Of a DNA stretch of 64,000 bases, positions 1-64,000 are shown in pieces. This stretch comes from Sphagnum compactum (taxonomy: Eukaryota). The stretch covers positions 24,294,213 through 24,358,212 of the forward strand of contig OZ234493.1 of the NCBI GenBank assembly GCA_965153455.1, in the 5' to 3' direction. Positions within the stretch are counted from its first letter, which is position 1; every line of letters starts with the position of its first letter. The position numbers and the translations under genes were made by a program. Below the pieces are notes generated by a model. It ran no database searches, was not told where the DNA came from, and saw only the letters and a list, made by a program, of their open reading frames with translations.

Positions 1-41
1 ACAAGCCCTCTTGTGACAAGAGAACATTAACCAGAACATAC

Positions 42-1961
42 CAATGACTGTAGGAATCTCTCCAAAGCTCAGGGAATCCCTGAAGAACTCCACACTCTGG
101 TCATATGAAGCAAGCATGCCCATGTTGAGAGCCATAGCTCGCACCACTGTTGGCCCTGCACCCTTCCACATTGCCAGCACTCCCTCATCCTTGATGATTC
201 TTGTGAGGGCATGGAAGGCATTTTTGTAATGGCGACGATGAGCTTCTGGAAGTGTGGCATCTGCTTGCATCCGGATGAGAGCAAGGTCAGCAGGACTTCC
301 CACAGAGGCACCAATTGCACCAGCTGTTAGTCCACATAGAGCCTTCTGGTACAGAGGCAAAGGCTTTCCATCATTGGCTGCCATAGCCTTGCTTGTCAAC
401 AACCTGTCATCCCAAAAAAAATGCACCCATTTGGCTTAGCAACCTTCCTCATTCTCTATAGAGCTTCCAAATCTCTAAAACAATATTTATTTAGAGCTTT
501 TGGTCTAGAAATTTGGAACTATACTAAGCACCCAATTCATGTGCAGGCAAATCTCTTTGCACAAGCTTGGCAAGATTAGAATCTGTCAGCAGCTGATTAG
601 AGCACAGGTGGAAATAACAAATGAGTGGTTTTGAAGTGCCAGAGAGAAACACATTTTCAGAGACATGAATGATGAGTTTTCAGACCTGAAGCTACCAAGA
701 CGGGCAGTGGTGTAAGTGGCTTGCCGCAACAAACCTGCGGACAAACCCTGCATTCCAATTCACATTGAAAGATGAGGAGGATATCCTTGCCAAAATTGAC
801 AACACAATGACACTCAAGGAAAACCACTGTAGTCCAATCTCAGTGATCCATTACAAAACTCCAAGTTTCAGCATGGATGCCCAACAACTACCTTTCAAAG
901 AGACAAGCCAATCCCTGTGTCATGAAGGCTGAAATATATACAGCCACAAGGTTCACAGGTGCAAGGCAAGACATCAGCTACTCAACCTGACAATTACAAA
1001 TCCACATTAGGGTTTGAAATAGAAGCCATGAACTCTCTCACAGATAGAACAAAGACAGACAGACACAGAGGCAAAAAATGTAAGTGTTTGCATTTGCTAG
1101 ATAAGATGGGAGGATGAGGGATCTCAAAAAATAAAATCAGACCTTGTAGAGTCCACCAATACCCTCATTCTTGATAACCTGACTTGCAACATGTGCGGCA
1201 CTGCCTTGCCCTAGCTGAATGCGCACCTGCACCAGCACACGCATTGTTGATCAGTCCTTGTTTCATGGCTATTTACTCCATCCACATGAGAGGATTCATA
1301 AAAGGAGTCTCTGTTTTATGAATCGCTCCATCCACAGAGGAGAAAAGCAGTCTCTCTTTAGAGAATTCTCGGGAACCAAGAAGACCCATCCAAGCTTTGA
1401 TGTAGGGTTATTTCGGAAGTCAACTAGAGCTGATCAGAACTTCCCAACTGTATAATCTAACCATCTAACTGTGTACTGAAGTTTTTCTGATGCCTTTTGC
1501 TGACAAAACCATAACATAACTCCTTGTGAATTGGACTATGCATGCAGAGATCTATCGATTAACAACATCATATCAAGGAACTCTTGCTGCTCAGGAGATG
1601 AGTAAACATCAGAGGCAGAGGACATAACAGACCACTCTTGGAACAGATCAGGAATCATTTATAGGGTTACAACAAGACAACCAGTGTGAGTTTGCAATCA
1701 ACACACATCCCAAGGTGGTTTTCCCCCTAGGAACCGGAAGCAGCAGGCCGTCAAGCGGAAAACGCCGCTATTCGAGCTTCATTTCCTCCCTCAAAGATCC
1801 CATGCATCAACGATTTCTGAAGGACACTTTACCTTGATCATGTCCACGGGTTGAATGACACAAGTTGCACCCATGCCTGACAAACCTCCATTCAGAAACG
1901 GCTTGACGGTAGTCCATACAGTTGTTACTGGCACTTTATTCTCTTCCGATCTAGAACCCAT
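42..1961 (-). CDS. DTC: Mitochondrial dicarboxylate/tricarboxylate carrier (SLC25 family); 5' part only, gene continues past the left window edge
   Basis: Exons (minus) 1961-1833, 1226-1143, 747-686, 403-42, all GT-AG and phase-consistent. Translation: MGSRSEENKVPVTTVWTTVKPFLNGGLSGMGATCVIQPVDMIK|VRIQLGQGSAAHVASQVIKNEGIGGLYK|GLSAGLLRQATYTTARLGSFR|LLTSKAMAANDGKPLPLYQKALCGLTAGAIGASVGSPADLALIRMQAD...GAGPTVVRAMALNMGMLASYDQSVEFF. Contains carrier PxDxxK/R-type signatures and closely matches plant DTC as recalled. Confidence 0.96.
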
Positions 1962-2001
1962 CTTCACTTGAGCCAGCTACTGGCCCTCTGAGCTCTTCCC
2001 C

Positions 2002-2220
2002 TCTCTCTCTCTCTCGTCCTTTCGAACGATCCAAAAGAGAGATTTTTTTTATAAAACAAACGACGACCACAACAACAACAACAACAGCATGGAAACTGCC
2101 CCTGCAACCAAACGCAGGCACTGCAACTGCAGTAGAGGATTGGAGCGATGGCCACCGGGGAGGGGAAGAAGAGCCGACTGCACGAAAGCTGCTCCGCACG
2201 CACGCACGCACGCACGCACG
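2002..2220. repeat. Microsatellites (CT)n, (CAA)n and (GCAC)n in the probable DTC 5' UTR
   Basis: ctctctctctct ~2002-2015, caacaacaacaacaa ~2069-2086, gcacgcacgcacgcacgcacgcacg ~2196-2220. Confidence 0.85.
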
Positions 2221-4338
2221 GTCTCCCGCGCGCGCACAAACGGCGTTGCTGGGCGAGGAAGAAGGCACAGGAAGCACAAACGAATGGCGCCGTCGATGAC
2301 GTCAACCGTTCGTCTTTCACCGTCCAGGCTTCCGTCTTGCACCATTCACGGCGACAACGACCACTGTCAAGTGCTGGACAGCCACGAACGAATCGGATGG
2401 AAAATCCATCATACAAATATCTAGAATCGGAAGGAAAAAAGTGAACAAGAGGATGAAAACACCGGTTTCATCCAGGATGGAAACGTCAGAAATAAATCAT
2501 CCACAACCTAGCTCACGTTTTCCGATTAACAACCGGTAAGTATGAGACGTGGGTAGGTAACTGGGTGACTAGGTAGCTGTAGCTACCTACATACCTATGA
2601 CTTGATCTAGACTCTCCTGTACCCTAATGTTGCCGTGTGCACTTTAAAGCTTTTGACACGTGTCTTTCTCTCAGGTCGGCCACGTCTGGGCTCAGTGAAC
2701 GTGGCAGAAAGTGAAGGCAAAGGACAGGACCGGACAGTCGACCGTAATTGCCGCGGGCAAGGAACCGGTCCATATCGCCCGTCGCCCGCGATAACTATTA
2801 ATACAACCCGGTGGCGTCCAGCCCAAGAAAACAACAGACTTGCTTGGCCCGGCCCGCTTCATAAGTTTTTTTTTTTGAGCCCGTTTCTTTTCCGGGCAGG
2901 ATCAAATTTTTTGGAAAAAAGAAAACGTTTAATAACTGGAAGTAGCCTTACCAAAAAGTGTGTGAACTTTGCTTGCTTGCTTGCTTGTGTGGACAAAAGT
3001 GTTGCAGGTATGGGGCCCACCAACACACCAGTTTGGATGAATGGTGATTTGGATTGGAATTTTTTTTTCATTGGGTTCCTATCCCCAGTCAACTACCCCT
3101 TGTTAACATATGTAGTCTATTTAATGCTCTACTATCTATCTTTAATTACAAAATTTTTTTTTACAAAAATTCTCCTCTTTCCTACTAACTTCTTCCGTAC
3201 TAACTAAATGATTCAACTCATGCATACATGTTGACAGTTGAAAAGACGTGAAAAAATTCAATATATCATTCAAGAATAGTCTCTATAAATATATATATAT
3301 ATATATAGATCAACAATTAAATTTTGGGAATGTTACATTGAAATTTTAGATCTTTTTAAAATTTTGATTTCAAACATTAAGGTGAATGGACTAAAAAAAA
3401 TAATCCTAATTAGTAAAAAAAATTGTATTTTTTTATTTTTTAAAATTATTAAATACGATTTTAAAATTTTTTATTACTATTTATATTGCAAGAAGTGTTG
3501 AGCAATGAAACCGTATACTCCAATTGTGAATTTCAATTATTTGTCAAAACATTTCAATAGAAATGCGTAGTTGGCTATGAGAATTGAATAGAAAATTTTG
3601 CCATCACTAATCTGAAAAAGATGAGAAATTATTTAAATTTATGTGAACTTTGTGATCATTTCTTTAAAAAAATTTAAATGACCTAAGTAGACCATTAACA
3701 TATACATATTCAATTGGTTCAAAATGTTGAAAATTATAAGTTTTATATGAAGGGATAGATTCAAAATACACTCCACATCGAAACATAATGCATTTTGATA
3801 TTTTATTCCAAATGTAAATTGGTCTTTGTAAATACCTAGTAATCCAAAATATTACAATGAAATCTATTCACAAACTCCCATAGTAACATTTAGTATCTTT
3901 TTGTCACATATTGATGTTCATTTGTGATCATACTTTGACATAAATCAAACAAAAATTGGATTTAATTTTTGAATATGACATTGTTGGGTTTTTAAAATAT
4001 TGAATAATAATCATTGATTTAAATATGCCATGTTATTTTACCTCAATTGAAGAGATGACAAATGATTATCCAATAAATCAAATATTGAATCAAAAATATA
4101 AATGTTTATTTCGTATTTGTATGTTGAAACCAAAGGAAACCACATGAATGCAATACATGTTCAAATGATGATCAACAAAATTTTATATAATTTTTTCCAT
4201 AATTATGAATTTCAACTTAATCCATATATATAAATAATAAAAATCACCTTCTTCACATGAACACATTTAAAAAAACGTGGAATCAATGATTCGTTAAAAA
4301 AATAATTTACATTGAATTTTTTTTAATTGTTTGTATTA

Positions 4339-4451
4339 AAAATTTGCTTATATTAAAAAACTACTTGTACTAAAAATTTACTTACGTTGAAAATTTGCTT
4401 GTACCAAAAAACTACTTGCATTGGAAAATCACTTGCATTGAAAATTTGCTT
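4339..4451. repeat. Degenerate 17-bp tandem repeat, ~6.5 copies
   Basis: Units such as aaaatttgcttatatta / aaaaactacttgtacta / aaaatttacttacgttg / aaaatttgcttgtacca / aaaaactacttgcattg. Confidence 0.7.
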
Positions 4452-5944
4452 CGAACATTCAAAAAGAAGAAATCGTCAAAAATATGGTATAAGGACTTTT
4501 CACATATTTGTTTAACATTTGTATAGTAAAGGCAATTATAGAAAGGTAGCACAAAAATTATCAACAACCTTAGTGTTTAAAAGAGTTTTTGTTTAGAAAC
4601 TTACTTCAATTCATCAAAGCCAAGTTTGCGTTTCACATTATGCTAGACATCATCATTAAAACTAATGGCCAAAGAAGCAACCAAACCTTCAACATGCAAA
4701 TTGGTTTCTACTTGTGGAATAAATTGTTGTATGTCTTTTTTAAAACTAACAAAGGTAGATGTGGACGACAATCAAAATTTATCAAAAATGCGAAGTAAAA
4801 TAAGGAGTTTAATTAATTGAACAAGCCAAATTCAGAAATTCAAACTCCATCATATGCACAATTGCTTCAAGCCCTTTTCCTTCAATGGTCAATAACATAG
4901 GTTCGTCATTGGTTGTAATGGAACCACAAAGAAAGCCTAATTTATGAACCTTTGATTTTGACTTTCAAAAAAGTTTTGATGAAAATGATATGAAAATAAT
5001 TTACTTCTCTTAGTGTAAGTCAAGCAATTGACAATTTATTGTGCCACTTGAAAAGGCAAGCCCAAATAGTTTCATCAACAACCTTTGTGAAAGTTATGTG
5101 TTGTGTTTTCAAACATTGATTTCCTTTGAATGTTATTGCAACATTCTTAATCAAGACCATAGCACATTAACTTCCATTGTATGTGTGAAGAAGTTGTTGT
5201 TCATATTTTATTCTAAAATTATTGTTAAGAGCAAAAACATCTTAATAAATTCACCTTTTTCATTTATAATTAACAACTATTTTTCACCCTTGCTACCCCC
5301 TCCCCTTACACTAACAATGATGACAATAATGATAACAAAACTTCAATTTTGAAAAGAACTTTTTAATTTTTGAATAGAACTGAAATGGAAAAACATTTGG
5401 AACCAACTCAGGTTCAAAAAAAACGATTGATAATATAAGGATCATTGATTCAATTGTAATGATATCATTCTTGTCACAATTCTCAAATCCCTTTTTGAAC
5501 TTTTAACTTAATAACAAAAATTTCAATTTTTATAAATATGTCTTTTTACAAATATTATTCATGAATTTCTATATAAAATGATTTCATCATGGAAATGATT
5601 ATGATTAAAATTGTCACATCCAACAAATCACAATGCAAATATGTGTAGCCTAGATATTCCATGCTTCTATTTGCAATTTGATCAAAGTTGCTTAATTTAC
5701 ATTACCAATGATAATCAACTTTTTCTTTCTTGTGTTCCCATGTATGGTTTCCAATAGTTCATCATTATTTACGTCAATCTTTAATTTAATTTAAATTAAT
5801 ATGAATATCATGGACAATGAAAAGTACATGTTAATTTGCCTTTCTTATATCTATGTAGATGAGAGAAACCCATGTAGTGAGATTAACCTTTGTGTGTAGA
5901 CAGACAGGGTTAAAAAGCAAGTACTGGTAGAGAAAGCAATTAAA

Positions 5945-6288
5945 TTTACTATATTAATTCACTACGTCTGTGCGTGCGTCTGTCTAACACGACAATTCTG
6001 CTGCAATTCTATGGCAGAACCGGCCTCTGCATTTTCTATGACAGAACCGGGTAATGCATTTTTATGGCAGAACCGGATCGTGGTGGCGGAGAGACACACG
6101 CCAGCCATCGATCGTGTCGTCACCACCGACAGGGGAACGGGGGGGGGGATCAACGGGTTAAAGAATCGGAGTGAAAAATGCGAAGGACCGGGGGGGGGGG
6201 GGGACGGGGTAAAGAACCGGAGTGGGCAATGGGAAGGACCGGGCAGGGGGGAGCTCGACGGGTGCATTATGCACCGGGTTCACACTAG
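5945..6288 (+). mobile_element. Short non-autonomous Helitron
   Basis: 3' end has the hairpin GGTGCA-tta-TGCACC (6261-6275) followed 9 nt later by CTAG (6285-6288) and then T. The 5' end A|TTTACTATATTAA...GTCTGT resembles a Helitron 5' terminus with TC mutated to TT. Sits at an A|T site without TSD. GC-rich interior with repeated ATGGCAGAACCGG and GAAGGACCGGG motifs. Confidence 0.7.
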
Positions 6289-6403
6289 TAGACTATAACT
6301 ATGCTAACCAGGGTAGATAGCTGAGGTACAGGAAGCCAATGAAAAGGAAAAAGAAACAGATTCCTTCCAACTAACATCGATCCAAACTGGTGCGCTGGGT
6401 GGT

Positions 6404-6413
6404 CACGTGGGCC
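6404..6413 (+). promoter_or_regulatory. G-box (CACGTG) overlapping a site-II-like TGGGCC motif upstream of the hydrolase gene
   Basis: gtCACGTGGGCCa about 450 bp upstream of ATG 6858; motif match only. Confidence 0.35.
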
Positions 6414-6857
6414 AGTTTTAGTCCGCTCCGCGCGGACACGCCATGTACCAAATAAGTAGCCACTTATTTGGTATTTCCGTTTCCTCACGTTTCGCGCCAG
6501 ATTCTGCACTGCTGCTGCGCAAAGAGAGTTTCGCACTCTTAAGGTTGCTTGCTTGATTCTCTGGGTTCTCGCGGCGAGCACGGACGCACGGACGGAACAC
6601 ACACGCACCCGATCAATCACTGTTAGCTTCCTAACTTTTTTCTTCTTGTATGTCGGTTTCCTTTAATTTTCTTTTTTTTGGATCCGCTATAATCCCTGTG
6701 TTTGTTTTTCTTTTCTTTTTTCGCTGTTCTCGGTTTCTTGTTTCTTGTCGGATTTTGGAATTTTTTTCTTTTAGTTGTGAAATTTTGTTCCCGTTCGTTT
6801 TTTGTTCTCTTTTGTGTTTCAGATCGGTTGATTTATCGTGCTTTGGTGGAGGGGACG

Positions 6858-9800
6858 ATGGAGGTGGCGGCATGTCGCGCTTTCTTTCCAGGAGCAGCAG
6901 CGGTAGTATCGGTTGAATTGCGCGCTTCTCTTCATGACGCACCGGTAAGAGGTGTTTGCTCTTCAAGAATTGAGGTAGTTTGATTGTTGATTCTTCTTTG
7001 CATGTGAATGTATTTTTCGGGAGTTTGGCGTCAAATCTAAGCCCGGCTTCGGAGAATGCTTCCGTGACAATTTCTTTGTTTTGCTCATTTCTCAAAAGGC
7101 TGCGCTCCTGTTCGTAAACAAACTGCCTCGGTTGTTTGTTCAGTGAAACTTTTCTTGATTGTTTTTTGGAAAATTGCTCCCGTTTGCAAAACTGTTTCCG
7201 TTGTCGTTTAGTGAATATGGCGATGTGAAGGAAGTCAGGGAGTGTATAATCTCTGTCCGACGGTCCGGCCTTTTGCAGCTAGATTTGTTAGTGATTGTAG
7301 TTGTGTTTTGTTGCCTTAGTGCTCTTGGATCTTGTGAAACTTTTGAGGACTCTACTTGTCATCGGCTGGTTGCAAGTAGCAAGAATTACAGACTCTTCAT
7401 ATGAGAAAATTCGTTGCCATGGAAACTCTTGACAGGCTGACATGTGTTGCACACCTGACTCTTCCATGGTGCAATTTTATAGCTGCATCATCAGATGCTC
7501 TTTGCTTCATGATGTTCTTCTATTGAGCAAGGAGTTCTATACAGGTTGATGGAATTTCCACCTTTTTATTTGGTTGTCGTGGCAGCAACAGCAAGGAAGA
7601 TGCTCGAGTGGTGCAATTTTGCAAAAAAGGAGAGTCCAGTTTAGCAACAACCTAGAGTACTACTCAAGGCACAGCAATGTTTCTACTTCAAGGCCAGGGC
7701 ACTTGAGGATCCTTGGTTTAGATAAGCACTCCAGGACCTCCAACAAGTTTGCAAACACCTTGTTGAATTTCTCAAGTTGTTCTTTTAGCTGCAGCTCTTC
7801 AAGGGACCCCAGGGTACAACACCACAACTCCATCATCTATGCAGGTGTGTATTGGTGCACTGATCTTATGTGATTTAGGGCTCTGCATGTGAGGAGACAA
7901 GAAAAATTTCCCAAAATACCCTCAGTGGGAAAATTGGAATTGCCCATCTGCCTCAATTTTGACAAGCAGAAGTCTCTCCCATTTCATTTAGAAAGCACAA
8001 CTGTATGTTATATAGGAGATGCAGCATGAATTTGAAAGCACCAACAATTGCACTGCAAGAATAAGTTGGTAGAATGGCCTTAAGAATCACTATGGAGGAG
8101 AGTATTGTGTGCAAGGCCTTGTGAGGTCAGATATGTAAGGTACTTGAGTGTTCTGAATGTTGTACAAGCACATGATGAGCCTGGATTTTTCTCTTATGTG
8201 TTCGGAACTGGGATGTGCAGGATTAGCAACAGGGCCAGGGACAGCAGATGAGTCAAAAGAAGCAGATTTTGCTTCAGCTTTGCAGAAGATTGTTGTTTCT
8301 GCAACTGACATTGGTTTATCGGAAGGCACTCGTACTGTGACTATCACGTATTCTTCTTGCACCCGCTAGTTTTTCTATCTCTGGATGGAGTCTTACCTCT
8401 TGTAGAAACTTGCATGTATTTTTTCACATTTGGACTTATTGGTCAATCAATTTTGGACAAAATACATTTAAGACAAGTGTGGCTGATGTATGTGTTTGCT
8501 TGTAATTGTAGTGTGTGTGGAGTGACCAGTGACAATGACCTTCAGAGGTACAGTCTCAGTACTGCTCCATTTTTCTTCCTTTTGTTTTTCTTGTGTGAAA
8601 GCATAATAATAATTACACACATCAATGTTACACTCACCTGAAAATGGTCAGTGGCTGCTGTTTGTTGGGGGCCCAAATAGATCACTAGAAGACTTGTATG
8701 AGTGTGATCATGGATAGGAGATCACATATATGATCTCTCACCCAAGGTTGTATAAGGTAGATGTTTCTTCAAATGGTGAAATGTCATCTTGCACACAGGT
8801 TCACTTGTTGCTGTACTCAGTTCTCTTACTTCTCTACTATATGGGATGTGCATGTATTTTGCCATGCAGGCTGCAGTCACAAGTGCTAGATCTTGATGGA
8901 GTAGGGGATGCTTGGCTTGGTCCATTCAAAGAAGGAGGACTTAGAGGGGGCTCAGTGACCATGCAGATTGAAGTAGAGAGGAGATTACCCCTTTATATGT
9001 TGATTCAGAGCATCCAGGCATTGGATGAAGCTTTGCTGATTTTGCCTTTCAAGACAAACTCTTGGCTCTGGAGGTATGGGGGGCTCTCTTGCTACGACAC
9101 ATTAGGGTCTTAAGAGTTCTTGATGCTGCATGATGCAATGTTTTATTTTGCCAATATGTGTGGAATAGACTTAATTCTGGCAGCTCATGTTTGATTAAGA
9201 ACTAATTTTATCCTTCTTCTCCTTCCTTAGTTCCTACCAGTTCTTGTTTGATGTGGTTCACTACCAGAAATATCTGCTCTGGGATCCTAGATTACAGTCT
9301 TATTGTTTGGGTGGATGGCTGTAGAGGGAATAAAATCAACTACTCTGTGGCAGGCTCTGGCAAGCCACTCATTTTAGTTCATGGCTTTGGTAAGTATCTC
9401 TCATTATGTTCAACCTTTCACATAGCTAATTTAACATGCAATGTAATGTACACATTCAACCAAAAACCAATCAATACACAGGGCAACTGTGGTGAAATCA
9501 TCCACAATTCTAGCTTGAAGTCCTCACTGTTGTTCACCATATATCCAGGACATCACATTCAGAGATTGCTGTCAGGCAAGAGCTGATGGTGAGTGAATGT
9601 TTGTCATGTGGCAGGTGGAAATGTAGGACACTTTGCAAGATTGATTCCGTATCTTGCTGAGAACTACAGAGTCCATGCAATTGATCTTTTGGGTTTTGGA
9701 GCTTCAGATAAACCTACAAATGTAGAATATGGGCCTGAACTGTGGGCAGATCTCGTGTGTGGTGTGTCCTTGTTCCCTCTAATGTTTTAGTGCTTTTGAC

Positions 9801-11856
9801 TCAATTTGCTGCCATACCCGTGCATAGGCCATCAAAGGCCTCTGTACTCAGTGTTGCCTATTTCATGGCACATTTTACTTAATTTGCAGAGATGCAATTG
9901 TAGGATCAATCAAAGATAGACATACTGTTGACGGGTAATGCTTATGCCTGTCTGTTGAATGCAGATTTCTCTGAGGAGTTTACCAAAGAGGGTGCAGTAC
10001 TATTTGGAAATTCCATAGGATCACTCACAGTGTTAGCAGCTGCTGCAAAGGCTGGCAGTGATTTATTCAAGTATGGTCTGTTCTGTCGTTTTTACTTTCA
10101 TGGTGATTTTGTTGCAGGCTTGGATAGAGCGGAGGGGGGGGGGGGGGGGGGGGGGAAGAGTTGAGTTAATAGACTAGGCCAACCATTGATGCTAAGAAAC
10201 ATTTGGAATTCTTTGCTATTAGTTATTGTTTGTCATCATGTTGTCATGGTTGCATCAATCAAGTGGAAGGATTCTACTGCTACAGACATGAGCTTATACA
10301 GGCATGGCATTGACAACAGGGGGATAGTGTTACTGAATTGTGCTGGAGCCATGAATAGGAAGGGCCTTGCACAAGATGGCTTGGCACTTCAGTTGGTAGG
10401 CCCAATCTTTGCAGTAGTTGAGTACTTACTTAAAAAACGCAAGATTGCCAATTTCTTGTTTAACAGGTAACTCTTTCTTGCCTTTTGAATTTTGATTTTC
10501 ATGGGCCTTCATCTGTGTTAGACCCTATGTGCTTTTATGTTGTTGTGGTCTCAAAGTTTTACAGTAAACATTCGAGAGGATTCAATCATGAGACAATGCT
10601 GAAATGTGGATGCTCTGCAGATTTCGGAGCAAGGAAAATGTAAAAACAATCCTGACACAACAAGCTTATCGTGATAAAGCAGCTGTAACGGACCATCTGG
10701 TAAATTTTGTCATAGTTTTTCATCTCTATAACATCAGAGATTAGTAGCTCTAGATAGAGAGGCATGGACAGCTTTAGGTGTACTCAAAGGCATTAGAGCA
10801 AGCACACATATGATGAATTCTTAACTGAGATGGTTATTCACAGTATCTCTAGTAGGAGATCCAAATTGGATTTCAAGATCAAACAAGTGTGCTTTTAGAG
10901 TCAGAAGCAATGACATGGTTCCTTGTTGGTGGAGGTTGTCTAAAGATTGTAATGCATTTGCAAACCTGCAGGTTGATATTTTGCACCATCCATCAACTGA
11001 CGAAGGGGCTTTGGATGTGTTTGTGAAAGTGTTCACTGGAGAGCCTGGTAAGTAGTCTTTTGCGGGAAGTTCTTTGTGGTATAGGTGCACTGTCGATTTG
11101 AACATATGCACCTGTACATTTTGTCATTTAGGGCTGCAAACCTCATTGTGCAGTATGGTCGGGCTTATTACTCTTATGTAGGCACAGACTGCTGAATTAG
11201 AAGTATTAATGTTACCACAAAAATTGTGTTTCATGACAGCAAAGAGAAAGATGATGTATAGATATTTGCAAAAAATCCTGGGAGCATCACTTCTGCAAAT
11301 GTTTGCACCTCTGGGCAGCTCATGATGAACTGATTAAAAGTCACTGGCAGAGACTAGAAATTGCATGGGCAAACAATGGGAGTAGAATATGTAGTGGTGA
11401 GAGGTTATCAAAGCAAAACTATGCAGGGTTTTAGAGGTAGGAAGTATGGCAGGCGGTGATCTAAAATTTTCATTCTGCTTACAGGTCCACGACCAGAAGC
11501 ATTGATGGCAAACATTGATCTGCCCTTACTCCTGTTGTGGGGTGAAAAGGACCCTTGGACTCCTGCTAATGGCCCGGTATGATCCTCCTCCTATTGTAAG
11601 TTCTATAGTTGGCTGCTTTTGTTTGCCCTTTGATGGCCACCAACAAGAACAAAGATTGGAGACTTGATCATTTGTAAATTGATGTTGTCCCCACCTTCGC
11701 TTTGAACAGGTAGCAAAGTTCTTTATGAAGCTAGCAGGAGAGCGGGACAACCTCTTTGTGGAGACACTTCCTGATGTTGGTCATTGCCCTCACGATGACC
11801 GACCTGAGCTTGCAGCTGGACGGATTCTTCATTTCCTTAACACATTTGGTTTGTAA
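6858..11856 (+). CDS. Plastid-type alpha/beta hydrolase, chlorophyll dephytylase (CLD1)/pheophytinase-like, with an N-terminal HMA-like module; ~523 aa
   Basis: 13 GT-AG exons, phase-consistent: 6858-6944, 7586-7844, 8221-8347, 8512-8547, 8870-9073, 9325-9389, 9615-9761, 9965-10070, 10320-10466, 10621-10699, 10972-11047, 11485-11576, 11710-11856. Motifs: LILVHGFGG (oxyanion hole), AIDLLGFGASDKP, nucleophile elbow GNSIG, LLNCAGAMN, WGEKDPWTP (acid), GHCPHDDRPE (His). The Ser/Arg-rich N-terminus resembles a transit peptide. The first two exons are less certain than the rest. Confidence 0.9.
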
Positions 11857-12775
11857 CTTGAAGCAGTAAGTTGCACATGGCAGAAATCTGCTCCAGATAC
11901 CATTATTCATTCAGAGACTTTTTAGGGATGCGGCACTTTCCAATGAATTTTTTATTTAAAAATGGAGATTCTCATGGAGTAATTTTTATGGCCTTGTGTA
12001 TAGGTATTATTAGCTTCAGGTCATATTCTCTGCTCCAAAGAGGATCAGCTATACTGTAGGCTCTTTCCAATCTGGATTGTGAAATTGATTTGTATTTTAC
12101 AACAGAACATGATTGTTTGATTACATGTTAACACCGTGACATACAAGGAGACCACGTAGAAGACTTTCATTCTAATTGGCACAGTGTAAATAGCATAAAT
12201 TTGTGTGTCATACAGACAGTGGTGGTGTCTGGGTTGCTTTTAGCAGTGTGGGGGGGGTGAATTCTGAGACTCTTTATGCAAAGCTGTTTTGTTGACACAG
12301 AACAATTCGAAAGTGTTGGGGTAAGGACTGAGAACAGAAGACCTCACACAGGACCCAGATTCTGAGAACAGCCTTGTTTCAGGTTCTTACTCACTGGAAA
12401 GAACCAGTCGTTTTCTGGGAGGAAGCTTAAGCAGAAGGTATCATCCTTTGTTTTGAGGCAGAATTTTTACAGACTATAAGATGCCCACTAGAAAAAATTC
12501 TTTGATGAATATGTGAATGCAAACCTTATGCAATGACTAGAGACAAACTGCTTAAATTTTAGGCCCCATGTGGACAAGAAGTAACTATAAAACCACAAGA
12601 TAGAATCCAGGACAGTTATGGTTGTTATACACATGTTCAATACCAACATGTATGGCATCCATCACCTACCATAACATCCTCACCAGCTCCACCCACAGCA
12701 GTTAAGTGGCCGGTAGTACAATGTACTGTACTCCCATACCTATACATTTATACGGAGCATGAAAATAGTTTGGGC

Positions 12776-14898
12776 CAGTGTTGGGCGGTTATTATTATTT
12801 TTTTTTTATAATCGCCTTCTCCAGTTCTAATTTTTTTTTTAATGCAAGAATCGAGGTGGTTGGTTCTCACATTTTTAAATTTATTTTTCTTTTATGTCCA
12901 ACTGGTTCTTTCAGAACCAATTCTTAACTCATTTTAGATTAGTCAATTCTATTAAATTGGTTCTTTAACTTCACTTTCAGATTTTAGGATTAAAATTTTG
13001 AAATGTTTTTTTCAAATTTTCATAGGTTAAAAACAAAATTTTTATATCTAAACAAAAACATGTGATCACATTTCAAAGATATACAAGTCGAAGAACATTA
13101 GAGTAATCTTTTTCCCAATTTATCTTACTCAAATGAGCCTTCAAACTCATATAATTCTTATTCTAAGTTTGTTTCAAAATTTATTAATTCTACCAACTTA
13201 TTAGAGGTGTTGCATTCCATCCTTTCATCGTTAAGCCAATTCTTACTTGCAAAAATTAATTTCTCAAGGTTTTCTGATTGAAAATAGCATCTTCTCAAAC
13301 TGGAGGGAATTCCAACAATGGAAAAAAAAATCTCTTAGTTTCAATTTGAACCTATAATTCCTAATATTTATTTAGTTCAAAAGCCAACATATGGGAACAT
13401 AATTTCATATTTCCCCCACCCACCCAATGGCATTTGATATCTTTAACAATGGTCCCCCATGCTCACCACAAAGAAAAGGAGATTAATATAAAAGTTTTGA
13501 ATCTAGAATCTAACATCAAGGTTAGCATATGATGAACTCTCCTTTCATCATATCTTGTCAAGAAAGAAAGGAAATAGTTAATCACCCCAATGATTGACCT
13601 CCTTCTTAATGTTCTTCACAAAAGTTCCCAACTCAACAATCAATCTAAAGTCGTCGTCATCAATCAAACCATCTAATAAAGGGAGATGGTTCATTCTTTT
13701 CTTTAGTTTTAAGCTCATGGATATGGTTACATTCAAAACATCACTCAACAACCACCGACCTTAGAATTAGTTTTGCAAATAGTAACAATACGAGACAAAA
13801 TGTTTATTATAATTTGTGATATATGTCATGTGAATGGAGGGGGAACACAACCAATGACCCTAGGACCAATTTGCTTGTTGTAGCAAAAGGCAATGGCTTC
13901 TCAAATTAATAAAGGGCTTCCTAAAACTTGATCACTTTACTTGTAAACTTGTACAATTCATATTATTAATCAAAAAGAAACATTTTGGAATACAAAGATT
14001 CAAAACAATGAAAAATTTAAAAAATCAAAATAAAGTAACTTGCATTCTACCTTGTTATGACTGGTGTGTTCAATTTTTTGGGCTTGAGGCTTGCAATAAT
14101 GCAAGCCTTTGTCCATTCATGTCTTCCTTTCCTTGACTTTTTAGGCCATGTAATACATTTTTGCAAATTTGCTTGGGTAGACTTAATAGAAACATATTTC
14201 AAGCCCTTAAAGATTATTTCTTCAACATCTGCAAATTAGGAAGCCTTAAAGAAGGCATGTCCAAAACAAATCCTTTGAAAACTTTCCATCATGCCCAAAA
14301 AAATTCAATCATGACAAACATTAAAAATATGATGAATGAATGAATTAGGAACACAACAAACACTAATATCATGACAAACATATAAACATTAGGAACAGAA
14401 TGGACATTAAGACTGGGATGAACACCATGAACATGACAAACACCTACAAGAACATGATGTTCAACATAAACATAATGAACACCAAAAAAAAGATGAGCAA
14501 GAACAAAAGAGATCAACAAACATACCTAAAAAGTTAGGGGCATGATGGACAATGTGAACATATAATCTTGCTTCAAATATGGGAAAAATGACATTTCTTT
14601 AACCCTAAACCTAAAACTTTGCCTCTAATGTAAAACCCTAAACTCTAATTAATTTTAAACTCCGTACTCGAAACCATTAAGAATTAAACCTAAGGGTTAT
14701 CCATATACCCTACCTGGGTATCAAAGTTCCAAATTTAAAAAATGGTTTTTAATGAACTAGGTATCCCAAATTTGATATCTAAAAATCTAGGTATCAACTT
14801 ATGTAGCACCCTAGGTGATACCTTGTTGATTTTTTGCCTGAGAATTAGTTAAAAACCAAGCTAATTCTAAACTAGTGTTTAATACCTACCCAACACTA
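12776..14898 (-). mobile_element. Decayed hAT-superfamily DNA transposon
   Basis: Imperfect 18-bp TIRs: CAGTGTTGGGCGGTTATT (12776) and reverse complement TAGTGTTGGGTAGGTATT (ending 14898). Minus strand ~13200-13420 gives frameshifted hAT dimerisation-domain remnants (WGKYEIMFPYVGF..ILGIIGS..FFSIVGI..LRRCYFQSENLEKLIFASKNW). No clear 8-bp TSD. Confidence 0.65.
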
Positions 14899-15699
14899 GC
14901 TAAAGTAACAATCATCCAAAAAACAATTTAATTAACTAATCCATTTTATTTTTTCCCTTTTGTATCCAATCTGTGACATAGATGGATTATGGGACGTAAA
15001 CAACATGGGAAAGCAATTGAGACTAGTAACACTTGGTATTAGAGGGTCCTTTCAAGACGAGTAAAAGTCAATGCAACATAAAATACATACTTCATCAAGT
15101 CACCTAGCCAACCAGCCAACCAAAAGTGTTGTTGTGTTTCCTATGAGTGTGTAAAAACACATCAAGCTTTCCACCACAAAATTAGTTATCATTTGAAACT
15201 TTGTTGTATAGAGTTTCTGAAGTTGATTGGGATCCTTGTGAGCTAATCCACTTCAATCGTTTTTTTAAAACTTTTGTGTGGCATTATTTGCCTCAAGTTT
15301 TACAAGATTAAAAACAAGGAGTGAAGCATGTAATATTTTTATATTAAGGTGTTTTGGTCGTGTTTAACCCAATAGAATAGTGATTGTGACTCCTAAGCCT
15401 ATTACAAAGTTAGGTTTATTTTTAACATAATGCCCTAGCCATGGACCCTTGGAGGTTTTCTATTTTGTTTTTGGGTTTCATTTAATCTTGTATGGTTGGC
15501 TTTGTAGATTTAGAATTGCCTTATAGCAATAATCAATCTTTAGAAAATGGGGCCTATGCTCTTAGTAGGCCTCATTATTCATGGGCATGAAACATCCCAT
15601 GTCTTTTAGTTCATCATGTTTCATCGAACCTCGTATTCCCATTGCCCATTTGTTTTATCATGTGCCACCATAGACCTATTTTCCACCCCATCTCCCATG

Positions 15700-18600
15700 C
15701 AAATTAGGAACTACCCACTAGTTCCCCCTCCCATTCTAACAAACCACACACCACCTATTAATTACCCTTATCAACCTTTAACCCTTCGAATGTGAAAGCC
15801 CAACCCTACACTTCCCCAAACCCTCATGAACATACACAAGTAGGACCGTTTCCCTCTTGCACCCTATCAGCCCTTATAATTACCCATGATCAAACCCCCC
15901 AACCTATCTCCATTTCCTCAACATGTTCACAACCGCCACCTAAAGTTTTTTGCCACACTTATGGGTGCCAATTTATCTGTCGAAGGTTAGCACATCATCA
16001 ACATTATTGTCATGCATCCAATTCATTTAATCCAAACCCTTATGAACATCTTGGTTCAATACCCTCCCTTGCTCTCACCTTGCCTGAATTGGTTTAAACA
16101 TGGGTTTCATCATTGGATGTCTTTGAATCCTTTCATTTAGGTTTTCATTGCCTTTGATTATACAATTGCATCCATGCCACTATATGGTGTGATGTACAAA
16201 TATCGTTTCATTTTCCATTGGATAAGCTAACGCAAGACCCTTATGATGTGGCAACTTGGCACTTGTTCTTCTTCTTGTTACCCCAATGGTGTTTCGCTTT
16301 GCCCCCTTGTGGCGAGGCAACAGGGCATAGGGAAACATGGGTTCGACTTCAATGTATTCTAATAGATGATTAGGAAAACTTGTAGGAGGAGTTCTTTTTG
16401 TGGGTTCAAGTTTGGCAATAAATTTGAGTTCAGTGCCTCTTCCCCATCATGATCCTCAAAGTCATAAACGGTTTCGTTGTAGTTTAATTCTTGGATGTGT
16501 ACGAGAATATTTTCGAACAACTCGCATTTTGGCACCATTTTCCCTTGCTCCCGTGTCCTTTGACACCACTTCAGTTTTCACCGCATTACACCCTGAATAA
16601 GATGGTTACTTTCCACTTTTCCTAAAGACAATGAACTAAACCAAAACCTTGAATTTTTTTTTATTCCTTCAAAGTGGCATTCCAACACATGTTGAATTTA
16701 TTGGCATGCGGTCCTTCTAAGATGTTTTTAATACATTTGAGATTATTTTCACCCATAAGATTTAACAAATGAATTCCCTCAGTTGTTTCAACTTTATTCT
16801 CATATTGCACATGGTCACATTTCACTTCAAATTGCACATAACCTTGGAGCAACCCACCTCCTAGCCATGATTAAACCTTCAGGAAGAATTCATCCCATTA
16901 TAATGGGGGAATCACTATATCAACTCACAAACCATGTTTTAAGCTTTTAATTTCACAACGCTTTTGTAACACATTTTTCCCTGCACTAATTCAAGTTGCT
17001 ATTAAAGGTAGTTGTGAAACAGTAATCCACAACATCATGTGAACCTTGGACCTTCACCTTGATTGGGTTGTTCTCTAGCTGGACATGGCGAACACCTTTA
17101 GTTCGGTGTTAGGGAGGGTCATATTTCAAGAACTTCATGCAACAGGTGGAAACATCATAAATTCATCCCTTTTGTTTGTGCATTCTATGCATTTTGAGTA
17201 TCCCATGTTTTATAGTCACTGGAATCATGAAAGTAATGTCATAGTCATCCCATCTGCCATGGGAACTTATCAAGGTGATCCCTTGGGAGGGGCACTATTT
17301 GTTTTAACCCACTTTAAGGTTTTACATTTTATAGTTAATTGTTTTCCTTCTTGTCTATTTCCATCCATTGTAAATGACATTCACATCATTAGTCCCCTTT
17401 CAATTGTATCATTTGTATATGAACATTTCCAAACCAAACTCCATGTGATAGGTCTTTCTATCTAAGTTCAAAAATGTGTAGCATGGTCGCCCTTTGGCCC
17501 ACTTCTTGATTTCAACACCCCATCCCAATTTTACACACTATCAAAAGGAATTAGAATCTTGGGGGATCCATTGGGCACTTCATCATTCACATCATCTTTC
17601 ATCAAAGATGCCTTACTAAAAGATGTTCAACACGTTGACCTTCTCCTTAAAATGGGTGATGTTAAAGTAACATTTGGAATTGTTACTCATTATTTTGTGC
17701 AATGGCCATCATATTTCTTATAATGCGCACCTCCTTCTTCCACTTTCATAGAGTCCCTTATTTCTTTCGATCCATCCTTCCTTTAAGTGTTTGGGCACTT
17801 TTTGGGTTCAGGATCCTTTGATAGCTTAGAAGGACCTTTATCCCGTAAACAAGCCTCTTTCCCAATAACTTTCTGTGGCATCAGGTTCATACCAATAACC
17901 GCCATCACCCCAACAACCTATTTAAGGAGTTGGGCCTTTGTAGCTTCAATCATAGCTCCTAGGTTTATGGTTAATCAACGTCCCTTCCTTCTTGAAACCT
18001 TAACACGAATCGACAATAACACCTTCCCTTTCTAACAACATTTCAAAGTGGCATTGATCTTCTACGACCCCCAACTTGGATGTGTCTTCTTCCATTTGAA
18101 CAATTCATCGAACCACAAATGGTTCAACTTCAAAATTCCATTTTGGAATGTTTACACCATCATACCATTTTCAGCATGTTCTTTGACAAGATATTTGAAG
18201 CCCGTCATGCTCAAATTTTATCATGTTCTAGCCCAAGGGCAAATGCTTGATTTACAATTCGACTAATTTTCCCAGCCTTTTGATTATCTTCCTTAGTTTT
18301 TTCCACAATCTTTCGAACATGACTTGGAGTACCCCATCCTTCAATTATAAATATCCCTTGATGTGTGTGCACACATCCCATCAACCTTATAAATATTCAC
18401 CTCTTACGTTGCGTTCATGGCAATGAGCACATGGGAACCCATGATGCAATTCATGACACCTTTGCTTCTATTATGCGAAATGTTAACTTCCATGTGGGAT
18501 AAGAATAACTGCATATGTTTCCTTCAACCGTGTTCAACTCTTCTTGTCGATGAGTCAACATTGTACTCACCAAATATGACATTCACACCCTAACTGATGT

Positions 18601-19181
18601 TTTCATTGCTGACCCAATGTGAGCGGATTTACTTCCTAGATCTTCTGCAACTCAAGAATTCGTTGCTTCTGATGCGGCTCAAGCCAAAAAGAGGAACTAT
18701 CGTGACTGACACCCTATTGATCAATTCCTCCCTTTAACAATTGATGTATTTAGATGTTTGCACAAATAGGCTAATGTGTTTTTACATAATGTCATTTGGA
18801 GCTTGAAAAGGTAAAAGGGCCTTCATCTTTCTATCTTGGTTACTTTTATTTGTCAAAAAAATTCAATCACATTGCAAAGGAAGCAAACATCTTCCATCTT
18901 AAGTCGGGTTGTAGCCGTAGGTTTAACTACTTCCAAATTGCCACCCCTTCAAAACGCCCCGCCCATCACCACAACCAACCTATTGCAAGCAATCAATTTT
19001 TGACATGGAGAAATATGGCCGACCTACTACATGTGATTAGTTTTTGACATGCAAAGATGTTGACATCAAGTTTGAACTAACTTTTCCTCTTGTAAATTCT
19101 CCCATTTCTTTTTTCTTACTCATTTGTACATTTTCCAAATTTACGTTGTGTGTATAAATAAAGTTTTGCAGGGTTACATCA
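15700..19181 (+). mobile_element. Decayed non-LTR retrotransposon with restriction-like endonuclease (CRE/R2/NeSL-type); near full length, 5' boundary approximate
   Basis: Frameshifted remnants in the expected order: zinc-finger-like CHTYGCQFICRRLAHHQHYCH (~15950); RT motifs LDMANTFSSV, GTYQGDPLGG (~17260), FPSIVNDIHII, GIRILGDPLG; CCHC knuckle CVCTHPI..IHLLRCVHGNEHMGTHDAI (~18360-18450); RLE-like V.IVLT..DVFIADP..AAQAK..FLPLTIDVFRCL (~18550-18760). Confidence 0.8.
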
Positions 19182-19659
19182 ATTCTATATTCTTGGCTAC
19201 ATACTTGAACTTAACATAAAGATTTGGTGTCTCGGGATTTTTGTCTCTTTGAAATTTGTCGAATTTGGGCCATTTTTTTTTCAAGAAAAATCCTTTGTAT
19301 AGGTCAAAATTTGATGAAATTTCATCAATTAAAAAAACACTGAATCAGTGTTCTTTTTTCATATCCATTATGGAGCCAAAGTGACCAGCATCCCTAGTCA
19401 ATTTTTGATTTAACTGGTGACCCATTTCCAGAGAACTCAAAAATGTGTAACCAGTACACATGAATGTGGCCACACCCACCCCAAAAAACCAGTTTTCTGT
19501 CTCCAATTTGGAGAATATTTTGATAAGAAAAGGGCAATTTGTTACAAAATATTCCATTTTCAGAAAACTGTGGTAGCTTTTGACAATTTTTAGTCCCAAA
19601 AAAAAAAGTTGCTGTAAATGTGCACAAGGATACAAAGGTCTTCCCAGGGTTTCTTTTTA

Positions 19660-19915
19660 GGCTTTTGTGATGTATTCAAAGTGATGCTCATCCAGAAAAT
19701 AACTTAGCCAGATTTGGCTACATACTAGATATGAAAGTAGGAAAAAAACCAAAATCCTTCTATATTCTTGGCTACCTACCTACTAGAAATTATTATATAA
19801 GTCTGATGATTTGACTTGATATTTTTCAAAATCTAGCAAATATGGTTTCCATGAAAAATCCTTTGTATTGGTTGAAATCATATATTTCAAGTCAAAATTT
19901 GGAGAAAATTCGCCA
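19660..19915. repeat. Dispersed non-coding repeat family; related pieces at ~19185-19340, ~29500-29650 and ~41220-41350
   Basis: Shared motifs TTAGCCA(A/G)ATTTGG, TTCTATATTCTTGGCTAC and AAAAATCCTTTGTAT recur at several places in the window. Confidence 0.55.
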
Positions 19916-22616
19916 ATGAATGAAACCTTGGGTCTCCTCCACACACTTGCAGTTCAGTTCAGCACCCAATTCTTCAAGTTCCCAAAGGAAGGGTTCCCAT
20001 CAGGTTCCCAATGTGTTCCTCAAGGGTGTTCCCAATAGCACCTCACTTGAATCGCAGATGCTCTGCCCAAAGTCCTCCCCTTCTCACCTATATAGGCGGG
20101 CCAAAGGGTGGGAGGCACTCCATCTTTCCATAGAATCTTCTATTTTGCGGAGCCTCCATAGTTTCAACTTTTTTTTACAAGGATCAAATTGGGTCATTGC
20201 AAAAATAAAAAGTTGGACTTATGAGGCACCCCCAACTAGTTAATATGAAACAGAAATAAGTACCCCAAGTTTTGGTAGGTTGTTCTTAGGAAGGGTATTA
20301 ACATAGGTGAAAAATAATGACAAAGATATCTATGTTTAGAAATTCTGCTCAGCCAATGAGGCAGGCTTTTTTGTTTTTGGTGAGGGGCCCAATGGGGAGG
20401 AAGGGTCTGACTTATTTTAATATTATTGGCCTTGCCTACCAAGGCAACGACATTTAGTTTAGATTCATTATAGAGTATAGTAGCTTAAGGGATTTTGGCC
20501 CCTAGGTAATAATAATAGGTCTATTTTGATACAAGGATATTTGAAAGATGATCTTTTTGCTTGTGTTGAAACTTGGGATTAGTTATAGAGTTATGATATC
20601 TTGAAGGATTTTGGTTTCTTTTAGAGGGATTTTTTTGAAGATTATATTTTTGCATGGTGAAATATTTGAATTTCCATAATTCTTCTTGTTTTGCCTTAAG
20701 ATACTTTTTTAATGTAAATTGCAAGACCACAGTGTGACACAACCCTTGTTTTTTTGGGGGAGGAAGAGAGTGAGTCATTTTCATTTGACCGGCAGCCTCC
20801 CTTCTAAGTGAGAATTTAACTAACTTGTGCAATCTTTTGGATTTTTTGCAAATCTACACTTGTGTTCTGAAGAACTTTACTCTCTTTTGGCAAGTTCTCT
20901 CAAGGGAGTAGTAGTATATAACAACTTTAGTTTTAATCTTAGATTTGTGTTAGTCTCAGGCTTGAAAGAGAGACAAGGCCAGAGAGAAAGTAAATATTTT
21001 TTTAAATTTCAGGTGTCCTAAGGTTTGGAGACTTTTTATTTTTGTTTTGGGTGATTGGCCAATGTCTCTACAGAGTGAAACAGGAAAAACAAAACTTGGA
21101 AAATTTAATGCACCTGCAACTAATGAATAAATAGGAGAGGTGAATAAGAAGTACAACTAGGGTACCTGCAACCTTTTGCCAAAGAGTAATACTTTGCAGG
21201 CCTAGAAATGAAAAAAATTAGTACTTGAATTAGAGGGGCTGTGGGTGAGATAGCTAAATTTTCTAGGAATGCTTTATAACTTGACCAACTAGTTTGCATG
21301 TAATGACTTTCAAACGTTTAATGATATGATAACAAATATTGAATCACTTGGTGTACAATAATTGAATGGTGGAATTTCTGTTAATTTTTTGCATAAAAAT
21401 GATATTACATGGTCATCGATGATAATATGTTTAACGAGCTTGAAAATTCTATAAAAGAACAAAACGAGATTTGCAATTTGCCAATTAAGTTTGATGAATG
21501 AGCCCTTTGTCCTTTTGGCAGCTAGAAAAACACCTAGTTTCAAGTTTTAGAAAAGTTCCCAAAATTGTATCTTGGGATCTATCTTCATGGGTGTTTCTTT
21601 CATGCAATTTTAAGGGTCAAATTCTCATGAATGAACTTCACTCATGAATTGTGAACTAGGTTATGATGGATAAACATTTTACCCATTATTATGAATGAAA
21701 GTTAGTTGTTGGTGTTGATATTTTTCTTAGGGGCAAATTTTGTTTCCCTGTGGTGAATTTTGTTTTTGAAAGCAGTGGAAAAAACAGAAAGAAATGATGT
21801 TTTTCAAAGTTTTTTGTGTCATTTTTTGAATAATACTTAGTGTAAGGAATTAACTTCCAGGGTTCACTTTTGGCATGCTTACCTTCTGTAAGCAGCAAAG
21901 CAACAAAACACTCTGCTACATATGCATGGTATTCCATACAAATCGTCACATTTCTTTCATGAGAATTCCTCATGTCTTGCAACATGTTTTACAAAGTCAA
22001 GACACTTTTGTCTTGGTGGGGTGGGTCGTTGCATATGTCCTCCCTCCCAAACACCTATTTTACAAGAGTTATCAATAATGAATCATCAAATTACCCAAAC
22101 TTCCATAAACATTGACAAACCTACTCTCACTAAACTTGTCTCAACATCTCCCCATCTACTGGAAAGGCCAGAGAAATAATCCCACTTACTGAATCCTTCT
22201 GCTGTTAATCTTGCACTGCCAAAGGAATCCTCCCACCAGAGCAAACAATCCTACCAAAAATAGGCCCACATACTTCCACGGCCTGATTCATGTTTAAGGC
22301 TAGGAATACACCTTGGTGGAATGTGGTACAATGAGCCATCAAGGGAGTGTCATGAAGGGACATCTGTGTAGATAAGGTTCTTCTGACATGGTGATCCCAA
22401 TCTCTTTGTGTGATCTAACATAGTCCAAGTGTGCTGGAAGTGGCTTTCCAACAGCAAAGCTTGCATGCTTGACCCAATATCCAGCACTTTGCAAAGACTT
22501 CCATGATGCTGTTGAGCTTGACTGTCAGAGACTGTTAAAAGTCTCAGTGTGCCCTTCAATGTTGTCCCCCAATTGATTCTCGATTCAACTGCAGTTCAAG
22601 CAAATCTAAACTTCTG

Positions 22617-22760
22617 AAGGGAGTGTTGATGATCAAGGTGGCAGATGCAGTATCAGTGCTCCATGCTCACAACCCAGAGGCTTGCTTGAACTTTTAAAGG
22701 GAGCGTTGATGATGAAGGTAGCAGATCCAGTATCATTGCTCCACACTCACAACCCACAAG
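22617..22760. repeat. Two-copy tandem duplication (period 80 bp) downstream of the kinase stop codon
   Basis: aagggagtgttgatgatcaaggtggcagatgcagtatcagtgctccatgctcacaaccca vs aagggagcgttgatgatgaaggtagcagatccagtatcattgctccacactcacaaccca. Confidence 0.8.
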
Positions 22761-23023
22761 CTCTCGTAAACTGTTGGCCTAGTTCTCATCAGTATAAGCA
22801 CCCAGTCCAAATGCTCAAACTTCCCCATCTCAACTGTTCTTTGAGGTAGTGATGTGACTTTCTTTTCATCACAGGTCAGATGTGTGACAGAAAGTTGCAT
22901 GGTGGCCAAATCATGCCCTGAAAGACACTGCCTAACACCAGCCCAGATAAGCCCCAAAACACAAGGCTCCATGTGGCAGGCTGTAGTAAGCCACCAATAT
23001 TACAGAACTTGAGGCATGTCAAG

Positions 23024-26000
23024 TCATCGAGGAGCAAGATTAGCCAGACTCTTCCTGGTCGTTTTACGAAATGATGAATCTCGCATGATTGAGGACCTTC
23101 GTCGATGCGTAGGGGCAGTTGCAGGGGGCTCTACTGAAGACTCTCTCTGCAAGAACGTCATTTAGAAACCTGTTAGTGAGTAGTAAGACAAGATGTGCAG
23201 TGTGTTGAAACTAAGACAGTGAGAAGATCAAATCTCCCTTACAAAACAGGTAGTACATACATAGTTATGATGTCACAGTAAGAAAATGGGCAATTTGTTG
23301 ACAATTTATAATCTCTCAAAAAGAAGAAAACCTAATCTCAAACAAATTGCTCATGTTTGATAGTACCATCTGTAAGATCCAAATTTCAAGGATGATCTTG
23401 GGTTCAGATGTCTCTTGTGTTGCTCAGACCACCCAATCTCTCATACACTCATAAGGAGAGACCTATGTACCTCTCGTGCTTGGATGCAGAACACTTACAT
23501 TCAGGGGGTAACGAGGTGACCTATCACCATGATACTCAATTAAGGGCTCTCCCTGTGCATCCTTCAGGGCCAAATACTCAACACAGAATGGACCTTGATG
23601 TCGCCTAGGATCACCAGGCTTTAGCAAATGCCGGCTAAACCTCAGACCAACCTGCCATTCAGCTCGAAGCTTGACCTCATCCACACTGAACTCTCTACTG
23701 CTCGAGGCATTGTAAAACCAGAGACCTTTCTTCCACATAAGCGCATCATCCAAAGTCGCCTCAATTTTGTTCAAACCAAGGTTTTGCATGGTCGGCCAAA
23801 TCTTGCATCTAATTGCTAGCTTCTTGTTCTCAATTGTGTACTTGATGACGACAGAGGTTTGTGTGATTACATAGGTTGGCCACCTGAGAAAGGAGTGATC
23901 CAACCCCAAAAAGGCATCAGGGAACCCATAGCTTGGAAATACAACTGGTGGAAACAACAGCCAGAACATTTTCAATGAGTTCTGTAATCTTGCACGCAAC
24001 ATGCTTTTCCCTCACTATCCCTCTGCTTTCTCCAATGGTTTAAAGAAAGTTATATGCATCTGGTTGCAGTACATCCACTGAACCCACCATCCAAATAAAT
24101 TTGAACCTGAAGCATAAAAGATATTAAACTAGACACACATGTGATGACAAAACAACACCAAGACCAAATATTCAGTCAATCAAGCTTCAGACAAAATCTT
24201 ACCCATTGTCAGAACTTGTTCGAGTGTATGTGCGTGCTTGAGGACTCCCACTTGTGCGATTCGACAACCCTCCATGATTGCTCAAGGAATCCTGCAAACA
24301 AATTGTTACATGTTGGAATTTAGAATTTGGTGACGAATGCTACTCGGTGGGGTCAGGAGTGAGGAATCTATCTGATTGTCAAAGAACAGCTACAGGACTT
24401 CAACTGAAGAAGTCAAAATCGATGGCAGAAAGCCTCCCTCTGGAAAATGACTGCACGTTTTCACGAATTACCCAGGCTCTCCTATGACATTGTCAAGCTC
24501 CTCCAACCTAATACTCACAGGCTGGCATGTCACACATCCAATGGTATACTTTAAGGAGCTAGACACACAGAACATGTTCAACACACACCCCATAACATTG
24601 GAACTTTTACACTACCTGCATTCGAACTGCAATTGTCCTTGGTCAACTCTCAACATATGAAAGGGAAAACTGAAAAGGTTGACATCCCTGATCAACAGCA
24701 GGCTTGTGTAACACCAGTGAGCTTGCTGAAAAGGAAACATGCTACTGAAGAAAATCTCTTTAACAAGAAATACTAGTAATAATTTGATTTGCAATGTAGG
24801 AGGCTCTTAGTTAGGGTGACAATGGCTTTTCCCACAATCTGACATACAAAAGCAGTGATTTGCAAGGGCCATGGATTGAAAGTGCAAGAATCCAACCCAA
24901 ATTGAGGAGAGTTTTTGGTCCATTGCAGCAAGAGGCACTGGGAGGTTAATGAAGTGCCCACCTCATTACTGATTTCAGAGCTTGAAGCTTCTTCACAATC
25001 TGCAATATAAAGCCTTTTCACAACTTCTCTCATGCTGGGCCGCCGATCTGGTTCATCATCTACACAGGCCATGGCCAGTTGCACGACAGCCAGTAACTGC
25101 TGTGGCAGATACTCGCCTGGGTTGATTCTATCATCCACCATCTTGGGCAGAAGTAATGGCCACAATTCTGGATCACTGTGCAGAAAGTCCCTAGACCAGT
25201 CCACTAAGCTTGTCTGCCTCTCAATGGCTTTCTTGCCTGTCACAAGCTCAAGGAGCACCACCCCATAGCTGTATACATCATTCTTCTCATTAGCTTGTCC
25301 TGTTTTATAGTAATCAGGGTCAACATAACCTGGAGTACCCTTGAGGCGCATGGAGGTACTGGGGTCCATATTCTGTGTCTTGCTAAGACCAAAGTCTGCA
25401 ATTTTGGCATGCATGTCAGCATCAAACAAGATGTTGCTTGGCTTGATGTCACGGTGAACAAGAGTAGGCTTTGCATAATTGTGGAGATACTCCAGCCCTT
25501 GTGCAACATCCACTGCCACCTTTATTCTCTGGTGCCAGTCAAAGAGGTGCACAGAGTCAGTCTCCTCATTCTTCTTATTATGCAGGTGTTGCTGCAGTGA
25601 ACCATTCTCCATAAACTCATAGATGAGAAAGAGCTGGTCGCCTTCGATACAATAGCCGAGTAATGAAACAAGATTATTATGGTGCAACCTTGAAATGCTA
25701 CGGAGTTCACTCCAAAATTCCTTCTCAATCGCATCTTGGTTCTTCATCTCCTCACCACTGTTGCTCCTGACACCATCCAGAGCCTTGCTCCTATCTAGCT
25801 TTTTCACTGCAGCTTTTTGCTGTGGTTCTGGACCTGGGAGAGTAGCTTCATACACTGTACCTTGACCACCTTTCCCCAAAACTACTTTGAAGAAGTCTGT
25901 CATTGTGAGAATCTCCTGAAGTGTGAACATCTCAAGAGACCCAACCTGCCGCTCCCTCGGGCTGCTTGTTGCTGCATTCAGTTCCTGCGGGGGTTGTTGC

Positions 26001-26368
26001 TGCTGAGGAGAAGGCGGCTCCACTTTCTTTGACATTTGCCACCAGAAGCCTGTTGAGAGACCCACTATGAAAATGACTGTGATACTAACTATTGTTCGGA
26101 ACATATCAATTGCCATTACCAATTTTGCAAGCTTTGAAACCTCAGTTTGCATGCCTGCTGATGCCATAGGCATTTGCACTGCGCACACGTCAGATGAGAG
26201 GTTGTCAGGAGTCATACTTATTGCTTCTGGTTGCCCTCCCTGAACCTCCCAGAACATAACAAACATGATCATCAGCATGATCATGGACCAAGCTTTCAGC
26301 ATGATGGTAACTTTGATTTGCAGCCCCCAGTCATACTTCCCCTTGCTCCCTTTCTTTCTAAATCTCAT
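23024..26368 (-). CDS. RLK/Pelle-family receptor-like Ser/Thr kinase with short ectodomain, one TM helix and an unrecognised C-terminal domain; ~667 aa
   Basis: Exons (minus) 26368-24962, 24291-24203, 23883-23499, 23146-23024 with junction phases 0/2/0, ending ...KSLANLAPR*. Kinase motifs: GKGGQGTVY, AVKKL, HRDIKPSN (RD type), DFG, GTPGYVDPDY, DVYSYGVVLLEL, RPSM. Signal-like MLKAWSMIMLMIMFVMFWEVQG and TM IVSITVIFIVGLSTGFWW. Kinase exon certain; downstream exon chain inferred from splice signals and phase. Confidence 0.9.
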
Positions 26369-29300
26369 TCTTCTTTCTTCTTCTTCTTTGTGCTCCTCAA
26401 AATACAGGCAAGAGCCTGAAGAAACTCTAAAGATTTTCAAAGCTGTGAAGTAGACTGCAAGAAGCCTTTTGATCTCTCAAGCTGTCTTGAACTCCCTGCA
26501 AGTACATTGAGCAACCAACCCTAGACAACATTAGGTAACAAGATTCCCCTCTTTCTGGAAAAGTTTCGCCAGGCTACTTGATTTGGCTATACTTAGCTTC
26601 CCGCTACAACAATGAGAAAAGTTTGTGAATATCTCAGAAAACCCAATAACAAGAGCACCTGCCCCTTTACTCCCTGTCTGTGTCTCTGTGTCTAGAAATA
26701 CTCCAGAAGAGCAGAGAGCATGTCAGTGCCTAATCTCAACCCTCCTTTTGCTGCTGGCCACGCAGTTGTTGAACGTGCACTTTTGCGAAAGTTTGGAGGG
26801 TTCATGTACAGGAAAGTTAACAACAAAGAGAGGGACGGAGAGGAGAATTCCCACAGCACTTCCAGAATGAGGTTTCTCAAGCTTCTCAGCTAGGTCTGAG
26901 CTTCTTAGCTAGGTCTGAACTTCTCAGCTGCAGGCACAACAGGAACAGGCAAAGCATTGAAGCTTCAAGAACAAAGGTAGGTATAGCGGGGTTCTTACCT
27001 CGGTCTCAAGGCTCTTCGACTCATCCTCCGACTGGCCAAGGAATGTCTAAGGCGCCGAAGCTGGCAGCTGCTCCTTTTTCTCGATTCGCTCACTTGCATG
27101 GATGAGCGATATGGTGTGAAAAGTCTGGAGGAGCTTCTGCGACGGGATGTTTTGAACTGCGACAGAGATTTCACCAGTCTGTCTGTGCAGCAGAAGGTTG
27201 TCGAATCAATTCCGGGTATTCTTCCGTCTGCGGCAGTTTCTTCAAAATCGCCTGAATACTTCCGCAAGCAGAATTTGCACACTAACACTCTCCTCCTTCT
27301 TAAACTTCAGCTTCAGCAAACTTCAATCCGCACACTCTCTTTCACACAAACACAGGATTGAAACAGAAACTTAAGTCCACACACGAACTGCGACCAAATC
27401 CTGACACTACCGAAAATTCGTAATACACGTGCGCTGCTGGAAATAACTGCAAATACACCTCAAGGCGCCAGAATAGGTGGCGGCAGGAGCAGATTGAAAA
27501 TCAGAAAAAACAAAAAAACCGAAAAAAACCGAAAAAACGAAACGAAACGAAAACAGAACAACCAGAAAAATGTTCAGTTCCTAAAGCTTCGTCTACCTAA
27601 ACAGTAAGATCACTCCACAGAACCGTAACACAAAACACAAACAAGTCACCAAAACCTTGGTTAAATGTCTATTAATCCCCCCCGCCCCCCTCCCCCCCAC
27701 AGAAAACAAAAGAAAACAAATTTCAGTAGCAGCCACAGAGGAGGAAGAAAAAACTGGAAAAACCTTGCAACAACAACAAGAACAACACTAGTTCGAATGC
27801 TCTATGAAAGCACACACAAAACAAAATGCCACGGACAAAAGACACACACACACACACAAACCAAACAAAACACTCAAAACGGGTTCACAAAAGATGGTTT
27901 TCGCTTGTGTTTTTTATCAGTTCAAAAATCCTCCAGCTAGTCCTTCTTCTCCTCTTGTTCTTACTCCGAGGTCTGGTCCGCCTTCTCCTCGTCTTCCTAC
28001 TCCATTTTGTTTCCAGACTCCTGCAACACACAGTCAGTCAGTACAGGAGAGAGAGAGAAGAGAGAGAAAGCGCTCCGGGAAACCAGCTCCGCGAACAACA
28101 ACACAGTGCAAGGGGAAACGGGCAAACACACAAAACCCGCAGCGGAGACACCAAGACGATAGTCTCGAGATCGGAGCCCAGGCCCCAAACTAGTCAAAAA
28201 TAATAATATTATTATATTTTCAGAAAGGTTGAAATTTTTCACTGGAATTTTTTTTTTCCCAATATGAAATAAAATATTGTGAAAGAAAATCTATTTAACA
28301 TCATCATTTATTTGTCAAAGTGAAACTTTGAAAATTAATTCAAACTATTCCACAAAACGTGTTCATAGTTCGCAAGGTACTATGGTAGTATATAATTAAA
28401 ATCCCACCCCCGCCCCCCCCCTCCTCCCCATACAAGGTTTTCAGATTTGTCCAAAAAAACGTTTCTAAATTCACATGGGACATTAGTCAAAGACTCTTGA
28501 TTAGGCCATTTACAATTCCCATGTCATGCGGTAGAACTTTGGCAGCTTTAGGCACATGTTTTTCCAATAGTTAATTAATTTTTAAATTTTCCATTTTAAC
28601 AAAGAGAATATTCCTAAAATTTGAATCTTTTCTTTCTTTCACATTTTTTTTTATTTCGAAAAAAAAAATTTCAATATTTCAACGTTTTTGGAAATAAAAT
28701 AATTAGTGTCAAGGTAGTATGTAACTTATTGCGATTATTTTCTTTTTTTAAAAAATTATTATGAATAACTACATAATCCCCCCCCCCCTACATACTTTTC
28801 ACTTCAAGTTATTCAATCTTACCAACATCCATATTATTATCATCATGTTGTATGATTTTGGATGAGGTTAGTTTTACCCCCAAAAAATAATTAAATAATT
28901 GTATGGAGATTTTTTTGACACCACTTCCTTTGAGGGAAGGCAGTGGCAGGGTTTTTTAATTAATTAATTAATTATTTTCAATTTATGATGTAGCCTTCAA
29001 ACAAGGGCAAAAAAGAGAGTTCTATTCAATAGTGGGTCCATTGTTTGGACTAAAGAAAATTGTGCTTGGGTCTCTTGGTTCAACACACATGCTCGTGAAT
29101 TAGCATCCACAAAATTTCTTTTCATGCACGGCAAGAAAAGTTTTGTCACGGGAGGTGGTGCAATTTATGAGGAAGAATCTCATCTCATGTGTGTGCGTAA
29201 GCACCAACTTTTGCATGTTACAAAGATTGAGTCACTCACTCCCTGGCATCATCTCCTTCTCATGTGTGCAACTGGGTTACCTTCAAGTGGTCCCAGCCTC

Positions 29301-32030
29301 CATGCAGTAATTTTTTTTTCAACAAAAAAAATTTTATCATTATTTTTTTACCAAAAAGTTTTTTTAGAGAAACATCTTGGGTATATATATGTGTTTTCTT
29401 TAGTGCTATTTTTTTTTTGGGAAAATTTTGACAAATTTTTAATATTACAAAGTTGCAAAGAAAACCCTGGTAGGTAGTCAGTGCCTTTTTTTCTTTTTTT
29501 TCTTTTTTACAATTTTTGATGTTGCTCGCATAATATTTAGCCAAATTTGGCGACCTTAAGAATATGATTTTTGGCGAATTTTTTTTTTCCAAAAGCAGGG
29601 AATTTGTGAAAGAATATTCCTTTTTTTCCAAAATCTTTTTCACAAACTGACAAATAAAATCACTAAATGCCAGTCGTAAGTCTTGTGGTCCTGAGTGTCA
29701 TTCAAGTTCATTAAATATTATGTACGAATAATATCTGCCGCGATTGTATTTTATTATGGTCCTAAAAAATCATCATATCCTAGCTTGAGTCTTGACCCGT
29801 CTCTCATTCATTGTTGGGAGTTGTTTCCTTGTGAACTTCCACAAATTCTCTTTGAATATACTTTCATGAATTGGCAGCCATCCTTCAACCTCAACTTTTG
29901 ATGTATATGTGAAAAGCAAGCACTAGGAGAAGCTTCCTTTTAGCACGAAGGAGGAAACTTTTATATCCATGAAAAGATCTCACTTAGAAAAAACGAGGGG
30001 ATCCTAGGCCTACTACACACACCTTAAGAGTGGGAGGTAGGATCTTACACCTATGAAATAGGCAGAATTTCCCACCTACAAACCTCCTCCTCCTCCTCAA
30101 ACTTTGGTATTGTTCACTTTGTGCTTCACAATGGGTAAAGTCTACAGGTCGTAGGACATTCCCCAAATGCAAAAGCCAAACTTCACTACCGCCTCATCCT
30201 AGGGCCCTCTTTTTGCTCCCACCCCGGGGCTTTTACCTTACACTTAATTAATATATACATGCATAAAAAGGTTGAATGTATCATAAACTTATAACTCTTG
30301 AGGGTTGTTAGTTGTGACTACGTGGTCAAAGTTGGCATGAGACATGCACGAAGATATAAGCATTAGAAAACAAATATATTAAAGCATGTGGGACTTTGAC
30401 CATACTATGGATAGTGGAACAGGCCAAATGCGACTAGCATGTCATATTGCCTTCTACAAACAAATCTCAATGGGTGGTGCTATTATTGTAAAAGGAGCCT
30501 TGATAGTTGTGACAATTGGCTTATGCAAATGAAGGGCGAGGGGGAAGAGGCCCAAAATTCAATCAATTTGCCAATCATAAATCACCACTCAAACTAACTA
30601 GATTGTACTCTTGGGTGCTTTCTAACATTTTCCCATTCATGGGTGCTTTCTTTTTATGAAGTTTGGGAGGGTTTCATCATTCTAACATTCAATAACAGGT
30701 CAACAAACATGCCAAATTAGCTTATAGTGGGGTTTGGGAGATCCAACTAGTAGTATCTTTACCCACCTTGTACATATCATCTGGCCTTGGTCCTTCTATT
30801 CTACTATGGGCCTCTTCTTTTCATCTTTAAAATAAGAGAACAAAATGGCATCAATTAACAAATTGAACAATTTCATTACATGGTTGCAGAGTATTGTCAA
30901 ACAAAAATAACCTAACCTCACCTCACCAAAATGAACACATTTGCTTTGATTAACTAATGCAAAGCTCCATAAAATGGCTTTTGATTGTAACACAAAGACC
31001 TATATATATATATATATATATATATATGAGTGGTCAAGGGTAAAGTGGGTTGAATAGGTATACCATATGTCATATGAACTCTTGAATGAAATACCTCAAA
31101 CCAATTGTGTATGTATATATATATGTGGGCTTGGGTGACCAACTCACAATCATGGTACTACCAAATGTTAAGAAGGGAGAGCAAAGTGTCCCATGCTTTA
31201 GGGAAAGTGATCAATCATGCTAAACTTTGGAGAGCATGATCAATCATCATGAGATCATTGAATTGAGATCAAACAATTGTCTAGATAATCATCATGAGAT
31301 CAAACAATTGTCAGTTGCCAGGCCTTTACTACCCAACCAAACCACCCCAAATAAAATAAATAAACATATAAATAAATAAATAACCCAGAAAAACAAGGCC
31401 AGCAATTCAAACAGGGGCATGGTTTTTTTTTTCTTTCTTTCTTTTTTTTTCAAAATTTTCAATATCAAACATTTGGTAAATTTTTCCAAAAATTTAGGAT
31501 AATTCATCTAATTTACACTAGAAAAAATCAAACATTTTAGGCCCACGGTCGTGTCATGGAGACCACCTATTGTCCCACTGCAAAAAAGGAATTTTCCGAT
31601 TTTTTAAAATTATTTTTTTAATTATCCTTTTTTGGACTGATACCGATCAAAAATATTTTATTTGGGGGGGGGGGGGAGACGGCGCCAGTAAATCGCGGTC
31701 TCCACCCCCAGATCTAACGGCCACAGTTAATTTGGCGGCTACCGCTAGTCTCCTCCCCCAGGGACACTAGGGTCATGGGTATCAAACTTTTGTTTTCTTT
31801 TCTTTTGGGGACAAAATTGAAGGGCCCCCCTCGCCTATGTACTCTCCCTTCTGTCCTTTTGCCAGAAGATATAAACTTTTTTGTTTTTTTTTTTTTTTTG
31901 CATTTAATGGCGACCCAGAAAACCAGCCATCCGCACCTATCACCGAATAATTTCCAATATTGTCCTGACTCATTAACAAAATTGAACAATTTTTTTGTCA
32001 TTGGATGCACAAACTGGATGGCTACAAATG

Positions 32031-33475
32031 TGATGCAACCCTGCAAAACATTATTGATAGACATACCGTAGATTAGGAAAACGTGCAAAGGGATAATAAA
32101 AAGGAAAGGAAAGAATTTACAAGATGTCAAGTTAGCTCAACTAGATGTCAAAATCTATCCATGTCAAAAATCAATCGCTTATAATAGGTTGGTGATATTT
32201 TCCCATATAAAAAATCGGTCACTTGCAATAAGTCGGCCATGGAGATGGGAGGTGTGTCTTGAAGGGGTGGAAGTTGAGAAGTACCTAAGCCTATGGCTAC
32301 CACCCAACTTAAAATGGAGGATGCTTGCAACCTTTGTAATGTGACTGAAATTTTTTGTCAAAGAAAAGTAACCAAAACAAAAAAAAGGAAGGCCTTCTAG
32401 TCCTTTCAATCTTCAAATGGCATTGGCACATTTGTGTAAAAACACATCAGCCTGCTTATGTAAACATCCAAATACCTCCATTGCTAAGGGGAGGAATTGA
32501 TCGATAGGGGACAGGTCACAATAGTTATGTTCTTTGGCTTGAGTTACATGGGAAGCAACAAATCCTTGGGTGGCGCAAGATTGGGGAAGTGAATCCGCTT
32601 ATGTTGGGTCGGCAATGACAATGTTGACTATGGTTCAAATGCCATTTTGGTGGGCACAATGTGAACTTATCAACAAGAGGAGTTGAACTTGTTTGAAATA
32701 AGCACATGTAGTTGTTTTCGCCCCATCTAGATGCCAACATTTTACGCAATGGCAATAAAGGTCTCGCGAACTCCATCATGGGTTCCTATGCGCTCATTGC
32801 CATGAACACAACGTAAAAGGTGGATGGGATGTGTGCACACACATCAAGGGATACTTGTAATTGAGGGATGGGGCAGTCCAAGTCATATTCAAAGTGTTAT
32901 GGAAAATATTGGGGAAGTTAATCAAAAGCTTGAGAAGATTGGTCGAATTATAAACCAAATAGTTGCCATTGGGCCAAAACATGATAAAATTCAAGCATGA
33001 TGGGCTTTAGATGTCCCGTCGGAAAACATGTTGAGAAGAGTGTGATGGTGAAAACGTTCCAAAATGGATTCTTGAAGTCGAATCATTTGTTGTTTAATGA
33101 ACTATTCAAACTGAAAAAGACATGCGCGAGCTGGAAGCAATAGGACATCACATGTTGCCTTAAAATGTTGATGGAAAGGAGGGTGTTATTGTCGACTCGT
33201 GTTAAGGTTTCAAGAAAGAAGGGACATTAATCAACCATAAAGCTAACAATTATGATTGAAGCTACAACGGCCCAACACCTTAAATAGATTATTACAGCAA
33301 TGGTGGCCATCGATATGAGCCCAATGCCATTTAAAGTTATTAAGATGAATATTTGTTTATGGACTAAAGGTCCCTCTGGGTTGTTAAAGGATCTTGGACC
33401 CAAGAAATGCCTAAACACTTGAAAGAAGGAGTTAAAAGAAATGAAGGGCTCTATGAAAGCAGAAAAGAGGTAGGA
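32031..33475 (-). mobile_element. Second, 5'-truncated copy of the RLE-type non-LTR retrotransposon
   Basis: Reverse complement is collinear with ~17730-19181 (FQVFRHFLGPRSFNNPEGPLVHKQ vs FGHFLGSGSFDSLEGPLSRKQ; CVHTSH; LQRLQASSILSWVVAIGL). Shares the 3' end ...GTTTTGCAGGGTTRCATCA. Confidence 0.8.
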
Positions 33476-36400
33476 ATCTGCATAACCTAGGTACATTAAT
33501 TTAATATTCCTTGAAGTTCCTAGTCAATAAAAATGTTTTAACTTGAATAAAAAAATTGTAGATTAAAAAATGGGAAGTGTCATTGCTTATAACATGATCA
33601 CAATTCAATTGGCTATGAATGTACAAAGTTTTTACATCTTTTTTCATGCTAAAAATTATAATCCAAACATAAGTACAAAACGTAGATTTTAACATCAAGT
33701 CAAGAACCATTTTTCAAATTTACAGTACTATTTTATTTTCCGAATAAAATATGTACATTGAAAAAGTGACATATCATCAAATAAAAAGATGTTCATCTTT
33801 TTCATTTCCTTTATCTAATCTAATAGATTGGGTCATAAGAAGGACGTCAGGCCCAAAAAAGATTATATCCAATGCATTTGTATTAAATTTGAAAACAGGT
33901 ATCAATTCCTTCTCTTGTTTATTAGCTCAATACCTTTTTTAAATATTGTACTTCACTTACAAGTAAAAATGCATATCAAACAATTGACACTCCATGGCAT
34001 CACTCCTTATTCTATACAAAAACATATGTGCATGTTGTTTATATATTCTACAAGGGTTGATGATTGTCCTACATAAACATGTCTTATGTCTTTGAATAAA
34101 CACCGCAATCATCTTAATATCTTTGAAATCTTCTAAACTTGAAATATATTGTTTTAAAAATTTCCAAAATTTCTTGCAAGTGATGGTTTGTTGTTTTTTC
34201 CCCATCACGTGGATGTTGAACTTGTCCCTATAAAATAAATGGTTGGTATTCTGAAATTTTCCTTATTTGTTTTTTTTTGTTCATGTTTTCTATCAAACTA
34301 ATTACCTAGTCAAATGGCAAACCTAACCACGTATTGATGTTGGAAATATCAAAATATGAATAGAACTTGTGCATTTGGAAAGGCATTATGTATTGTCTAA
34401 CCATATTTTTCAACATTTTTTCCCTTTTATAGTTGGTGATATTATATTTAAATTTTCCTTGCATTCCAATCCAAAAACATCCATCAAAATCTTGATATGT
34501 TGTGCAATATAAAACATTTATGCTTATGTAACAATTGTTGATAGATTTACATTTTCTGTTTAACATGAATTAAACTAGATTGGTAAATTTAATACATGGG
34601 CAAGGTAACACTCCATGTTTTCTTTGAAATATAGTTTTGTTATGAGGATATTGTGACATAAGTCATTGATTTCACCCACATTTTTGAATGCAAATGGTGT
34701 CTTGAAATCTTTGAAGCCATAAACAACTAGCAATTTTGATTATGTTTTAATTGAATAGTACATTTTCTTGACTTTGGGTTTTTTCAAATCCTTGTCTAAA
34801 TTTTGAAACATGTTGGTCTTCAGTTTGAAAGTAATTATTTATAGACCATTTTGTTTGCAACATTATCTGTCATTGTTCTGCATTTGTAAAAAGACATAAA
34901 TGTAAATATGTAAATGTGGACCTTGAAATTCATAAATCAAATGTGTTGAAAAATGAGACATGTATGTATACCTACCAATTATTTGGGATTTTTTATTCAA
35001 CCACTTGGTTTTCTTTATAATGTTATAATCACCATTCAATTTGTGGTCAATTAATCCACCAATCCACAAGATGTTGAATAGAAATAGAAGTGAGAATCAA
35101 AGAGGTTATAAAAGATTTTGCAAGGGTGAACAATGACAATGTTTGTTTGTCATTGTTGTTACAATTGCAGCAACATTCTAATATGGCTTGTTAACCAAAT
35201 TTAGGTTCTTCATGAAAATTTTGTCAATAGATACTTTGATATGAAACTACACCAAATGAAAATCTCAAAAAACATATGTTTGGTATAACATTTGAGTCTA
35301 ATGAAGAAAAAACAACATGATGCATCATAAATAAACAAATAGTTGTTACTATTACTGCATAATACATATCAATACATGTGTTTGAACCTTAAACCCCAAA
35401 CCTAGATGCAAATGAAACTATAATATCTACATTGAAGCATTTATTTGCAATTTTGCTTAAAAGAATAAGTTGAAGAACCAAACACAACAAAAAACCTAAT
35501 AAAACTTCAAATTCATATGTAGATGGCCAAGTGGGAATGTTGGCATGAATATGTTCCATTTAAAGTTAATGCACAACAAATAATAATTTAGGCATATAAT
35601 ACAAAAAGTTATCAAATGTGTGTTTATAATCATGTAATTTTTGCAACTTGACACTAATATTAGATTTGAGCTTGACCATAAGGACTTCATTAACAATGAT
35701 TTGGGTAACATTTTTGCAAACTTGATATGTTACTATGGCTTGCATGCAAGGCCACATGTTGTAGTTAAGGGCTATTGTTCATGACCAGGACTTACAAGTA
35801 TATTCAGGAAGTTATGGTTTTGAAAGGTGTGAACTATATTTAGGTTCATGTGATATTAAAGGATGTGTTGCAAAACAATTTGTTTGTTCTACAAAAGTGG
35901 AGATAATGCATATGTTGTTATAGTCATGAAATTAGAATGTCTTTGAAATGCCCCAAAGATAGGGCAAAAAGGTGGAACCACAACAAGAGATTGTATCTTT
36001 GGATTTTGTATTGACATGTAACCCATCCACAAATCATGATGAAGACGTCATTTTTTAGTAGGTGTAAAAGTTGTTTGTTGTTGAGGTTGGATGTTTGGTG
36101 CAGGTGATTTGATGTTTGCAAATGGTTGGGTAGCGATTCCCTCCTTCTATGAAAATTAGGTTGCCACCAAAGTCCATATGGTAGTTAGTTCTCCTTTGTA
36201 GCAATGAAAACAACCAAGATTTTTTAAAGAATGTTTCTATGGTCTATTTTCAATTATAAGCAAGAGTTTTTTACAAAATCTTGAACATGACAACATGCCA
36301 AAGAATATTCAATGGTCTTGGGAAACTTTAGGGCAAGGGGTAAGCTTGCCATGTTGTTAATTGTAATCCTTGAAGTTTGAACTTTTTTAGAACATTCCTA

Positions 36401-39400
36401 ATCAACAACAAAGTCCACATACAACAAAAACTCCAACACAATTGTGGATTATGAATCAATTTCATTTTTGTTTGTAGTACTTGCACTTAAATGGTGATGA
36501 ATTGTGAATAGGCAATGAAAACCCTAATGCCATGTAATGTGTATTGCCCTAGAACTATGATGTACAAAAGGCAATTGATGCTTCATAATACTTTCACAAT
36601 GGAAATTTGATGCACAACAAAATTGATATATGCTTGCATCACAAAAGTTGTTGGAATGCACATGTTTTGTTAAAGTTTTCCACAAAGAATGCCCTTGAGT
36701 AAAGCCATATTGATTTGCATGCTACAAAATATGTTAAAGTTTGCAATAACCAATAACATTCTTGAACTTTTTTTGTTTTGCTTTCAAATAGGTCTTTGGT
36801 TCATATTGTCAATGAGTCAGAAAATGGTTTAAGTTTTCTCCTAAATTGTTTAGTTGGTAAAAAATTTGTGATTCAAATTTACATGTTGCTAGATGTAGCA
36901 ATTAAATTCTTGTGTTGTGTGTATTGTATTAGACTATGTCTTTTCCTCTAAATGGTGGGTGCAAATGAGTTCAAACAAGCCAAAATTGATGTCAAAATGT
37001 CAACTTTCTAACAATTCTTATTACATTTGTCTATGCGGTGCCACTTTAACGACATGTGAATCATGGAAAGTTGTGCTTATTGAATAATATGGATATTGAA
37101 AAATCTAAAATGAATCAAACAAAATTCTGGTATCAAATATTGGTTTGAATAAAGGATGTTTAACAACTTCCTTCAATGACACTACTTTCATAAAGGGCCT
37201 TTTAATTTTCATAATATAATTTATTTCATCCTCAATGTTTTTATATTAATAGGGTAATATTAGACACATCTAAAAAACACTCGAATTTTTGTATTTTTTT
37301 GATTTTGTGTTTATCAAAAATTAAGGTTTAAAAAAATTTCATGAATCCTTTTCAACATGTAAATGTGATGCAATGTATATGTTGTTTATAGAAAGCTTGT
37401 AGCTTATAACATAAAAAATTAAACTTGAAAGTGTTAACATGTTTTAGTATGATTTGAAATTATGACAAATTTTCAAGACGAAACACAAAATCAAGCAAAA
37501 TTTATGCACTTTCAAAAATTTGTATTTATCTAAATTTGATTGTTAAAAATAAATGACACATTGGGGCAACTATAAATATAATATATAAAAAGTTTCAAAA
37601 AAATCATTTGAAAATTCCTCTCAAGGAAAACATGTTTTTTGGAAAAAAAGACTCCAAAAAGGTCAATAGTCCTAAATGCAAAGTAAACACATTGGTTCAT
37701 TGTATGTCATTTGCACCCTGGTAGATAATACTCATTTTAAAATATTATATTATGTTCCAAAGCCAAATTCATTGTTTTGACGAATGTTGTGTAGTTATTT
37801 GAATTTTCAAAGAATCATTTAATTTTGGTTTTTCTAATATTTCAAATTCAGAAAACTATGGGCTTTGGTTTTTTGAAATAAAATCAAAATCAAAGAATCA
37901 CTAGTTTTGGTTATGTCAAAAACCTTAAGAACCTGGTCATTTCTTATTTCATTAACAGTGTATGCACTCTAAGCTGGTGGTTCATTTTTGGCGGATATTT
38001 CATTCTTTGAAAGTCCATATGGTAATGTTAAAATGGCAGTCTATTTTGATATCATTAATTTAGTGGGTCCAATTACATGGTGGTTAATGAACTAAAAAAC
38101 CCATATGAAGAATAGTGATTTTAAACAATTCTTTATATGTTCATGCTAAGAAAATAAAACTTGAAATCCACCCAAAAATGATTGTGTACGGACTTATGAA
38201 AATATGGCTCATTTTAAGCCATTCAAAAGTTCATAACTTTTTTTTCATTAATTTTTTTTAGCAATTGTTTTGCACATTTTTAAAAAAAAAAGACATAACA
38301 TATATTGAATCCATATAATATATCCCAAATAAAATTCATACACAAAAATGCATGTGTATAAAGGCACAAACAATAAACCAATTCGTATATTTCAACTTCA
38401 AAAGTCCATTACTATATATTTGGTGTATATATGTCATAACTTTTTTAATAAATGTTTTCTTCTTCAAATTGATAATTTAAATTTAGCCACAAGATTGAAA
38501 AATTTACTGTTTTTTTAAGCCATGTCAATAGCATGTAAATGCATGCAACTCTAAAAAAAACTATATTGCGACATAAAAAGTGAACCACCCTACCTTGCAA
38601 CCACCTTTCATTACTTATCACTCAAATTAGTCTTTGTGTTTCATTTCAAGTATGTATGTGTTAAGGAAGGAGAAACATAGACAATTTTTTTGGCTACATT
38701 TGTTCCTTGCACAATACAATATCAATACATTATGTGCAATATAAAAACTAAAAAAAGTTGAACTTCATTAACAAGAAAACTAATTACATAACAAATACAA
38801 CAACATTTTAGACAAACAAAATGGTTTCACACCATATAAAATGGCAACTGCCATGATGGCAACTTACAAAACTTGTAATAATGGAAAATGCATGTAACAT
38901 TGAAAATGTTTACATACCATTTAAGGAACTATAAATGGGTGAACGCATGGTACAATGGCTCAATACACTCCCTATAAGTTCATATAAGATTATTAAAAAT
39001 GATTCAAACGGACATGGTTGTTATTTTTTAAAATATAATTACTTTAATATTTGAATAATACATGTTCAATCACTTACAAACCTTCCCAAATCCATGCGAA
39101 AACTTGTATTTAATGTAAATGATGTCATTTTTAAAATTTGGAAATCCTAAAAGGAAAACCCACAAAGTCCAAAGGAATAATGCCCCATCTAAAGCTTTCA
39201 AAAAATATGTTTTTGGAACAAAGAAATTGAAAAAACAAACAAAAATTACAACTCATATGGACTTATGAAAATATGGTCAAATTTGAACCATTCAAAAGTC
39301 CTTTACTATTAAACAATTTTAAGGTATTCAAAGAAAACATTCCTCATGTGAGTTTATCACCTTGTGTTACATTATATAGTGAATCTCAATAACAAACTTG

Positions 39401-41931
39401 AAATGTGAATCAATATAGAAATTTTCATTTTGTGACATTCTAGTTAGATGACCAATCCGCAATTTTGAACTTCAAAAGTTCATTACTACTAACAAATGAA
39501 TTTTTTTCTCAACAAATAACCACACAGTTTTTTTCATAATGAAATTGTTAATTTACATCCAAGTCCCAATTAGTAGATCTAAGAATATATTAATCACCAT
39601 ATGCATTTAAATGAAGGGTACCTAGGGGAAAAACATAATTTCGTCACAAAAGTGAGCCATTGTATGTTGCATCTACCCAAATGGTGCAACTACAACTATC
39701 ACATCTATCATTTTTGAATTTCAAAACAATGTTATAACCATAAAAGTTCAACTAACAAATAACTCCACAAAAATGATTCTCAAACAATGTTCCTTTCAAC
39801 ACAAATGTATATATGATGGACTTTATTATGAAATGTCATTTCCAATAGTACTAGCATATGTTATGACTAGTCTCAAATCACAAGGTGCAACAATTGCATA
39901 AAAGTTGTCATTGAGATAAAAGAAGCTTTCACCCTTCGCCTCACATATGTCATGCTTTCAAGAGTCACAGATCAAAACAATTTAAAAGATATTTAAAAAT
40001 ATTATTCCAAATGATTTTACTCCTTGCAATTTCTTAGACAACTAAAACTACAACAATCTTATGTCAAAATTCAAAATTGAAAGTATGTTTCCCGCACCTA
40101 ATTGTTTTCACATTTCAGTTAATATTTTTATTAGTAAAAAATGAATATATAGGTGCACAATGTTTAGAATTATTCTTCATAACTTCAACATGTAAATGTG
40201 TCCTATATATATATACTATAATACATACATCACGTTCCAAAAAACATTTTTGTCACACATATCAAAGGCATGTCATTAAAATAATTATTTTGATTTAAAA
40301 TACTCCTAATAAAAAGATTGCTCCATTATGATCACTTCATACTTAAAATGTCCATATGAAAGATGGCATGTATAAGATTGCTTTCACATGTATTTCATGT
40401 GGTCACAAACCTATTGGGTGACTATAGTGTTATCCAATTATCCCCATTACAATTTTCAATGCTGCGCATTACAATTCACTTCTTGCCACAATCCTCCTAA
40501 GGTCCAAATTCCAAACATTCTATCCTCCATTCTCATAAACTTATTCAACTCTATTAAATTTTTACTCTACATTGACATTGGGTTTTTTGGTTGCAAGTAC
40601 TACAAAACATTTCTACAACAATTATACATTGAGACAAAGATCTCAAATAGTTTCACTTTTGTGAATATGATGTAATAAACATGTATATTCAACCAATGAC
40701 ACATTTTCTATGTGTCATGCCCATCTTCTACTTTTTTTAAGGTTTTTAAAAGTCTTTTATAGCTTTCAAATTAGTGAAAGGCTAATCACAACCTAGATCA
40801 CATTTTCACCAACAATATTTTTCAAACATCAAACATATGTGTTCCTAATAAAGACATGTCTCCTATTTAATTCATTTGCAAACTTAAAGGCTCAAAAATG
40901 AAATTTATTATTTGTTCGTCTTTACAATTTGGAGAAAATTGTTCCACACACTAAATAACAAAAGTAGTAATGGAAACCTTTGACATCAAATAAACTTTAC
41001 TGAGGAATGTTCACCAAATGTTGTACTTGTTACCATGAATTGAGTTGAATTTTTGATAAGTTCATTGAACATTTCGTATATGAAACTATTGCTAGTTTGA
41101 ACGTTGAGTTTGCCATAAGGGGTGAAATCACTACACAATGAGCCACTTGTTTTTATTTTTCTTCAAAATTAATATTTAAACTCGATTTTCACCTAAAATT
41201 AAGATTTCTTTTTCCAACTTTGTGAAGTAGGTGGTTTGGAAATCATCAACAAGAGGAGTTTAGCCAAATTTGGCAAAAAATTAAAGAAGAAAGCAGAAAA
41301 ATTACAAAATTATGTTATATTTTAGTAACATGTTGCAACATATGGTTTTAAGTGAGATGTTAAATACCCCCCATCGAACATTGTTTTGCGCTTGTTTCTT
41401 GTCTTCTTGCATGTGTTTTTCAACCCTACATGGTTCTACATGTGTTATTAATTTTGCAAAAGAATTTAACAATGTTCTTTTAATTTAAGGGTTATTCATT
41501 TTTTTGTAGTAGCTCAATGAATTCAAATCTAAACCTTCCATGTATAGAACATGCTACAGACCACTAGCATAGATTCAAGCATCGAAAAAACATGCTTTCT
41601 TTTTGTATTTCAATAATTTTTGTATTCAAAAAGTCAAACCCTGCAATAAAACCACAGAGTTTTCCATATAGTTACATTGTTAGGCCAAAAAAGGGTGTTG
41701 GATAGTGGTCAATGGGGGGGGGGGGGGGGGGGGGTATTTGGCGTCTTGCTAATTTTAACCTATTGTCCAAATTTGACGATTTCAAAAAAAAAACCCTCAC
41801 AATCTAGTAATTTTAAGCCATTTTATTCAAAAACCTATGTATGAATCACATTAGTTTTTTTTTCTGTCACCATGATGCAAAATTTCACCAAAAGACAAAA
41901 CACGTTGCTTTGGTTGCAACATATTTTGATA

Positions 41932-42607
41932 CAGTAAACCCCCTTTTAATCACACCCATTTTAATCATATTCTTGTTTATGTCACGCATTTTTTGATAAC
42001 CATCCGTTTTTAGTAAGAAACATCATTTTCTTAGTCACTATCACATTCATTAGTAGCACAAAATATTTGCAAAGCTTTCTTAGTAAATGTGACTATAATG
42101 AGAAATTTTAGAACAACTATTAGGGTTTTGTAAATTGTAATTATGTTTGGCAATGTCAATGTTGATTTGTGTTCAAGTTGTGCAAACTAACGACAATGAA
42201 TCTAGTTGAAGAGAAAAAAGAAAGACAACAACTTTCTATTGCAAACAAGCAAAAGATATGGAAGTTTTGCCAAATAAAAAATTAATAAAATCTAATAAAA
42301 TCTAATTGACAACATTTATACCTCAAATTCAATATAGATTGTCACATTAAAACATACCAAAATACAACCTTTTTCAAGTCTAATAATGCATGATAATGTT
42401 TAGAATAAGCCATGTAAGAAATTTAAACAATTGACACCTTTATTCTAGCATAAAAGGACTATTTTGCAAGATTTTTTTCTGTCTATAATCACAATCTTGT
42501 AAGGGTTTGTATGGAAAGTGACTATACACATCTGAATCACAATTTGTTAATGTCACACCCAAAAAAAGAATGATCACCAAGGGCATGATTATAAAGGGGG
42601 TTTATTG
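41932..42607 (+). mobile_element. Internally deleted pogo/Tigger-like (Tc1/mariner superfamily) element
   Basis: TA|CAGTAAACCCCCTTTTAATCACACCC ... GGGCATGATTATAAAGGGGGTTTATTG|TA: ~26-bp imperfect TIRs flanked by TA on both sides. Interior encodes MNLVEEKKERQQLSIANKQKIWKFC (~42196-42270), resembling the CENP-B/psq-type N-terminal HTH start of pogo transposases. Confidence 0.7.
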
Positions 42608-44307
42608 TAGGTCATTAATAGTAAGGTTCCTTCTCTAATGAAATCAATAGAGACTGCAACCAAGATCACCTAATAATGTTTTGACTTAATATTAGCACGA
42701 AAAAAATACTTGCAAAGATTATTTTAGAAATTTAGCTGAGAATGAGTTGTTTCCTCAAATGTTCCCACCTCACCAAAAGTTAGGTGTTGTCATATAGGCC
42801 TTCTCCTCCCACCAACGAAGAAGGGTCCAGGCCCCTTTGTGTCTAGTTGCATTGAGAGTGATTCACAATGATATATCCGATGAGGAGTTTTGTTAGCCTG
42901 TGCAAGTTGCTTTTGGGACAAGTCTCAACCGTTCACATAATAACATCCAAGTGTTCCAAGGTCATGCATTACACATATGAGGTAAACTTTATAATCTCAT
43001 TCATTACAATGTATACAATATACAGTTTGTATTGTGGCATATGTTACGTGATAATTCTTTTGTGTAATATGTGTCACAACCTAATGTCAAAAATTATAGT
43101 TTTAATGTATAATGTATGCCAAAATAAACACCACATATTGGATGGATGAAATCATCAATTTTGTCTCTCTCATATAAGTGTCATGAGCCGTGCCCTTTTG
43201 CGTGAGACCCTTAAAAGGTCTACATTCTATTGTAAAATGTGAAGGTCATGTATATATAATATGTGGAAGTTATCTGCAAAGTAAAACCCAGTTTGGGCAC
43301 CAATTTTAAGAAATTGTTGAGGTTTAGGTTTTAGGGGATCGGGTAAGTAAGTGTTGTCCAATTTCAAGAGAACCTCTAGTCCAGATTCAAGGAATTTTTT
43401 TCTTCTGTGTGCTAGAAACACCAATCTAGTTGTTACTCGATTCTTCACAAAAAGGATAAACCAACATCCTTTGTGAGTATGATTCATAACTGATGAATAT
43501 GAATATAGAGCCATAAATATATGATGAATATCAACGTCAGTGCCATTCATTCATAAATGTGAGTATGATTCCAAACCAGATCTGGCTCTACCATATCCGT
43601 GCATAACCCAAAACTTAGTTACTACCACTCCAAAGTCCAATTACCAGAGAACCAGAACTGAAACCACTGGTGTTTTCACATGCCTAGGTGAAGAACCAGA
43701 CAACAACACTGACTGGGTCCAAACTCTCGTTTGAGTAAAACAGTTAAAAGAAATTTTTGCAGTTTAGGTTTTAGGTATATATATAGATTACAATACCCCT
43801 AATATATGTATTTACCTCCCACACACATAATATCATAGTATCATAGTATCTGCGTGGGTTCCACACACAAGTGCCAAATTAAATTATTATTTCAAATTTA
43901 AGATTTGCCACATCAGTTTTTATATTTAAGCTTTTTGGCATATAAGCAATTTTTAGATATTTTAAAATTTTAACTCAACTTCAGAATTTCTTTTATTGTC
44001 CTTGTGTTCAATGTGTTCACAACTAAATGTGCTTTATCTGTACTAGGCCAGAGTCTAATGGACTCTCTGGTCCCAAACGGATGTAAAATTGTAAAACAGT
44101 AAACAGATTCCATAACCCCTCAATGTAAATTTTTCAAAATTTTCAACAACTGGGTTAATTAATTAAATGTTTTTCAAATTTTTTGACAAAATATGAAATA
44201 ATTTAATTTATGACATTTATCTACTAAACCCCTGCTCTAAGTTTTTGCAGCAAAAACAAAAAACAAAAACAAAAATCCCTCAAAAACACCCGTTTTTTTT
44301 GCCAGAA

Positions 44308-44470
44308 TTTTTTTTTGGGAAGCAGACCCAACAAACAAGCTGTTAGCAACCCCTAAAGTCAAGCCGAGGGCCAGCGGGGCTTTCACCTGCACACAAGTGG
44401 GTTTGAACCCAGTCTAACCTACAATGAACGGATGTAGAAATCCAAAAGCGCAGGCCTCTCAGCTGGTCTT
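44308..44470 (-). mobile_element. Probable tRNA-derived SINE
   Basis: On the minus strand: GC-rich head with A-box-like GACCAGCTGAGAGG, B-box/T-arm GGGTTCAAACCC (44410-44399), ~80 nt of unrelated body, then an A9 tail (44316-44308). No intact acceptor stem, so not a functional tRNA. Confidence 0.45.
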
Positions 44471-45854
44471 TTTCTGGAGGATGAAGCCTCTAATTATGAA
44501 GGAAATTAGGTTTCTTTCTTTTGGCTATATTTTGGTTGTTATGTTTATATCTTACAGATTGCATTGGCCGTGGTGTTGATTGGTGATGCATTTTTTCGCT
44601 GGGCTGTCCATACCTTGTGTGTGATTTGCCTAGATAATACTTATCTCTTATGGAACTTAGCTCTTGATGCAGAAGAAAAATGGAAGAATGTGGATATGGA
44701 GAGGCATGTCTGGCATTTTTCTGCAAGGATTTAAGGACCATTGGAGGAGCTGAAGGAAGAAGAAGCTGAGTTACCCATGTACTCTGATACATACATAGGA
44801 GATCTTTGAGAAAGTTTGCCACAGATAGGAAAGACAGGAGGAGGGGAAAAAACTCAAGTTATTTGCAACTATTGAGAAAGTGCGAAACTTTAATAGAAAA
44901 CAAAAAGAGAGATGTTTTGACAACATGCCAAGGACGCTGGAGGAGTAAAAAAAAACTTGGACCCAGAAAAGAATGTCCCGAATTTAGCAAAATGGAAGTA
45001 GGCAATTGCATTATTAGTACAATAACATACATTAACATAAAGACCATAGCAAGGGTACTTATGATACGAGAAAGTAACATACACTAAAAAAGATAACAAG
45101 CACATTTATAATTGAGTATTGTCAATTTTAGGAAGAAGATGAAACTGGGAAATTCAACAATGAATGTCTGAGGATTATCATGGGGTCTAAAACAAATAAT
45201 GGCTTTCCCACAGGATCATTTAGATATATAATCTATATAATACTGGGTTGGATGGTGATGATATTTTGCCTTCTGATTCATTATTATAACATAACAAGGC
45301 TTTGAGGCATAAAGATTGAACCCAAAGAATGAAAGACTAATCAAGCTCAGCAACACCAAGAAGGATGGACAAGGAAGGAGAAGGGAGGCAGTTGCAAAAT
45401 TATTGAGATTCTATCAACTATCTAGCACCTGAATCCTATTTATGTGTACGGAAGAACCTTATCTTGCTCCATCGGAACTTGTCTCTTACTTGAATTGAAT
45501 CTTGGAGCCTAAAACCAGATCCTGCTTCATATCCAAAAAACCCCTTGGCTTTGAAGCTCAAAAGTCTGCAGCTGCAGAATTGTACAACAGATAGATTACA
45601 ATGCCTCATAACCAGGAAATCAACAAAAATGGGAAGGTTCCAGAAGGCTTAATATTCTTCATGAAAGTCATGAGCTTTCAAATCACAACATAGGCAGAGA
45701 GTGTAGCAGTGAACTTCAGAGTGATCTGCTGGAAGACATCCAGAAAATTGCTCTATCCTCTTTTAAGTTTTCTTTAGTTTATCATAAGCCATTTTCCACT
45801 TCCCGTTTGAAGAGACAGATAAAAAAGGGAACCATCTATTTGGTCCACCAGGTG

Positions 45855-48800
45855 TCAGTAAATGTGAGGGAGTATCTTATAGGGAACTCTCTTCTTGTAC
45901 TTCTCCCAGTAGGTATTGTATCTGCAAACAAAACAATATGTCAGTATGTCTTTCATACATGAATCTTTGAATTAGCATCTATCTTCTTTGGAAATGACAT
46001 AAGTTGATGTTCAACAGGCCATTTGCATGGAGCTTGAACTTTTACTTTAGTTGGCATCTCTTGTCATCCCGTTCAGCTCGGTCAACCAGCAGAAGTGTCA
46101 AATAGAATACATAAAAGTAGGGGAAAGCCTGTATCACCCACAGCCACATCTCATTTAGTGTTTTCTGCACTGGAGTTATCCTGGGCACTTAATGACCAGC
46201 TTCCATTGACTAAGACAAGCAAAAAAGTAGAATATCATGCCAAGAGAGACACAGGAAAGTTCTGTAGTTGAGCTGTGAGATACATGAGTGAACAGAGCTG
46301 GAACACTCCACAAGAAGGATGCTGCAATCTCTGGTGCATAGTGAAAATGTCGTGCAAGTCCCCACCTGCCATTGCAGCAACATCAACAGACCAGAAAAGA
46401 AAATGCACTCCTACTAGACCAAACAGAGACTTTGTCGGACAGAAAGAATATCATCTGAGACTTCCATGCCAGTCCTCTTGGGTTTTCCACCTTGACAGCA
46501 GTTTGTAGCTGGAACAGGGCCATCTGAGGAAAGGGGAAAATTACAGACATGACTTTTCTCCTCAAATGCAAAGAACTACACACCCAAGCAAGGCTTTCCT
46601 TCTGATACAATCTTTCAGATGATCTAAGTGTAATATGTTCAACACTCCTTCCAGCACTCTGATTTCAAGAAAAGGAGTGTGTTTTCAACCAGCAGAGAAT
46701 CCTGGCTGACAGAGGTTCCAATAGTTAGTTAGTATTTACCAGCCCGATATTAGAAGAAGGCTCTGCTTCCTCTCTCCTGCCTCTGTCACATACTGAGCTT
46801 CAATCTGCTCGAAGTACCAAAATAGAACCAGGAAAAGTCAGTGCAAATGTGCTTTTGACAATTTACATGAGCTAAATTTTTGGGTGCTAATAATTTTGAC
46901 TTGCCTCTTTTTCTGTCTTACTTGAAGACAGATCTGACTGAAGGTTACAGCAAGCAGAGTCTTATGAGTACAGTATGTGAAAGATAAGATCTTCTGGGGT
47001 CAGCTGAAGCCATTCAAATCGAAGGCAAGGAGAGTACCATTTCAGGTGTTCTTCCCCAAACTTTATCTTTGCCATTAGACTTCCGGAACTGTTGTCGTTG
47101 GCAGTCACAGTCATAGTTGATCCAGATACATAGCAAACCAGCTACTAATATTGCAGCTGCAAGCTACAGAAAGTACCCACAAACGAGAAGATGTTACAAC
47201 AGAATGGCATTCTGGCATTCTGAGTCTATGCTCAGTCAAACCCAACCTTCAGATGGAATGCACTGGAGAATGAAATGTTGATGTGGTACTCACAAGATGC
47301 TGAAGTAGTTCTATTTGAGGATCTAAGTGAAAGAATGAAGATGCACTGAATTGCACTATAAATTGAATAATGTCCAAACAGAAAATAAAAAGAAACAGGA
47401 ACTCTTTTTTCATCAAACTTACAGCATTGCCAAGCTGCACAGGATGATCAACAAGATAAAGGGCTGGAGAAGTGTACACTGATGGGAGCCATACCAGACA
47501 ACCCCACACAATATAAAAGCCCGCTGCATTTTACAAAACCAATGTTAGAACAGAGTATGCAGCCACCAGGTTATGGAAAGTTTAAAATGTATTGTCTAAT
47601 TTGTTCAGCTTGGCAATTGCCTAATCTTATTGTGTAACAATAAGATCATGGATGTCTTGTTGTGAGATTGGCAAGGCAAGAAGACTCACCCCGATCATGT
47701 GCTATGTCCATGGAGTTCCAGTAGCCTGACTCCCACCAAAAGAACTTCGTAATATACACTAGCATAAGCACCACACTCACTAGCAGTGAGTCTGATAGCT
47801 TCCCATACAACTCAACCTGCCACCCAAAACACAGAGTCAGGCTTCCCAGCCATTCAGTTTCCCTCCCCGATTGAGCCACCATATTTAGAACAAGCATCTC
47901 TTCCTTTACTTTAAACTGAAAGCTAGCTATGGAAGGGTACAACCCATATGTGAATAGTAGCTTCTGAGGCATTCAAATTATAAACTCTGAAAGTTAGAGA
48001 GGGTAACAAGCATTTTCCTCCTTTGTTTTATCCCAACATGTTCAGTATTCAGTTTGCACTCCAGGTTTTAGAGTAATAGAACAATTCAGACCTGTTTCAC
48101 ACAGAAGCTGATTATCAAGACTGCCCAGCTCATCATGCCAAATCGGCAGTTTGTGAAAACCTTTATGTCAAAGTCTTTTCCTATCCTTGGATACAGCTCC
48201 ATCCCCTGCAGAAGCAGAATGGAGAACACCCAGGAGACTATTTAAGTAACAACTCTCTAATGATCTCTCCAACTATGCATGGAAATTGCTCCACACAAGC
48301 TGAAAAAAGATGTGGCACAAAGATTTGATATTACCCAGTAAAAGTCCACCAAGATGTTCCCTGAAGAACCCCAGTCTGACGATGAAGGAATTATGTGGCC
48401 CTGCAATGATGGGGACCAAGCATAAGCAAAAAACTGATGTTGCAAACTGAGAGCATCAGGATGTTGGTGAAATGATACATGAGGAGCCACTTGAAGGAAA
48501 AAAAAAATAGGTCACATACTTTCATGTACAGAAAACAACAGAAGAAAAAACTTGTGATGACAAGTGTTGACAAGATTTCGCCAAGGTGGTCATACACCAA
48601 TGCTGGATTGAAGTACTTCTCTCTGCACATACATTCAGATATCAGTAGGACTTTTCTGGTGAAGAAATCCTTCGACCTGTTTTCAAATTAACCAAAGGAT
48701 CCTCCTAATTTAGAGGTCATGTTTATAATGAACTTGAATAGTAGAGAAAGAAGGTGGGGAAATGACTAAAGAACACATTTGAAAGTGCACATATAAAACC

Positions 48801-50367
48801 AGGTTGTTCAATCAACACAAACCCAAAACTCCCAATTTCACACCATAACCTCAAAACCATGCAGAAGTGTTCCCTTGATCATGGTTGTTTCAAGTTGATC
48901 TAATGTAAGGACAACTTAGTGACAGAAGCAATCGGGAGTTACTTGTATAGATAGTAGTAAAAGAGAATTGTGATCAGATAGCATGCCAATCCATTATTCT
49001 GCGCATCCAAACACAACAGTACCACCAGAAATTCAGAGTGAAACATCCTCATTTTGTTGAAAACATTCCCAGCTATACCATGGTGGAGGCAGGTCCATTT
49101 GCATCCAAAGCTGCAGTCTCAACCAATTTGGCAATTCATGAAGAGGATTTGACCTTGTAGACTGGGTGATTCCCTGTTGGTGAAACAGGGCCAATGTGTT
49201 CTTCTCCAGGCACAAAGAGTTGTAACAGGGCCTCAAACATGCTGTAGCAAACAATGAGCTTAAAAGCATATAAGCTGGGCACAGGCCAAATCTCCAGTAT
49301 TCCTCTCAGCCCATTTTCCCTCAAAAATTTCCACATATTGGCAACTGACCCATCCAGGTTCACTGCTGTATGCCACCTGCAATAATAGGTCAAAACACCC
49401 AATCCAGCAAATTCAGAATCAAGACTGGAGATCTGAATCACAAAACCAAGCCTGCATAAATTTGAGAATGCCTACTGGAGACACGGTGCAACACAACTGG
49501 TGCAGTTGAGTTCAGAGTGCATTGACACTGATAGCAGGATTTCACGCTCTAGAAATGCACTTGCTATAAATAGGGGTATGCATGTCACTGTTGAGCAGCC
49601 ATTCATCATTGTTTCAAGGATATTCTTGACACTAATGGCACCCCCAAAGACCCCAGCACAGAAGGCTGTTCACCTTCAACAGATTGGTCATTAAGCTATT
49701 TCTTGCACAGCCATCCCAGTATTCTAAATCTTGTAGTTGGCTTCACAGGTACAGGCCACATCTGTCAACTTCATTTGTGCGTTGCTATCAACAACAATGC
49801 AGAGTTCAGCCCTTCCTATTTTCTACCAGACAGTGTTTGAACATGTCAGTTGTGAAGTGCAAAATGTTGTCTGAGTGCATCCTCTCACATCAAGCTCAAC
49901 AATACACTCTCACATCCACTAACATTGTTGAACTGGATGTGAGAGAGCTTGCATGCACTCAGACATTCTCCAACGTCATAAGAACAAGGATGGTATCGAA
50001 ACCCTTGCTACATAGCTTTATCGACATTTTACATAGCAGTTGTCGACATTTGCTGTTTTGCTTGCTTCTATGGCGGCGAGGGTGTGGTTAAGCGATGGAT
50101 GTGAGAGTTCTTGAAAACTGGTACCTATAACGAAGGACCACAAGATCAACAACAAAGGACAACACGGCGATGTCAAAATGTAGGTCCTGAGATGGTCGGT
50201 GGAAGCAGGTAGACTTACAGGCAAATGACGAACACAGGACATAGCAGAATGAAAACTGCCATACTCGCATACATGGTGAACTTGGAGTGCGCACTTAGAT
50301 TCTTCTTCTGATACTCCGAAATCTCGATCTTTTGCGAAGCAGGAGGATTTCTTGTCTTCTCCGCCAT
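45855..50367 (-). CDS. DWF5: Sterol delta-7 reductase (7-dehydrocholesterol reductase, ERG4/ERG24 family); ~453 aa
   Basis: 13 GT-AG exons (minus): 50367-50219, 49376-49154, 48998-48943, 48622-48520, 48400-48335, 48205-48092, 47816-47690, 47523-47423, 47163-47038, 46804-46740, 46365-46284, 46128-46046, 45921-45855. Motifs: GPVSPTGNHPVYK, DFYWGMELYPRIG, KVFTNCRFGMMSW, KFFWWESGYWNSMDIAHDRAGFY, LLISGWWGLARHFHY, DRAERDDKRC..KY..YW.KY...VPYKILPHIY*. Confidence 0.97.
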
Positions 50368-51856
50368 TTCGCTCCGCCTCCTGCAGGTCTCCTCTCTGTC
50401 TCTCTGTCCCGCTCACGCACACAAACTTGCGCGCGCGGCACACTGAGCAGCTACGTCAACTCAGTGGCAATGCCAAAGAAGATCAGAGTGAAGAATGTGG
50501 AAACATCTCCACCACGCAAAAATATAACAACGACGAAGACGACGGCTAAGAGTCTTCGTAACGCAACCAGCGCCAGCCTAACCCCCGGGGCCCGCGAAAG
50601 GGATGCGCGCCATCGTTCCACGATGAAAACCGCCCTGACGAGCGGACAAATCCGTCAACGGTAAAATGCCATCCGAATAACGACGTGCAACCGCCAGAAA
50701 AAATCTCCCGACCAACCGCAAAAAGAAAGAAGGAATTTGGCTTCCTTCCCGCACGGCCTAACAGAGAGACCGACTCTCGGCCTAACAGACAGTCCTCACA
50801 GACTGGATACATGGACTGCCTCATATGTGAAAGCCAAGAATAGCCCGCCCCCGAAAAAAATATTAAAATTAAAAACAAATCAAACAAACAAAAACAGGGA
50901 GGCAAAAAAAAAAGAAAAAGAAAAAAGGCAAAGCAAGCAAACCTCAAAATCTCTGTATCACTGCACTTGCCTCGATCATGAACGACCTGACGAAAAGTCT
51001 TGGCAACTTTGCGTCCATTATTATCATTCTCATGCAAATATCTAGAGCACAGATTTAGCATGCGGAAACAAAACACACAGACATGAACCCCGCACATGAC
51101 GCAAAAAGACTAGGCTCAGGACAGGCCAACGGAATGTACCACATCTGCCCGTTAGCTTGTCAGCACGGCAATCGTGGCGGAAGAGCTTTCCTCACGATAC
51201 CTTCGCATTCGCCTCCCCCTCTCCCCCCCCCCCCCCCCTTTCCCTCCCTCCCTTTTAGCCTTGTGACTAGCTCGGGCAAAAGAAGAAGCAAAATTCTTAA
51301 GCTCTGCTCAAAAACAATCATTTAGCCTAACCGAAATGAACACCTGAACAGGAACTCAGACAAAAAGTAACAAAAGTTTAAGCACTAGTACTCTGAAAGC
51401 GAAGCTTGAAACAGCAGGAAGCCAGAGAACAGAGCACACTTATGCTCCCTCACCGCACCCCCTCCAACACTCCGTTTGCACTTGATTCATACGGAATTTC
51501 AGAAAGGCCAGGGATGCGAGAACTTCTCGCAACAAACAAAGTTGGCAAACCTCAAAGGAAGATTTCCTTGGTTGGGAGCCAGCCCTGAACGTGTTGCAGA
51601 TTCTGGCGTTGTCATGCCCTAGGCCCCTATGGGGCCCTTGGTAGCCCCATAGGGTCATTGGGAACATGTCTAATTTTAATCCTTATTTTTTATTATTTTT
51701 TTATATATCCTACATACTACATCCACCAAGGTCATCCATGAAAGCCATGGTAACACTAAGAATTTTAGCTTAGGCTTGTTGGGTTAGGCACCAAAAGGTT
51801 CTTTCTTTTGGCTTGGAGTTGAAGGACATGTTCCATACCCACCTTGCCCCGGTTGA

Positions 51857-52312
51857 AAGGCCTCGATCATCATATCCAAAGCACCTTAAGGCCTCAATCA
51901 TCATATCCAAGCACCTTAAGGCCTCGATCATCATATCCAAAGCACCTTAAGGCCTCAATCATCATATCCAAGCACCTTAAGGCCTCGATCATCATATCCA
52001 AAGCACCTTAAGGCCATGATCATCATATCCAAGCACCTTAAGACCATGATCATCATATCCAAGCACCTTAAGGCCTCGATCGTCATATCCAAGCACCTTA
52101 AGGCCATGATCATCATATTCCAAGCACCTTAAGGCCTCGATCATCATATCGAAGCACCTTAAGGCCTCGATCATCATATCCAAGCACCTTAAGGCCATGA
52201 TCATCATATCCCAAGCACCTTAAGGCCTCGATCATCATATCGAAGCACCTTAAGGCCTCGATCATCATATCCAAGCACCTTAAGGCCATGATCATCATAT
52301 CCCAAGCACCTT
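51857..52312. repeat. Minisatellite: 15 tandem copies of a 30/31-bp unit AAGGCCTCGATCATCATATCC(A)AAGCACCTT
   Basis: Units counted by hand; contiguous with no unique spacers; variants CCTCG/CCTCA/CCATG and 1-bp indels. Confidence 0.95.
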
Positions 52313-55300
52313 CAGGTCATTTTGTCCCAAACCTATGCCCAAGACCACAAGTTATTTACATTTGGGGGATGTTTCGTGAACACATGTGACAATGAGCCGT
52401 GAGCATGAAAAAATATTTTCAATAAATTTTGTCCACATCCGAAGGTGTATATATATTTTTTGACAAATTTTGGTGATGTGGCAAGTTATTATTATCTAAC
52501 ACAATCAAATATTCTTCCATGTCACCCAAGGTATCCATGTGACCTTGCCATGTGGCATTCAATAGCTCTTAATTGCAAGAATTGCAATGGCTCCAATGTG
52601 TGTGATCGATCTCCCATTACATACATAAAATTAGATATTAAACATAGTGGAAACGTGAGTCAAAAGTCCAAAATCCATTGAAATAAAATGGGACCAACGA
52701 AGGGTAAACTTGTAGTATTAATCAAACTGGTTGGATCAAGAAAACAAATATTGTAAATGAAGACTAATACATGTGTGTGCTAAAATTTTCATAGGATTTA
52801 AAACTAAATTTGCAAACAAATTTTGTGGTTATTAAGACATATGGAGTTGTTTTGCCATTTATAAATGTTTTAACAACACTGATCCCATGTAAATAGTCCA
52901 ATAAAATCCACCACGTTCATGATAACAATAAATGCACAAATTTATTGGATGTTTACAAATATGTCACGAATCGCAAATGTTTGCAACTATGGTTTATTTT
53001 GAATATTCAATTTAATTATTTTTTATGAGATTAAAAGGATCAATCAAAATAACCCAGTTTAGAGTTTGTTTATTAGCAGCATGTCACGATATCCATATCC
53101 ACAACACTTTTGTCGAACACCACCAAATTCAAACTTGTACATGTCTATAAATTAAAAAAAGTTAAAAAATGTAGGTGCAAAATATCAAACTAAGATTGGA
53201 TTTTGGGCATTTTCTAATCACTTGCAGGATTACAAGATATATGGGACGATGAAAAAAATGTTTATTTCAAAGTTTATGAATAACTAGTGACAACTTCTTG
53301 GAGACACTCGATGGCCAACACACTCAACAAATCGAAATTACAAAACACAATTTCATCGACAATGTGATTACCTATTTGGACTCTAGGCGGACAAGAAAAT
53401 AAGCGAGTCGACCTTACTACAAAAATCACCAAAAATCTATATCGACACTTAGGATGATCCATACAAGTCACCCATACTTACATATAATAGGGAGATGGAC
53501 CAGCTGATGTTGGCCAATAGTTTTACCGTTAATGAGGGTGGAAGAATCGAGTTCCCCAACATGCCTAGAAAAAGGAGTGATAGAAACAAATGATGAAAAG
53601 GAAACCATGCCTATAATTGCAACATGCCTATAAAATGTAATGACAAATTTGAATGATGAAGAGGAAACGACATTGCGAAGTACACCAAGGTCCAAACTAG
53701 GTTCCAATGACATGAACTCAACACCTCTAAAGGTTGATTCTATATAATACATCCAATATAGAATCTAACGACATTGTTGAAATTCAAAAGAATTGGAAAT
53801 AAAAAGGCAATAAAAGTTTAGAATTGGTATGTGTAATAACGAACAACTTATTTTGAACCCAAAACTTTGCAGCATGAAAAAAAATCTATAAATATTGAAG
53901 AAATAGGTTTTACGTGACTAAAATGTTGATTCAATTGTGGAGAATTAAAATTGTAGCTATATGTTGATTCGTTTCTAGGAATGGCTATGGCTTCATATTG
54001 ACAGGAAGAAAGCCCATATGTTAATTTTGGGTGTATGTAAGTTGATTTTGGGTGGAAGTCATGCAAGATTGAAATTGAAAATCAGAAATTGATGACAAAA
54101 ATACAAAAAAAGAAGCAAACAAGAAGGCAAGACATTAATTTTTAGGAAATGAGTGCTAAAGAAAGAGCTATAATACATTCCCAAAGGTTTGAAAACATCT
54201 ACAATGAACTAGCCACCCACCCGTATGGATGAATGAACACAACAATAGTCCACTCTAAAACTCAAGCTAAAAAAAAGGAAAAAAAACTCATCATCTATGT
54301 ATCTCCTAATTTAGCTAGATTTCAATTGTAAATTTCAGTAGTTGCCCAAGGATATAAAAGAAACTATTTTTTTTCATTCATTTTTGGTATGTAGCAAAAA
54401 AATTTGAAAAAAAATGCACAATCACCATTACAATGACACTTTAAAATGGAAAGAAAAACCCTGTATTTTATATTGTATTCTAACAATTACATCTATTATA
54501 AACAATTTTTTTTTCAAATCTTATATTATAATGATTATTGTGTGGATCTTGGTGGCAAGGAATTGAAAAATTTAAATGATTTATATAATTTCTACAACTT
54601 GATTTATTATTAAATCTTGGTATTGCAAGCAAGTAAACTTGTATGAACAATAATTATTTTCATAACAATTTTTTGAATAGAAAACACAATGAATGTAACG
54701 AGAATGTTGTTTGCAATGAATGCATTCATACAATTTATGTTAAAAGTTGTTTGAACCAAATTCCTATGCCTTATCTAAAGTTGAATGATTAAAAAAATGT
54801 AATGCAAGATGGATCATATGAAACAATTGCAGCTCATGGACGTAAACAAGGGGTTTTTTGAATGAAATCAAGGCCAAAAGGGGCCAAGATAGGACCTCAA
54901 GAAACTTTCTCACTCAATAATTATGTTTTAATAGTAGAATGATGAAATCTTAATGAAGACATACAACATGAAAAAGGGAAATACAAAGTACCCTCGGATG
55001 TAACATGAGAAAGAAAAGGTGTATTAGACCTTTCCACCCAACTACATGACCACAGAAAGGGTTCATGAACCCAATGATCCACCCCCGAGCTCAACAAACA
55101 TAATTTATTTTACTTTAAGGCCTCATCATCAAAAAAGTTCTAACTCCAAGATCATACTTAACACGATTCCTAATATTAGGAGGTGAAAGCATGGGAGCCA
55201 TGACTTGGGCTTCAACTTTAGCATATGGGGGCAATTAAAAGTCCCCAAAAGATTAAATCGAAACTTCGAACTATCACGAAAAAGGACAAATTCCTTGGCC

Positions 55301-57694
55301 TAGGTGGAGACAAACCTCTATAAAAAAACAAAAGGAGAGAATTAAGAAATGGTGATTGAAATATTGAAGATAAATGAAATTGAAATTGAACCAAGAGGTA
55401 GGTTTACTCACAATCCAAGTTCCTCTTAGCATGCTTTTGTGGTGGAGAGTTTTCACCATCCAAGGGCACATCAAGGCCTCAAGCCTCAAGGATGGGATCA
55501 TGAACCAAAGCCTTTAACACCTCCTTGAAGATGTCCACATTTGATTCCAAGGCTAGTATGTGGCGATGTAAGATCTAGCAGGCTCTGATGTTGGTTCCTA
55601 CATGGGAAATGTCACTTATAATTAGAACGAGAATAAATTAAATCAAATGGAATTTGGAAAGGAAAAAGATCAAACTTGTGGACATAGACAAATCAACCAC
55701 AAGGTACCCTAATGGAAAATAGACTTCAATGAGGGCCTGGAGTGTCACAAGATGGACCTCTTTCGCTACTCAAAATGGCCTTCCAATCTTGGACTTGATC
55801 ATGGAGGACTTGTTAATCCAATTGTACATGACATTTTCCCCTCGCACATTGACACCCTTTTGGAAAAAATCCTCAACTAAAAGGGAGATGAGGAAGGACA
55901 TCCTAGCAAGGGATGTTTCATCAAGATCCCTCACCAAAAGAGTAGCCCGACTCAACAAGGTCTACAAAATTTCACAAGAGAATATTTTTTGAAATGTGAA
56001 AAACTAGTGCTTGCAAAAATTGAACAATACAAGACCTAGTGGGGAAGTAGTGAATTCACTGGTCTAATGAACAGGGATAAATGAACTACACCAACATTTT
56101 ATAATAGTGCATATTGTTCACATTCCTTTATTTTTTCCCATGAATTCATTATTGCAACGTGATCTATCCATGGTTGGTAATGCGACCATCAAAATGTATT
56201 ATGAAGAAGTGTTTAATGATAATGAATGTTCTCCCATCAAACTCTAGGAGTGCATGGGGAAGGCCATAGAACAAGTTCAGAAGGATCATTACTTAACATT
56301 TTGTAAGCACCTACTTGTTTGTGATCCCACCCTTGGTCCAAATTTTCTAAAATAAATTAAAATTCATTACAATATGAATTTCAAGCTTAAGATGTTCATA
56401 AAGAAGTTTGAGATGTTTGCTTACTCATGTGTAATTTCAAAGCATAAATTCTCTTAGTTCAAGCAATGGAATGAATCAACATGTTGCAAGAAGTATAAAA
56501 TTCCCAATGCACAATTTATCTGACTCTTAGTTTGACAAATGGCTCCACATAACCACCTTTTGGCACTAAGTGAGGATAACATTGCACAAGGTCTTTGTTT
56601 CTTCTTTAATGCTCTCAAGATTTTTGACTTTGTATCCATTTCTTTGTTTGATGCAATTCAAGCTTGAAGTTCTAAATTTGTACGATCCTACAATTTTTGA
56701 TTTGGTCTTGATTATGAATTTTTTTTTGGCAATCCTTTCTCTTTCATCCTACATCCAAGAGTGGGGGCAATCAATATGGGAAACATGTTTCTTTCGAGAA
56801 TTCAAGTCAAGGGATGGCATTCGAAAAAACAAGCCTTGGGAACAACATACATGGGCAAAGGAGGCAATCAAAAAAATGTTCTACATATATGTTAGTGACA
56901 ATATATATATATATATTCAAGAATCTATGCCCATTGAAGTTTCATCACAACCACATTTGCCTTACTCTTAGTGCCAAATGTTAGTCATAAGGGGCTTTAG
57001 AAATTGAACTTGGGATGGAACCTTCCTTGCCTACATTAATTTGTTCTTATCAAATTGTTATAAACATGATTGGAAAATCAAATTTCGCTTCAATGTTTGT
57101 CCTTGTCTTACATGTACTTCTATCACGTTTCACTTCTTATTGGAACATTTAATCACCTCGCACACCTCCTTGAGAATTGGTGTGATCCTAAAGCAGATAA
57201 TACCATCTTTCACAAGGATATTTTCAAGGATTGGACGTCTTTGCACCTTGCTAATTGTAGATGGTAATTACCCCAAGGATAACATGTCAACATTTGAGCT
57301 ATGTCCTTCGAAAAGAAATGAACTTGGGTTTCAAGAAAACCTCTTGATCTCTACAAGTGGTTGAAGGTGCCAAGAAGAAGGTTGCTTCTCATGGCAAAAG
57401 AAAGGAGAAAGAGCAAGTCAGAGGGATTCAAGACTCAAAGGAGGTTAGGCAGGCTTATGTAGAAGTTTCTTTATCGAAAAGTATTATTCCTTTTGGAGAC
57501 TTCATTAAAGAGATCACTCCCCCCAAACCTTTTATGAGGGTTGTGCCATCTCCTTCCCATGGTGGCCCAATGCTTGGTGTTAATTTCCACTCCTCCCATT
57601 TCACCCCTTCTTGCCCTAATTACATTGTATTGTCGGCCATTAGGCCACATGGATGGTAGTGCATTGTTATTCCATTTTCTTAGTTGAGTATTGT

Positions 57695-58036
57695 TGTTGA
57701 AAGGATTGGTAACAGCCAGCGGCTGTTAACAAATAGGAGATCTACTCAAGTGCAAACATAAAATTTTATTGAAAAGAAACTATAACACGATGCTCACAAC
57801 ACAAAACACAACATCAAGAACTCCTCAAGGTTCTTGTCACAAGAATTACACAAACTTGTGTAATGAAGAAAAGAGAGCCAAACCATCAACACCAAGGTAT
57901 TTAACTACAAAACCACACCACAAATAACCAAACTAAAATAAGTAAAGAAAGTATTTCAACCTTGTGAAAGTAACCTAGTTACTTTCTTACTCTAGTAACT
58001 AAAGAAACCTAACTAGTTGAATTTGAATTCTCAACA
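57695..58036 (-). repeat. 3' LTR of the copia element (~342 bp)
   Basis: Begins immediately after the polypurine tract (+ strand ctccccctcaa 58037-58047). Terminal inverted repeats TGTTGA...TCAACA. The left boundary could alternatively be 57692. Confidence 0.8.
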
Positions 58037-61000
58037 CTCCCCCTCAAGCTCAAATCCACTTCTAGTACACCAAGCATTTTTCGAAACTTCTTTAGCTTGT
58101 CTGTACCTAAAGCCTTTGTGAAAATGTCAGCAACTTGATCTTCGATACTAACATGAATAAGGTCAATTTCTTTTGCTAGAACTTTTTCTCTAATAAAGTG
58201 GTAGTGCACCTCAATATGATTTGTCCTAGCATGATAGACCGGGTTGTTAGCAAGTAGTATGCTACTAATGTTATCACAATAGATGACAACAGGAGCATCC
58301 ACTGACTGTCCCAAATCTGAAAGTAGTTTTTGTAACCAAACTACTTCACACGCAGCAATTGTTGCACCTCTGTATTCTGCCTCCGTGCTTGATAATGCAA
58401 CTGTTGGTTGTTTCTTACTGCTCCAACTAACAGCACCACTCCCAAAAGAAAACATGAAACCATTAGTTGATCTTCTATCTGAAACATTGCCAGCCCAATC
58501 ACCATCCGTGTATCCATGTACTTGTAACTCGCTCTTGGCTTCATAGAAAATTACACAATGTAAAGTATGTTTTATGTACCTCAATATGCGCCTCACTGCA
58601 TTCAAATGTGGCTTTCGTGGTGTTTGCATGAATTGACTCACCACTCCAACTGCATAACTCAAATCTGGCCTTGTGATGGTCATGTAAATCAAACTCCCCA
58701 CTATGCGTCTGTACATAGTGGTATCCTCCATGAGGTCTCCTTCATCTGCACTCAACTTCACATTTTGCTCCAATGGAATTGAAATGGGTTTACAACCCGT
58801 CATCCCATATTCAGACAATTTGTTCAAGGCATATTGCCTTTATAATAACCATATCCCTTTAGGGGATTGGATTACCTCAATGCCGAGGAAGTAACGCAAC
58901 TCTCCCAAATCCTTCATTTCAAACTTTTGCTTCAAAAGCTTCTTCAAATTAGAGATGTCTGCATCACTATCTCCTGTGATAATCAAGTCATCAACATAGA
59001 TAACTATGACTACAATCCCATGATCTGTCTTTTTCACATGTAGTGAAAAATCTGCATTGGATGTTTGAAATCCACTTGTGACAAGATACTGACCTATCTT
59101 GTCTGACCAAGCTCTAGGTGCTTGCTTCAAGCCATACAAAGCTTTCTTCAACCTACAAACCAAATTAGGATGTGTTTGGTCCACATAACCTAGTGGTTGT
59201 TCCATGTACACTTCTTCCTGTAAATCTCCATGAAGAAAAGCATTCTTTACATCCATTTGATGTAAAGACCATCCTTTTGCTGCTGCCATAGCAATGATTG
59301 CTCTTACAGTTGTCATTTTGGCAACTGGACTATAGGTCTCCTCATAGTCTATGCCATACGTTTGGGCATAACCTTTGGCAACCAATCTTGCTTTGTATCT
59401 GCTCACAGATCCATCTGCATTGTGTTTGACTTTGTACACCCATTTGCACCCAATTGCTTTCTTGTCTTTTGGTAAAGCTATAAATTCCCAAGTAGCATTC
59501 GCATCCAAAGCCGCCATCTCTTCATCCATGGCATTGTCCCACTTAGGATTTCCAACCGCTTGTTCAAAACAAGTGGGTTCAACCTCTTGTATAACTCTCA
59601 CCATGTATGCGTAATGATGAGCTACAAAGCCATCATATGTGAGTATTTGTACAGGGTACTTGACTCGTGTGGATCTTCGTACTCCAATGTTGTTGTCAGG
59701 TGTTTTCAAAGCTTTCTTGATCATCCGAGCTCCAGGAGTAGTAATTGAGGTGATTCTTGATTCTTCACCTTCACTCTTCTCTAACTCACTTGATTCACCA
59801 TCTACATGAAAATTTCTAGATGATGTTTGTGAACTACCATGTACCATGTTTGAAGATCTCAATCTTCCTTTCCATGGAGTGCTATTGGACCCACTAATTG
59901 AAGACTCTTGTGGTCCACTAATTAATTGTGATTCTTGTTCCACATTTGATGAAACATCACCATTTCTAGCTTCTTCCTCTTCTGCTACCTTCAATGGTGA
60001 GTACCAACTAGCCATCTCATCAAACACAACATCTCTACTCACTTGCAACTTCCGAGTGGAAGGGCTAAAACATCTATATCCCTTTTGTTTTGAGGAGTAT
60101 CCAATGAAGATACATTTCTCAGCTTTTGGGTCTAGTTTTGATCTCTTCTCATCAAGAACATGCACGTATGCAATGCAACCAAACACTTTGAGGTGTGAAA
60201 CATCGGGTTTCTTGCCTGTGAATTTTTCTTCAGGTGTCATGCCATGAACTGCCACTGTGGGTGTTCGATTCATGATGTAGACTGCAGTTGCTACTGCTTC
60301 AGCCCAAAAGTAATTTGGCAAATTTTTCTCATTCAACATGGCACGTGCTATTTCTGCAATGTGCCTGTTTTTCCTTTCAGCAACTCCATTCTGCTGTGGG
60401 GAATAACTACATGAGTACTTCCTTTGAATTCCATGCTCCTTCAAGTACTCACTGACTTCATTTGAAAAATACTCTCCCCCTCCATCGAACCTTAAGCACT
60501 TGATGCTCACACCTTTCTCCTTCTCCATCATTGCTTTGAAATTCAAAAAATGTTGAAACACTTCACCTTTGTGTTTCATGAAGTAGACCCACACCTTCCT
60601 TGTGTGATCATAAATGAAACTCACGTAGTACTTGCATCCTCCAATGGATTCTGTCTTCGTGGTCCACACATTTGAGTGGATCATTTCCAAAGGTTTGGAA
60701 CTTACATGAGTTGTTTGAGCTGGGAAAGGATGCCTAGCTTGCTTCCCCAATTGGCATGCTTCACAAACCTCTGACATCACCTCTTCTGCTCCAAATTTGG
60801 GAAGACCTCCAACAAGTTTTTGTTTCTCCATGAGCTTAAGACGTTGGAGATTAACATGGCCAACTCGCTTGTGCCAAATTCCAATGTCTCCAGCTCTTTT
60901 TCCATGTGTGAATAACATGGAATTCACCTCAGGCATGTTCACATCTAAGGTGAACATTCGTCCATTCCTTTCCCCTTTTGCAATCAATTTGCCTTGGTTT

Positions 61001-63263
61001 TTCATGTCTTCCACAAAACATCCATTTGGGTTGAATGTCACCTGTAAACCTTGTTCCACCATTTGGCCTACGGAGACCAAATTTTTGTTATGGTTGAAAC
61101 ATGAAGTACATCTTTCAGGTACTTTGTTTGCCCATCTTCCATGGACAATGACACCTTGCCAATTTGTGTGATGGGATGTGTAGTGTCATCACCAGTTTCC
61201 ACAAACCCTGGTGTCTTCAAATCTTTTGCGTCTCTAAACCATTCTCCATGGCTAGTCATGTGGTTTGAAGCTCCAGAGTCCACATACCAGACATTGTTGT
61301 CTGATACACCTCCTATCATTGAATTTGCCATGTGCTGCATCACAAACAGTTGCTCATCACCTTGATTGCTTGTTGATGCATAATTCCCTTGTTGCAGCTT
61401 TCCATTTCGTGCATCATGCTCCCTTTGATAACAGTTCTTTGCCATGTGCCCAGGTTTCCCACAGTAGTAGCAATTTGAATCGCTATTTGGTTGTTGACGT
61501 CGATGACTTCCACCACGACCTCCACGACTTCCTCAACTTCCTCTTCCTCCAAAGTTTCCTCGTCCACCTCCATGAGCTTGACCTTCATGTTGATGATGTC
61601 CACCATGCGAGCTTCCGTGTCGACCTCGAAATGAACTTTTACCACCTCTACCTCTACCTCTATTGGTATTTGAGTAGAAAGCACTTTCTTGTGATCCTCC
61701 ATTGGAAAAAGTACCAACAATTCTCATCTCTTCATTTATAAGTAGTGTTATTAAGTCTTGGAAGTTGGGAAATGTTTCCCGAACTGCAATTGAGGTACGG
61801 AACTGACTATAGTTGTCGCAACCCTAGCTTTGGGCTCGCGGCCAAGGCTAAGGGGGTTGCAAGGTTGCGGGCCAAAAGGAAGGAAGCCCGGGAGTTAAGG
61901 CAAGAAGATGCCCGGGAGTCACATCACATACTCGCAGGAGTGTTAGAAAGTGTGAGGGAGTATGAGGGAGTGAACCCTCACACTCCCAAGGCAACTCCCA
62001 CTTGGGGAGATGGAGTCCCGGTGGACTCTCAAAACTTCAGAGAGCGATTGCAGGGGTCAAACCTCAATTTCTGGTGACATTCTTTATATCATTGGAAAGC
62101 TCTTAAAGCGTAGATGCCTAAAATGGGCTCGCATGGCTCATTTGGATCTTTGAAACACAAGTTATGACCAAAAGAAAGGTCGGGAGTCGAACTGCCAGTT
62201 TGACTCCCGACCACTAAAAGTCAGGAATCGACCCGATTGACTTAGCTGCAAGGGGCGGTCCACATATCGTTGGAAAGCTCTTGACAAGAGCTACAACTTT
62301 GCTTCAAATTGCATTGCAATCTGAGGTCTGCTCGCAAAGTTATGGGGCTTCAAAGTTGCGGGAGTCCCACTTGGCGCGATTTCGGGACTCCCACGCGGGA
62401 GTCCCGGGAAAAATAGCCATTTGGATGTAGCCTCCGTGGAGAGCTGCAGAGTATACTATAAGGGGGAAGGTGGTGGCTTCCCCCCCAAGTCCGGGCCGTG
62501 GTGAGTCTTGTGTGTCCGTGTTGCCCGTGGCTCGTCCTAGCACCAAAGGTGCTCCAACTATGCACTAACCACTTTGTGTGGGTTGTGTGCAGGCCCGTGT
62601 GAGTGAATAAGCTTGTCAATTCTTCCTAGTCCCATCCCGGAGCTCCAACACGCCCCTCTACCCCTCCAAGTGTTGGGAGCTAGGGAGCGGCTCCAAGTTC
62701 CAACTCCTTCCGCATTGCCGCATACTTGGACCCTCAAGTGGGTCCACTAGGAACTTGGGAGCGCATCAATAGTCTTTTCGAAGTCCATTTAAGGTCACGG
62801 CCACTAAATCTTCATCATGTACAGGGGATCCTATAGATGCAAGAACATTTGCAAGGTTTTTCACCTTAGTAGAATAGCCATTGATGTTCATCTTGTTTTT
62901 CTGTAGATTATGCAACTCTTGCTTGAGCTGCATTTTTCGGGCTTGTGTATTGGTGCTGTACATCTTCACCAATGTTTCCCAAGCTTGCTTGGGTGATTTT
63001 GCATCTTGAATATGCACAATCATGGAATCAGACACACTCACAGAAAGCCAATACAAGACTTTCCTTGCTTTTTCATGCCAAGTTTTATTGGCTTGAATTT
63101 GTTGTTGTGTGGGGTTTTCTAGGAGAGGAGGTTCTTTTTCACCACCAGTTATGAATTCCCAGTAGCCTTTCCCCATCAAGAAATTCATAATCCTAAATTT
63201 CCACACTTGGAAATTGTTCTTGTCTAATTTCTCAATTGCAATTTGAGAAAGACCGTCCGCCAT
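58009..63263 (-). pseudogene. Disrupted copia gag-pol polyprotein
   Basis: Solo-LTR insertion in gag; in-frame TGA at 61535-61533; single-base frameshift near 61080 (TITK.LVSVGQ); in-frame TAA at 58842-58840; integrase catalytic Asp replaced (HSNVW instead of HSDVW). Confidence 0.9.
61814..62768. mobile_element. 955-bp solo LTR of an unrelated LTR retrotransposon inserted in the copia gag
   Basis: Starts TGTCGCAACC, ends GCGCATCA, with a perfect 5-bp TSD ATAGT at 61809-61813 and 62769-62773. Removing it plus one TSD restores the gag frame (..NGLRKDYSQFRTSIAVRETFPNFQDLITLLINEEMR..). GC-rich and dissimilar to the 342-bp copia LTR. Confidence 0.92.
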
Positions 63264-63312
63264 CTCTCAAGGCACTACTCAATGTCTTCTTGGGGTTTCA
63301 AAATGATTTTAA

Positions 63313-63388
63313 TTCCTTCCTTGGATTTCTAGGGTTAGGGTTAGGGTTTTCCTTCCTTAGGTTTCTAGGATTAGGGTTAGGGTTAGGG
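63313..63388. repeat. Duplicated ~42-bp unit containing (TTAGGG)n in the copia 5' leader
   Basis: ctagggttagggttaggg (63329-63346) and ttagggttagggttaggg (63371-63388), each preceded by ttccttcctt.g.tttctagg. Confidence 0.8.
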
Positions 63389-64000
63389 CTGAACAAGATA
63401 GACCTTGCATATGTATGTATGTCTTGAGTATTATACGAAATTTTATACTATACATAGGCTTTACGTATAGGTACGTATCTCGTATAATATTTCGTATGGT
63501 ATTAAATACATGATTACATACCACACTTTTGTATGAAGGTCTTGATAATGTATTTGCGCTTCCCAATCTTCAAACTCCTTCCTTCAAGTTCTCCCAAGTT
63601 GTATTTGCTCCACTTCAACACTTTGCTTTGGTGTCTTCTCAAAACAAATTTTTGTCACAACAACTTTGCAAAGCTCCTCCACTCATATATGACCTTGGAT
63701 CGTTCTAAAATTTTGGTGAAACATAAAAAGCTATGTCTACTATCATCTCTCAAAATTTCAGCTCATTTAATCTCATAAAATGAGAGATCTTGCTACTTCC
63801 TTGAAGTCACCTCAAACTGGGACCTGAACACAAAATGACTTACAACTCGCTCTCAGCAACTTCAAAATCCTTGAGATTTTGGGAGACACATAAGATATAT
63901 GTCTTCTATATCTGGTTAAAATTTCAGCTCTATTGATGATGACTACAAAGAGATATCACTTTCAAAAGAAACTGACTTCAAAATTGAGACTGAAACTTCA

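Follow-up and report, generated by a model that had tools for sequence, protein, structure and literature searches.

A kinase-fused domain of predicted all-beta fold on its own exon in Sphagnum compactum, found so far only in mosses

Among the signalling receptors of land plants the receptor-like kinases are the principal ones, and to our knowledge nearly all of their known diversity resides in the extracellular part. A gene in the window, the whole stretch of 64,000 nucleotides of Sphagnum compactum DNA analysed here, raises the question of what a kinase may do with an additional sequence of 128 amino acids which follows the catalytic domain on an exon of its own. Reading of the position rulers and translation yielded four coding exons on the minus strand, which together encode a protein of 667 amino acids. 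In the list a slash marks a splice junction.

24962..26368, minus strand: coding exon 1, 469 codons (P0039), donor GAG/gtgggc, from the translation and a tblastn match with the Sphagnum jensenii protein P0002; contains the start codon, two hydrophobic segments, a juxtamembrane region, the kinase domain and an acidic Ser-rich end, ...CEEASSSEISNE
24203..24291, minus strand: coding exon 2, 89 nt, phase 0 in and 2 out, a Ser/Thr-rich disordered linker, DSLSNHGGLSNRTSGSPQARTYTRTSSDNG
23499..23883, minus strand: coding exon 3, 385 nt, phase 2 in and 0 out, the 128-amino-acid domain (P0001)
23024..23146, minus strand: coding exon 4, 40 codons and the stop codon TGA at 23026-23024, a disordered basic, Ser-rich tail, RESSVEPPATAPTHRRRSSIMRDSSFRKTTRKSLANLAPR, ending at the stop

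The preliminary description of this DNA had claimed a 385-nt exon with the splice sites tttctcag/G and AAT/gtaagt, and both sites were read at 23883 and 23499, with the acceptor ...ttctcag/G at 23885-23884/23883 and the donor ...AAT/gtaagt at 23499/23498. The exon consists of one base which finishes a split glycine codon and of 128 codons (23882..23499), the exact translation of which is the peptide quoted in that description, and the surrounding stop-to-stop frame comprises 182 codons in DNA of 37.7% G+C. Exon 2 is bounded by cag/GAT and GG/gtaag and is matched by tblastn at 24294-24202, and exon 4 has the acceptor gcag/AGA and a tblastn match at 23152-23027. The phases, which had been said to bridge the linker exon and the last exon, do so in a reading frame that is continuous over the 667 amino acids. 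At the N-terminus the protein has two hydrophobic segments, after which come the RD-type RLK/Pelle kinase, a Ser/Thr linker, the 128-amino-acid domain and a tail, linker and tail being disordered. Only a single copy of the domain was detected within the window by tblastn. Elsewhere in the window a Ty1/copia element occupies 58012-63266, 35 kb from exon 3, and a tRNA scan of the whole window detected none.

Whether exon 3 is joined to the kinase can be judged from the orthologues. The Sphagnum jensenii protein P0002 also has 667 amino acids and the same three junctions, which read ...EISNE/DSLSN...SSDNG/WSTYV...RYPLN/RESSVEPP...APR, and it matches the window at all four exons (tblastn). The junctions are identical in the Sphagnum gene models P0002, P0163 and P0165. 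The model of S. balticum makes use of another last exon. P0159 is a single open frame of 669 amino acids on a contig of 3,708 bp, which begins in the 5' leader, spans the junctions of exons 1 and 2 and of exons 2 and 3, and then enters intron 3 (...RYPLN/VSVLHPSTRGT). As the same span takes 3,345 bp in the genomic locus, with introns full of stops, P0159 resembles a partly spliced transcript. Contigs of other mosses which hardly exceed the open reading frame contain kinase, domain and tail unbroken, for example P0016 with 617 amino acids on 2,099 bp and P0020 with 651 amino acids on 2,121 bp. In this single-copy Sphagnum gene exon 3 is coding and constitutive. The objection that it might not be spliced into kinase transcripts is countered by its being joined in the kinase reading frames of the orthologues.

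Kinase-only matches with more than 50% identity and apparently no domain (P0040-P0069) appeared at first sight to be counter-examples and were rejected as truncations by gene callers which ignore introns. For 11 of these matches the C-terminus was inspected, and in every one the protein continues beyond the exon 1 donor. The ends of P0040 and P0153 are the read-through of the window's own intron 1 (...SNE/VGTSLTSQ...), so that these have been truncated in this way.

For the part of the protein encoded by exon 1 the following features were located:

26249..26305, minus strand: N-terminal hydrophobic segment, residues 22-40 (IMLKAWSMIMLMIMFVMFW), read from the translation
26039..26092, minus strand: putative transmembrane helix, residues 93-110 (IVSITVIFIVGLSTGFWW), read from the translation
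25007..25882, minus strand: RD-type RLK/Pelle kinase domain, residues ~163-454, from Pfam

Membrane topology was judged by eye from the hydrophobic stretches in the translation. The first of these, which falls within a helix at residues 15-43 in the model of a full-length orthologue, is probably a signal peptide or a signal anchor. The second is a probable transmembrane helix; it precedes the basic stretch QMSKK, is part of helix 75-114 in the same model and contains F100, which is invariant in 28 sequences, as well as G103 and W110, which are nearly so. The stretch between the two segments comprises about 50 residues and is poorly conserved (2-30% identity), so that the term receptor-like in the preliminary description is apt only in part. 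As no hydrophobic segment follows the membrane helix, the 128-amino-acid domain would be placed in the cytosol, and given how short and variable the portion outside is, the C-terminal domain appears to be what the protein conserves besides its catalytic part.

The kinase fusion itself is borne out by Pfam, which matched exon 1 to Pkinase with 7.9e-43 (147 bits, cut-off 31.7) and to PK_Tyr_Ser-Thr with 2.3e-42. The motifs LGKGGQG, AAVKK, HRDIKPSN and DFG are present, and in 28 sequences K189, H305, D307, F326 and G327 never vary, R306, N312 and D325 being nearly invariant. The glutamate of the APE motif is replaced, the family having GYVDP[D/V]Y and the source protein GYVDPDY. By its sequence this is a catalytically intact, membrane-anchored RD-type RLK/Pelle kinase. 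In a phmmer search of solved chains SYMRK was best with 1.1e-58, and the top relatives ranged in E from 1e-58 to 1e-51. The best of the 60 solved chains listed were SYMRK, LysM receptor kinases, CERK1, BIK1, BRI1, BAK1 and FERONIA, followed by IRAK4 (2e-34), and the 120 database matches listed for the kinase were plant RLK/RLCK proteins. Named non-moss kinases from mixed subfamilies showed 32-41% identity at a coverage of at least 93%, and family members at least 51%. A tree of 20 family rows and five chosen outgroups placed the family in one clade with an SH-aLRT of 100 and a stem of 0.72. No clear orthology to a named RLK subfamily (PERK, RLCK-VII/PBL, ALE2-like, LIP-like) emerged from the mixed 32-41% matches and the five-outgroup tree, and the automatic names of the Physcomitrium members conflict (LIP2, ALE2, PIX7, PERK8, PBL23).

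RLK/Pelle kinases with a membrane anchor and little or no ectodomain are termed 'RLCKs with TM region' (PMC10916322), and the accessible part of that paper names the classes URK-Pp-2 and 'Pp' with no description of a C-terminal domain. The moss protein resembles the RLCKs with TM region in its N-terminal hydrophobic segment, its membrane helix and its cytosolic RD-type Ser/Thr kinase. It differs from the named RLK/Pelle relatives, none of which has the C-terminal domain, in forming the long-stemmed clade of its own and in the replaced APE glutamate. Listings from literature searches contained no description of the domain or of a family of moss kinases characterised by it; supplements to RLK classifications may list the clade under a moss-specific class.

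The domain of the source species contains five tryptophans and ten phenylalanine and tyrosine residues. Across the members there are 4-7 tryptophans per domain, the pI is 7.8-9.4, being at least 8.78 in 20 of the 21, and the net charge is a modest +2 to +6. AlphaFold2 predicted an all-beta structure of ten antiparallel strands in an up-and-down array (pLDDT 86.4, pTM 0.81), in agreement with the earlier characterisation of the sequence as Trp/aromatic-rich with a beta-strand pattern. In the full-length orthologue model the blocks of the domain have a pLDDT of 67-87, while residues 460-499 and 623-667 remain below 50, so that the low-complexity linkers noted on both sides are indeed disordered flanks. 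The pTM of this model, 0.48, speaks for no fixed packing of the domain on the kinase; an intramolecular autoinhibitory contact is not supported by it, a regulated contact being still compatible. A search for internal duplication, with columns 1-58 aligned against 59-135 by hhalign, gave a probability of 0.2%. The models describe the domain as an independently folding all-beta module of about 125 residues which is net basic and Trp-rich.

Among 21 domain sequences 29 columns are invariant, including R25, C26 and K27, W50, K52, W55, W76, D91, P92, R93 and R94, and further G97, P98, F99 and C100, Y103 and Y117. The invariant residues concentrate in the basic and aromatic motifs RCKIWPTxKNxGxNK, WKKGLW and DPRRxQGPFC, some of which may contribute to the core rather than to one surface. 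In 14 comparisons with P0002 as the reference, identity was 49-82% for the domain and 51-87% for the kinase, the domain being conserved at least as well as the kinase in ten and less in four. The linker (20-75%) and the tail (0-62%) were below the domain in all 14. Between close Sphagnum orthologues the domain is 96-98% and exon 1 93-95% identical, and across the split of Sphagnum and Bryopsida the domain retains 49-64% identity. These protein identities, from which selection was judged, indicate purifying selection on the domain as strong as on the kinase and speak against the possibility, named at the outset, that there is none, since the domain is conserved like the kinase and the linkers are not.

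No known family could be assigned to the domain, as had been claimed. With Pfam none of the 21 members reached a cut-off, and the best match within the noise was Phage_int_SAM_3 in two of the 21 (E 0.015, 16 bits against a cut-off of 22.6). Among the PDB sequences neither the single sequence nor a profile (E<=10) found a match, and the ESM Atlas yielded no usable one for P0001 or the fragment P0023. A fold search of BFVD gave none at E<=1e-3, the best having E 8.9e-3 and TM 0.32. Together with the lack of a Pfam match this provides no indication of a transposon or viral origin, and the suggestion that the exon might encode a known C-terminal domain of RLKs or a transposon fragment found a match to neither. 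A Foldseek search of the PDB with the domain model also returned nothing at E<=1e-3. Its best neighbours by TM, which are below threshold, were the N-terminal domain of human FAIM, 3mx7 (probability 0.92, E 0.17, TM 0.44 for the query and 0.58 for the target), and FAIM's C-terminal domain, 2kd2 (probability 0.72, E 0.25, TM 0.39 and 0.50). Chains of the WD40/beta-propeller type, which were on top by E-value, were dismissed with a TM of at most 0.2.

Homologues of the domain were searched for in protein collections, and to these the designation moss-only refers. A homologue search gave 21 matches, 19 of them with Pfam kinase domains and the other two fragments. Exhaustive phmmer against 1.84 billion representatives yielded 19 proteins at E<=1e-3, all with at least 45% identity and from one moss family, and the profile yielded 22 matches at E<=0.1, all from the same family, as expected from the lineage-specific nature which had been proposed. 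Of 139 collected proteins 38 match the domain, the best non-moss kinase reaching only E=0.16. All complete proteins with the domain also have the kinase and the other matches are fragments of the size of the exon; a free-standing or otherwise fused domain was encountered in none of these four sets. The members known are from Sphagnopsida and Bryopsida. In these protein collections the domain family is found so far only in mosses and only fused to one kinase clade, which argues for a single origin at or before the split of Sphagnopsida and Bryopsida. At least three ancient sub-clades can be distinguished, with several paralogues per genome, Physcomitrium patens having no fewer than three.

The explanation which accounts best for the whole, and which is considered rather probable, is that this moss-only all-beta domain fused to a kinase serves as a cytosolic docking or regulatory module. 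From composition, conservation pattern and topology it might bind an acidic ligand, candidates for which are a phosphorylated segment, either of the protein's own acidic Ser-rich linker or of a partner, a partner protein, or an anionic lipid of the inner leaflet. Binding would then control how substrates reach the tethered kinase or how active it is. Hinges controlled by phosphorylation could be formed by the Ser-rich linker, some 45 residues long, on one flank and by the tail with its RRxS-type motif; a basic-x-x-Ser/Thr motif is present in 16 of the 19 tails of the family. The proposal is built on a functional analogy. The KA1 domain of MARK/Par-1 kinases is a small basic C-terminal domain behind a flexible linker and has an alpha/beta fold. 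The moss domain would resemble it in being small, basic and C-terminal to a kinase after a flexible linker; it differs in being all-beta, in showing no sequence or fold match, and in that its kinase is already anchored to the membrane.

A further-reaching interpretation, which can be offered only tentatively, is that an undescribed family, possibly a fold, was born in the moss lineage and that, through it, a membrane kinase has its conserved recognition element on the cytosolic side and not outside. If this were true, it would represent a moss-specific design in which a membrane-anchored kinase senses an intracellular ligand via the domain, be it a phosphoprotein, a lipid, or redox state via the two invariant cysteines. 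A whole kinase clade holds an unclassified, presumably cytosolic domain as tightly as its catalytic domain while the outside part drifts, and this suggests an unstudied way in which a membrane kinase could be coupled to some input or partner inside the cell. The domain is a candidate new family for the domain databases; public models of these genes carry only 'protein kinase domain-containing' or conflicting borrowed names. Direct testing is feasible in Physcomitrium, in which gene targeting is routine. Sphagnum is a keystone genus of peatlands, and its lineage-specific signalling genes may be of ecological interest, which implies no link to a trait.

A less likely explanation is that the domain associates with itself and so pairs kinases on the cytosolic side for trans-phosphorylation, in place of a pairing of ectodomains driven by ligand. 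As the outside part is short and not conserved (2-30%), something else must control activation, and the edges of beta-sandwiches often pair. The sole fold lead, FAIM, points in the same direction, its N-terminal domain being described as a dimer in passages of a review (PMC6628066), but the likeness is below threshold (E 0.17-0.25, query TM 0.39-0.44), and no feature of the sequence indicates self-association specifically.

Somewhat less probable again is that neither the family nor the fold is new, the domain being a very distant member of a known beta-sandwich family, best a FAIM-like one, whose sequence has drifted too far to be recognised. According to passages of the same review each of the two FAIM domains consists of eight antiparallel strands in two sheets, and FAIM is without relatives by sequence in other proteins and without a biochemical mechanism that is known (PMC6628066). 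The model of the moss domain, too, shows a small beta domain, all-antiparallel and up-and-down, with two sheets, and the two FAIM structures lead the PDB ranking by TM. Against a common origin stand the E-values of 0.17 and 0.25, superpositions with an rmsd of 5.6-6.4 A at 9-13% identity, the lack of a match to FAIM1 (PF06905) among the 21 members at E<=10, and the profile search of the PDB sequences, 3mx7 and 2kd2 included, which gave none at E<=10. The moss domain moreover has ten strands in 128 residues as compared with eight in about 90, is devoid of an internal repeat by hhalign, and is the appendage of a kinase, whereas FAIM is a free two-domain protein. The generic meander topology could account for the likeness.

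An integrated decoy or sensor as in NLR-ID, in which a copied host target baits pathogen effectors, had been brought up as an analogy and is now very improbable. The protein is a signalling enzyme to which a further folded domain, encoded by a separate exon, has been added, and plant kinase fusions of the decoy or sensor type are known. The analogy is disfavoured because no free-standing or differently fused homologue was found in the collections searched which could be the donor or the protein to be mimicked, every complete match having the kinase. Integrated bait domains are typically fast-evolving, whereas the moss fusion is old and the domain as conserved as the kinase, with 49-64% identity since the split of Sphagnum and Bryopsida. 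The exon is also asymmetric in phase (2 in, 0 out) and is therefore not a simple shuffled cassette. That exon 3 is non-functional, be it an open frame arisen by chance, a pseudo-exon or an exonised piece of some mobile element such as the copia element which shares the window (58012-63266), can hardly be maintained and is already contradicted by the homologues, since that element lies 35 kb off and the domain matches no transposon family, is kept across moss classes with 29 invariant columns and in each of the 20 rows which the family has in the tree, is predicted to fold with confidence, and stands in frame with conserved splice junctions.

What is new here is an RLK/Pelle kinase bearing a new, lineage-restricted domain that is expected to be cytosolic. 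The kinase gene lies on the minus strand of the window; its exon boundaries were read off the window sequence and the model was verified by translation (exons in order of transcription):

26368..24962, minus strand, exon 1, 469 codons
24291..24203, minus strand, exon 2, 89 nt, phase 0 in and 2 out
23883..23499, minus strand, exon 3, 385 nt, phase 2 in and 0 out
23146..23024, minus strand, exon 4, 40 codons plus TGA

The four exons predict a protein of 667 amino acids. Exon 3 is bounded by an acceptor ...ttctcag/G (AG at 23885-23884, minus strand; slashes mark junctions) and a donor ...AAT/gtaagt (GT at 23498-23497, minus strand). Its first base finishes a glycine codon opened in exon 2, and the other 384 nt encode the 128 residues of the domain (P0001), so that the 385-nt exon, splice sites, phases and peptide of the preliminary description were all reproduced by sequence reading and translation. 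The frame around exon 3 is open over 182 codons, the G+C content of the window being 37.7%, and tblastn located only one copy of the domain in the window. Upstream of the gene, at window positions 27400-28200 approximately, overlapping reading frames on both strands yield low-complexity strings of Lys, Arg, Glu, Thr, His and Gln (e.g. THTHT), which suggests simple-sequence DNA in its promoter or 5' region.

Exon 1 encodes a protein kinase domain (Pfam Pkinase, 7.9e-43) and the C-terminal domain follows downstream in the same reading frame, as the proposed kinase fusion had it. Since its closest solved relatives are SYMRK (1.1e-58), LysM receptor kinases, CERK1, BIK1 and BRI1, followed by IRAK4, the kinase is by sequence of the RLK/Pelle type. 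The window protein has the glycine loop, the VAIK lysine, HRD and DFG, and across 28 sequences these vary hardly or not at all. Where the activation segment ends (residues 347-353, window 25310-25330, minus strand) the glutamate of the APE motif is replaced, the window protein reading GYVDPDY and most family members GYVDPVY; the Calypogeia kinase P0059, the sole outgroup inspected by eye, retains ...DPEY. Such a replacement is unusual where an RD kinase is intact in other respects. Two hydrophobic stretches N-terminal to the kinase (residues 22-40 and 93-110) are putative membrane segments, and in the full-length model they lie within two long helices. As sequence reading found no hydrophobic segment C-terminal to the kinase, the C-terminal domain should be cytosolic. 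In the full-length model of the Sphagnum jensenii orthologue P0002 the kinase domain is confident, while pLDDT averages 67-87 per block in the C-terminal domain and falls below 50 in the linker (460-499) and the tail (623-667); with an overall pTM of 0.48, a fixed packing between the domains is not predicted.

P0002 is also the best database match. It is likewise 667 amino acids long, matches all four window exons in tblastn, and has all three junctions as in the window gene (...EISNE/DSLSN..., ...SSDNG/WSTYV... and ...RYPLN/RESSVEPP...). The same junctions occur in the proteins of S. magellanicum and S. fallax (P0163 and P0165), all three proteins being gene models. A further homologue, P0159, is one open frame of 669 amino acids on a 3,708-bp contig, which starts in the 5' leader, is joined exactly at the junctions of exons 1-2 and 2-3 and runs on into intron 3 (...RYPLN/VSVLHPSTRGT), where it is identical to the read-through in the window. 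Because read-through of intron 1 at the genomic locus stops after about 70 codons (also in the homologue P0153), the locus is unable to yield this frame; P0159 accordingly resembles an incompletely spliced RNA and would represent transcript-like evidence for use of the exon. With introns 1 and 2 gone and the start of intron 3 (window 23463-23498, minus strand) read as VSVLHPSTRGT and a stop, the P0159 protein would be cut just past the domain and lose the basic, serine-rich tail, and it is possible that retention of intron 3 is regulated. The S. balticum model P0166 has another end in place of the usual last exon (...RYPLN/CLSGHDLATM...VVSVEQ), an open frame of 88 codons also kept in the window 3' of the stop codon (22733-22999, minus strand); the differing end reflects either a genuine alternative last exon or an artefact of annotation. 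Kinase, domain and tail of other mosses run uninterrupted on contigs scarcely exceeding the reading frame (P0016, 617 amino acids on 2,099 bp; P0020, 651 on 2,121 bp). Eleven exon-sized, presumably genomic fragments have the entire domain flanked by unrelated sequence (P0006, P0023-P0031 and P0033), which fits with the domain having its own exon throughout the family.

Conservation was measured region by region against P0002.

Identity to P0002 by protein region (14 comparisons)
N-terminal region: 2-30%
TM plus juxtamembrane: 28-70%
Kinase: 51-87%
Linker: 20-75%
C-terminal domain: 49-82%
Tail: 0-62%

The domain was conserved at least as well as the kinase in ten comparisons and less well in four, and better than linker and tail in all 14. 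Between close orthologues its identity is 96-98%, versus 93-95% for exon 1. In alignments which are shallow for domain and kinase alike (21-28 sequences), 29 domain columns are invariant among 21 sequences. These include two cysteines of a presumably cytosolic module, at P0001 residues 26 and 100 (window 23805-23807 and 23583-23585, minus strand), present in 21/21 aligned domains.

Among longer proteins, a word-seeded search found 21 matches, of which 19 carry Pfam kinase domains and the other two are fragments, the named ones coming from Sphagnum jensenii, S. fallax, S. magellanicum, S. balticum, Physcomitrium patens and Ceratodon purpureus. Exhaustive phmmer over 1.84e9 representatives returned 19 proteins at E<=1e-3, each with at least 45% identity, and no distant tail of weaker matches. 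A profile of 21 domains, for which the 8,000 candidates with the most shared words were scored, recovered the family alone at E<=0.1; the domain profile matched 38 of 139 proteins collected for the analysis, the best non-moss kinase among them reaching only E=0.16. The suggested lineage specificity is thereby upheld, as all phmmer and profile matches belong to one family whose named members are all mosses. The collections searched hold mostly prokaryotic and metagenomic proteins, so a bacterial donor of the domain was not seen at the sequence level either. With the kinase region as query, family members had at least 51% identity and named non-moss plants 32-41% at coverage of at least 93%, in mixed subfamilies (best 120 of 4,620 matches). 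A quick maximum-likelihood tree of 25 rows (window, 19 family members, five outgroups) recovered the family as a single clade with SH-aLRT 100 and a long stem (0.72), the root depending on the five outgroups, which were hand-picked from the kinase-region search and have branches flagged as long. Two Sphagnum sub-clades (seven rows including the window, and three rows) and a third of ten rows, whose named members are Bryopsida, all contain the domain (20/20 family rows); the simplest reading of these sequences is one acquisition before the split of Sphagnopsida and Bryopsida. In the third sub-clade several members share Cys-Cys ends (P0010, P0020, P0140 and P0032, reading ...CCAAPWA, ...CCAVPWGAHT, ...CCATPWAT and ...CCAVPWAAHT), which could be a lipidation or sorting signal; the window tail is without this motif.

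The domain had been called unrecognised, and it is without a family in any resource searched. Pfam gave noise alone with P0001 and no cut-off was reached by any of 21 members, the domain being absent from every family of the 2025 copy; PDB sequences gave no match at E<=10 with the single sequence or with the alignment-derived A2 profile; the ESM Atlas yielded no usable match, and Foldseek with the domain model no match at E<=1e-3 in PDB or BFVD. The AlphaFold2 domain model from a 22-sequence alignment is confident (pLDDT 86.4, pTM 0.81) and has ten strands and two short helices, in line with the beta-strand pattern originally noticed; no internal repeat between the two halves was found. The domain may in itself constitute a new family, or a new fold.

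It is basic (pI 7.8-9.4, at least 8.78 in 20/21 members) and, as also described earlier, rich in tryptophan (4-7 per domain), and its invariant residues make up the motifs RCKIWPTxKNxGxNK, WKKGLW and DPRRxQGPFC. N-terminal to it are an acidic serine cluster ending the kinase exon (...SSSE.S.E) and a Ser/Thr-rich linker, and the tail C-terminal to it carries RR(R/K)S-type motifs; 16 of 19 tails contain basic-x-x-Ser/Thr, and the other three have a short alternative tail in common. As the outside portion of the kinase is short and variable, it is proposed from these features that the domain might be a cytosolic docking or regulatory module for an acidic ligand, such as a phosphorylated segment, a partner protein or an anionic lipid, binding of which would gate the tethered kinase. 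A rival to this docking module is a self-association module. Another is a very diverged FAIM-like domain: the top Foldseek PDB matches by TM-score are two FAIM domains, 3mx7 (probability 0.92, E 0.17, TM 0.44 query/0.58 target) and 2kd2 (0.72, E 0.25, TM 0.39/0.50), both described in the consulted part of PMC6628066 as eight antiparallel strands arranged in two sheets, without sequence relatives; the modelled resemblance is a lead only. The analogy to integrated decoys made in the preliminary description is disfavoured, since the collections searched yielded no free-standing homologue, the domain is strongly conserved and the exon phases are asymmetric. A non-functional exon 3 is contradicted by the junctions kept in Sphagnum models, kinase-like conservation of the domain and its confident fold.

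No account of the domain was found in the literature listings searched or in the consulted passages of PMC10916322; moss-kinome classifications may place the clade in a moss-specific class. Public databases label the genes 'protein kinase domain-containing' or with borrowed names, and the automatic names of the Physcomitrium members disagree (LIP2, ALE2, PIX7, PERK8 and PBL23). Elsewhere in the window a Ty1/copia-type LTR retrotransposon occupies 58012-63266 (minus strand), with a 781-codon frame at 58843-61185 encoding gag-pre-integrase, integrase core, SH3-like and RVT_2 (7.6e-75) domains, a zinc knuckle and Pol beta-barrel at 61071-61532, and a copia-type gag at 62769-63266. An open frame at 1-435 (minus strand), which extends beyond the window's first base, has a match to the mitochondrial carrier family (Mito_carr, 1.6e-21) and is probably an exon of the adjoining gene.
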